Assembly (NCBI GenBank): GCA_038496445.1
Contig: JALMLS010000516.1
Location: 372,001 to 436,000, forward strand
Direction: 5' to 3'
Source of the DNA: Trichosphaerium sp. ATCC 40318
Lineage: Eukaryota; Protista; Tubulinea
DNA: 64,000 nucleotides
Shown: positions 1 to 64,000 of the stretch, piece after piece
Layout: the number at the start of each line of letters is the position of its first letter
Position numbering within the stretch: the first letter of the stretch is position 1
Position numbers and translations under genes: made by a program
Notes under the pieces: generated by a model
Told to the model about the DNA's origin: nothing
The model's database searches: none
The model's input: only the letters and a program-made list of their open reading frames with translations

Positions 1-471
1 TTTTTGCTCTTGGTATGAAAATCTCGCGGTTGGCAAGTCCTGGTTGAGGTACAGTATCGTACTCCCACTCCATGAAACTAAACTCTGGACTCCTAAACAA
101 GCTTATCAGTAAAAAGCACAAAAAAAAAAAAAAGAACTTTAATTTATGGCGACAACATTTGTAAATTTCACGTGCCTTTGAACGAACACAGAGCCATTTC
201 GAGCATCCCATATCGGTACTTCAGAATCGTGACCTCCTGCTTCGATTAACAAGACAGTTTTGCCTCTGAGCTTGGAAAGCTGTGATGCTACGATAGAACC
301 CGCTGTACCGCTTCCAACGACAATAAAGTCATAATCTAATAAAGAGTTAACCTTTTTTAATTTTTCCTTTGCCCAAAATAAATAGGTAAGCTTACTTGTT
401 CGAGATACTTTTGTTTCGGCAAATAGAGCCAAGCACGCGATTATTAGAACAAGCACGTGACCAAAATTCAT
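1..471 (-). CDS. GMC (glucose-methanol-choline) oxidoreductase, 5' part; runs off window start
   Basis: Signal-peptide-like MNFGHVLVLIIACLALFA, FAD-binding DYDFIVVGSGTAGS...VLLIEAG, next exon EWEYDTVPQPGLANREIFIPRAK typical of GMC family; GC-AG intron 93-175. Confidence 0.85.
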
Positions 472-952
472 GACAAAAAGTATGAGCAGTTGTTGCTGCC
501 CAAGTTGTGAAGATGGAGAAATATACAAAACGCGAACACAAACTTGATCTGTACAAGTCAGGTATTCTGACTACCATAATTTTCCGTTTCGCCCCTGTTA
601 GCGGTTTCTTTAATACATAAGCAGTCGTTGTTTTTTTTTCTCCCTGTTTGCTGCAGGCTTAGTTTTGCAAAATGTCTACTACCAAGTTAAGACCCAAATT
701 AAACTGCACTCACGTTACAGCCATGGTAGTTATCAAAGAGTGACTTGAGATCCTTTGTGTTTAATAAATGTCACGATATTTCCTAAACGAAGTAGACGGC
801 CGTGGCAATGATCTAGTCTATATTTCGCGTAAAATAAGAAAGTACCAATGGTTTTTTGAAATGTTTTTTTATTTTCCTAACTGCGTGATTATTTTTGTTT
901 TTTGGTTTTGTTCGATTACAATGGCCTCTTTTGCAACGCAATAATACACTGA

Positions 953-3287
953 CTACATATTTAACTGGGTTAAAATATTACACTGCTCCTTTGCTTCTCG
1001 CGACGCTTGTACGACAGCCACGAGCTCTTCCTTTGGACAAGCCTCTCCTATTGAGAGATATTGATGCTAGCAATCCGTTAGAGATTTTTTCTGATATCAC
1101 AAAAATAAAAAAACAAATCTTACCTTTACAAGTACATTTGAGCCTTGGCGTTGAGCTGGCTCTCTTTGGAGGCATTGACCAACAAAATCCTTGAACGCAG
1201 CACTCCACAACTGAGGTTGTTTGAGACCAGGGATACCCTTTGTTGTAATCAAGAAGAGAGCACGCAAAGGAGGATACTCCTACAAAAACTCGTTAAGTAA
1301 ATTATTGCCAAACAACACTACAAACAAACAAAAAAAGATCGCGTGCAAAGTAATAGCGCGTACCATGTATGGTGGTTCTCCCTCAGCCATTTCCATAATC
1401 ATAATACCCAAACTCCATAAATCAACCTTTTGATCGTAATGTTGACCTCTAATGAGCTCAGGCGCCATCCAGTATGGCGTACCAACAATAGTGGTACGTT
1501 TTTGACGCTTTTGCGTGAGCTGTGCAGCGTAACCGAAATCGGCAATCTTAACAGTGCCGTCAGATCCAATAAGGATGTTATCTGACTTTATATCACGATG
1601 GATTCTATGTAAACTGTGAAGGAACAACAATCCTTTCAAGGTCTATAGCAACTTAGTACGAAAACAAAACAAAAGTGTGCGATTAAAAAAAACCCACCTC
1701 GCCAGTTACACGAGCGATTTGTCCTTCTGTCATTTGAACAGCTTCGAATTGTTCGAGAATCTCAGTTAGACAACCGCCGCCCATATATTCCATGACAACC
1801 CACAATTTGTTTTGCAAGAGGTACGACTCTATGAATCGTACAATATTGTCGTGACTACTCGATCGCATAATATCGATCTCGTTAATCAATAGCTTCATGT
1901 TTTGCGTATTTAGAGGCATAACCTTGATAGCAATAGTCGTATTCTCAATAACATCTTCTGCTTCAAATACTTCACCAGCAGCACTAAAAGAAACCAATTA
2001 ACAACATACACAATATTCATGAATAACTACATAATAAATTCAAATTAAAAAATACCCTTCGCCGATCTTCTTTAAGCCTTTGAATCGTTTACGAGGGTCG
2101 TCACGGCATATAAGGTCTTCCAACAAGTTATTAGTCTCTTGTGGAAGTGGTTGTGGCTCGGCCTGAGGAGCTGGGTCCTCTTGACCATTGGGTGTTGCAG
2201 CATATTCCTCATCAACACCAGGTGGTGGTCCAGGGAGCTGACTAGCTTGGTACGTTGTTTGAAACTCTAAAATATCCAATACAGCGTCACTATTCTGCAC
2301 AACTTCATCTTTTGTAATATTTGAGGATAAGAGCAATGCCTCCCATTCTGAAGGCAATCCCTAAAACAAATCATCAGCCAACGCAACGTCATACATATCG
2401 ACAACTTACTCTGAAACCTGTCTTTGAATTGAAATCCACATGAATTTTATGCTTAATGTCAAACGGATTAGAAATCTCTAGCTCGAAGTCTACGCCGCCC
2501 TTACTCTTTTTCTCTAGAATTAATATATCAGATATTTTATCCAACAGATAAAGCGGCAAAAAACCAAAGAGGAAGGAAACAAACGCGCGTAAAAATAAGG
2601 GGTGAAGTGAACGTAGCGTACTTTTTTTAACTTTGCCTGATATTGCTTTACTTGTAAATTTTTTAGTGCTCTTCCAAAACGATTTATTGCGAGGGCCTGT
2701 CGTGCTTGCGCCACTGGATGCCATTGAGGACGTAGTGGATGATTGCATCGTTGGCCCTGTACTGCCAGGGGACGTTGGTTGGATAGGTTGATTGTTCTGT
2801 GGTGAAAGAGTAGGGGATACGCCTAAAGAGGAACTTGTTGGCAACTACGTTTGGTTTTGAATGAAACTACGCCACTTGCTTGCAAAAATAAAGCAAAACG
2901 TCGCGACGAAAGGCGAAACTTGCAACAATTGCGCTTGCGTGTAGTTTTTTAAGTACCTGATGTTGGAGTCGCGGTTGCTGTGGTTGGTCCACCCGTTGAA
3001 GGACCTCTTCGAGGCTTTGGTGGCAAAGGTGGAGGTTGTTGATTTTTTGAGTTGGGTTTAGAGTATGCCTGGCTCAAACGCACACCGGCTAATGGTAAGT
3101 AAGTTTTAAATGATCAGCTCTAAACACTAAAACTCGGCTGGCTCGTATTTTCAATACAGCACGCAGATACAATGAGTGGGCTGTAAATTTAGACGAAATG
3201 TAGAGCGTCTGTGGGTTTTTGCTTCGTAATTGTATACAACATAATACATGGTTAGTACGCACCCTGAGTTTCATCGTTGTAAGACAT
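953..3287 (-). CDS. PAK/Ste20-family Ser/Thr kinase with Pro-rich N-terminus and CRIB domain (multi-exon)
   Basis: [20 protein letters not shown]...[10 protein letters not shown]; kinase motifs [26 protein letters not shown]; start MSYNDETQ inferred via an in-frame splice. Confidence 0.93.
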
Positions 3288-3442
3288 GTTCGTATTTTCC
3301 AATCAAACAAACCAAACTATCTCAGGTACATGAATTGGGCTGTACACGCCCGCGAGGTTATAAATTGTTGGTTCTTTGCAAAAAAACTTACAATAGAGAA
3401 GACCGAAAGTCTAGAATAGTCTTTTCACTTCTAAGCAGCGAC

Positions 3443-4532
<1,090 letters not shown>

Positions 4533-4770
4533 ATTAATAAAATTTTGCGGCAAATGCCGTTTTCTCGTTTAGTGCGTTTGTAATTTCGTCGTGGTTAAAC
4601 AATAAGCGAGGCGTTCGTCACGTAGCGAGAAGTTCGCTTCGCATTCCGAGAAGTTGACTTCGCAGTGGCAAGTGTGTTAAGTTTTGTGCATTGTTGAAAA
4701 ATTGGAGTTTCCAGACGTCTACTTCTGTAAAATCTTAACATAATTATCAACAACCAACACACTACACAAC

Positions 4771-5854
4771 ATGGTACGCCTTCACACTTCATAAACCAAG
4801 CGTTTACGCTGACACTTGTAAAGGCTGACCAAGACACTGAAAAGCACAGAGAACTCTTGTACAAAGGTACTATCACGTTATAACGTCATCTTTCTTACTG
4901 TTGGTAGTTCTTGTAGTCGGAGATATCGGTACTTTCACCTTTTTCACGACAACTGATCCTAACGTGCGCAGGTACTGGCAAAACATCAATTATTAAACGA
5001 TATGTACACGGAATTTTCTCTATGCATTACAAGTCTACGGTACGCTTTATTAACGCGCTTATACGCCTTACGTACATACTCTGACGTCATTTAGATTGGT
5101 GTAGATTTCGCTCTTAAGGTGATGAACTGGGACACCGCCACTACTGTAAGACTACAACTTTGGGATATTGTACGTAGCTTGAGTACTTAAATTTAAATTG
5201 CGACAACTTTTTTTTTTGTAGAACTCTTAGCTGACTTCACTTTTCTTCTTGTAGGCGGGCCAAGAGCGTTTTGGTAACATGACCCGGGTACGCGTAAAAA
5301 ATTAAGCACAAGTAGTCAATTCTTATTTTACCGCTAGGTGTATTACAAAGAAGCAGTAGGCGCCATGGTAGTATTCGATGTTACTCGTGTCTCTACCTTC
5401 GAGGTACATTTTATTTCAAATTAGTTAAAACAATTTTTTTGCTATTACTGCTTCTGATAGTCGTTTTAGGCCGTTCAAAAGTGGAAGAGCGACATCGACA
5501 TGAAAGTAACCATTCCTGGTACAGACAAGCCTATCCCTGTAGTACTTCTTGCAAATAAGGTACGAAATGCTCCTTTTTTTTTTTTTTTGGGTCTCGTTTG
5601 ACATTTAATAGATCGATCTCGCAAAGGACGGTTTCACCAAAAACAAAGAACAAATGGACAAGTTTTGTGAAGAGAACGGGTTCTGCGGGTGGTTCGAAAC
5701 ATCTGCTAAGGAGAATGTAAACATCGATAAAGCTTCTCACTTCCTTGTAAAAAACATTCTTGAGAAGGTTACACAACAAGAGGAAACAAAGCCAAAAGAC
5801 ACACTTGATCTCAATGAGCAGAATCGAGAAGAATCTGGTGGTTGCAAATGCTAG
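4771..5854 (+). CDS. RAB32: Rab32/Rab38-subfamily GTPase
   Basis: [34 protein letters not shown], diagnostic WDIAGQERFGNMTRVYYKEA, ETSAK, C-terminal CKC; first coding exon is only ATG. Confidence 0.93.
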
Positions 5855-6124
5855 ACAATCCTGTAAATTATGTGTAGGCGGTAACCAAGTCTATTTTATC
5901 TAATTTTTTCTAAATAAACCCTTTTGACATTTGACTTGTGGTCGTTGCTTCGTTTCGTTGTGTACGCGTAACGCGTTCGCACACGGTCAATACGTGTAAA
6001 TCTAGTCCACGCTTTTAAGTCAAAAAAACGTACTTTGAACCCACGAATTCCACTCGACAACTTCTCCTTTACTTCCAACAAACGCTACAGCGAGCTTTTC
6101 CCACATACCGCTTGATACAATAAA

Positions 6125-6900
6125 ATGACTCAAAACCGGCGTAGACAGAAAGCTGATGTTATGAAATTGTGCGTGTTAGGTGTAATTAGTGCTTTTGATG
6201 CTAATGTCCGGGTCAAAGGCTGATGAGCAACTACGAGGTCGATGTAGAAGGAGATCAGTACACCACGTTAACAGTGTACTTCCCTGGACCCGCTGATAGC
6301 AAGTGAAGCCGTTTTGTAACGTCAGTTTAACGAATTACAGGTCCATACGACGGTGGCGTGTGGAGAGTTCGCGTAAACATCCCACCAGCTTATCCTTACA
6401 AGTCTCCAAGCATTGGGTTTCTAAACAGGATTTATCACCCCAACGTTGATGAAACGTACAATCTTTGCTGTTAGTATGTAAACACTCCCTCACGTGGTTT
6501 TAGATCCGGCTCCGTTTGTTTAGACGTTATTAATCAGACTTGGAGTCCAATGTTTGGTATGTTTTGGTTTTTTGTTATTTACAAGCAAAAAGCAGCCTTC
6601 AAGCCTAACTTTTGTTTAGATCTCGTTAACATTTTTGATGTATTTCTCCCACAACTTTTGTTGTACCCAAATGCATCTGACCCTCTTAATGGAGATGCTG
6701 CAGCGCTTTACATGCGGAGCCAAGAAGCTTACCAACGAAAAGTTCTAGACTACGTCAAAAAATACGCACTATCCAAAGATCCCTCCGCTCAGCAAAGTAC
6801 CTCTCCAGACACCTGCGCAAGCGATGATTGCGATGAAGATAGCTTGAGCTCATTAGAGAGCGACGGATCTGATATGTCTGACGATGATATCTTCGGCTGA
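6125..6900 (+). CDS. UBE2H: Ubiquitin-conjugating enzyme E2, UBE2H/Ubc8 type, acidic tail
   Basis: [61 protein letters not shown]. Confidence 0.92.
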
Positions 6901-7143
6901 AGCATCCATTGCTAGGAGAAAACAAAAAAGTGACTTTTCTGCGTGGTAGCTTTTTTTTTGTACATAGAACTACATCTTGTAAATATTAGTATGTTGTAGA
7001 AGCATTTATTCTTGATATTATTGAGGCTCTTTGTGAGAACATACACGTAATTCAAAACACGATACACGTTTATTTGCATGCTATTATACTTGGTGAATGT
7101 GAGGCGCTGCAGCAGGGAGATTGTCTTCAGTGAAGCGCAGAGA

Positions 7144-8469
7144 TTACTTTTTGTTGTACGATTCAAGGTATTCTTGTTTCAATCCAAGAACATTAATGGG
7201 CTCACTACTGAACGTGATATTGTACCTACATATTTGTTAGTGCTAAATCAACGTTTAGTTAGTGTCGACGTTTCGTATTTAGCGGCTGAGAAAGTATCTC
7301 TGCATTCCTCCTCGAACTAAATCAAAAGGTGAGTGGACAGCTTTAAGCTTTAAAGGTTCGGCACCTCCATTGGGTTTTTTTTGAGCCAGTGCATTGTATA
7401 AATCAAGGCGATCATAGGGCGTATTCTAGTTGATGGATTGTTCCTTCCTCTGGTGAACCATTAGTATCATAATATGTTAGCTCTTTAGGGATGCCTGTGC
7501 CATAGTCTGTCGTCTCGAATAAGTACAGAGCCTTTCTTCATGTTCACCCGAAATCTAGTCATTCCTTCATAGCCACTAACTACTCGATACTCTTCATCCA
7601 ACTCTGGACCTTTTGTGAGTTAGGTAAGCCAGGTGTAGAGCGATATGGAGACTTGCTTGTAACTGTATGAGATCCTACGCGTAGTTGTTAGTTTGGTGAG
7701 TAAACAAGGCCACTCTGATTACCTGGTATCACTTCCAGACTTCCATTATCTTCGTTCACATCTTCAAAGGCATAATTTACAATCATTTGCGCTGGTGGAC
7801 TTGCAGCGTAGTTTCCATAGTACTTTTGAAAACGTGATTAAATGCTCAAGTGTAACTGCCGTACTTTCCACAGGTGGGCTGCGTCAGTGTGTAGAGGTTG
7901 ATCATCGCTGCTTGGTGTATTGGTATTACCGCTATAGAACGTCAACGAATACCCTGCGGAAAGTGAGATGTCTCAAATACTTGGGCTTTATTACCTTTAC
8001 CAATAGTGCTTTCGAGCACTTGGTGGACGTATTCGTTTGCAACAACCTCTTCAAATACAAATGGTCCTGACTTGGGCGGTATATGTTGCACATGTCCCTT
8101 ACTGTAATTGAATTGAGGATCACCGTGCTTCATGAGCACATCAAAATCCTACTCGAGTTCAATAAAAGCACGTGACCGTTTGACAAATAACGTTGGCTTC
8201 AATCGAACCTTGTGCAATTTGGCAGTCAAAGTGTCACAAATGGAATCAGGCACAGCGTGTTCTAGCACTACAAAACCTTCTTGGCTCAACAAGTGACCTA
8301 TACATTTCGTGACGTTCAATTAATTTCTACTTTTTTTTACAAGTCGTTGTGTGGCCAAATTTGTTGGCGTAACACGCTGTTTTGTACGCGAATTAAACGT
8401 ACCTAAGTGTGCCATGTCGAGCGGTTGCTTACAAGATACATAGTGGTTGATTGGGTTCTGCTTTGACAT
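7144..8469 (-). CDS. PhyH-like Fe(II)/2-oxoglutarate dioxygenase (alternative start 8415)
   Basis: QEGFVVLEHAVP, GNTNTPSSDDQPLHTD (HxD), NGSLEVIPG, KKGSVLIRDDRLWHRG, RPMIAL. Confidence 0.8.
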
Positions 8470-8553
8470 TAAAGCGTAGAAAACTGTTTTTGAAGTGTAA
8501 AGAGTTTTGTTGACTTTTTCAGCGTGTTTTATTCTCGGCTACGCACCGCAAGG

Positions 8554-9875
8554 ATGAACGACGGCTTCGTGTTTGTAGATAAAGTAACGTTTAATAAATT
8601 TAAACAAAATGAAAGCGTAATTGGCTATTACACAAGCAGATACAAGCACTCTACGCGAGAGACATGGCTTGAGCGCATAGAGAACGGCCAAATCAAATTG
8701 AGTATGTCAAAAAACTATTATCGTGCGAAAACTACTTATGCATCACAGATAGCGTTGTAGTAACAGATCCTGACCAATTGCTGCAAATAAATTGCATACT
8801 TGAATACCACCGCAGCCCATGGGTAGAACCACCAGTTCCAATGGACTTTACAATTCTATATGATGACGCTGACGTATGACAGATTACAATGTTGCTCAAA
8901 ATAACAGTGACGGTTTTTTTAGTTTGTGGTAGTAAACAAGCCACCTGGTCTACCAGTGCTACAACAAACACTCTTTTACAAACACACGCTATTGTACCTT
9001 ATACGGGAGCATATAAACAACAGCTACACCTCTCCAGTACACCGGCTAGGTAAGTGCAATATCAAGTATGCTTGCTATCGTTTATTGTAGGACGAGGAAC
9101 TTCAGGAACAAGTACGCAAAGGTATGATTTAATTTGTCACTGACCGCGCACGTGCGTAGTTGTTTTCAGTAAGCATAAACGTGCACATGCAGCATTGTGC
9201 AAGTCTTTTCGTGATCGCACTATTACCAAAATATACTTGGCACGTGTACAAGGCAAGTCACTATTCTGTTTGTCAATAGTACTCTTTTTACTAATTCTAC
9301 TTTGTAGGTATCGTCGAAAAGGATGTGATACAAGTGACACAACCCATTGGACAAATACCTTTTTCTGCTTGCAACTCAGGTTCCCTCTGGGTTGCACTTG
9401 ATACTGGTAAACCTTCATCATCCACAGTAAAAGTGATCAAACGGTTAGAAGAGGATAATATGACGCTTGTACGGCATCCCACAGTTGACAAGCAAACTGG
9501 AAGAAACTAACATGGTGGTGTTTTAGGTTCAAGTACAAATACAGACTGGTAGAGCGCATCAAATCAGAATACACTCGGCGTTTATTGGACATCCACTTGT
9601 GGGTGATCCTTTATACGCTCCGGGAGGCTTACCAAAGGAAAATCCAGTAATCGTAGATAATGGTGAGCCGCAATTAATTCCGTTTTTCGATTACTAGGAT
9701 TCACTTTGTTTTAGGCGTAACACGAACTGTTGTACCTGGTGATTGTGGTTATGATTTACATTCGTGGTACATCTGTTTCAGTCACCCTAGTACAAACGAA
9801 AACGTCAGTTTTATAGCGCCACCACCCGCTGTGTATTGTAAGTATGGTATAACATTAAAACCAGACACAACTTGA
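8554..9875 (+). CDS. RluA-family RNA pseudouridine synthase-like protein (HRLG variant)
   Basis: [68 protein letters not shown]. Confidence 0.9.
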
Positions 9876-10168
9876 AGAAACAACATATCAATTGAAAAGT
9901 ATTCGCGAATTGAGGAGGACACTTGACACATTTTACACATATCACCTCAGATACCTTTCCATTACTGAATTGGCTTAACTGGAGAAGCTAATTGCTTTTC
10001 CGCTAAATTGATAAAGTCACTAATTTTTACTATTTCGCTAATCAAACATGTGACCAATTTGCCCACCGAAAATATTTCACTGAACAACTGACGGTTTAAA
10101 ACCGTTAAAACCACACCACCATAAACAACATAGCTCCGACATACTGCACTGTTCTTAGTAGCGTCAAA

Positions 10169-10510
10169 ATGGTATTTGGGTGTTCTTTGTTCAAACACAG
10201 CAAGGTAGCATTCATATTCTGTTGGATAGCCTTGATTTTGTCCCTGGGATCCATAAATTGCCTGTGCTTGCTTATTGAATACATTATTTTACGAGGGCGT
10301 ATAAATGAGGAAGGTCACCATGGTTGGAACTCCTTGATCGCAATAACCTATCTGATAGGCATCATACCGCCTTTCGGGCTACCAGCCCTATATTTAGTCT
10401 ACAGCCCATGCTTCAACAACGATTCCGAGGTGTGTTGGTCCGATATAGAAGATGCCTATCACGCCTCTTTCCTATTAGGAACACCTTGTGATGAATTGAA
10501 ATGGTACTGA
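10169..10510 (+). CDS. Small intronless hydrophobic (about 2-TM) hypothetical protein
   Basis: 113-aa ATG-initiated ORF with two hydrophobic segments, filling the gap between RluA and the convergent TBC gene; AATAAA-like signal near 10592; no family recognised. Confidence 0.45.
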   Translation: MVFGCSLFKHSKVAFIFCWIALILSLGSINCLCLLIEYIILRGRINEEGHHGWNSLIAITYLIGIIPPFGLPALYLVYSPCFNNDSEVCWSDIEDAYHASFLLGTPCDELKWY

Positions 10511-10653
10511 TAGATACAAGATAGTATGGCACAATGAGACCTTCTTCTACTCTTTTTTTTTTAATATGTACATGTACGCTATTATCTTAATAATAAAATA
10601 TTGAAAACAATCCAAATACAACAAAGAAAGCTCTTTCTTGAGTTTTTTTTTTC

Positions 10654-13600
10654 TTAATCATTTTCGTTATTAATATCGCTCAAAAAGTTGGCTATGTAGG
10701 CAGGGCATTCCATGTCTTCAATACCTGTAAATAATTTTTCTTCTGTAATATCTGAAGGCAGGTTCCTTAGCATGAGTACACACTCCTCAAATCCTGTGCG
10801 TATAAGAACCTTGTGATTGGCTTTGAGAATGCCGAGAGCAGTGCGGTAGAGAAAGACTTCTCCCTCCATCATAAAATTGTCCCAAACACGGCCAGCTATA
10901 CGCAAAGGCAGTGCGCGACTGAATCCAGTTAAAAACCTATAATTGAAGTGAGGATGGCTTATGAAAGACAATAATCTTTATGTAAAAGAAGGAGTGGTAC
11001 TGTACCAATCAAGCAAGTATTGTTCAGGTGAAATTGCTAGTTTTTTGAAATGTTCATACAGTGTTGGTAGATGCTTGTAGAACAGCAACTCATACACTTT
11101 CACGTGTCTCAATATCTATATAAACATTAAATTGATCTGTGATTTTCCTCTAGTCTGTGAGCGTACCTGCTTAACGTCCATTTTGAACAATGACATGAAA
11201 AAATGATTGTTAACCAAGTTGCAAAATGTCTGGAACGTTTCATATGGTTCCCTAATTGGTTGTTAATTAACACCACAACGTTATACACAAAACACGTACA
11301 TATATAGGGTTATCATCCCCGCTAGGTAACTCATACCTTGCACATAACCAACGTCTGGCCTATTGAACGCACGTGTAAGTTCATTAATTGTAATACCGTT
11401 TTTATGGGTTTTTTTTAAATCAAGGTGGGATGCTGACCTGTAGGCCGCGTATGTCTCGAGCACCGCTGTCAGTTTTTCGCATAGAGGACCACCAGTTTTA
11501 TATAAGTTAGTGGAAGGGAATGTACGTGGTACATCCACCTCTATAAGGCGACGTGTTGTTTGTTCGCCTACAGAGAATCAAAACATTGTTCGTGCCAGGA
11601 GTCAAGGATATGGATGGATGGTACCTTTCTTATGTGCTATTGGATCAAACACTTTTGATGCATGAATAGCTTGTTTGTGAAAAATATTGTATAACTTGGG
11701 TGTTATCCGCAAAGAATTACCTACTGAGTGCATCCAGACCTGACCTCTAACAGATGGTGGTACCTTCAAACCTGATTAGGAAAAAAAACAACATATTGTT
11801 TGGGTGTCTTACGCCTTGATAATACAGGTACTTTATCTTGACTTTGCTTCTGTTCCACATAATGTATAAGTAATACAAGGTAAAAACTGTAGGTGACGCA
11901 CATTTGATCCCACCTGGGCAGTATGTCGTCTATCCATGCTGATTCTAAATTTTCTACTTGGCGTCGTTGTAGTCTCATTGCTTTATCTCCTTTTGACTGC
12001 TTGCGCATAGATCTGGATCGCTTCTCCTTGACATGTGGCCCTCCAGTTATCTGATTCAAAAGCATTTTTACATGCTGTGAAGCTTTGCGTGGTCTAGCCG
12101 GCTCAACCTGAGTTTGTTCAGGCTCTTTGCTGACTTTGGTCCACTCTGCTTCTTCTTTTGCAAATGCTTCTTGTCCGTCACCCGAAGGTCTATGTGTTGG
12201 CGCCTATCAACGTGATTAACACCAACGCTTATAGAAACCAGAAATAGGTTGGGTGTACGTCAACGTCTGGACCCAAGTCAACTTGAACAGTAGACATTGA
12301 GTATTTATAAGCATCCAATCGCTCACGGAAACTGTCCAATTCCTGTTGTAGCAACGACCTCCTTGTAGATGTTGGTGCGGATGGTTGGTCTACTAGCTTT
12401 CCCACTAGTGCTAACGAATTCCAATATCCACAAGTAACTTTAAAATAGGTAAGCAACGTCGCAACAGAGGAGATAGTATAGTATACAACCGACAAACTTG
12501 TTTTTAATTATCCCAAGTGAGTGCATACCTTTTATAGTATTTTTGCCAGCCAATGCTTCTAGTGGTGCCGGAATCAGCTGTTTAGGCGCGTCAGCCTGTG
12601 CCACGTATTCTTGATACCGTTTGAGTCCCCAAATCATAGCCACTCCGTCAGAAACACATGCTGACTGAAAAGCCTATACAGGTTTGTTAGCACGTGATCT
12701 GTATATATTTGCGAGAGGTGGTCTTACCCCAGCTGCAATCGCCGTTATTTTTTGACTACCTAGAGTACTTTGTATAAGCGTAGGTACATATCGTGTTTCT
12801 GTATCACCATGGCCAAGTTGGCCATAAGCGTTCCAGCCCCCTAAGCAAGAGTGTCAATGTTGTTGTAATCAAACCGAGAAAATTGAAGTATTCTATTGGT
12901 ACATGAGAAAAGCTGTCTTGGTGTTGTTAACGCCAAAGAGTGGTACGATCCACCTGCAATACGAACAACTGGTGGCAGTGATTCTACTAAAGTAGGCTTC
13001 ATCTACATAAAGGGTAAGGTTAGAAGGCACGAAAATATAGTGTGTTGGTGACAGCACCTTATCCTTATCGTCGCCCAGACCAAGGAGACCATCTCGCCCT
13101 TTTCCAAATGTCCAAAGTCTCCCCTGCATGTCAACGAGCATGGAATGACTGACTCCACACCCAACCAATTTAAATAGTATATCTAACAGCACAATTAAAA
13201 ACAGTGATTAACACGTGTAAAAGGAAGACCTGTATTGTCATCCATCTCAATAAGAGTTGGATGTGCAATGTTTTGTTCATCACCAAGTCCTAGTCTACCA
13301 TTGGATCCTAGACCCCAAGAATATACTGAACCATCCTCTAAAACGTGATAAAATTTAGGAGAATTATATGACACGTGTTATTAGCATACTTGTTCTTGCT
13401 AAGGCATGTGAAGCGCCACTGGCAATTTCGACTATTTGTGATAGTGATAATATTTGTCTTGGGACCTATTACAATATTCTTAGCTCAAAACAGTGTGGTC
13501 AGGGTTGGAAATACCGCTTGAAAGGTGTCAAAATTGCCGCCACCCAGCTGCCCGTCAGGTGAGCCTCCCCAGGAGTAAACAGTGCCATCGCTATCACAAT

Positions 13601-14123
13601 GTTGTTAAAACCTTTCAAACCAGTCAAGTCACTTTACCTAGCAAGACACAACGAGTGTTCGGATCCCAAAGCTACAGCTGTGAATGATTTCTCCTGTAGT
13701 GCCTTTTTTTCTCAAATCACATTACTTGTCAAAACTACTTTTAGATCTTCTGTGTACCTTTGCGACAATTAACGTTTTAATGAGGCAGGGCACCGCGCGA
13801 TCTCTAGCATCACCATGTCCAAGCTGACCAGACCAATTCCATCCCCATGAATACAAATCGCCGTCACCTCAACGGTATGTCAATTATGGAATGTAATAAG
13901 ACGCATCGCACGAGTAATAGCCATAGCGTGTTTATTGCCCATCGCAATATCGACAATATCTTTGTCTTTAAAGTATTCTAGCGCTGTAGGCTCTTCTATA
14001 TCTTCTGTCTCGTCTCCCAGCCCGATACATCCTTTTTTTGTTAAATCAGTACAAACCTTGTTACATACCATCTCCAGCTTTTCCCCATGCGTAAACAACC
14101 CATGGGAAGGTTTGCTCGGTCAT
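10654..14123 (-). CDS. RCC1-repeat plus TBC (Rab-GAP, TBC1D12/14-like) protein
   Basis: Repeated SWGWNWSGQLGHGD / GWNAYGQLGHGD RCC1 blades; IPPSVRGQVW, IEVDVPRTFP, RPDVGYVQGMSY, RVWDNFMMEGE. Confidence 0.88.
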
Positions 14124-14454
14124 TTTACAATGTGAAACTCCTATTTAGCGTGACATTCATTCAATTTTCACTAATTGTACTCTTTAGAGCCTTTTAACAC
14201 TTGGTACAGAAAAAGGGAAAAAACGGTGTGCCGTGACTTAATTGGCACGCTCTAGAAAAAAAAGGGAAAAAAAAAGCACACTGAGAAAAGGTATGCATTG
14301 GCATCCGGATGATTTTGTACTAACAAATAGAACTTGTCAAATGAAACACTGTTGATTTTTTTTTTACAATAGACTGTCGAGCACCACTACTATCTGTGCA
14401 AGCAACAACACAAAAATAGGTGCAAAAGATTGGAAACAAATGTAAGTCCTTAGC

Positions 14455-17400
14455 TTACGTTTGATTCTTTGTGCTGCTACGGTCTCTTTTATGTGCTCTT
14501 TGTTCTTTATCCTTTTTCTTTCTACGATGAGCACCTGCTTCTCTGTGCCTCAATCGCTCAGAAAGCATAGATGCTAGGTAATGATAAAACCTTCCAGTCA
14601 TGCCTGGATAATGCTCAAATAGGATATCCAAGAAATAACCTTCTACCATGTATACCTCAGTACCATCCTCCTCTGCTAATACAGAAGCAGATGCTGGCTT
14701 GTTCTCAAGAAACGACATTTCTCCAAAGATGCTATCTACACCACCCGGTTTAATCTTGGCGAGTCGTACCTTCGATGAAGCTTTAGAATAAACAAATTCC
14801 AACTTGTTGATAAAACGCACCGATTTGCCACCCTTGGCCTTTTCTACGCGACATTCGCCCTTGGCAACCTGGTAGATACGTTGTAATTTTTCTCCTTCTT
14901 GGATGATAATTTCATCCTTCTCGTATGTGATGCACTTTGCACCATTAATAACGCGGTCAAAATCTTCGTCACTGAGCATGAGTGAAGATGCCGCTTTTTC
15001 AGCAGTTAAGCCTAAGGAAACATCTTAAATGACAATCCTATCAACTCATTAACGTACTGCTGCTTCTACTGCGTAATTGTGAAGACGATAATTGCTAACA
15101 AGGCGAGTTAGCTTCATGAAAATTTAATGGATTTTTTCGGTCGTACAGACTCAATGGCATCAACTTCTCCTCGAGGTGTGTTTTGACCAGTTCCTGTCTC
15201 TGTTTTAAGTACTTGTAACCACACAGATCTCAAGAATTCAACAGTTTCCGCATTGTCTTCAGTAGCGAAGACATGTGTCTTTGATGAATTTGTGACAATG
15301 TGGAAGTACTTTTCGTGAATAAAGACATCTTTAATATTCTTTAATTTGAATGTTTCCTAAAACGGTAATCCAGTTAAAAAAAAGCAAGCTTATTTGGAAG
15401 CAAACTACAAATATACCTTGACTCGGATACCGAACACCTTGGCGTCAAAACAGACGTATGATTGGAATATAAACAATACGCCATGTCGCAACCTTCCTTT
15501 TTGTTTCATGGTACAGCTCTTCTCTACGAGACATTATTAGAATGCCGTCACAAGAATAGAATGACTTTGAAACAAAATTAAATCGGAAAGTAGAGACATA
15601 CCACGAATAAGGAGTTGGTCCCGTGGTATATTAAACCGTTTACAAAGTTTAGAATCCTTAGAAGTGCCGTCCTCTTCAGCTTGCTCTGGCTTATCAGTCT
15701 CATCTTTCCGTACCTTATTACCAGATTTACTGCTCAAGTTTCTTAGCCGCTCTGCGAGCTATAAAACACAAGTTAGTATGGCTACACTTGACTGTACCTA
15801 AATGACAATAGTAGTTACCTTGAGGGCTAGAATGCGATTTAATTTTTCAGAGACTATTGGGTTTGTTTGACACAATTTTAGTACAAAGTCGGCCTCCATC
15901 ACCCACAGTTCCATTGTTTCTGCAGCAACAATGGAAGCTGTAACTTTACCCTTTTTGCCCAGCATCGACATTTCGCCAAACATTTGGTTTGGACCCATCG
16001 TAGCAAGCGCGACATTTTTACCATTTATCATCTTTTCTACGCGCACTTTACCAGCTTTAACCCTGAATAACCTATCATTAACACTCCCAGATTCCAAAAT
16101 CTGGTCTCCTTTTTTAAGGGGAACGACAGTAGCGCCTAAATAAAATTAAAAAAAAACCCAGAAAGAACTCAAGTGGGTGACGTGCCTGTCAGTAACAGCT
16201 TCCAATCACGCTGATTGAGCTCTGTTTTACCTTCGTTGGACGCAGTAGCATACATGGAGGCAGATATTTGAGCCATAGTTGCAGCCCTTCTGAAGGCACC
16301 AACAGGTGGTGCAGAACCATCGCCCTCACGCAATCTGGATATTCTCATAATCTCCTTTTCGTCGTCCCACACTTCAGAGTCAGATATAAATGCCTACAAA
16401 AAATCAAGTTAATACAGGGATACCAAAACAAAAGGAAAAGAAAGATAGTGATAGGTGGGTACCTGTATTATAGACACTTCTTTGAAAACGTAGTTACAAG
16501 TGAACCTCTTTACTTTTCTGATACTTGTAGCCATATTAGAGAACTTGTCAAAATTTATCCAACCTTCCTCTGTCTTGCTTGGGGCACAGTCATCCCAAAA
16601 AGTAAAATCTGTCAAAAACACAGCTACAAAAAAAGTGTTATTTCGGTTTGATAAAACAATGGCACTTTACCTATGAAAGGGATGCAAGGAACGCCTTCAG
16701 GGACATCTCCTAACGTAGTTCTATACGTTTTGAAGTTTCTACTGCTCGCCATGAGTTTGGTTACTTCCTCAAAAATTTCTTTTGACTTTTGCGGAACGAC
16801 CTAAATATATACCGTCAACAACAAAATCATTCAACCATCACAACTAAAAAATACGTACAGCCCACGATTCCTTTAATCTACTAATTGGAGAAGAGTGAAG
16901 ACTGGCGAGTACTTCCATAACACCATTAAAGTTATGAAATTCCATAAACACCTAATTTGTACAGTGAGTTCATGTTGTGTTGCGATTACGTTAAAAGCAT
17001 AAATGTAATAGTTTGTACCTTGCAAGTCCTGATAAATTTGTCTATAATCTCACCACGCGCTTCAGGATCTGAGAGTTTTAATATGGTGGTTGTAATCCAG
17101 TGGTACACGCGATTGAAATTAGTAGTCAATTTAGAGACGTTAGGTGCCAATTCTTCGTGATCTTTCTTGTTCCACACTTGATTTAAGAATTCCCTTGGGC
17201 GAACGTTCTTGAATAGCGTAGCCTCCATCAAAGTCATTTGGCGTGCTAACTCTACTGGGTCAAGATCGGCAACAGTAAAATCCTTCTTATTTTTTGGCAC
17301 TATAGATGTAGGAGCGCCTTTTAGATCGGGTTTCGCAGGTTTTTCTACGGCCTGAAAACGTTATTAATAATTTTTAATTGTAAGCAGCACACTAGCAATA

Positions 17401-18342
17401 CCTGGAGGTGGTTTTTGATATTTTTTCTCATTTCTTTGGCAATTTTTGGATGAAGCATGGATAAATGATCCAGGAAATCAAAGAACATTTCTTGCAAATC
17501 CGAATTATGCGCCAAATCGTACGGCAATTCGCGAAATATCCAATATTGGAACACGTCCATTACCATACCAGCACAAGGATAAGTGTCGCCCTCAAATCTA
17601 CAACAAAGAGTCAAGAGAGCCACAAAATAAAAAAAAGAATTGGAAGAACAAAAGTGTCGGCTGCCTTCAACGCACTCGTCTGGTACTACGGCTGGTGGAG
17701 CGTGTACATATTCATAACGAACAATGAGACCTTCCATCACTTCTCTTGGAGTGGCATAGGCGTAAAAGGTCGTGAAAAAATCACTTCTGAACTGATCGTA
17801 TTCAAACAAGGTGTGCAGTGGCGCTTAAACCCGTCAGCAACAATAAAAAAAAATAAAAAAGAACTAGAGAACCGCTAAAACTGGTGGTAATGCGTACCTT
17901 CGTATGGCATGACCAGGTATTCAAGTAATTTTTCAAAAGGACCTTGAGAAATTGGTTAGTCAACACAGACTTTCTTACCTTACGAAAACGCACCTTTGAC
18001 GAGCTTTAACGAGTTGGGGCGCTCCTCGCCAATAAAATGAAACATGTTTACATCGTGAGTGCTAAATTGACGGTGTTCTGTTGTATCTTCGTATTTTAAG
18101 AGAAGGTGATGCAAGCCGTTCGCTCGCAACCAAAAGAGCAGCTGTTGTTGGGACCATTTTGCAGGATCAACTATTAAATTTAGATTCTGTGCATAAAATG
18201 ATACCTTACTCTTTGCTGGCGGCTGGTAATGCGTTTTAGATCCGCGAATGCTCAAGGCTCTCTTCAAGGATGCGTCTTTTTTACTCTGCTAGAGTTAAAA
18301 ATACATAGTTTGCAAGCGAGAGCGTACCTTCTTTTGGGACAT
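14455..18342 (-). CDS. GbpD-like RasGEF: RasGEF-N, RasGEF, cNMP-binding, GRAM, cNMP-binding
   Basis: DFFTTFYAYATP (REM); DPVELARQMTLME, PCIPFI, INFDKF (RasGEF); two FGEMS cNMP pockets; HGVLFIFQSYVCFDAKVFG (GRAM). Confidence 0.9.
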
Positions 18343-18655
18343 ATTGCGGTTGAGACAATAATATTAATAATGATCAATAACGAAATGTGGACGTCTGTTG
18401 GCGTATATTAAACGACAGGAGAGAAAATTAGATACCCCCAGTGGCTAAACTACTGTCTGCCAAAGTAAACGCAAAAAATAGTGATTTTACGCCTTATTAG
18501 CCGGTTATTAACCTAAAGGTGACGCAAAAGGCTGTCTGGTGCGAGAATAAGCGCCTTAACAATAAATTCAGCGTGCCTTAAGTAATAGTCATCCTTATTA
18601 TTTTTTATTTCTTACTTTTTTGCACCCAAGGTCAAGCGTCTAGAAAAATAATACC

Positions 18656-19779
18656 ATGGGAAGAGTACGATACATCCGTATACGCTGTATTCCTCAAATT
18701 TACGTAGGGTCCACAACACCACCTAAAGCGCCTCGCAGCACCAAAACACTGGATGTTGCGTAAAATGAGCGGTGTCTTTGTACGTTTTTCTCATGTTTTA
18801 CACCCACTCACGAAATCAGGCACCAAAACCTCAGGCTGGTCCACACGCCGAGAGAGAGTGTCTACCACTCGTTTTGTTGTTACGTAACAAGCTCAAGTAC
18901 GCTCTCACTGCTAGAGAAGCAAAAACAATTTTGCAGAATCGCCTCGTAAAGGTTGATGGTAAAGTGCGCAGAAACCACAAGTACCCTGCTGGATTCATGG
19001 GTACGCGATATTTTACAACTACTGACCACCACGATGCTTACCGACGCAAACAGATGTTGTACGTATTGACAAAACCAACGAGAGCTTCAGATTGTTGTAC
19101 GATACAAAAGGACGCTACATTGTACACAGAGTCACCGCTAAAGAAGCAAACGTACGTAAAAAAAACCTCTTATTACTCAATTACCACACCTCGCCGTACG
19201 ATATGCGTTCTAATTGATTAATCGCAGTTCAAATTGGGTAAAGTCAAGCGCCTAGGAATTGCCAAAAAGGGCATTCGCTACCTTGTTACACACGACGGTC
19301 GCACCATCCGTTATCCTCACCCTGACATCAGACCTATGGACACTGTCAAAATTGATATCAAGACTGGAAAGATCTCCCAGTTCGTCAAATACGAAGTCGG
19401 TACTTTGATCATGATGATTGGCGGTAAGAACAGAGGCCGTGTCGGTCGCGTACAAAACATTGAGAAGCACATTGGTACGTTGTTTTGAAAGACAAGCAAA
19501 ATAGTTAACGCCTTTTCTTCTTCAAAACCACTTTTTTCTTTTCTCCCTGTTTAAGCGGTTTTTGAGCGACGACGCTAATATATTGTTTTCTAGGTACTTC
19601 CGATACCGTGTACATTAAGGACGCCCGTGGAAGACAATGGGCCACTCGCCCAAAGAATTTGTTTGTGATTGGCGTATCCACCACATCTTGGATTTCTCTA
19701 CCAACTGGCAAGGGTATCAAACTCACCCCTGTTGAGAGACGCGACCAAATGCTCAAAAACAGACCTAACTTGGGCTAAT
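18656..19779 (+). CDS. RPS4: 40S ribosomal protein S4 (eS4)
   Basis: [56 protein letters not shown]. Confidence 0.97.
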
Positions 19780-19887
19780 TTGATTTCAAATAAAAAAAAA
19801 TGTAAACCTTTTAACCACCATTCGCGACTTGTGTTTTTTTTGCCTGTCTTAAGTCCACAACGTAAATAGTCTCCTTTGTGCTCCAAC

Positions 19888-21662
19888 ATGTCAAACGCCA
19901 ACAAACGCAAAGTTGTAGCAAAGTTTTGTTTCAGTATTGTTTACGTAAGCTGTAGGCTGAGAGCGATGTTGGTCCCAACCCAAAAAAAATGCGCGCTGGC
20001 GATGACATTGACACTGATTTTGAACGTTTGTCTGCAAAGTATCCTGCGTTGGCGGCTGTGTACAACGTATGAAATGTCTATGCCACCTCATTTCCGTTTA
20101 GCTTACATAAAGGGCCACAAGGGTCTCTACGCTTGAACTGGAAGGATGTCGCGGCTGTACGGGTATTTACACAGTGTATACTCAAAGACACGTTCAATAT
20201 TGAAGTAAAGCTACCAGAGAACCACCTCATGCCTACTGTAAGCGCGTAGTAGCAAAATTGAAGGAATTTACTGTTTCAAGGTTCCTTCACGATACAATTA
20301 TATACAATGGATACATCAACTCATTCAAGAAGACGAACCTTCGCCACAGGGCGTAACTGGTATTGACATGTAAGCAATTCCACTACATTTCAGTGATGAC
20401 TTTGTTAGAGGGTGTGGCGCGTCGTGTATCTACCCACTCTTGGGTAGGGCTAAGCATGGATGGCACTTCATAGGGACAGATATTGATCCAGAGTCTATCG
20501 ACTTTGCCAGACAGAACGTTGCCGCTAACATGTGGAAGGATGATATACGCATTATACAAGCCACGAAAGGCAAAATTCTGCTGGATGTTATCCCTACAGA
20601 CCAACGGTATGTCCCATGTATAACTGTGGCTAAATCATGCCTTTGTAGATACGATTTTTGCATGTGCAATCCACCGTTTTTTGAGCAAGTTGAAGATAAA
20701 GTAGACAACCCCAGTACTGTACGCTCACTACTTTTCTTGTTTTCTTAAATCACATCAAGGTGTGCAATGCTACAGATGGTGAGCTCGCTGTGGAGGGGGG
20801 AGAGTTGGCGTTCATCAAACAAATTATTACAGACAGCTTCCAGCTCAAGGATACCATCACGTGGTATACCTCACTCATAGGACGGAAGGTAGGCAACCTA
20901 GAAATGGATGTAACTAAAATAGCGTTAGGTGAATTTAAAGAAATTGAGACGCTTTTTACAACAGAACAACGTGCGTCAGAAGTCTGGGTTGTGGTTGACA
21001 GGCTGGTACAGGTCAAAAATATTAGATGGAGCGAACTGTCTCAAGGTAGAACCGCTAGGTGGGTCATAGCCTGGTCGTTCAGTGATAAAGGGCTACATGC
21101 GTTGGAGGTTGGCACTTGCAAAAACGTATTTGTTGTTCTAAGTGACTATTAGGCATCAGCGCAGACGCTTGGTATAAAGAAAGGAAAGAGCCGATACACA
21201 TTACAAACGCGGGTTGAACCCAAGGCTTTGTTTACAATAGCAGAGGGTACTGGTTTTTTTTGTCATTGACTGCTTTGGCACCTAGTAACTGTAAATTAGA
21301 GGTGCTCCTCAGTATGGATGCCAAGATTACAACCGATTTTGCGTCGTATTCCATGAAGGTAGCGTAGTCTTTGTCTGTTGCGCAGGTGTTAATCTTGTGC
21401 TAATTAACCTTAGGGGAACATGTATCAAAACTCAAGCTGGTGGCAAAAAAAGGTAGGCGCAGAAGCTGGTGGTGATGATGACATGGCACCAATGTGCCGC
21501 CCACCACTATTGTTTGCGTTCACAGTGAAGCTGTTCGACCTGGCAAGTGGTGACTATACGCTACAGATACAAAACAACGAAAACAAACCGAATGAAGCTT
21601 TTTACGAGTTCTTTGTTGCATTCAAACTTGCAGCAGTCCCGCTTCTTGCTACAAAACAATAA
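19888..21662 (+). CDS. METTL16: METTL16/RlmF-family RNA m6A methyltransferase
   Basis: HLMPTVPSRYNYIQWI, GIDI-GCGASCIYPLLG, FIGTDID, YDFCMCNPPFF, EGGELAFI, WYTSLIGRK, QGRTARWVIAWSF. Confidence 0.92.
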
Positions 21663-21890
21663 ACAATAGATTTATTTAAGTTAATTTTTGAGTGACTTTC
21701 AAACATACGACTCGCTCACTCTCTGTAAATAACATTCAAGTAAAGTGCCATATGTCTTGAGACAATTCATGCTTCATGTGCAAATCGATTAGACATGATA
21801 ATAAAATCACGTGATTCTAACTTTGGAATTATGTGAAGTTGTTTAAGTAAGGAACACGGTTTTCACCTAAAACTTCACCACAATTGAACA

Positions 21891-22958
21891 ATGGGCAACC
21901 AAAACACTGTAAAGACAGTAGCGGATACGATCGATGCTTCAGAGCTGTTAATGGGGGCGTTTGAAGCGATACCCACTGAAGTATTAGTTGAAATATGCAT
22001 ATATTGCACCGTTGACGGTTTAATTCACTTGGGACACACGAATAGGGCGTTTACGCGGTTATTAACGAAAAAGTCGGTTATATGGAAATACCACTACTGC
22101 AACAGCGACTGGGCAAAGGCTGAGATCTACAAGGCAAATGCAGAACAAGATTGGCACAAGTTATGTATAGAACGCTACAGGTACCGTGATCTATCTATTA
22201 TTACTCTCTGATGCATAAATAGACACTTGTTCTACGGTTTTGGTGCGATTACTGTTAGTGACTGAGATAACACGTGTAGGTCTCCAATTACCACGTTCAG
22301 CCATGTATAGAAGAACAAAACAGTACCCTAATGCTGCTACGGCTATTAATGTTGTCGGTACAAAAGGGTGTAAGTGGTTTGCCTTACAGACCATGTATGT
22401 AGGTACACGCCATGCTGGCTTGGATGATGTCATTGGTAGTTTACAGAAATTGCAAACTGTAGATCCTAAACGTATGCTCTTAGTTTGTACCTTGCGGTTT
22501 TTTTGACAGGTTGTAGTTTTTGCAAACTTGACATTCAACAAAATAGAATTAGACGCATGTACATTCAGTCTCAGCAGCAATCCTTTAATTATTGTGCTCA
22601 ATGTGACAAGACCCGACTACGTTAGAGAGAACATGCAGGTCATTGATTCAGTGTACAAAGGTACTTAATTTGTGGATGCTTAAGTACTTACTGTTGTATT
22701 TTAGACAAATCCCTCCGCCCTCCGTTTATTGTACTTGTGAATGAGCAAATAGACGGGCATTCTCCCGACCTGAGAAGAATTGCAAAAGAGTTAACATTGC
22801 TTGAAAGGGTGAACAAGAGCTATTTTATTCAGGCAATCTCGTCAACAAATTCATTGGGCATGGTGCGTATGGCTCAGGCCGTACATTGGCTCCTGCGTGA
22901 CGCAAGAGGGCATCCTCCAGGATTGGCATTTAGTGTTATATTCTCGTCAATCTTGTAA
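21891..22958 (+). CDS. F-box protein with C-terminal degenerate Arf-like GTPase fold
   Basis: MGNQN N-terminus; F-box AIPTEVLVEICIYC...LGHTNRAF; C-terminal IIVLNVT, PFIVLVNEQ, YFIQAISSTNSLGM..AVHWL echo Arf G4/G5 regions. Confidence 0.65.
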
Positions 22959-23081
22959 ACAAAAAAAGAATAGACGGCATGGGTTTGCTATTTCTCAGTC
23001 AGGTTTATTTATTTTACAGTAAGCTCTTCTTTTGGAAAGCATTTAAGGTTTTTTTGTGTTTGGTAGTTGCAATAGGTTCAG

Positions 23082-24321
23082 CTAGGCTTTAAAAGCTTCT
23101 TTTATCCCTATTTCAAAATTGTTAGCTGTTAAAGTGCCGAATTTCATGTCAAGATTATCGTACTGGTCTGTTCTTCCTCTGATAATTCTTTATTGGGGTA
23201 CTTGACAGCGACATGTACAATCAAGTCTCCGTATTTGCGCGCACCCATGATGGGCATACCCTTGCCTTTCACTACAACTACGGACTCTACAAGTCGGTTT
23301 GTTAACATTGTGTATTTTGTTCATGAAGGAGGTGTACCTGGTTGCGCAATATCGTCATGTTCTACAGTCACCAGTTTGTCGTCGAGATGTCTTATATTTT
23401 TCCGAAATCCAGTGAGTGCTTCTATCAACGTTATCTGCATGTTGATGTGGAGATCGTCGCCTGTCCGTTTAAAGGATTGATGTCGTCTGCTGGACACTTC
23501 AATTACAATATCTCCAGCTGTGTATCCAGGAATTTGATCGCTCTCACCATGCATACGCTAATTTGTAGTGAGAACTACGACTTGGCTCTCTTTTCTGTGC
23601 ACAGTTGTACGTACAATCTCGTGGTTGTCCGGGACTCCAGGTGGCATATCCACTTTGAAGTTGTGCTGTACCTTACGTACGCCGTTGTAACATGATTCGC
23701 AAGGCTCGTATCGTGCAACTTGTGCCTAATGGTTGGAGGTGAGGAACACTTGTCTAGACACCTGAGGAGCGTACAGAGTAAGTGTAGCCCGTGTATATCT
23801 GCTCTAGTGTGGCGTGCAATTGCAAATACTTATCACGTGTATATCCACGTGCTACATTATAGATTAAACGTGCTCTCTTGTCAAGTGACAAAAGGAAAAC
23901 TATGGCAATGTGCTACTGTTCAATCAGGAAATAAAAGCGTACTTCCAGTGTGACGCGGTTGTCTTTGATTTGTTCCGCCGCTTTGTACTGCAGTTATAAC
24001 GTAGTACGTCCCAGCCCCTGCGAGAGCCAACAAGATAAACGTGTAAACAAAAAATTCAACAACATCTAAACCTGTTACACTTTGAATGCTGTGGTGTTGT
24101 GCTACGTACCTATCTATGGCGTATTAGATGCGAAATGTAACAAATAAAGAGTTACGTACAATTTTAATGCCATTATTTGGTAGCGATCTACGACCTTGCT
24201 GCCTAACGCGTTGTACGCTCGCTTCTCCTGACGTGGCACTTTTTGTACGTGTGGGCACATTACTACGTTTACGTGATAGTTCAACGCTCTTAGAGCCTTT
24301 CAGAGAGGTGTCAGCGCTCAT
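23082..24321 (-). CDS. DnaJ C-terminal (substrate-binding) domain protein with TM anchor, no J domain seen
   Basis: HATLEQIYTG, VDMPPGVPDNHEI, GDIVIEV...FKRTGDDLH...TLIEALTGF, VKGKGMP..YGDLIV; hydrophobic FFVYTFILLALAGAGTYYVI. Confidence 0.75.
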
Positions 24322-24436
24322 CGCAGTTGGTAGAGTCAAATAATCTTGATTAATGTGCAGCTGGCGTTTGGCACCCAAAACTGCTCACTTTTCGCCAAAG
24401 TATTTACAATTACTCTCGCTACATACACATACCGAC

Positions 24437-25816
24437 ATGTCTTACAGTAACTCACAGGTACAGTACATTATTTAATAAGCGCTCAAAAAGTGTTGGTGCA
24501 CGGTATGAATCTATTGCGATTGAAAACCCACGATTACCGTGGTTTGCACGCAATGGGCTGATCTGTGATTTTCCCTTTCCGTTGTGGTAATTCGCCGCTA
24601 GTAGCCGTTTTTACACGCTACGCTACTTCAGTTGATTCAAATCGCGTGTGTTAGCTTCCATTAACGCCATTTTAGCAAAGAGTAAATCCAAATGACCTGG
24701 ACCGCCTTCTGGCCGATCCACAGAGCCAACGCAAATCAATGTTCAAAGGCAAGAAAGGAAAGCGGGCGCAGGGCGTATTTGGTACGTAATATATGACAGA
24801 CTTGTTAATTACTTGGCGCGCATCGCAACCATGCATCATACCAACCGAAATTTTTTTTATTGGCTGTTGCCGTTGTTTACTTACACAATCACAAAGAGGG
24901 CTCCGCATTGAACGCAGTATTGGGTGACCTGGGTGGTGTATCCAACGATTGGGCAAGCAAGGACATGGACAGTTTGCGTGCTGTGCGTCTGACAACTAAA
25001 TAAATAGTTGCCCCCAGTGTTGACGTTATTGTTATAGGAGCGTCACTTCAAGTTGGAAGGAAACCCTCTAGCCAACATCAACGATAGCGTATCAGTTAAG
25101 CTTCACGTATTTGATGCACAAAACAGGCGTAGATTGATCGAGGACAGACACTTTCAGGTCTCAATCGGCGGCCCTGAAGGACAATTGAGACCAAATTTGC
25201 AAAAGAATGAGTCGGACAACACGTATACTATCACATTTACGCCAAGGAGGGTACGTACCTAGCTTTGTTGGCAATACAATGCTTATATAAATGAACAAAT
25301 GCTCATCTTTATTTCTAAGGCTGGTGTATATCCATGTACAGTGATGGTCCGAGGAGAGAAACATTTCGAGTTTAACTTCATTTCATGTCCACGTGCGCAT
25401 TGACAGTTTTCAAATTGTTGAAATCCAAAAAAATTTACAGTTGTCTAATTATCTCTCTTTAGTACCTGTCGCTGAGTACTGCACGCTCCACCCAGAACGC
25501 ATTATCCGTGCTGGACAAAAAACTCAAATCACTATTGTGGCTAAAGACAGCAGTGGCACACAGATCAGAAAAGGAGGACATGACTTCAAATTTTCTGTAC
25601 GGCTTAAAACCAAAAACTACAATCATCTATTTTTATGTGACATTTGTTGTGTAGGCTGAAGGATACGGACAACTACACAACGCCACGTTCATCGATAAGA
25701 ATGATGGCACGTGTATTTTAGAGTTTGCAGCATCAGAGGCAGGTGCATACACCATCTTCGTCACGCTCAACGGAAAACCTGTTCGCGACAGTCCACTCAA
25801 AATTAATGTATCTTAA
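24437..25816 (+). CDS. Small protein with two filamin/ABP-120 Ig repeats
   Basis: FQVSIGGP...DNTYTITFTPR; ITIVAKDSSG..GGHDF; DKNDGTCILEF..AGAYTIFVTLNGKPVRDSPLKINV. Confidence 0.8.
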
Positions 25817-26034
25817 ACTTGGTATATATCCCTCCTTTTCTGTATGCCTGTCTGAGTGTGTTCCCCGTGTAACCGCTGATGGTTTTTCTGTACATTAAAA
25901 AAAATTGAAAATCAAAAATGATTGTGCATCCGAAAAGTCAAATACAAGTCGCAGGCTATTTTTAATCTCCTCTGGTACAGATTCGTATGATTTAACACGC
26001 GACACTAGAGCACATTTCGCCTTGAAACGCCATT

Positions 26035-28684
26035 ATGAGCTCTTGGACGTCAAATGCAAGCGATAAAATGGTTGGCTTTGGTAAATGGGTACCACAAAGC
26101 CTGTTTATGGTCAACAGTTCGATCTGATAGCGTATTAGGCCGCTAGCTCGATTCGTACGCAAATTGTAAATAACTTTACACCAAAAAGCCCTCGTGTTCA
26201 GTTTTTGACGCACTGGCAAGTTGTGGACGCGTATTGGAAGAAAGGCACGCTGTTTAAAGCATTGCACGTTTTATTTATAAACTGCTACAGGCAAAGTTGA
26301 GATAAACCACCTTAACGCTATGGCAAAGCTGCTAGCTGGTGAAGGCGATGAATACGTGCGTTATTAAATAATGATTTGACCTAAAACGCATGGACAGGAC
26401 GAGGAAGGATTAGCAGGTCCCGTATTGGAGGTTTTTCTTAGTTTGGACGTGCCAAGCACGCTAGTTGGGATTGCACTAAAAAATGTACCGGTTCTCGCCA
26501 CGTGTTTGTTTTTTTGCTAAATGTCTTGCTACCGTACAGTCCCCACCAGGTACACAAGCATTCATCATGGAAATGATGGCGAACGTTTTGGATATGATGG
26601 GTTGTGAAATGATAGCAAACATCACCATGTACAAGGTACACTAAAAATACACCAACAGCGACAAAATAGACAACTAACTGTTTTTCTTGCCGTTCAGGCG
26701 CTTCAAGCACTACTCTCTATAGGGGTGTCAACACCAATAGCTTGCTTCAGTTTAATAAGCGCTATCACTCGAGCCTTGGAGCAAGTACCACAAACCCACG
26801 CTATATTTTATACTGAAAAGAATGTATGTTCCCTGCATTTACCCCAACAAAAGTGTACTCACTCTTTGGTAACTGTAGCCACCAACATTTGCAATTCTTG
26901 ATGCCATCTTGGAGATCTGGAAGGATCCAAAGCACACCAACGCAGCTAGAGTCCACTTACTTAAACGTACGATCCGGTCTTACAAACATTGTTGACTGGT
27001 GCCACCCTTTAACATATTGTGTTGTCTTAGTTTTTACGGCGCTATCAGAAGGTAGCGACTACCTCGATGACATGCTCATCAAGCAACCAACACTGATAAA
27101 ATTATTGGTACGTCACAGTATTGCATTCACCCTTCCTTTTATTGACTTTCGGTGTTGTCATTCTAATTTTTATGGCAATTATAACAGGTGGATGACATTT
27201 GCACGGGTTGGTTCAGTGTACCATCAGCGTGGGACGCCCACATTTTTCAAAAGACAGACTTTATTAAAGCGGTACAAGTTGCAGCACATTTATCCATGCA
27301 CACCAAATATGTACGTTTGAAGTAAGAAATGAGTAATGTTCTTGCTTACACAAGCAAACAGACTTCTTTGAGTAAACGCTTGCCGGAAATGGTGGTGGAC
27401 AGATTTCTCCATGGTATAGTAGCACAAAAACTGGTCCACAAGTGCGTCACCAAACCCTTTTGTTTAAACAGTTGCAATACAAACTTTGTAGCACCTAGGG
27501 ACACCACTCTAGAAACAGTAGCTAAACTCCGTGAAATGCTCGTTTGGACAGCAAAGACTCCGTTGAGACACTCCTTTCTACAGTTCTTAACAGTACGTTT
27601 GATCCCTTCAATGTGATAGATAGTGGTACCACTACACCCGAACTGACTAGTGCCAATAGTCAACTGGAGATGACGGCGTTGGTGCATTCCTCTTATCACA
27701 CATGCTGCCAACACAGACTGCCAAAAGTGCTGCAACAGATGCCTCCATTGCAATTGCATCGTCTATACTTAAACTATACTGTACACTTCTCGATATGAAT
27801 GATGCCAGAGTCATCCAACAGCTTTTCCTTGATGCAATGCCAGACACAGAAATATCACCAGATGATTGTCTATATGCTCATGACACGTACGCGCTATTCC
27901 AGACAACACTCTTTAGCCCAACAGAGCACAATTCTTGATACTCCATGCAATTGATAGCGTGCTCATTATATTGTTGCGTAGGCTATTGGATATTTCAGGC
28001 GCTAGCTTAGATAACAACCCATATACAGAACACGCACAGGCCGCAATTGAAGGACGTTTGACCGCGTACCCTCTCGGTATGCGTTTTTTCTATTGCCCTC
28101 TGGCTCCTTGAAATATTTATTATTTATACACCACGACGAATCTAAATTGACCTTTAAGGTATTGGCGAACAGAAAGAGAAGGATGCAATGGCTGTAGCAC
28201 AGGTGGCGTTTATACCTCAGTTATTAGTTGCGTTAAAAAATATGTTCAACCAACCGCTCGAATACAATTTGTTTGTTACACTCACGTTGCGGAAAGTAGT
28301 GGAGCATCCTATTCCCCGTGTCCTCAAGTACTTTGCCGATGATATTCACAAAGAGGAGACGTTTATGCACATAGTTGATTATGTGCGTGCGCCTTACATG
28401 CGCCTAGTCTCTTGACTAACTCGGTTGCTCGATTTTAGTTGTGCTGTCAAGTAGAACAAGGCATCCATGAGAACGGCTCGCTTGTTGACCGCATAGACGA
28501 ACTCTCCAATCAGCTCAGAAGAGATCCCATACACACCAAGACACGTCACTTTACAGCGCATGATCCACGACGAGCCCGTGCCTTGCGCTTGGTGGAAGGA
28601 TCTATTGTTGTCAAGCAGTTTTGCTTAGAAATGGCGGCAGTGATGTTAGCTAACATGCAAATATGCTCAGATATAGCCTCTTGA
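26035..28684 (+). CDS. FHIP/FAM160 (RAI16-like) FTS-Hook interacting protein
   Basis: GPVLEVFL near N-terminus; PQLLVALKNMFNQPLEYNLFVT and IVVKQFCLEMAAV C-terminal motifs of FHIP family. Confidence 0.7.
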
Positions 28685-28866
28685 TCTTATTTTGCCACAA
28701 AACAAGTCATTGGCTGCTAAAATTGTATATAGGATGATCGAACGATTGGATAAAAGACAGTTGATGATGATAAAGTGATTAATGTAGGAAAAAAAAAAAG
28801 TAATTGTTTATTAAAAACACAAAATGTACATTTCCTTATTCAGCTATCCCTCTTTATGAGACGTAT

Positions 28867-31180
28867 CTACAGTGTAGAGCTGTTTCTGGTAGCTGGCCTT
28901 GTAGATCCTGTTGTGCCAGTGTAATGGCGGGATAGAATTAAAGTAGGAATCATGAGGGGTGTTACAGCAGTGATAGTGAGAGTTAAAACACCTGCTGCCA
29001 CAATGTAGAACTCTTGCAAATACTGCTTGTTTGGAATACCAATTAACAGACTCGCAAACAGTAGAGCTAGGCACACATTAGCAAAACCAGTTACATGGGT
29101 ACTGCGTGTGGGTAGGAACACGTACAAAATACCATGGAGTTGTAAATGGATAGATTCACATATTTCTGATCCACAGATTTAAAGTCTGACGCTACTTTGC
29201 GCACTGTGAAAGCAAGCCAGCCAAAAGCTATCAGTAATGCCATTTTGGTGGCGGCCGAGATGAATCCAAAGTATTTGTTAATGTCACAGACGTCATCAAT
29301 CGTATCGAATCTAGTTATCAAGTCAGCCAACCGACAGCAAAAATAAGCAATGGTACCTTTCAGAGACTTGCTTTGAGAGGGGTACAGGAGGGGCGATGAC
29401 TTGCCACAAGATCAAAAACACCACTTCAACAAGGGTGAAGCCAAGCACAATCTTGGCAAGTAAGCCATCGCGTATTGCAAAGACTTTGAGTGTTTGGTTG
29501 TTGAAGAGAACGGACAAACGCCAAATCTTAACAAGTGGTCCAATGTACGCCTGTGATAAGTGGTCAGTCACCACTCTAGAGAGGCGCAAATTTTATGTAT
29601 AGCACGTACCAACATGAAACCAATGCTAATAACCCAAATCCTGAGTGCACAGGTTGTTGCAGTCGGTTTACCGATCCAAAAGAATATTGACGATACCATC
29701 AATACGAATCCTGCAAGCGACAATACGCTAAACCAGAATCCAGCCTTCTTTTTTATCATCTTGGTTTCGCGAATGATGATAACCAAAATGAGAAGTGTGA
29801 TGATTGTAACTATGACCAATACAGCAATAAAAACTACGATAAAGACGCCAGCACGATCGAACTTTACCCACCGCTAAGGATAAAGATGTTAATAAAGCTG
29901 ACAATGCTAAACCTGTGCATACCTCAATTTTTGCACCTATTACATCACAGTTTTCGCCTTCCCAGCCAATTGAGCACATACAAACAGATGTATTTTCAAT
30001 CGAGCGACACACACCGTTCTCTTGGTTGCAAGATTTCAAGCAGCGCTCCTCATCATTGTCAAAAGTGCCTAGCTGATCAAGTAGAGAAAAGACCTCTCTG
30101 TAGTTCAGCGGGTACGTCCATTTTTCATATTTGCCACTGATTGCGGCCGTACTATTGGACTTGATATCAAACAGCGCAGCTATCACTATTCTACACCAAT
30201 ATAACAGTTAGGACTATGTTGCTGCAACAGCATAAAAAAAAAAAAGAAATAGTAGGTTGTACCGAATATCTATGTCATCTTCAGCGGATTGGCTAGCTGC
30301 AAAAGGCCACTCTGGGTAGAGCCTGGTGGTGTGCGGAAAAGGAAAACCATCCAAATTTTGTGAATTGAATACACTGACACGGCCGTATGCTGGCAAGTAG
30401 TCGGGATTGCTTGCAACGAAGCGCTCCAGCAAGTCCGTACGCACAAAACCAACATCGGCCACACCATCAAGGACGTTCTTGGCTATTAGGTTTTGGTTGT
30501 ACACAAACGTAATATTGAGGGCATCTACATCAACGCCATTATCTAGTAGGTATCCAATTTGCATTTGGTATGCGCCTAGACCATCTGGACTGACGGCGTG
30601 TATAGTTGCTGATTGTAGATGCTCCAAGGTTGTAATGTTGTTCTCCTCCATGGTCATTATCACGCCTCCAAACTGAGTGAGTGCGTGGCCTTGGCGAAGA
30701 TTCACAAGGGTGGCGACACGCGACAACGAGTGCTTGATCTGTGAAAAACAAACGTTTTTTAGCGTCATGGTCAATGTATCTCAAAAAGAATGTGCAGGTA
30801 ACGGCCTTGCGCTAACTTACCTCCATCTGCATGTAGTGGCTTGGGTTCGTAATAACAAAGTCGACAATGCCTTCACCTACTGCATTGTCCAAATCATCCC
30901 AACCAAGCGCCGCAATAGAGAAAGTATGTGCCACTCCAAAAAATTGTGCAGAAACATCTTGCAAATACTCCGCTGTTGCTGCCCATTGCGCTATAGTGTC
31001 GTCTACACCTCTTATAGCTAAGACTCCTAAAAAAGACAAGAATTATGAGCAGGTTTTTACATATTTTACAATGATGCGCATACCTATTGTAAAATGCTGA
31101 GGCGTCGTTTGAAAGCACTGCGATCCAAAAATACACAAACACACCAGCAGCCCCGTAAACAACGCATTACCTCCGTACAT
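28867..31180 (-). CDS. Class C (GABA-B-like) GPCR with PhnD/TtrS-type binding ectodomain and EGF-like linker
   Basis: Signal peptide; GVLAIRG..W, FVITNPS, FGGVI, GFVRTDLLE, TRLYPEWPFAA; CMCSIGWEGENC; 7TM_3 motifs CALRIW, LVKIWRL..LFNN, LLIAFGWLAFTVRKV, NLSIYN. Confidence 0.88.
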
Positions 31181-31636
31181 AGCCCTATACAAAACTGCTG
31201 TGGGCTTCGTTGTTAGAGGTAAATTTAGGATTCGTCACGAATAAAATTGACAACGCGCTGCTTAACTTGTAAATATTATTGTCCAGAGATACGCAGTGGC
31301 GTAAAAGAGGAAGGGCGCACAAACGACCTGCATTTAGACATAGAAATTACAATTTTCAACAAAAACTGGTAGGTAGTGATTGCCCGAAAATTGAGCCTGT
31401 TGGTACATACACTCGAAAGATTTCAAACAAGACGAAAAAAATGTCGTCATTATTTCTGGTAAGGAGAGGCGGTCTCCGTGTCCAAACAAATTATAAATCA
31501 ACGAAACACATTAAACAAAATGTCGTTATTCAGAGTGGTAACGATATTATTTTGTACAGCTGTAGGTACGATAAATGGACGACAACGCAGGTTCGTGCCA
31601 TCGCAACTTCGAAAAATGATTGAACATACAGTTTAC

Positions 31637-32152
31637 TTAGCTTCTTGGTCTGTATCTGCGTGGAGGTTCACGGTTTCTACGACCCTGGGATAGTGTGAGT
31701 AGTGTACATAAAAAAAACGATGGCGAATATAAGCGTTTTGGCATGTAGAGCACATAACACCATAATTGCGGACAATTACGTACGTCTCGGGATCTTACGC
31801 GCACAGTACGTGAGTGGCAAGCGCAAGAAACACAGTATTGCATCTTAGCGTACATCTTTGGGATAACGTAGTCTACAAAGGTGTTGGTGTTTGTTGTTTA
31901 TGTGAGGTTGTTGCTAAGGAAAACGTACCAGTTACAACGCTTTGATCAATAATATCCTTCAAGGATGAAGTTTCTACCATGTTACGGACAATGAAGCGCT
32001 TGATGGCTTTATCCTACACAAAATCAGCCGCGTTGGGTTGAAGACTACGCTACCTTTTGAACAACACGGGTGCAGCTATCGCAGCGAACAGTGTTAGTGT
32101 GTCCTCGGCTTCTGCCCTTGTTACGGCCTCGATTTCTTCTTTTAACAGGCAT
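31637..32152 (-). CDS. RPS26: 40S ribosomal protein S26 (eS26); probable 5'UTR intron ~32155-32308
   Basis: [60 protein letters not shown]. Confidence 0.97.
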
Positions 32153-32468
32153 TCTAAGTTTTATTAGTGGATTCTGCTTGTAAATTATGTTATAGCCAAC
32201 GCGGTAAGCTTTGTTACAAATAAACGCGACAAATAAAAACAAGAGAAAGCGACATATAACGACTGTCGAGAACTACTCTACGCAGTCCAGCATTAAAATA
32301 GTACGTACCTGAAGTAAAGTTAAATTGGTAAAGCGGATTGGTTTGCAAATTACTTGAGAAAAAAAAGGAAAAATGAGTCGTAAGCTCGGTCAAGTAGGGT
32401 CATTGGCTGATTTTCAACGTCAAGTCTTTATTGTTCTTATGCACAAGTAATTACGTTTAGCTGGCCTT

Positions 32469-34464
32469 ATGTTATTCAACGACACGCACAAACTTGAAAA
32501 ACAGAAGTGGGTGTCAGGTACGCGTAAGTAAGCATTAAAAAATGGTAATTGTTTGCAGGTCACAATGGGTGTTCTTTGGAACTGGTACGCTAGCGCTATT
32601 AAACGTTTAAAATTGGCCGTGTTAATAAGTTACACGTAGGTGTTATGTTGTGTATTTACACTTGTTGCAATTCCTGCATTGCTACGTAGGCAAATAATAT
32701 GGTATGTGCGTCTTAACGGTTTTAAGAATTACATGTGACGTCTGATCAATTTAGGCGTTTCAGCGTGTACAAATTGCCTCTGGGCAAGACGTTACTCGAA
32801 ATAGGGTGTATTGCTGTGCCTGCAATGTTGGCTACAACCGAATATTGCTTACCTCTAAGTGTTGTGGTGTGTCTCGTGTCATTTGTTATATGGCTAGGAA
32901 AGTGCGTTTAAACGATAGACACATTTTGTTGAAGCTTTTTGCGTTGTAGGAGAGCTGACGCGGATGCCTTTGGACGTCAAACCCACTTGAATCGCTTGAA
33001 TAAACCTCGAAGGCCATACATAGAGCACAGGCGCAGTATTATAACGATAGGCACTTGCTTTTCAATATTGGCAGTGGATTTTGTTGTTTTCCCTCGCAAG
33101 TATGCCAAGACCGAAAACAGAGGCGTCTCTATCATGGACATGGGGTGCAGTTTAGGCGTCTCAAATACTTGCTTTATTAACAAGTCACGTGTTTAGAGTG
33201 GGCTTGTATGTCTACGGGTCGGCTATGGTGTCGCAAATCGCAAGGGGAAAGCAACCACAGACAATGTGCGCACTTGTCTCTGGTCATCCGTGACACACCT
33301 CTTTATAAGAGTTTAGGGTAAAAGCTTTGCAAGGATCAGCGAAAGGATCCATACCTCTTCTAGTATTTGGCATTGTTAGATTCTTTATGGTGAAACTATC
33401 AAATTACCAGGTAACCCCCTCACAGAATACATTTTTTTTTTTTCGTAACTAGATTCAATTAGGAACACGTTACAGAATACGGCGTGCACTGGAACTTTTT
33501 CTTCACGCTTGCTGTTCTGATAGTCATCGCCTCTGCTATTGCAGTGTATATCCCACCAGGTGGTACTTTATACTGTGGCATGGCTGGTGTGGTGGTAGCG
33601 GTACTGTATCAATGTGCCTTGAGCAACCTGGGATTGGAACACTTTATAGAAAATGACAACCGGTGCGGCAACACTCCATTTAAACTGCGTAGTAGAGCGC
33701 TAAAGAGTGTGCTAGGAGCAACATTATAGCTCAAAACAAAGAAGGGATATTCAGTTTGTTTGGCTACTTGGGATTGTACCTCATAGGTACAGTAAATTTG
33801 CAAGCAGATAAAATCAGTTTTCTCTTCATCGGTTTGCGCTTGAGTTAACCCAGTAAGAAACTGCATTGTTAACTATAAATATAGGGTCAGCTATTGGATC
33901 AGTGGTGTTGCAAGGAGATAAGAAATATAGGCAATGGTGGCAAACGGCAATTGGGTTGAGCATTGCTACTGGTACCGTTCCTCCTACATGTAAAAATATG
34001 ATCTAAAAAGCACGTATACATAGGTGCGTTGATGCTGTCTCGACCAGTTTTACAGCAATTATTTGGCCAACCATCGCGTAAGATGATGAACTTTCCATTT
34101 GTTGTCGATTGTCTCATTGTCAACCTATTTGTAGACGCCGTCAGTTTGTCTATTGGTACGTACTGAGACAAGCCAGCACATTTATCTGATTTAACTCTTA
34201 TGTGCAGATTTGTTCTTCCCTTGCAAATCGAATAACACATGCGTTCAAGTGCTTGGGCAGTCAACAGACACGCTTATTGTTTCCAACCAACTTGTTGTTT
34301 TCCTAGTTGCAAATTTAGTGACAGGCGCAGTCAATGCAAGCATCAACACCCTGGTCGCGAGCTCAGTTACTAGTTACGTGATACTTGGTGTTTATACGTT
34401 GTTCTTATTGGGTTTTCCTTTGATATTGCTGCAAAACAAAAACACAAAGCGGAAGCAACATTAA
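32469..34464 (+). CDS. PIGW: GPI inositol acyltransferase PIG-W/GWT1
   Basis: ILAVDFVVFPRKYAKTE, SIMDMGVG, YQEHVTEYGVHWNFFFTL, NKEGIFSLFGY, PSRKMMN, NQLVVFLVANLVTGAVN. Confidence 0.93.
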
Positions 34465-34654
34465 ATGGACGCCTTTGTAGCCACTTATTTTTGATGGACA
34501 CAAACAAATTTTGCACGTGATGATCAGCAAACTACGTAAACGTCATTTATTTGTTGTTGAACAATAAGACAACTTTCCTTGTATTACTAATTATTGCCTC
34601 CCGTTTTGACCTTTTGCTAAAATTTATCATTTTACCTGAAAATCGACATAAATA

Positions 34655-37600
34655 ATGGCGTTACCCAGCACGAGAGATAGGCTCTCTACCCTTACTACGC
34701 CACGTCCTAGATCGGCCACTGGATCCCACAATGACGTGCTCGTAAGCTTGATGCAAAGGAATCAACGCTTTTGTTAACAGTTTTACCAGATGTTGGATAT
34801 TCGTCGCCTACTACAACGTCTACGCTCCCCACTGGCTGGGTTGAAGGCAATGGATCGAAATGTTGATTTTAAAAAGTATAAGCAGTGTTTCGTTGGTAAG
34901 GACCTCGTTGAGTGGGTACAAAGGGAGCTAGAGTTCCAAGAGCGCGAAGAGGCACGAGAATGGTGTCAAGTATTTTTAAAAGACAAAGGAGTATTAGAGG
35001 TATGCGTGTCATGGCGTATCAGGCATTTGTAGAACGGTTGACGTGTTAACCAAACATACAGGCTGTAAATCAAAAGGCCACAAGCTCGAGTGAACTTCTC
35101 GACGACTCTGAAGCGTTTTACGTGTTTGTAGACAACGAAAAGACGGACAAAAAGAAAAAAAAGCTTTCTTCCAAGACACCCGCCAAACATCAGAATTCAG
35201 ATGCCATGTCTAACACCATGCGAATGATGGAGATTACAAACCTCAAGGAAATGTTAGAGGAACAGCTGTTCAAGCAGCAAAAAGAGACACTAAAAATTGT
35301 TACCCGTTTTGTTAAGCGTATCAAAGTACCCGCAACACGAAGGAAAACAAAGGCTCCACAGGTAGGAATTCCATCTGATTTTTTTTAACCTCATATCTCA
35401 CATGCCTTTTGATTTACACCTACTGCACGTGTAGGTTGAATTACTTTGTATTGGTGTCAGGCTAAACAGATTGCGCATACATCGAGTCAAGTACGAACAA
35501 GGCAACGGCACGTTTAGGATACGGCAAACATGGCCAGCAGAGGACTTGAACATGGTGGATATAGACGAGGACTCAGTGCGTAACACATGGTCGTACCAAG
35601 TGCTTAATCGTCTCACTTTTACAAAAAGGAAACAGGGTTTATATTGGGTTTCGATAAACCTAACGTCTTCGATGCTTTGAGCGGCCGCGATCGCAACCAG
35701 CTTCTATATAGATTGTTGCAGTCGTATCAAGCATATCACGGCACTTTGCCACAGACCAACCTGGATATCCTTCAGTTGAAACTGATGCTTGGAGACAGCA
35801 CAACAACTGATATTATGAGCCCTGAAATTGAAAAGCAGTTGGAAGATTTGCTTAACAGTGCACAGAGGAGCGCTCACGACATTAACGCGTTCACTGATCA
35901 CTTGACAAACCAGCTACAAGTACTTGAGAAAAAGAATGTGGAGGATCTGATAAACGCTCACCAAGACATCAACAAGATCATGAAGCAACTCAAAAAGACC
36001 AAGAGGTCACTCAATTCGTGCAAATCCATGCTTACAAAAGACAGTCAAATGCTTACTGTAAGTCATTTCTTAGGACACTATCTTTTTTTTTTTTGTTCAA
36101 CATGTAATTTTAACGTTTGGGTGTAGAGCATTTCGAAGGATGTGACTCAGATAGAAATGAGAAATAGTAAGATGAAAATCGTTACACAAAATCATCAAGA
36201 GCTATACAAAGAACTATCTGACCTTATTGTACGCACGCTTATTGGTTAACGATACTACTGGCCTGTAGTTATTATTAACGTAAAGGGTGACTGACATTCT
36301 TTGATAGGAGCAGATCGAACTGGATGATACAGTGCTCACAACACTGCAAAAAGGTTCATTGTCAAAACCCGACGGCATTGCCCGCGTTATAGTTGCAGCA
36401 GAAGCGCTTGTGAGGTCTCTGAAGGCGCCGTTGAAACCTGGATACGATAAGTTATTGGCAGTAATGCACGTCTTTTGAAACTAAATGTTTGATGGTTGCA
36501 ATTAACGGCTTATTGTTAGGGAGCAACGGAAAGACTTTAAACGAATCAGGACACTGTTTTCTATGCGGTTTTGTGAATTCATTGACGTACTATTTCTAGA
36601 CTTGACAAAGAAAGTGTTGCAGTTAAAGAAACCTCTTTATGCACTTCAAAACCACAAGTACTTGTCCCAAATGTTAAAAGTTGGCGTTGCAGCTAATACT
36701 ATGTGGCTCTAGATCACTTGTACTCGGTCATCTTCGCATATACATTCCGCTAGTACACTGGATGAAAGACATCTTTAAAGAAACAGGACAAAAGGCCTCA
36801 AACACGGGAGATGTGTCTGAACTGCCTGTTTATCAAAAAATATATAACGTACGTCGTATTACTCGCTGGTTTTTTTATTTTAGGGATTGGTTATTTTAAT
36901 ATTTTTACCTACAGAGCTACTTGGAAAAGGTAGCCGCACTGTACGCCAAAAATCTACAATACTACTTTAAATCTTCTCGACGCCGCATCCTCCATGAGCG
37001 TGGGCGTAGAGGTGCGCACTTGTTACTACACTAGATGAGATGTGGTAAACGTTTCCCCTAATGCGTGGCTTTAGTTACTTTTAATCATGAGAATGTTTTG
37101 AGAAAAGGACATGAGGCGTCTGCAGCATTGAAGCGCAATGTAAAAAATATCAACCGAAACATTAACTTTACGAACGCCAAGAAATTCTTACACAGCAATC
37201 CACGGGGTGGTGGCGGCGTTAAAGCGTTTGATGACGATATTGACATGCTCGATGACTCTGAAGAAGAGTCGCTTGAAATGACAGAAACCAACATGGAAGG
37301 TTCTGATGAGGAGATACTCGATGGTGTATTTACGGACGGTCTCAAAATCACTATATCAAATGCGTACGCGGAAGCGTACAGAATAGTGCTGCCGATAATT
37401 TTGGATGAGCAACAGTTCATACAAGACTTCTTTAGGCTCAACGACGAGTACGGACATTTTGTCTTCTCTTTTGTTCGGCACTAATGTAAACGCAGTGAGG
37501 CTACTGCGTTCTTAAAGACGCTGTTTGACAGTGAACACGAAAAAGAACAGCAAGAAGAGGAAGTCAAAGAAAAGGCTAAGGGACCTAAAGGGTTTCGTAC

Positions 37601-38913
37601 AGAAATGAGTAATCTCATGCACAAAGCATACAAATTTGATCCATAGTGCGTCTTTGTTATTCATCTTGACTACGATTTATCAAAACTAATCACGAGGTCT
37701 ATAGTAACTGTGTCACACTCATTGTTGAGACAAGAACGGCGCTTAATAAGTATAAAGATAAGAGCACATTTATCTGTGGTCTATTGGAGGATGGTCAAAC
37801 TCAGCTGAGCGACATGTTCAACGTTTTCATTGAGAAGCAGAAGAAACACATAGATTCAACGCATTTGCGGCCCAAAGTTGTTGGCATTACCCACCACGTT
37901 CGCAAATATCCAGTACGTCCGTTTTTTTAAAAAGAAAGTTGTGTCTCGTGCTAATCTCTCGGTGTGTTCAAACAGGAATTTGTCAAGAAGATGGAGGAGA
38001 CAGGCGGTGGTGATCATCCAATAATGGAGGCCACTTATGACGCAATCACCAAGACCCTATTTTCGTGGATTAGGCAACTGCATCAGTCTGATAGTTATGC
38101 AAATGAAGTCATTCGATTTGGTACTGCTTCCGTTTTATACAATGTTTAGAAATTTTTTGAGCGTTTAGCCAATTACTTTTGTTCTTTGTGCTCGTTGCCC
38201 CGTTCTAAATCAAGTTCTACCCCTTGTAGAAAACTTTCACTATTTTTACAAAACAATGTCGGCATCGTTTGGCAATATAGACTTTATAAAACGCCACGTT
38301 GCGCTAGCAAAGAAGGAATATCAACAAAGCATGGAAAACTACGTTCATCTTCTTGTTCACAAACGGTGGCAGCCTTTGATGGACTTTTTCGACAAGGTCG
38401 ACGATCTCCTCACCACTGTAAAGCCGGAAAATATACAATTTCAAACGAGCCAAGGGTTGACAAATGCACAATTGACAAAGCTCATTCACAAAAACACTTT
38501 AGAATTGGTACGTTAACCCTATTTTTTTTTTTTGCACTCGGTCCGTTTTCTGATGAATTCTCTACTAGTTTGAAGAGGGCCTCTACAAAGAATACAAGCG
38601 TATTCGACGGGGTTTGTCTGATGAGGAAGGACTGATACCGCAGATTTGGAGCATGTTAAAGGTATAAAACTAATTACCACAATTTTTTGTGCCTAACTAT
38701 TTGAACAAGGCATACCTATTGCAAAAGTACACGCACATTGAATTGTTAACTACCAAGTGTTACAAAAGTCAGACGTTGAACTTTACTTCGGACCAACTGA
38801 AAGCTCTTTATGCTTCGGTACAGAGCAAGTATGAGTCCAAGCTCTCAAAGAGAGGGAACAGAAAGGAAGATACGGAGTTTGACGATTTAGACACACTGGA
38901 AGGGTCTAGTTAA
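34655..38913 (+). CDS. SEC3: Exocyst subunit Sec3/EXOC1-like protein with N-terminal DEP domain
   Basis: DEP: YKQCFVGKDLVEWV..REEA; Sec3 PIP2-binding region FRIRQTW..DL..VD, LGFDKP; coiled coil, QNHQELYKEL; C-terminal ENFHYF, EEGLIPQIW. Confidence 0.8.
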
Positions 38914-39134
38914 CCGGTCTAGCTCTATCTATGACAGCACTCCGGTTTTCAACAAATTACCAAAATGAAAATTGCACGTGATTTAATGGAATATTTGTAG
39001 ATTAAAGACTTTGTTTTTTGTGGATTGTTTCTTATTTGTACAGTGGCGCCAGTGTCGGTCGATTATGATTAAATTAGTGTTACGGGTATGGTTTCTAAGG
39101 TTTCTAGAAGTTTTTTTTTTTGTGTTGTACTGTG

Positions 39135-41118
39135 TTAGGTGTTTTTCGGTTCCTCCTCGATAGACAGATTCAAAGCTGTCCGCGTGAGGCTTGCAAAGTT
39201 TTTCGCATAGTGGTGCGTCTTCTTTTTCTTTTGTTGCGATAAAAAGTCTATAATGCCAAATGAACAAATCACCGCCTTGCCACTACCTTCTTTCTTCACT
39301 GCAGATACATTTTTCCACGGTTGTTCGTGGACTTTTGAAGCATTTTTTATATTTTTTAGAGTTTGTGAGTGTTTGCGTTTGATCTTTGTGCATTGCTTTG
39401 AATTCAGTTTGGGGATACTTCGGCTTGATGATTCTACAAAAAATAACATGCCTGATCCTCGCCGTGAAAAGTCCGAGTCACTGGTGGACTGCTGAATTTT
39501 GTTTCCGCCTTGAGCATCGCTGCTCTTTAGCGCAATCATGAATGCATAATCGTCAATTTGGTTGTCGATTAGGAACTATCATTAAACGAGTTAGATGACA
39601 CTGTCTTAGATACAAAAAAAAGGGTGCACGTACCTGTGTATCGCTGTGCATTTGTTTCAGAAATTGATCACGCGCATCGCCGTCTGCTAAGTCTACAAGG
39701 CAGCCTGACACGTTTTTTGGTGTAACTGCACTGAACTTTGGTGATCCTTTGTCACTTGGTGTATTACAGGCTGTTGGCCAGTTGCTGTTATAAGGTAAAT
39801 TACTAAATGCTGGCCACGATTGCGACGCCTGTTAAGTAACCTCGTTAGAACAAATTGGCTTTTGTTGAATAATTGTTGCCCAGGAGTGGCAGGTTGTTGT
39901 GTAAAGTACCTTGAGAAAGTATAGATCGGAAATGTTTCCGTGCAATCTATTCTGAGTGACTATCAAGTATTTCTTGGTGGTAGACGTGGCGCCGTGTCTC
40001 CTCTTTAATTCGTAAAAACCAAGGATCTTTGTCAATAAAGCGTTTGGATGTAGTATTATGTGCTATACAAGAAGTGGCATTAGTACACACGTGACTGTGT
40101 CATTTGGCGAGAGTTGCGCACCTCATAGTATGGTACTAAAACGTTTAACAGAATTTTTCCTTGTGAAGGTTTGATCGTTTGCAGCACGTACTTTCCATTT
40201 TTGGAGAAGATAAACTTTGTGTGGTCCTTGGCACCGCCCAGCTTGTTAAACGTGCGTGCAGACCATTCTTCCTACACACCATTGGCACAGAAAAAAAAAA
40301 AAAAAAAAAAAGAAGCAAAAATGGCAAGCAATGATAATAATAGATCACAACTTCAAACGTACGAGAAAGTCGTGGTCATCTATCTGTGCCCGTTGTCTTA
40401 TGTGTCTAAACACTTTTGGTGCATGGTTGGTAACAGTTGAGCTCTTATCGTCCCCAGTTCTGGACAAATTGTAAGCTTGTGTAATTGGTTGGAAAAATCT
40501 GGAAGCATTTTTGCACACTTGTTTGTACTTACTTTGATATCTTGTAAATGCGCTTGTCCAGAAAATGATTGATATCTGGGCTTGACGATTCCTCATTATC
40601 CTCGCTGTTCATTTCATTGACAATCTGCAGATAAAGAAACGAGGGTAAGTGACTGTGGGTGTGCCATGTAATAAGGCCAAGTATACATAGTGTGTACTGC
40701 ATTGCGTACCGACGTGCGCAAGGCAAGGATGGCGTCTACTACTTTTTGTTCCAGGTCCGTGGTTGATATGGACGTGGCGCTTGCTACCCCAGGCTAAATC
40801 GCAAGTTACATTTAAGGTTGACACTAAAAAAATGTCTCAAACCTTTCTCAGACTGCTTTTTAGTGGTCGGCTTGGACTATCTAGCGGAGTTGACGCAGTA
40901 AGTGAATCAGTAGTGTCCATTTCAGCTTTTGTGTGCTGCGTTTGGATGGAATCAGTGTTGGCCTTTGACCCTGTTGAGCATGAATTCGAGTCTGAACTTG
41001 CAATTAATGCGTCAGGAGTCTTTTTTCTTCTCTTAGCATTGCTTGAAGCTCTTTGTTTCGGTTTTGATTTAGCGTGCAGTTGTTGGTCGGATGGGGGCAC
41101 ATCTGTGCGCGTTGTCAT
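39135..41118 (-). CDS. Divergent phosphatidylinositol-phosphate kinase (PIP5K)-like protein, probable pseudokinase
   Basis: FIFSKNGKYVLQTI, HPNALLTKILGFY, HSDTQFL...IDDYAFMI, FGIIDFL, HYAKNF; Ser-rich N-terminus. Confidence 0.7.
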
Positions 41119-41449
41119 ACAGTCCGCGCCTAGTTTGGGTTTGTACGAAAACACCGCAAAATATAAAATATAGGTAGTTCTAGAGCTCTCTAACTAAAAT
41201 ACGTTCATAACGCTCGCAAAAGTGAGGATTTTATTGAACAATTGACTTACTCATACACCGTTCGATCAGACGCGCGGAGTGTATTGCACCTCCATCAAAT
41301 GTCACGTTATGGGTTAGAGAAAAAAGTTGAAATTTCTCTTTAAGTTGCGCCTGCTCTAACTGTAATTTGTAACGCTTTTTTGTTTTAGACTGGTAGTTTG
41401 CATTGGCGTACTTGTAATAACAAGTTACACGCAAAGCGTGGCTAAAATC

Positions 41450-44400
41450 ATGAGTCTTGCTTTGTTTATTACAGGCTTGGTGCTCATGTTAATAACAGTC
41501 ATTGTTTCAGTGTTTCTGTGGGCATCAGTGCTCGGCTATATTACTTCTACGCTGTTACGGTGGCTGTGGGTTAAAAACGGACAATACATCAATATAAGTG
41601 CGTAGTATGTGGTATTCTATTGGTTTATGACGTATTAGGTGCTATCAGGCATGTAAATCGACAAATGACAATCCCTTTTTTTTTGTTTTGTAACGTTACG
41701 CCCTATCTGACACCTCGAAAGCTTGTCGCCTCTAGGTGGTACATTACAGTTCAGAGGACTTACGTATGCCACGCAAGATGCTATGTTGCGTGTAGTGGAT
41801 GGCTCGATAACTGTGCGTTGGTGGGTGCGTGAGGCAAGACTCAAATCAACTGTACGTGTGGTTAGCGTGTATGCTCGCTCATTGTTTTTTGTTTTCCCCA
41901 GTCTCGTTTTGCTGTGGCTCTCAATGGCGTAGAGTACTACATGTACAATGCAACGGGGAGGTATGCCGAGGTAAACGCCAAAGTCCGGCAAATGGGACGA
42001 GCTACCAAACCGACTAGAAACGCGGATGGTAACCACGGTTTAAAGCACGACGGCACGTTGGACACAGACACTGAAATAGAGCTGGATGCAACCCAAAGTT
42101 TACTGGACGAGGGTGATGATGGCACTGGTGCGCCTCTGCCTTCGAACTATGTAAGGCCGTGGTACATGACATTCGCACCTACAATTCATGTTATAGTGAA
42201 CAGCGGAGCGATTGTCATTGGAAATCCAGCTCTTCCAAACGTACTTCAAATCAAGTTCAAGAAAGCAAACGGTCGGTATGGCGTTAAGGATGCTACATAC
42301 CCAGTGCTGGATTACTACCAAACAACATACTCTTTTACGTTGGAAAAGGCAGCCATCCGTTGTTATCCCAACTTGGACGCTGCACAGCTTCGATCCGCTT
42401 CTCAATACACGCTAACAACGGCTGTTGATGCCAGTGCTGTATGGCAATCCTTCAAACTGATTTACAAAGATCTCAAATTTCAATTTTTGGATTGGAGTCC
42501 GGACATACTCGATCAAGAACCCAACATTGAGCAACCTCGTGACCATGAGGAATATGCAACTGATCCACACTTCCTAGACTGTCCACGGCTCCAAATAGTG
42601 GCTGCATTCGACAACCCAGGCCCACAACAGCAGTCTCACAAGTACGATCCTACGACAGCTCCACTGTGGCACGTCAACATTGAGAGTGCTGCAGACACAA
42701 CTATAATTTATGGTCCGTGGGCTGATAGACAACGTTCCATGATTACAAAATTCTTCTTCCCGCCGACGTGGTCGTCTAAGGCGCCATATAAGTTCAAATC
42801 AGGTGCACCCAGACCGTTTGCAACCTATCACTTCAAATGGTACGTATGTGTCAAATCAGTTGAAATGAAAATCCAAGATTGAATGATTGAGGTACCCCTG
42901 GTAATATTAAAAATTCTTTTTTTACTGTAGGACATTTCGCGTTGGCACTGATTTATGTTTAACCATGCCTTTTCGGCAGGCTTTAGAAGACGCTTTTACT
43001 GAAGAACACGTTGGGACTTTAACGCTAAAGCTGAAGGAACCAAAGCTTCAGTATTTTCAAGTATGGCTTTTTATCGTGTGTAATCACCACAGTCAGCACT
43101 GCATTGTATTCGCGTATTGCCGGTTATTAATGCCATCTTTAGGAATTGGAGGCAATGGATGCTGCTCCGTTGAACACTAAAATCAGTTTGGAGTCGCAAG
43201 AGGCATCTATATCTTCATCTGCAGGCGACTTCGTCTTTGGGACCGCAAAAAAGTTTAAGGTGCCAGCATCATTTTAACTTAGATTGCAAGCGTACTAACA
43301 CTCAAAAAAGTTTGCGTGGTCGATGGTGTCTCCGTTAGTATGGAATCATGTCCATGAATGGACTTTTAATGTCAAGTATGCTTTACTAATTTTTGTCACG
43401 TGTATTGAACGCCCAGTCTCGCTTTTCTGCACTGCTCATTTTTTTTGCATTGTAGGTTGATGAGCGCTACCTTGACACCCCTCGCAGATCATACAGCCCT
43501 GATATCCGATTTATTGAGTGATTGGTTTGTTGGCGACGCTACGGAGTTGTCAAAATTTGTGCCAGTCGTATACAAGTTCAACTTTAGTCTCTTGAAGGGT
43601 TGCTCTGTTTATCTAAATGTAAATGATGAGAACATTATTGACGACCACTTGGTATCATCCAAGAAGAATGGTTAGTGTTTTTGGTTGTGGTAATTGAGAA
43701 TTATAACTTTTTGTGTGTAGACTACCTCCTGCTTCAAACCAACAAAATAAGCGTTCAATTGTCCATGGATTCTACAGCCTATCGACCAACTCAAAAATTT
43801 GTACAGTTCTCTTTAAAGGTAAGCGTTGCATGTGTCTTCAACGCGCTAAGCTGGTCGTTCTGTAGCAAGCTGGTTTCAAGGTGAACACGTTGTTTTCGCA
43901 GTCCAGCCTCATACACTCGCATATTCATCAAGATCACCAACTCTATGGTGTTCCGTTCGTAGAGTGCGATGCCAAAGGCATAGTAAGCGGTGTATACAAT
44001 TACTTTTCTCAAGGCACGAGTTTTTGCTTTTTGGTTGAAAATCAGTCTCTAATAATATGCACAGTTGATGTACAAAATGTAAATACAATGGGTAAGTACG
44101 CTCACGTGTACACAAACTTTTAGGTGATTTTTTTTAACCTGTTGCACTACAGATTTAGATGTGACAGCAAGCAAAGTGTCAATTACACTTTTCGGCTTTG
44201 TCCTTCCTGCTCTAATGAATTTGTGGCAAAACTATTTTGGATCACACAAGAGGTTCCTCAGCATGGATGATTGGCGCAATGGCAAACCCCGACCTACCCC
44301 TCCAAGTAGCCCATCTAACAACTTCGAGCTGAATTTAGCACTTGATATTGATGAGCCGTCTGTGGTGTTGCCAGAGCGTCTATATTCGATGGAAACAGTT

Positions 44401-47400
44401 GGCGTGCTCCGAAGCAATGCAGTTAAAGTCAGCATACGAAGCGCACTACACTATTTGAGAACGCACAGCTGTTTTAACATTTGCTTTAATGCTAACCCAT
44501 ATTTTAGGATTGTCGGTTGCGAGTGCACCAATACGCGCTACACTACCAGGTTGTGGGACTGTATCTGGATGGTTTGACGTTACCAAATCATTTTTGCTTG
44601 TTAATGGTGAGTAGAAAAATACAGTACCCCCTGTTACTGTGTGAGGGTTTTTTTATTTCACTAATGTGCCACTGTAGATACACGTTTTGAGATGAACTGG
44701 TTGTACGGTCCTTCTGGCGAAAATTATAAAGAGGAGTACCTCATTGCAGTTGGCGCTGGCGAGGGTCACATAGTTCTACCGCAACTTACATTTGTATTAA
44801 ACTGGGCAACGCACTTTTTTCATCATTTCTTTAATGAAGACAGCTTGATTACTTCACCCAACGATGATGAAGAGGATCTATTCTACCGCATCATTGAGGT
44901 CCGATTGAACGCAATTTCGCTCAATATATGGGGGCAAGAGTCCTTGATAAACGTTTGTATTGGCGATGGATTGAAGCTAGTCTACGATGGATTGCACGAC
45001 CAGAACCTATACAATGAAAAACTCTCTTTTTGGCTTCCAGGTGCGTTATAAACCCACCCAGTAGTAATTAATCTCAAAGCCTTGGCTAATACCTATTGAT
45101 TTGTCAGACGTTGACGCGAAAGTACTACTCCCTTCTAAATTAGTGGCTACACAGGAAGCTCAAGAAAACTTGCGGATACCATCACAAAAGGTAACATACA
45201 GAATGTGTGCAAACACAACCAATAACACATTTTTCTTTTTTTTTAGCGTTTGGGATCGGAATGGATTAAGATAGGTGGCGTTAGTGTAAAGAAGCTACAG
45301 TTGTTTTATTATTTCAAACGACCAGGCTTAAAAGCAAAGGCGAAAAAGCAATGGGATTTTCTTAAACAGGAAGACGCTGACACGAAGCGAATACCTTTCC
45401 TGTGGGATGGCACGTGCACCATTTCGAACAGTACACGTGATAACTTTTCAGTATAGAGTCAATGACACGCGACCAATCTTTGCACTTCACCAGAGCGTCT
45501 AGTTTCACCCACTATGTCCAACCTAATGTCCCACAGTCCGCTCAGACTAATGCCCCCAGTGTTCATGACATTGAGCTTTCATTGACCCGCTTAAACATAC
45601 CATATAATGTGTACGTTGTCTTACTTGGCTCTACGTATGCTTACTATATTTTTAATGTGTAGACATAGCACAGATGAACGAGGTGATATTGGAAGCAACC
45701 ACTTGTCAGCAACCATCAACAAGCAAAATTCGTCTGATGAAAGGTCACTCCTCTTGTAGTACCTGGTGTTGTTAACATATTTTTTTTTTTTAGATCGGAG
45801 AGTGATTCGTCATCTTACGCAACACCCAGATCTACATTTTCGTTTATATCAACTGCGCTCGATTCTGATAACGAGCTTCTCTCAGATGATATGATAAACA
45901 GCAAACCATTCACATTGCCACATCTCCGTACGTTTTGTTTTGGTTTGTTAGTAGAGCAAGGATGGTGTTCTAGATCTACCTTTTTTTTTGACATACTTTT
46001 TAGGCAAAGTATTTACGCCCATTTATATGACTGCTTACTAAAACTCCGTGCGTTACTAAATGATCTAAGTGAAAGGTATCTTACATTTCGACTCAGTAGG
46101 TTACGCCCATTGGACCGTTGCCTCAAATTTCGAGTCTAGATCAGTTCGAATTGCGCAATGATAGAGAAGTCAACATTGGCATACCTAAGAGTTTCAAACG
46201 GTTTGCACACCCTCCTTTTGTTAAGATCCACACTGCGACAGCTACTGGGGCTGCATTCGATGAGTCTCAAGGAGACAAACCAGTTTCACCTTCAGCGCGG
46301 ACGCGCAAACCGCGCACCAAGAGCACTAATCCAACCACTGAAGCAACAACAAATAACAAGCAAGGGACTCTTGTAGTTACAATTGGACAAGTTGTCGGTG
46401 TGGAGCTAACGAATTGGTGTGTGTGGGCATTTCGCTTGCAACTTATATCCTTCTACGAGCGTCACAATTCCGTTGAATCGTTACTGGATGCGCTACAGCT
46501 GCGAACAATTGCAAACAAACTAGAGTCTTACAAATGGCCTTATTCCACGCTTAAAATGGATGTAATAGTGCCTGGTACTGAAGTGCTAAATGGATGGTCT
46601 TGTTTATTCAATTTAGGCGTTAACATCACCCTTAAGCACCCTTCGAAAACTCCTATTCACGTGCTAGTTGCCACACTCTCCATAGGCCACACGCGAATAA
46701 AATTAATAGATACAGGTAGGCATCATCTTTTATCGCAGCACAAAAAATGCAGTGAATTGCGCATACGTGTGATAACACGTGTTAGATAAACATTTTCCAC
46801 CACCTACATTCAAAGATGCGAAGGATAAGCAAACGCTATTTAACGGCGGTGTTGGAGGAGCCACAACGCAGCGCGACTCTATCGATGTCCATCTAGAAGT
46901 GTCAGGCGCCAAGTTTTCGATTCATAGAGCATCGTTAGAATCTACAACTAGCTGCGCTTTGGTTACCCTCGCAGCCAACACGTCCTTTTTGAAGATATCA
47001 GGTCGATCACTTGCTAGAGCATCTACAGCCATAGCAAAATCTTCAAAGCCAGCACAATTAGCTGTCAATGGTTTCGTAGGAAAAGTTACAAGCATGATTG
47101 GGCAGGATCTAGACTTGGGCATAGTCGAAATGGCCTTTAACTTAGTAGCGAACACCAAATTACTATTTGCTGTGCGTCTTTACCTATTAAATTAACAAAC
47201 AAGGCGATGCACCACGTTAACGCTAGTGTGACAGGACATAGACGAGTTTTCATACCTAAGCACATGTGAGGCTCAGATTGTTGTCGCTTCCTTGCTCCAG
47301 GCTGTAGCCAACTACCCGGCGGATAAAGTATTTCTTAGTGACGTGCAAACTTCATACATTCAGGATGTGGAACTACACACTGATATTATTGGAGAACGCG

Positions 47401-50400
47401 GTACGCACACCACGAGATCTTTTTCTCTGTTTTTATTTTTGGTACTGACAATCGAGATCAGCATTGTTGCTCAGATGTTCTTGGCATCCGATCAGCCGTT
47501 TGAGGCATTATTTAAAAGCTGTACCTTCGATAAGGGAGCATCTGGAGAGTAAAGTTCTGCTAGAACCGGATACTTACAAGCTATCACCTGCTGAACGCTG
47601 GAAAAACTTGCGAAGAGCTGTGCGTCACGCACCTAGACGTGACCTTGTAAGGGATATGTTAGATAGGTACGATGGTGCTAGCATTGTTCTGTTTAATTGA
47701 CTTTTATATTCTAGCCTGCCGATCAAGGCTGTATTTGTGCACAACGAAGAAAAATCTCGATCAAACTCACATTTCAATATCCGATTGCATGTTGAGCCGC
47801 TAACGTTCCGCATAGCTTGCAAAATATCTGAGCAACCCAACGTACCTTCCAAACTATGACATTGTCGCTAGTCTTGCTTATACATTATGAATAGATTAGC
47901 GTTGGACAACTAGACTTGCGGTGCTTGGTAACAACGCACCTGAAACACACTTTCGCTGGCGTAAACTTTAGGTCGCTGAAGAAGCGTACTTTAGACAATA
48001 CGTATTCACTCATATGCATAACTGCGGAGGGCAAGTGGGGAGGCGTGTGGTGTGTAGCCACTACCCAAGCGGTGTCTCTGTTGAACGGAGCGCTTCAGAG
48101 ATTTAATGATTTGTCTGACGACGAAATTGTTCATGTCCACTTGAGACCACCTTCTCAGCCATTGCAAGAAACACCTCCGCTGTCACCTGCACTTGCAAGA
48201 AAACCAATGATAAAGTCCATCACAAAATTCGACGTGCGGAAAATATTTACCCTTTTTTGTTGTTGTCAGTCAACACTTTTTGTAATAACATCACCATTAT
48301 AGTTAAAGGATTGGGCAGGAAAATCAAAAATTATAGCGCTCTCGCGCCAGTCAAAACGTCCAGAACCAACTGACATACAGCTGCGCCTGCGGTTTTTAGC
48401 AGGTTCGGACCGATTTACATTTTCTTTTTTTTAATTCAATAGGTTCTGTTTTCGCTGTTAACAAAAATTACTGCTAGGCAAGGTAGGCGTTGTAGTTGAC
48501 GGAGGCACTCTAAAAAGTAATGATGGCGTACGTTATTGTAGAGTCGATACCAATTATCTTATGTGTCTTATTTAAGCGGTGCAATGCTACTTTTAAAATA
48601 CCAAGCATGGCCATCACGTTAACAGATGTTGCATCAAAGGACAAAAAAAATTCTCGTGCATACTCTGGAGTTATCTCTCTACCCTTTTTTGCTCTAGAGT
48701 TGGCGTTGTATGACTCAGTAGGCACAGCCACAATACCTGTAGGCCTGCGTGTAAAAAATTCAGGGTTAAGTGTCGTTTGCGAGACTAACGAGGCATCTCT
48801 GTCGTCGCTTCCACTTACTTTGTCAGCATTTCTTCATGTGGTCAGTAGTAACGTGATTCTCGATATTCCAAACAATGCCACCAAGATTTCTCAGTTTTTA
48901 GAAGTACGCTCTGTTTTAATACAGCCATACAGCTAAAGCTAAACTGCTAACAACTTATTTCACAGCTTTGGGCTGAATTATTGCGTGACATGCCATCCAG
49001 TCGTACGGTTTTCTATGTGTGGCTCCCCACTAACATTCTAAAGGCAAAAAAGTGGCTAAGCCCGTCGTGCACCCTCCTAAAGACAAAGCTGGTCATCCCA
49101 ATCACAGCAAGGCATTCGTATCACCTTCAAAATACATTACATCCGCCAGTGTTACAATCATATTTGACAATCTTCGTGCAGATGTACCACACAAGGACAG
49201 GAGACTGTCATATGCTCAGCCTCAAGTAACTCTGTTCGCAAATTCGAAATGTACAGAGGATAATGCGATAGTCACGAGTGTATCGGTTGGCGTTCGAGAT
49301 CACAGCATTAATGTTATGAGGACCGATGCTGCACGCCAAGTAGTGAGTCGCTTTGGATTACCGTACATCTTTGCCTTCTCCAAAATAAGTGTAACAGACC
49401 TGGGGTCAGATACGTTTTCTGCTGCTAATGTAGCCCTTGACGCAACTCTCGAAGTTGGTTACACGCATAATGTGATGCGAACTGATGTGGTTCGAAGCAT
49501 TGTACACTTTGCGGTAAGAATAACAGTAACGTTTTAACGGTTTTACTGACTACATACTATCAGTCACAAGTTATGGATCCTATAACCCTCTTGGTCAGCA
49601 CTGTAGACAATGTCTTTGTGCAGGCCCAAACATCATCGTCGGCTGATGCTAATCATGTTGCGGAAAAGCCAGTGAGTGCCATGGAACCAATTCGGTATCA
49701 TGTTCAAGCGCGCTGGGGCGGATGCGAAATCCGTGCCGACAACCCACACGCCTCCTTGATATTTTATTCTGGCTACGGCCAGCTCACTTGCGACTCTGAT
49801 AGCAATGGTGACATGAAGTTCAAAACCAATGTACAAGGCATAACTTTGTTGCTGGTGCCATTGGATAGCCCCATCAGGTACGAGCGAGAAGCTGATTTTT
49901 GATGATGTGGTTTTGTTTTTTATTGTTGTACATAATTTATGTTACTTAGAATTCTGGGTGGGGACGCCAAAATCAAGCTTGGAAGTTCTTTTGTGAGAAT
50001 GTTACAAACCCAAAAGAGGAAAACAGGCCGTGTGTGGGTCGGCATCGCTACATCAGCGCTGTTGCAAACATATCCTGATCAGTACTTTGACATTCCATTT
50101 GATGAAGAAGCCAAAGCAGTAAGTGGTTCACTTGTTGGTACAAATTTATTCACTCACTTCCTTAGATTGGCGGTTTTGATTCCCTATGGATTGGAGTGCC
50201 TAAGACGACGGTATTGCTCGAACCTTGGGCTGTGGATAAATTTGTACAAATGTGGGTTTACTACATAAAACTATTTAACAATTTCAAGACAAAACAGAAG
50301 ATAAAACGGTACCTACAGATACAACAACTCTCCTGTTTTTTGGGTCTCATACATAGTAGGGTAGAATTACCAAAGAAGGATTACTTGAAATCAGTGAGAA

Positions 50401-53400
50401 GGGGCGAGAAGAGCGTCTTTGTAAAAATCTACAATACATCTTTGAGTGTCCCAAGCAATGCAAACCACCCTCTATTCATGAAGGCAAAGCAAAGCGGTGT
50501 TGATGTTGATGGATCGCTTCTTATAACCCTACGCGAATTTACGTTATCGGGCACACTACTACCGACAAAGTACAAACACAAAGCGAACAAAAAAGAGTAC
50601 GCACACCTTTACAGCTGTACACTCACCTATTTTTCTGTCCAGCGAGTCATTTGGGAAAATGATACGGTTGATAGCAAAGGCATCTTTTGAAGAAGCTAGC
50701 TTGTGTTTTAAGCCTTTGCCCACTGGTGCAAGTTTGTACGATCCAGAATGCTTTCGCCCTCAACGTATAGATTCTGTTTCAATTCACAGCGGTGCGTTCT
50801 CTGATCCTTACCTGGCCAATGAATGCCCTTTTCTCATTTTTTGTGTTTCTCTAGGAGAGTGTGCTTTAGCATGGAAGTCGTTTGGTACCTCGTCGTCTAG
50901 TGCAGTTATAGAAATTCAGACAGCTGGCGCACTTTTTCACTTGTCACCTCGCCTCCCTACCCACATTTCACTCCTACATCGTGGTTTTGTCCTAAGTCAA
51001 GGCAAGTTGCTGTCTCCAGCATTCGTAACAATTACATTTGTAACAATTGTGTTTAGAGGTGTGGATTGGCCTGCTTGAAGATATTGCAAAGGAAGAAGAA
51101 AAGAAGAAAAAACTCAAAGTACAAAAATTCCCTGGATTAGCAAAGCAGACAAGTGCGATCTCTACGGCTCTAGGTTTTGCGAATGAAACGAGTAAAGGGG
51201 ATGCAAAGTCCCCGTTCCACGTTCAAGTTACAGTGCGTACCCTGGCTGGCCATTGTACGTTGCATAAAGTGCCGACAAAGATGCACAAAAAGAAAGTATC
51301 CGACAACGAGCACATGGAAGATGTACGTCATTCCAGCAATTAAATACTGGCACCAAGTAATATTCGTTTAGGATTCCGAGCTTGAAACTTTTGCTTTCCC
51401 AGCCTGTGATGTCCGATTCGAATCGACGTTGGATCCATTGAAAGGCGCACAAAGAGCCTTATTTATAACTTTGCTGCGCTCCACTATGAAAATAGGCAAG
51501 CCTACGCTTTTTTTTCTTTTTTTTTGTTTCCTAAATTTCTCTCTCATAACATGATTTCACTACAGGTCCCGATGTTGCAAGATATCTTGGTGACGCAACA
51601 GCTGATTACCTTGTATTTATTAACGCATTTCCCATGTACATACCTGACGCCAAGAAATCAAAAAAAGAAAACGTTGCAGCTGCCGTAAAACCAGAGAAAC
51701 AACCTGACAATACCGCTGGCAACGACTTGACAGGCACGTCTTTAAAATAAAAAAAGAAGAGGGTTCTGGCTAACTGTAGATACCATCAGACTACACCACC
51801 ATTGTATTTAAAATTGAAGAGATGAAATTAGAAATACACTGCGCTCCTTACACGGAAACATTGATTATTGGGCTCATAGAAGATGCACATGTTTTCATGT
51901 CCTCAGATCTTGTTGTCACATCCTCACGACGTGCCTTGTTAAATAATTTCACTTTCAAGATTCCCAACCTGAGCCTGGAAGCACACCAGCCTCTCCTACT
52001 TACGAAGCGCAATTTGGACACGAATAGAAACGGCTCGTTTTTCAAACTTGAGACTCAACTGCAAGGCAACATTGGCCGGTGTTTGGGTTTATCACGAAAG
52101 GAGGACCTTGCTATTACTTGCGCACTAAACATAAATCACGTGGAGGCATTCTTACTAATGCAGTGTATGGACGAGGTGTTTTTAATCATGGATGTGTGGC
52201 GCTCCGCCTATCAACACGCCGACTACTTCTCTCAAATCCAGAGTTCTTTGCTTCCAGACGACAACGACAGCTCCCCTAGACGAGAACAAACGCACAACAC
52301 CACCACCAAGCGAAAAGCAGACGTTTCAATTTTGATAAACGCGTTTATAAAGCAAATAGAGTGTTCCATTGACATGGGCACTTCCATTGCTACAGCGTAC
52401 GTATCAATCCAAAATGTGCTCACCCGGTACACGAACCCAGTGAGTCGTCGCAGTCTGCCAGTGCATCATCAAGGGCTAATCACTCGACCATTCTATCTCC
52501 TCTTTTCAGTTGGAAAAACGCAGGTTGCTTCTGCTGGCGTTTTGATTGTTGCGGGCAAGTGTCAGCACGCTGTCATTGAAGGGAAGCGGTTTTGGTCAGA
52601 TACTAGCGAGCAAGTACGTCCCATGTACTTGTCTACAATCGTCTATTACAACCCCCCCTAATGAAGATAACGCTAACAAACACATCATTGCAGATGGTAA
52701 ACAGATGGGCGGCAGACCTCGCTCCGTTCACGTTGGATTTAAGTAGGGGCTCATCTGAAATTTTGCGCGCAAAGGCCGGAGCGCTAACTTGCAAGTTTGC
52801 AGACAATCAAACCCTGAGTGCGTTGGACTGTTGTCCACCTAAACAAGTATTTTTAACGCACAATTTAGAATTGGTGTACGTTTCAGCGAGTTCGTCTGGA
52901 TTGGCCGTGCAGCTATCTTCTGAGGCGATATCATTTCCTATTACAATAGCACAAAGATTTCTAGCAATGGTTAAAAACAGCCAGGCAAAGGCTAAAGAGG
53001 TTCTACAAGAATCTCAGATCTATGTTAAAACGCGCGAAATGCAGCAAAAGGAGAATACAAAGTTGCACATGCGCCTTAAAAATTTACCACAGCCTACAGC
53101 ACCTAAAAAACCCAAGAAACAGATAACTCCTGCGGGTGATATTAGCTTGAGTGGCCGAGATATTTCAGTACGTGGCTATACTTGCTGCATTTCCATTGAT
53201 TTGTTGGTATTTTTAGGTAAGCTTATTTGGGCACAGTTTGAAAGATCCATCGTGGGTTCACTTCCATACACTGCAGTATGAGGTTGTGTTGAAGCAGCGA
53301 CTTCAACTAGAAAACCTTACACAGCAAGCTATCACACGAGAACTCACCATCATCATTGTAAATAGTGCCATTTCAAAGATGGTATGACATCAAAGTCAAG

Positions 53401-54155
53401 TAATTGCATGACCACCGTACTTACCCAAATCCAGCAAGAACGAACTCTTACAACAGAGAATGGCGACCCATGGGATCGAGCAACAAACTCAACTGCTCAG
53501 TCTATATGCACAATACCTCCTGCACACCTTGTGTTATGCACTGTGCAGCCAGGTATGGGTTTTTTAGTTAGTAGTGTTTTCCACTAAGTGTTTGCTAGTT
53601 GCAAGCAAGAACGCTACAATACAGCTTTTTTTTGTTACAAAGTTTCAAGGCCCCATACGTGTAACTTTAAAGGTTGGTTTGTATACATACTTGCGAGAGA
53701 TTGCTGCCATTTATATGACACACTATACAAATCACAAGGCAGTACATTCATCACCAAATCAAAAAGAAAGTGCCAACAAATATGCCAACCTCAAACTCAA
53801 AGTTGATGGTGTTGTATCATCTGCACAAGACAAAATTAGTGCTGATATACCAGACATTTCTACAACACCAACAGAGGATAGAGTCATTGCAACCAAATCA
53901 GGAGATAAAGAGTTTATTCTGAAAAAAGTAAGTGACTCAAACAGTAATAGTAAGCTATGTTTTTTACATTTTGTATAGTTTGAGTTTCATCCCGCCTTGG
54001 ATGTCTTGGGGGACTTTACTCCTAAATTGTCAACAGTTTTGTATTGGGTGGGTATTAAAGACTCAGAAAAAACAATACCAGTAGCCACAAATGCATTGGT
54101 AGATGCCTTTGAACTATTGTTGGCAGCACTTGTACAAATATGTTTTGAAGAATAA
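41450..54155 (+). CDS. BLTP1: Bridge-like lipid transfer protein BLTP1 (KIAA1109/Csf1/Tweek) homologue
   Basis: N-terminal TM; SLSPLGGTLQFRGLTY..VVDGSITVRWW, LNGVEYYMYN, GAIVIGN, IIYGPWADRQR..FFFPP, LWQNYFG; C-terminal FHPALDVLGDFTP..VLYWVGIK. Confidence 0.88.
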
Positions 54156-54233
54156 TAAATATGTAAATTAATAATAATCACATATGAGTATAATACAAGC
54201 TCCTCATGGAACCTGAAGAATTAGTCTGGGAGA

Positions 54234-54265
54234 TATTTTGACCCCACCCAAGGTATTTTGACCCC
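54234..54265. repeat. Two copies of TATTTTGACCCC
   Basis: Direct copies at 54234 and 54254; reverse complement of the GGGTCAAAA motif in the 54848-54940 repeat. Confidence 0.6.
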
Positions 54266-54847
54266 AAAATAGCTTAAATTAAAATGCCTTGTAAAGGGGT
54301 TGTACAGCATAAAACCCTTGCTGAGGGTGCTACAAAAGTGTTAAACAGTACAGAATATAAAAAAAAATACCTTCAATTCGCCAGCTTTGCACTGATGTGG
54401 GTGTTAAATACAATTTAAACCCAAAATCACTATGTAAAATGGAGATTATGAAAACAAAATTCCAAAAATAGCAAAAGACACAGAAACCAAAAATTGACAA
54501 ATTCTCAAAAAGTTTAGTTTTTGTTTGAGCTACAGTGGCCATCACCAAATTTTTTCACATGCTGCAGTTATAACCATGGCTTCATATTTGTTTTTAAAGA
54601 ACAAAACAAGTTTGGAGTCTTGGTGATGGATTCTATAACAACATCAGGATGTTCTTAAAAAAACAGTTAACAAATCAATAAAAGCTGTTTAAAACACTCA
54701 AAATAAAAAAAATTGCAAACTCAAAACTCAACCATCTCACCTCAAAGCTGATCACCTCCAATCGTTAACAATAAAACATTGTATTTGCACGTGTGGTTAT
54801 TGTCGTCCACAGCACAATAAACCCACCTAAAAAAAAAAAAAAAAAAG

Positions 54848-54955
54848 GGTTTTGTACAGGTCAAAAGTACAGAACCTGTACAGGTTAAGTATGGGTCAAA
54901 AGTACAGGTTTTGTACAGGTTTAGTACGGGTCAAAATTCTGATTCCAGTACTGTA
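54848..54955. repeat. ~35-bp tandem repeat with palindrome AACCTGTACAGGTT, ending CCAGTACTG|TA (possible DNA-transposon terminus)
   Basis: Units TCAAAAGTACAG....TGTACAGGTTNAGTAYGGG about 2.5 times; a 28-nt identical stretch recurs at 57898-57925. Confidence 0.7.
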
Positions 54956-54959
54956 TTTC

Positions 54960-56560
54960 TTTGTCAGTAATAGGATTTGAAACATGTTTTGTGATCCTTG
55001 CAATAAACCTTCCAAAAAGTCTGAAAAAGCATTTTCATCCCCTGACCAAAGTGCATACAAGTTTTTTTTGTAATATAACAATCCTTTGTTAAGCATACCT
55101 GGAAGGTGAGAATTGGGTGGGTGGTTCACTGAGTGTCTAAGTTTTTTGATGCACTGTGAAGCCAGTTTGTCTTTAAAAACTTTAGTTAAGTAGGGTGAAG
55201 GAGTTTTCTCATTAGTGACATGAGAAACTTGTGAACACATGTTGTGTTTTGATGTTTTTTAAAAGAGCTGACAGAAGTGACATCCATTCTATCCAACAAC
55301 TCCCTCAAGACTGCAAAAACATGTGATTTTTTCCAAACAACTGGATTTAAGTGCCACGGCTTGTGTTGCTTACTAGAAAGAGAGAAAGTAACAAGTAAAG
55401 TGTGGTGATCAGCACCTGGAATATTAATTGAGTGAATGCACTTAACTTTCGATAACCATTTTTGTTTCACAAAAATATAGTCAATGTGACTGGATGTGCC
55501 AGAAAAGGAGGTGAAGGTATGGCTGGGTTTGCCATACCACAATGATATGTCAACAAAACCAAGGCTACTCATGATACTGGCCATAGTGTCATAATTGCAA
55601 GACTTTTTTGAAGAACTGGGCGTCATGCACATTGAAATCGCCCATCACAAATTCAGAATTGTGCATGAACTGTTTTAGTTTCATTTCAAACGGCAAAGGG
55701 TGGCCATGAAAACAGAGATGTGGTGACAACTGAGAAGGACCCAACTTTGGTGTGTATCTTAAGGAGACACCAGAGAAGAGTTGATAGGCGAAGTGTTGAA
55801 CAACATTGTGCCATTGCCTTTTGAGGCGTGATCACATGTGAACCAACCTTTTGTGTATAAATCTGTATTAAGCTGCTGGTGATTAGTCTCAGTTAGTGGC
55901 AATAAATTAATTTTGAGGACAATACAAGCCAAACAGGTTTTATTAATGTTATGAAAGCCCTAGTGTTAGATGTACTGTGAAATCAGGCATTGCCTCCTTT
56001 GTGTTTTTTCTTGTTGGTAGATTCTAGTCACCTGTTACTTTTGTGCTTAGTGTACTTGGTAAGCTTGGAAGGGGTAAAGGTGGTGTCGTCCAATCCACAG
56101 CATAGTCCTTTTATATAAAGACCAAGATAGTGTGAACATTGACCACCATATCAGTGATCTTTTTATGTTTGGTCTTGCCATCTTGTTGGGCTGTAGCGTT
56201 AAAACAGATCATAACAATTAAGGAAAGCTTGACTTTGGTGACTAGAAGGCTTTCTTCTATCGCTTTGGCGACTTCAACATAGCTTGTGGTACTGGCGCCA
56301 TTTTCAAGCACTTTTGGATGAGCTTTGAGGAAAACTTCCACATTGGACAGTGTCTTATCAGAGTGGAGTGTATGTTCATTTTGTTGATTGATTGGTTGAA
56401 TACAGTAAAATTGTCCTTACTAGGGCTATATGTAGTCTTAGAGCCAGTAGTGGGGAAGTTAGGGTTGTATTGGGTGGAACTGTCATCTGTAAACTTCGAT
56501 TTAGGTGGCGTGGCAGGAGTATAGTGCATATCAGCTCAGGTGGTCTGGGTAATGTCTAGA
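54960..56560 (-). mobile_element. Decayed L1/Tx1-like non-LTR retrotransposon fragment (ORF1 remnant plus APE endonuclease), no RT seen
   Basis: Frameshifted APE motifs SNTRAF, LTETN, VMGDFN, SHIDYIFV, GADH, then PWHLN and PSPYL; intronless; multiple stops. Confidence 0.8.
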
Positions 56561-56699
56561 TTACGAACACCACATTGAGCTGGTGAGTTACCAGAAGGTA
56601 TGGTGTGGGCTAAGTAGTTTCAATGACAATGCTAAGAGAAAAAAGAACATGAAGTGGCTGTGTTTAGTGAGAGTGAGTTGTTGCATAGTGTGAGTTTAG

Positions 56700-57800
56700 T
56701 TAATGTGGTCTAAAAGAAAGTTGTATGAAAGAGAAGGATAAACACACAGCCAAGAAGCTGGCAAAGCCAGCTTCTGGCTGTGAAAAGTGTAATTTATGTC
56801 ACCCACAGCTAACTAGTCTATATACTAGTAACAGTTCAGTGAAAACAACTATAATTATATTCAACAAAGAAGTTGTTGCACGCTTTGCTTGGTTAAGAAA
56901 GCCTTCCAAAATATTTCAAACCAAAGTTGAGCAGTTAACTTTGATGGAGGATGAAGCCATGCTCACTGGTTTTAAGGATATTATGGCTCAATTTCTCCAT
57001 TAACAAAGTATATGCTTTAACAAGACCAGGTACATGTATTGAATTTGATGAACAACACTCTAGACCTCAACAAATGGCATCAAAGCCCCATATATGCCAC
57101 TGCAACTGTCATTTGTTCAAAAACACAAAAAATTGTTCAAAAACATGCTGATGCTGCTATCAACAAAGCTTATAACTGCTTTAGCAAAGAAAAAGCTTTT
57201 AGAAATCATGGTATGTGGTATTTGGCATCAAACTTAACCAAGATAGATCATTTAGTCAGTAATGAATCCAGTGGAGTTGCTAAGTAAATACATGATGTTA
57301 TTGAAGCTATTCCTAGACATGGCAGCTTACAACATCATTACAACATAGCATAAACAATGAAAGGTAGTTAAAAAACTCAGAACATTTAGGAATCAACACT
57401 GAAAAGCACATGGGAACTACTTGTACCAAGAACTGCAAAAAATCCCAATACCTGCAATATTAATTGATACCATGTGATGTCAATTTTATTGCAATGTGTA
57501 ATTTCTGGTATTCCAAACACAATATCCTTTAATAAAGTTCAAAATGTAGCTTTTTGTTGGTTTTGTTGTTCTATTGCATAACTTTGGGGGCAGCATAGTA
57601 TACTACTACTCATGGTGGTTTGAGATCACCATTATTAGGCAAAAATGACAGAAAGTATGTACTTGGAGTAGTTTAAGGATATTATGGCCTAATGGCTCTA
57701 TTGAACCACTTTTAAGTGACTATGCTTCAAGCATTTTCTGAAATAGTTGTCAAGTTGTGGATATTAAGTTAAGTTTTAGTACAATAAGGCATGATGACTA
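56700..57800 (+). pseudogene. Decayed ORF remnant, probably TE-derived, family unrecognised
   Basis: Overlapping broken ORFs 56725-57287 with CxxCxxC and stops; lies inside the CpG-free island. Confidence 0.35.
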
Positions 57801-57879
57801 AAATGTCTTTCAAGCAGGTTACATGATTTAGTGGTAATGGGGTTGTAATGTATTGTAATGTTGTATTGTAATGTAAATG

Positions 57880-57934
57880 TAGGTAAAGTATGAGTTGAAA
57901 GTACAGAACCTGTACAGGTTAAGTACAGGACAAA
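57880..57934. repeat. Second copy of the palindrome-containing repeat unit
   Basis: AAAGTACAGAACCTGTACAGGTTAAGTA identical to 54864-54891, same orientation. Confidence 0.75.
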
Positions 57935-58240
57935 GAGAAGTGCTCAAAGAGATATGACAGGAGATAGCCTCTAACTTAGCTATTTGATTATATATTGTTA
58001 GAGATGAAGTCATTTTGGTTGTTGATAATGTTGGGAAGAAATTCCAGATCTTTTGTCCAACGAGGCAAAACATGACACATATTTTTTGGCACAAAATCTG
58101 TACATTACACAACATACTTTCAATTTTACTGTAATTTTTATTTCAAATCCACCTGAATTGAGGTTGTGTTTCATGATGTTAAAGCACATATTAAATGATT
58201 TTGAACTGTAACACTTAAAATAAAAGCCAAAAACTGTTTA

Positions 58241-59663
58241 TTACAAATCATTATCTAATAATTTATCATCAGCTTGTAAAGCTTTAAACAAATTAATAAC
58301 TTTTGTAATTGCTTGTTTAGTTGAAGTGAATGGAATCTTATCTGCACCATCCAATAAATCACTCAAGCCAGAGTAGTCGTACTTGTAAGCAATTACAAGT
58401 TCTGGTTTGCTTTTATCTATGCTGATGTACTTGGATGCATCTGGCAACTAACAAGCTTGTTAGTTTGACTACTTTATATTGGAACTGTACCACTTCAGTG
58501 ACAAGAGACACAAATTTCTCAACAGTTATCACATCACACTTGATATTCAGCGCATAGGCTCCTTTTTTGGTGGATACAGCACAAGCAACAAAGGTAGCAG
58601 CCACATCATCAACATAATTAAAGCCAGTGAAGCCAGTAAACTCTATTGTGTACTTTCTCTGAAGCAAGCAGGCTAAAACAGGTCAGGAAAGCAGATTTAA
58701 GAGACTCAGTCAACTAAAGAAGTTACCTTTTATGGCCTTTGTCGGTGCTGATGTCAATCCAACCTCACGGCCAACACCAAAAATAGTTAGTGGTCGCAAT
58801 CCAACAGAATCAATGCCGTCATGGATGCTGCATGTCAAATCAGCAAAATGCAGTACAAAGATACAACGTACTTGTAGGCACGTGCATTGCCTTCATTTGC
58901 AATTTTGTACACGCCATAGTGAAACTCTGGATGGTGATGCTCGTCATCGAGAAGTGCATCACGTGAATAGTCAGCTTGACGCGACGCCACTCCAGCAGAT
59001 GACGCATACACAACACGTGGAGCTGGCTTTCCTGCCTGCTTCATGGCCTTGGCTGCTTCGAAGACCTAACACGCCCATCAGCCATAAAGTATGCGAAATA
59101 AAAAACGTATACGTTGATGGTTCCCAATACATTGACCTGCGCTCCCAAAACTGGATTTGCCTGACAACTTGGAATTTGTAACGCGGCTGTACACTAGGAT
59201 AAGCCATTAAGTTTCTAACGCTGTACGGTACCTAAATGGATGATGTGCGTTGGTTCAAAGGCCAAAACAGACTCCTAAAAAACAACCCAAATCAGAATGT
59301 GTACTAGTGTGTCGTGCACGCGCCTTTACGAAAGCAGTATCCGCCACAGAGCCGTAGCATCTACGACACGTTAACGATAAAATTTGAAAAGGGTACAAAT
59401 ACCTTTCAATACTTGCCACCTGTTCACTGGTCAATACTTGCTTGTATATACCGTCGTTTTGCTTTAAATCAAGAACCATAATCTTTTGAGGCTTTACAGT
59501 CTCTAATAAGCGCTTGCAAATCCATGTGCCTATTAGACGTGAGTGTTAGCCGTTTTACAGTACCGTACCGAGGAAGCCCTGTCCACCTGTAATGAAAAAT
59601 CTTTCTAAAAGTCAGACTACATTTCTAGCACCAAAAAAAACAACTTTACCGCGTTTTTGACAT
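58241..59663 (-). CDS. NAD-dependent epimerase/dehydratase (extended SDR)
   Basis: FFITGGQGFLG, IIHLA, INVLGTINV, VVYASSAGV, HYGVYK (YxxxK), GLRPLTIFGVGREVGLTS, FNYVDDVA. Confidence 0.92.
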
Positions 59664-59842
59664 GCCAAATTAACTCGTGTTTGTTGTTTTTGTGATGTGT
59701 CAAAATGACTTGTTTTCTTACACAACTTAAAAAGCGTGTACCAAAAACACTCGCCAAGAATACCACGCAAGATGTTTTTAAGCTACAATTCATGGAGCTC
59801 ACTATTTTACATAACGTGTAAACTTCGAGCCTGTTGCTTACG

Positions 59843-60345
59843 ATGAAGCCAGTTGTACCAAAACCGGATAGAATTGATGGTTGGCGCGCACGTGCTGGCT
59901 GTTTGCTGGTTTCCGCTGATGAACGGCGCGTGTTGCTCATTTCGAGCTCAAGCAACCGCAACAAGTTTATCATACCTGCAGGTGCGATCTAACGGTGTAA
60001 CAAACGAAGAGAGATAGAATAGAATTTTACCGTAACGGTTTTCATTTAGGGGCCTTAGAATTAGATGAGTTCGATAACCCCATGAATGGAGCTACACGCG
60101 AGACGTACGAAGAAGCTGGCGTAAAAGGTAGCATTGTATGCACGTTGGGTGTATTTGAAAACCACAAAAAGAAAACAAGAACGCACTTCTACGGCATGCA
60201 CGTAGAGCAAGAGCTCAAAGACTTTCCTGAAAGCACCTTTAGAAGCCGCAAATGGTTCGACGTGTCCGAAGCGCTCAAGCAATTGGAACATAGGCCATTG
60301 CAACAATCAGTGTTGAAGCGCTTTATATCTCAACGCAACACTTAG
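59843..60345 (+). CDS. Nudix hydrolase, DIPP/NUDT3-like diphosphoinositol polyphosphate phosphohydrolase
   Basis: RARAGCL, VLLISSS, IIPAGG-like, ATRETYEEAGVKG Nudix box, LGVFEN, RTHFY, RSRKWF. Confidence 0.88.
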
Positions 60346-60567
60346 CCAACGGTTATTGCTACTACTAGCCTTTTTTGTCGAAATGATCATGTTAGGAAAA
60401 ACAATAAAAAACCTGTATCCTTCCATACTTGAGTCACTGGTTTAGTTAGGACGCGTTTAATAGCGCACGGCAGTCCTTGTTGCGGTGTGGTTAGTTGTAA
60501 TTGCAGTGCTAGTTAAGGGAGGTAACCCCCAAAAAAGTTGTACGAAAAACTAAACAATTAATACACA

Positions 60568-62884
60568 ATGGATGAGCTCGAGGACCTCTTAAATGATATA
60601 TCTGCAAATAAAACGCCTCGCACAGCTCCACCGATGTCTGTGCAGAGTACAACCAGTACTGAGCCGTTTAATACCAGACAACCTATTGCTTATACTCCAA
60701 AGCGGTAGGTACTCAAGGTACAGACGAACTGGAGCAATTAATGGCAGATTTGGGCGGAGCTGGTTCACGACCGCCGCAACGAAAGCCCAAACAGCGCCCA
60801 CAGAACCCTCGTAAGCAAAAAATAGTTTTGACGCAGTTTGTTCGTTAATTTAGGAATACTAGCCCCAAACGCGTTGGATGACCTCGATACCCTGATGGCT
60901 GACTTACAAGCGGCGCCACGATCCACAAAAAAGGCACCACCTCCCGAAGAGAGTGGAGACGGTTTAGACGAGCTAGATGCGCGTAGAACATGCACTTAAC
61001 GTTAGCTGACGACAATTTATAGCAATTGATACAAGGACTGAAATCGACCGGCAACACCATGCGTGGAAAGTCTCAAAGACAAGTTATCGCAAATCCAACT
61101 CAGCCAGCAGCTGCGCCTGTTCGCAATGACCGCGCTAGTGGCACAATGAGAAGCTCGACAACGAGCCTAGGCGAATTAGACGAACTCATGGCAGACTTGA
61201 CATCTGCCAGCATAAACCCACCGCCGCGTGCCACTCACAACGAACCAACACGCCCTGCACCACCAAGCTCAACAGATACTTTAGACGACTTGCTTAAAGA
61301 TTTAGCTGGTCCACAAGCAACCATACAACCACACCCGCCACTTCCACAGCGACAACACTCACGCCCTCCTCCAGCAGCTACACAGTCCCGACGATCATTT
61401 GACAACAAGTCAAACTCTTCTAGCGACGAGTTGGCTCAATTGATGCAAGATCTAGGTACATATTTATCCCACTCGTTTTTCTGTTTTGTCAAGTGCGAGC
61501 AACCTCACTAACTCTCCATGCCAAAGAGGGCACCTCATCCAGATCCAATACCAAGACACCACAACGCACAGCCCCAAAACCAGCAACGAATGCTAAGGTG
61601 TCAAAGTCGGACGTAGACAACCTCATCAGCGATCTGACAGCACCCAAGAACGAAGGCAAGCCGCGTCAACACTTTGTCACAATTGGCAGTACAAAAACTA
61701 ATTTTGTTGTAGGATCAAACAGCAGTCATATTGCACGTGGCAGGCCTGCTGCTTCTGGCAGGCAAGAACTAAATGACCTTCTAGCAGACTTGGGTGCTTC
61801 TAACTCAGCCGGTATGGTTGCTTTAAATACGTGATTGCACGCTCATTTATACGTCACACATAGGACCTAGCAACATTGATAATATTTTATCTAATCTCTC
61901 GGAAACACCAGTTGTACAATACGGCTCCAATTCACAAAATCAAGTAGGCAGCGTTGCAGCACCACCCCAAATGGACCCCAATGCTAGTTTCGTGCACGCA
62001 AGTGCAATGCCACCACAAGGTGGACAATATGGCGGTGGATACGGCATGCAACAAGGTGGGCATCCAGGCATGCCTCCACAACAAGGTGGCGGACAGATGG
62101 GTGCAGGTCAGCAGGGAGGTATGTATCAACAACCTCAACAATCAGGCCCGGCTTGTGCACGCTGTATGAAGGTACTAGGCGTAGCCTTAACTTGTTTTGT
62201 CAAGCGTATCTCTATTTTATGAGTCATCCATTAATCCCTCAAAAGGTGGTGCAAGGACAAGGTGTAAGTGCACTGGGAAAACTGTGGCACATGAACTGCT
62301 TTGTTTGCATGAATTGTATCCGTACGTTCCCAGGAGGTAACTTTTTTGAAAAACAAGGACAGCCGTACTGCCAATCGTGCTTTTACTCTGGTTTCGCTCC
62401 AATGTGCAAGTACGTTCTTTCTAGTAAGGCCACAGAGAGATTAAACATTCTTTTCGCATAGGTCCTGCAACAAACAAATATTTGGATCCTACATTAGCGC
62501 TTTGGGCGCCACGTGGCATCCAGATTGTTTCACGTGCCACACGTGCAAAAAAGCGTTCGCCAACAACGTATTTTTCGAATACAGCGGCATGCCGTACTGT
62601 GAAGTCCACTATGCAAAACACACAAGTATTGTCTGTGCCACTTGTAATGCGCCTATCATTGGCCCTTGCGTTGAAGCCTTCAGTACGTCCAACATTTTGG
62701 GGTTTTTTTTGTTTTTCAAACTCAAGACATTCCTGTCAACAACCGCTCATTCCGCTTAGACAAGAAATATCACAATAATTGCTTTGTTTGTACGTTTTGC
62801 AACAACAGCCTGGCAGGTGGCTCTTACATTGAAAAGAATAATTCGCCATACTGCCGAACATGCCATAGAAGACTGTTTGGCTAA
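60568..62884 (+). CDS. Paxillin-like LD-motif/LIM adaptor (three LIM domains)
   Basis: MDELEDLLNDI and repeated LDxLMADL motifs; LIMs CARC..ALGKLWHMNCFVC, ALGATWHPDCFTC, CATCNAPI..KYHNNCFVC. Confidence 0.9.
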
Positions 62885-63086
62885 ACAACAACCTTGTAAT
62901 TGTGAAATAAAATGTGTGTCCATTTAATCGACCCCCACTGCATACAAACTGAGCTCCACAAAGAAAACAAAAATAGTAAAATGCTGCACAAATGAAGGCA
63001 ATCCAATTTATGCGAGTTTTGTGTGCTGTACATGAGGTTGTGCATAAAAAGAAAGGGTTTGTTCCAAATATGTGTCATAGCAATTT

Positions 63087-64000
63087 TTAAGGTACAAAAA
63101 AATCTAGTAGCCAAGTTTTAAATCTACCAGGCGCTTCCATGTAAGCGTCCATAACGGCTCTAGCATCAGCCTCCGATGGCATTCTGATAAATGCACGTCC
63201 CTGTATTTCAGGGCGATCAGCACGGAGGTCATCGCCAATGAATACCTTGGCGCTCGCAACTGTAGCGTAATCTAAGCATAGGTCAGACTATTTTTGTTCT
63301 CAAAAAACAAAGAAAAGCAATGTTATCATGAAGAGAGTTAAAGTGTGTCGCACCTCTGATAAGATTGACCACTTCATTGCGATCGCGTGGAGCTGTGAAT
63401 AGGCATGTAATGCGCAAAACTTCGCTTGGTGGGTTCCTAATACGTGCATAAGTTGGATGAACGCTTCCAGTACAACAACCACAGGGATAGTATTGTTTAG
63501 AGCGTAGGTACACCGAAACAAAAAAAAAAAACCCAAAGTTTCGCACTTTACTACTGGGTCAGTGTTTTCTAGCCACATGCGACCTCCTTTGAAAGGCTTC
63601 CCACCGAGATTGAACGCCTTTCTGGCATCGTTCCAGGTGTAGAACCACACGAAGAATATCCTAAAAATGAGCAACTTAGTTTTAAACACAACACGGTAGT
63701 GTGATATCGTACGCTCCACGCCTTGTATCAACTTGTTTAATTTCAGCCACTTCCAGCTTGTGCTCCTTGAAAAATCCGACAATCTCGCCTGTACGTGCTT
63801 GGACATTTCGGACCAATAACCTACAAGAGGTGCAATCATTGCGCGGATCAAGCTTTTTCTTGGTGTCACCTTCAGATTCGCCTTTAATAAAAGTGAGACA
63901 CCACAGCAGGTAACAAAATGGCGGCTCTTACTCAATGAAGACTCATCACTTGATTCGTAGTCTTCCATGGTGACATCTTTTCCTGCTTTAGAGGCAGGTG
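63087..64000 (-). CDS. Probable two-RRM RNA-binding protein, 3' part (start may be outside the window)
   Basis: Acidic linker, RLLVRNV, FFVWFYTWNDARKAF..GKPFKGGRM; second GRAFIRMPSEADARAVM. Confidence 0.6.

Follow-up and report, generated by a model that had tools for sequence, protein, structure and literature searches.

How a bacterial binding protein can be recruited to eukaryotic signalling is shown, as a textbook case, by the class C receptors. Outside animals, the type of ectodomain that they carry is known to differ (PMC3251606). Papers of 2012 and 2014 described class C receptors whose ectodomain is OpuAC, PBP_like_2, SBP_bac_1 or LysR_substrate, all from the same clan of Pfam, PBP (PMC3251606; PMC3971589), and in fungi and protists the PBP-clan ectodomains also include Bmp and SBP_bac_3 (Krishnan et al. 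2012, PMC3251606; de Mendoza et al. 2014, PMC3971589). The protist receptor described here shares the logic of these published receptors, in which a bacterial-type two-lobed binding protein is placed ahead of 7tm_3. Its nearest feature neighbours among the Atlas clusters were SBP_bac_3 + 7tm_3, OpuAC + 7tm_3 (diatoms) and PBP_like_2 + EGF-like + 7tm_3 (chytrids), and the chytrid set has an EGF-like stalk in common with it. However, it differs from the published set in that its binding domain is PF12974, which is not named in the main text of PMC3251606 or PMC3971589, and in that the bacterial domains most closely related to it serve as sensor inputs, not as transporter proteins. A full-text literature search that combined PF12974 or Phosphonate-bd with 7tm_3, PF00003 or GPCR returned no description of such a receptor; of PMC3971589 it covered the main text, and species-specific architectures may be listed in the supplement. 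The PF12974 version would be one more instance of a published pattern, in which class C receptors of protists exchange one bacterial-type binding domain for another. Since class C receptors with other PBP-clan ectodomains are published (PMC3251606, PMC3971589), this kind of system is already described, and the suggestion of an undescribed signalling system made in a preliminary description of the locus was dropped. For the same reason, its contrast with the Venus flytrap of animals and the BMP domain of Dictyostelium was incomplete.

Among known receptors, the 7TM motifs and cysteines of human GABA-B2 (PDB 7c7q, 6uo8 and further entries) align with those of the protist receptor. The two differ in the ectodomain, which is an ANF_receptor-type flytrap (type I) in GABA-B and a PhnD-like domain of type II here; in the stalk, which is EGF-like in the protist receptor, GABA-B having none that is cysteine-rich; in the tail, which is a long coiled coil in GABA-B and only ~20 aa here; and in TM7, where the protist receptor has Pro-Thr in place of Pro-Lys. 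In the bacterial PF12974 signalling proteins (TtrS/ThsS-type kinases, cyanobacterial MCPs, GGDEF/EAL, HD-GYP and PP2C proteins) the domain is likewise N-terminal and directly before the membrane, but the output is a kinase, chemoreceptor or cyclase rather than a eukaryotic 7TM, and the spliceosomal introns seen here set the protist gene apart. The closest solved folds are those of ArrX, AioX, PtxB, HtxB and PhnD (TM by target up to ~0.8, profile scores up to 66 bits), of which ArrX and AioX also signal, reporting to a kinase (PMC8050422 for AioX). Nevertheless, the sequence identity to these five proteins is only 10–16%, they are soluble proteins and not receptor domains, and their anion ligands are not conserved here. 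The giant receptors of Paulinella micropora (EukProt EP00808 P003810, P016708, P021090, P029346, P006277 and P008332) combine PF12974, a cysteine-rich stalk and 7tm_3 as in our protein; they differ in having three to eight tandem PBP domains, an Ephrin_rec_like stalk, a length of 1740–3279 aa and the Pro-Lys motif kept in TM7.

The gene (28867..31180) lies on the minus strand of the window, i.e., the whole 64,000-nt stretch of DNA that was analysed, with ATG at 31180–31178 and TAG at 28869–28867, exactly as located before. A manual splice model gave an open CDS of 1890 nt, encoding 629 aa, in eight exons separated by seven introns of 46–82 nt, every one of which is bounded by GT..AG. The transcript contig L001 (1951 nt) aligns in blocks that break at the readable predicted exon ends, including both sides of intron 2, and its ORF (P0161) is 99.8% identical to model residues 7–629. 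L001 spans the sensor, the EGF-like module and the 7TM with all introns removed. The joints of introns 3–7 are visible in RNA-derived contigs and come from three runs, and one RNA contig has at 31029 a loose end of 10 nt that continues into the last bases of exon 1, which fits intron 1. All seven introns are confirmed by L001 and the RNA contig joints, and the sensor and the 7TM lie on one mRNA, not on separate transcripts.

Exon 1 (31084..31180; L001 block 31163–31083) contains the start codon and a signal-like hydrophobic segment found by hydropathy at residues 1–24, with a core at residues 7–22 (31162–31115); the segment is presumably cleaved off. The N-terminal lobe of the PBP domain is encoded by exon 2 (30821..31026; L001 block end at 30821), which covers PF12974 profile positions 10–64 and gave a local match of 32.4 bits to the TtrS model. 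Exon 3 (30263..30738) encodes the bulk of the domain, 158 aa, and reached 58.5 bits against PF12974 on its own; the corresponding L001 block, 30740–30263, has intron 2 removed. Exon 4 (29923..30190; RNA joints 30190/30263 and 29873/29923) encodes the last ~45 aa of the PBP domain and the EGF-like module, the latter with sub-threshold EGF matches. Exon 5 (29610..29873; 7tm_3 49.4 bits) starts just upstream of TM1, at the junction of ectodomain and membrane part, and encodes TM1, TM2 and the start of TM3. The remainder of TM3 with K-x-W-R, intracellular loop 2 and TM4 are found in exon 6 (29357..29550; 7tm_3 31.7 bits; GABA-B2 alignment), which is joined to exon 5 at 29549/29609 (cut +1) and to exon 7 at 29310/29357. 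Exon 7 (29126..29310; 7tm_3 16.6 bits; GABA-B2 alignment) carries extracellular loop 2 with its Cys, TM5, intracellular loop 3 and the start of TM6 (D-Q-K-Y..S-I-Y-N), and two RNA runs contain its joint to exon 8 (29066/29126). Based on the splice model and alignments, exon 8 (28867..29066) encodes the remainder of TM6, TM7 with I-P-T-L and not P-K-L, a tail of ~20 aa and the stop codon. It is followed by a 3′ untranslated region (28789..28866), which is covered by L001 block 29066–28789 at 100% identity. Exon 7 read straight through runs into a stop, and two candidate introns of 20–24 nt were rejected. The reading frame of exon 8 follows from the splicing out of intron 7, a GT..AG intron of 59 nt (29125–29067) that is confirmed by RNA and gives a GABA-B-like TM6 spacing. 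There were no paralogues within the window, a paralogue (L002) being encoded elsewhere, and an Rfam scan of the window gave no match.

In the full-length protein, Pfam profiles identified Phosphonate-bd (PF12974; 87.0 bits, cut-off 27, profile positions 1–218 of 242) and 7tm_3 (PF00003; 115.7 bits, cut-off 33.5, profile positions 7–241 of 251), and the scoring of single exons agrees with this result. The same scan gave no ANF_receptor match, the ectodomain being PF12974 instead, and no kinase domains (HisKA, HATPase). The PBP domain comprises residues 30–301 (30067..31093) and is split by introns 1–3. It is followed by the EGF-like module, Cys310–Cys341 (30042–29947), which is under every Pfam cut-off (EGF_Teneurin 20.0 against 24.3; EGF 16.0 against 21.5). 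Nonetheless, its six cysteines as read from the sequence have the canonical EGF spacing, including C-x-C-x2-G-W-x4-C, which we take to be the PROSITE signature of EGF. The seven-transmembrane region occupies residues 357–609 (28930..29852), and hydropathy and the AF2 model place seven TM helices after the N-terminal signal-like segment, which suggests a seven-TM topology with the N-terminus outside the cell. The AF2 confidence was very high for the PBP domain (pLDDT ~97) and low for the 7TM and the linker (pLDDT 36–80). These results bear out the main content of the preliminary description, which had read one spliced gene with a signal peptide, a PhnD-type domain, an EGF-like repeat and a class C 7TM; all of the motifs quoted there (GVLAIRG, W..TAEYL, VDFVITNPS, FGGVI, GLGAYQMQ, GFVRTDLLE and TRLYPEWPFAA) are present.

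A Foldseek search of the PDB with the ectodomain model confirmed a PhnD-family fold, with E values down to 2.6e-12 and TM by target up to ~0.8 for the best of ArrX, PtxB, HtxB, AioX and PhnD. The top 40 matches were all PhnD-family binders of arsenate, phosphite, arsenite, hypophosphite or phosphonate. Single-sequence PDB searches with the ectodomain produced noise-level matches, including a spurious one to a thioester protein, and a profile was needed; the profile search gave 66 bits for PtxB and 49 bits for ArrX. Over ~270 residues the ectodomain is 33–43% identical to the input domains of MCP, HK, GGDEF/EAL, HD-GYP and PP2C proteins from many phyla, and exon 3 alone had 2542 matches (50%-identity clusters) at E ≤ 1e-3 in a protein library. 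In 30 bacterial homologues, 60 columns show a conservation of at least 85%; the protist domain has the same residue in 52 of them, and the signature I-G-V-L-A, T-N-P, F-G-G-V, V-R-T-D and L-Y-P-E-W-P is common to the ectodomain and the bacterial sensors. The TtrS equivalog model NF040750 matched only locally (32.4 and 27.9 bits, cut-off 750), and the nearest proteins were mixed. Judged by these scores, the ectodomain is a homologue of the TtrS sensor domain and not a TtrS orthologue: of the bacterial affinity proposed earlier, the PhnD-like sensor kinship stands and the specific assignment to TtrS falls.

To our knowledge, TtrS and ThsS are the only characterised sensor-kinase members of the family, and both sense sulfur oxyanions. 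In the transporters, the oxyanion is bound by a hinge Tyr, a Ser-Thr-Ser segment and a His (PMC5700983). According to the profile alignment, by which alone the pocket residues were mapped, the Tyr, Ser-Thr-Ser and His of PtxB/PhnD are replaced here by Phe, Gly-Leu-Gly and Gln. The bacterial sensor-type homologues lack the transporter residues as well, and the position of the PtxB His is Asn-Gln in clade A eukaryotes and variable in bacteria. Aromatic residues align to the hinge Tyr of PtxB and to the position that we presume, by our own assignment, to be that of its capping Tyr. Because the anion ligands of PtxB/PhnD are replaced and the pocket chemistry differs, an oxyanion ligand is not readable from the sequence, and the small-oxyanion sensing proposed earlier was a guess. 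Family precedent may still suggest an inorganic anion or a small organic one, such as an oxyanion of sulfur, phosphorus or arsenic, as a guess that falls well short of an even chance.

The best solved relative of the 7TM is GABA-B2 (E 1.8e-14). The Cys residues of TM3 and extracellular loop 2, K-x-W-R in TM3 and D-x-K-Y...S-x-Y-N in TM6 align with human GABA-B2, and the TM3 Lys/TM6 Asp pair is kept. The roles of this pair and of the conserved Cys residues in class C receptors have been reported (PMC3727952). The Pro-Lys motif of TM7 is absent: the protein and its paralogue have I-P-T-L, in which the Pro is kept and the Lys is replaced by Thr, whereas the Paulinella relatives have P-K-L. The cytoplasmic tail is short, about 20 residues.

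Based on the above results, we suggest that the locus encodes a functional, expressed cell-surface class C (glutamate/GABA-B-like) receptor with a type II PhnD-family (PF12974) ligand-binding ectodomain of the bacterial input-domain subtype, a reading that we consider somewhat better than evenly supported. In such a receptor, a small soluble ligand would be trapped between the two PBP lobes. Closure of the hinge, probably in a receptor dimer, may then be relayed to TM1 and the 7TM by way of the EGF-like module, which would be rigid and disulfide-bonded. The 7TM bundle, with its GABA-B-type TM3 Lys/TM6 Asp pair, would in turn activate a heterotrimeric G protein. A precedent for this mechanism is found in the class C receptors whose ectodomains come from other families of the PBP clan (PMC3251606, PMC3971589).

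The paralogue L002 from the same sample has the same architecture at 62% identity, and proteins with PF12974 and 7tm_3 were also found in Chrysoparadoxa, in Paulinella (with tandem PBPs) and in metagenomes (uncultured eukaryotes; P0012 and P0047). The Paulinella proteins are collinear with the protist receptor from their last PBP domain to TM7 at ~26% identity. Word-index homologue searches recovered no protein of this architecture apart from the paralogue; Chrysoparadoxa, P0012 and P0047 escaped them, so their blanks understate the distribution. In the PBP tree, the gene belongs to a eukaryote-only clade (99/93) with Chrysoparadoxa (a stramenopile), dinoflagellates and uncultured eukaryotes, and this clade joins 17 bacterial sensor domains and the short unassigned P0115 (97/92). 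The PBP domains of Paulinella group apart from it, together with an Isochrysis cluster (100/99). The eukaryotes thus fall into two clades in the free tree; an AU test does not reject a single clade (p 0.40). In the set examined, the closest 7TM outside the source organism is that of Paulinella, closer than those of the PBP-clade neighbours P0047 and P0011. Given that the 7TM points to Paulinella and the PBP domain to P0047 and P0011, no single fusion history was read. This discordant kinship was counted against the main reading, together with the replaced PtxB/PhnD ligands, Pro-Thr in TM7, the tail of ~20 residues and the low pLDDT of the 7TM and linker.

The sensor domain would have come from bacteria long ago and is today part of a eukaryotic family with members in stramenopiles, dinoflagellates, Paulinella and a haptophyte. 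The fusion of a bacterial module to a G-protein receptor, as first proposed, is retained, and it is not peculiar to this genome, as shown by the eukaryote-only clade and by the relatives in Chrysoparadoxa, Paulinella and metagenomes. Since the 80 best species-representative bacterial loci are spread over many phyla at 33–43% identity, no bacterial donor could be named. The transfer is not recent and the domain is not a contaminant, because introns lie inside the domain, GC3 is equal in the sensor-coding and 7TM parts (0.464 and 0.468) and the clade is eukaryote-only (99/93). The preliminary description had already used the introns as an argument against contamination, and three of them, all RNA-supported, do interrupt the sensor-coding part. 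Bacterial contamination, a gene model that wrongly joins two genes or a very recent transfer confined to this genome could be brought up for a family that is typically prokaryotic and whose best non-eukaryotic matches are bacterial. Such an artefact has next to no probability, since the RNA evidence, i.e., the 1951-nt contig spanning all three modules with introns removed and the joints from three runs, already refutes it; the spliceosomal introns in the sensor, the GC3 values, the distance to the best bacterial matches and the eukaryote-only clade also stand against it.

More serious is the possibility that the receptor architecture is correct and the ligand is an organic metabolite (an organic acid, sulfonate, osmolyte or prey- or bacteria-derived compound) instead of an inorganic oxyanion. 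The replacement of the PtxB/PhnD ligand residues and the variability at the PtxB His position are in line with it, and the very large size of the bacterial sensor subfamily (the 2542 clusters) and its many different outputs suggest many ligands. On the other hand, all of the top-ranked solved relatives bind a small phosphorus or arsenic oxyanion, TtrS and ThsS sense sulfur oxyanions, and aromatic residues are present at the hinge and presumed capping positions, so we hold an organic ligand to be possible but rather doubtful. It may also be that the protein does not signal through heterotrimeric G proteins and that its 7TM anchors it in the membrane, acts as a scaffold or works in the manner of a transceptor or adhesion module. 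Pro-Thr in TM7, the very short C-terminal tail and the dinoflagellate proteins, in which the PBP domain and stalk sit on a TRP-like/TIR multi-pass region, would fit this. However, a 7tm_3 score of 115.7 bits with all seven helices, the GABA-B2 pair and cysteines kept, and a 7TM conserved at 62% identity in the paralogue make it improbable. The loss of the canonical ligand residues of the transporter-type relatives could finally mean that the ectodomain is a degenerate pseudo-sensor that binds no ligand and serves dimerisation or structure only. This is very unlikely, as bacterial sensor-type homologues lack the same residues and the protein agrees with them in 52 of their 60 conserved columns, the confidence of the fold model is very high, and two paralogues and the distant eukaryotic relatives keep the same signature.

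The gene adds PF12974 to the binding-protein families of class C receptors, and the bacterial proteins to which its domain is closest already act as sensors in signalling and not in transport. On different membrane outputs, the domain is found again in stramenopiles, Rhizaria, dinoflagellates and a haptophyte, which makes it a tractable case for studying the passage of sensor modules between signalling of the two-component type and of the G-protein type, and which small molecules marine protists sense. A more far-reaching proposal, which we regard as unlikely, would be that these proteins include the first eukaryotic GPCR family for inorganic or small redox-active anions (thiosulfate, tetrathionate, phosphite, phosphonates, arsenic oxyanions). 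The sensor domain would have been acquired once or twice early in SAR/haptophyte evolution and redeployed on a GPCR with a single PBP, on the Paulinella GPCRs with three to eight PBPs and on the TRP-like/TIR proteins of dinoflagellates. If this were true, marine protists would be able to sense nearby bacteria, or the redox chemistry of sulfur or phosphorus, directly. Once a ligand is defined, the eukaryotic family would be de-orphaned, and with it part of a bacterial sensor family that is very large and mostly uncharacterised; without one, the receptor is an incremental addition to a known pattern. Since the ectodomain is compact and confidently modelled, ligand screening is feasible. In dinoflagellates, the PBP domain and a cysteine-rich stalk are placed on a different multi-pass region with weak TRP-like matches and a TIR domain, which indicates that the sensor can work with other outputs.

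The receptor gene lies on the minus strand, with the start ATG at 31180 and the stop codon TAG at 28869-28867, exactly the coordinates of the preliminary description. The splice model was assembled by hand and contains eight exons (31180-31084, 31026-30821, 30738-30263, 30190-29923, 29873-29610, 29550-29357, 29310-29126 and 29066-28867). The seven introns are all GT..AG and 46-82 nt long, and the CDS of 1890 nt is open throughout and encodes 629 aa. Removal of the 59-nt intron 29125-29067 gives TM6 the length seen in GABA-B receptors. Read-through of exon 7 without this last intron was rejected, as it runs into a stop codon.

RNA contigs from three runs join the exons exactly as predicted at introns 3, 4, 5, 6 and 7, and the loose end of an RNA contig across intron 1 agrees with the end of exon 1. 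L001, a JGI-sample transcript contig of 1951 nt, matches the window in blocks whose limits coincide with those predicted exon ends that could be read off, both sides of intron 2 among them; it also reaches 78 nt into the 3′ UTR. Its ORF, P0161 (623 aa), is 99.8% identical to model residues 7-629. Because the RNA joints, L001 and P0161 span both parts, the sensor ectodomain and the 7TM were indeed correctly placed in one gene with a single mRNA; separate transcripts were looked for in the RNA, and the two parts proved to be joined. The RNA evidence excludes an artefact, and we consider the architecture and expression described here nearly certain.

One RNA contig of low depth (2, from run X3) reads 7 nt into intron 2 (30739-30745) and is probably unspliced precursor or residual DNA; in L001 intron 2 is spliced out. 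The sole amino-acid difference between the genome and P0161 over 623 residues, Asn80 (D-L-D-N-A-V; 30884-30886) versus Lys (D-L-D-K-A-V), presumably reflects strain or allele variation.

Based on Pfam annotation of the full-length spliced protein, both Phosphonate-bd (PF12974; 87.0 bits, cut-off 27; per-exon scoring in agreement) and 7tm_3 (115.7 bits, cut-off 33.5) were found above their cut-offs. An N-terminal signal-like segment and seven helices were recognized by hydropathy and in the AF2 model. The EGF-like module is under all Pfam cut-offs and was read from six cysteines in canonical EGF spacing; lying between the PBP and TM1, it takes the position that in animal class C receptors is filled by the cysteine-rich domain. 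The proposed order of signal peptide, PF12974 domain, EGF-like repeat and class C 7TM is thus borne out.

Among solved structures, human GABA-B2 is the best relative of the 7TM (E 1.8e-14), and metabotropic glutamate receptors come next. The receptor shares with GABA-B2 a cysteine in TM3 and another in extracellular loop 2, the K-x-W-R of TM3 and the D-x-K-Y...S-x-Y-N of TM6; the roles of the residues conserved in class C in TM3, loop 2 and TM6 are described in PMC3727952. The Pro-Lys motif of TM7 is replaced by Pro-Thr in the receptor and its paralogue, and the cytoplasmic tail has about 20 residues.

In the AlphaFold2 model of the ectodomain, built on a 48-sequence alignment, PBP residues 21-300 had a pLDDT of about 97. 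The first 40 ranks of a Foldseek search against PDB were all PhnD-family binding proteins. They include ArrX (ligand arsenate), PtxB (phosphite), AioX (arsenite), HtxB (hypophosphite) and PhnD (phosphonates), and the best matches reach a TM by target of about 0.8 at 10-16% identity. The PBP family profile gave 66 bits for PtxB and 49 bits for ArrX. Judged by sequence, the domain is much nearer to bacterial signalling input domains than to these solved binders. An exhaustive search with exon 3 returned 2542 cluster representatives at E<=1e-3; the bacterial matches (about 36-47% identity over exon 3, 33-43% over the whole PBP domain) are N-terminal input domains of methyl-accepting chemotaxis proteins, histidine kinases, GGDEF/EAL, HD-GYP and PP2C proteins. 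The TtrS equivalog model gave local matches only, far below its cut-off (32.4 and 27.9 bits, cut-off 750), so the label "TtrS-type" is right for homology and wrong for orthology.

We suggest the following mechanism. A small ligand would close the two PBP lobes, the movement would be relayed via the EGF-like stalk to the GABA-B-like 7TM, and the latter would activate a G protein. This whole chain seems to us somewhat probable; signalling independent of G proteins, by a 7TM with the GABA-B2 motifs and the altered TM7 motif, is unlikely. It is very improbable that the ectodomain is a pseudo-sensor: of 60 columns with conservation of 85% or more across 30 bacterial homologues, 52 retain the consensus residue in the receptor, which argues that its domain still works in the same way as theirs. 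The transporter-type ligand residues, a hinge Tyr, a Ser-Thr-Ser motif and a His (PMC5700983), are replaced in the alignment by Phe, Gly-Leu-Gly and Gln, so the ligand is not readable from sequence; these residues are missing from the bacterial sensors too. The oxyanion sensing proposed earlier would be a guess from precedent, less likely than not; the rival reading of an organic ligand is about as doubtful.

The architecture also occurs elsewhere. A paralogue, P0002 (62% identity), was found in the same transcriptome sample and is located outside the window, and PF12974 is combined with 7tm_3 in Chrysoparadoxa australica (stramenopile, P0011) and in the environmental proteins P0012 and P0047. 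Six Paulinella micropora proteins of 1740-3279 aa (P0001, P0003, P0004, P0005, P0025, P0135) carry 3-8 tandem PF12974 domains, with Ephrin_rec_like repeats among them, and one 7tm_3 at the C-terminus. The last unit of at least three (P0005, P0025 and P0135) can be aligned with the receptor, starting in the PBP and running into the 7TM or right across it. A GPCR this large with several flytraps seems unusual, and no description of one was found in the literature searched. The same PBP and Ephrin_rec_like stalk without 7tm_3 is present in Symbiodinium and a related cluster including Gymnodinium smaydae (with MMETSP entries: P0008, P0153, P0152, P0040, P0031, P0033) and in an Isochrysis galbana cluster (P0196/P0315). 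In these dinoflagellate and Isochrysis proteins the module is reused with non-GPCR outputs: some Symbiodinium-cluster members have weak TRP (PF06011) matches in a different membrane region, and two proteins of the group match TIR. One Symbiodinium entry carries the automatic name "ttrS, partial".

In a maximum likelihood tree of 80 PBP domains, the receptor and its paralogue fall within a 16-sequence clade, all eukaryotic or nested among eukaryotes (99/93), which joins 17 bacterial sensor domains and P0115, a short sequence without assignment (97/92). Paulinella and Isochrysis form a second clade (100/99). A single eukaryotic clade was not rejected by the AU test (p 0.40), so the ancient acquisition of the sensor may have happened either once or twice. 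At column 209 of alignment A3 (P0161 residue 151, following the conserved Gly of the G-G motif), the eukaryotic clade holding the receptor's PBP has Ala in 8/9 domains and Ser in one; Gly occupies it in 30/30 bacterial rows and most Paulinella/Isochrysis rows, and Ala is likely a shared derived character of that clade. A search of 185,579 species representatives from bacteria and archaea gave best matches of only 33-43% identity, spread over Rhodocyclaceae, Chromatiales, cyanobacteria, Gallionellales, Desulfobulbaceae, Campylobacterota, Myxococcota and others; the bacterial donor therefore cannot be named. The sensor and 7TM parts have almost the same GC3, 0.464 and 0.468 respectively. Of the idea that a bacterial module was grafted onto a GPCR, the bacterial-type domain stands and the recent graft does not; the family consists of old, fully domesticated eukaryotic genes. 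The 7TM is closer to that of Paulinella (E about 1e-16) than to those of P0047 (2e-5) and P0011 (8e-3), an order that disagrees with the PBP tree; repeated domain shuffling may therefore have occurred in the fusion history.

The principle of a bacterial-type binding domain on a class C 7TM is already published. Krishnan et al. 2012 reported Glutamate-family receptors with Bmp, LysR_substrate, PBP_like_2, OpuAC and SBP_bac_1 in fungi and other eukaryotes (PMC3251606), and de Mendoza et al. 2014 found ANF_receptor, OpuAC and Bmp configurations conserved across distant lineages, besides species-specific ones (PMC3971589). Look-alike clusters in the Atlas combine SBP_bac_3 or OpuAC with 7tm_3 (diatoms), or PBP_like_2 and EGF-like with 7tm_3 (chytrids). 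Full-text literature searches found no description of PF12974 with a class C receptor, and no experimental study of any such receptor was found in the literature. The preliminary description was thus sound on the finding itself and on most of its details, and overstated uniqueness and an "undescribed signalling system".

The 64-kb window contains no second receptor copy and no Rfam families. Two of its longer ORFs near the gene have no evident link to the receptor. One, at 14455-14979 (-), encodes a cyclic-nucleotide-binding domain (PF00027, 49.6 bits) and presumably forms one exon of a gene that is larger. The other, at 41914-42882 (+), weakly matches bridge-like lipid-transfer proteins of the BLTP1/Csf1 type in their N-terminal region and probably belongs to a very large gene continuing downstream.
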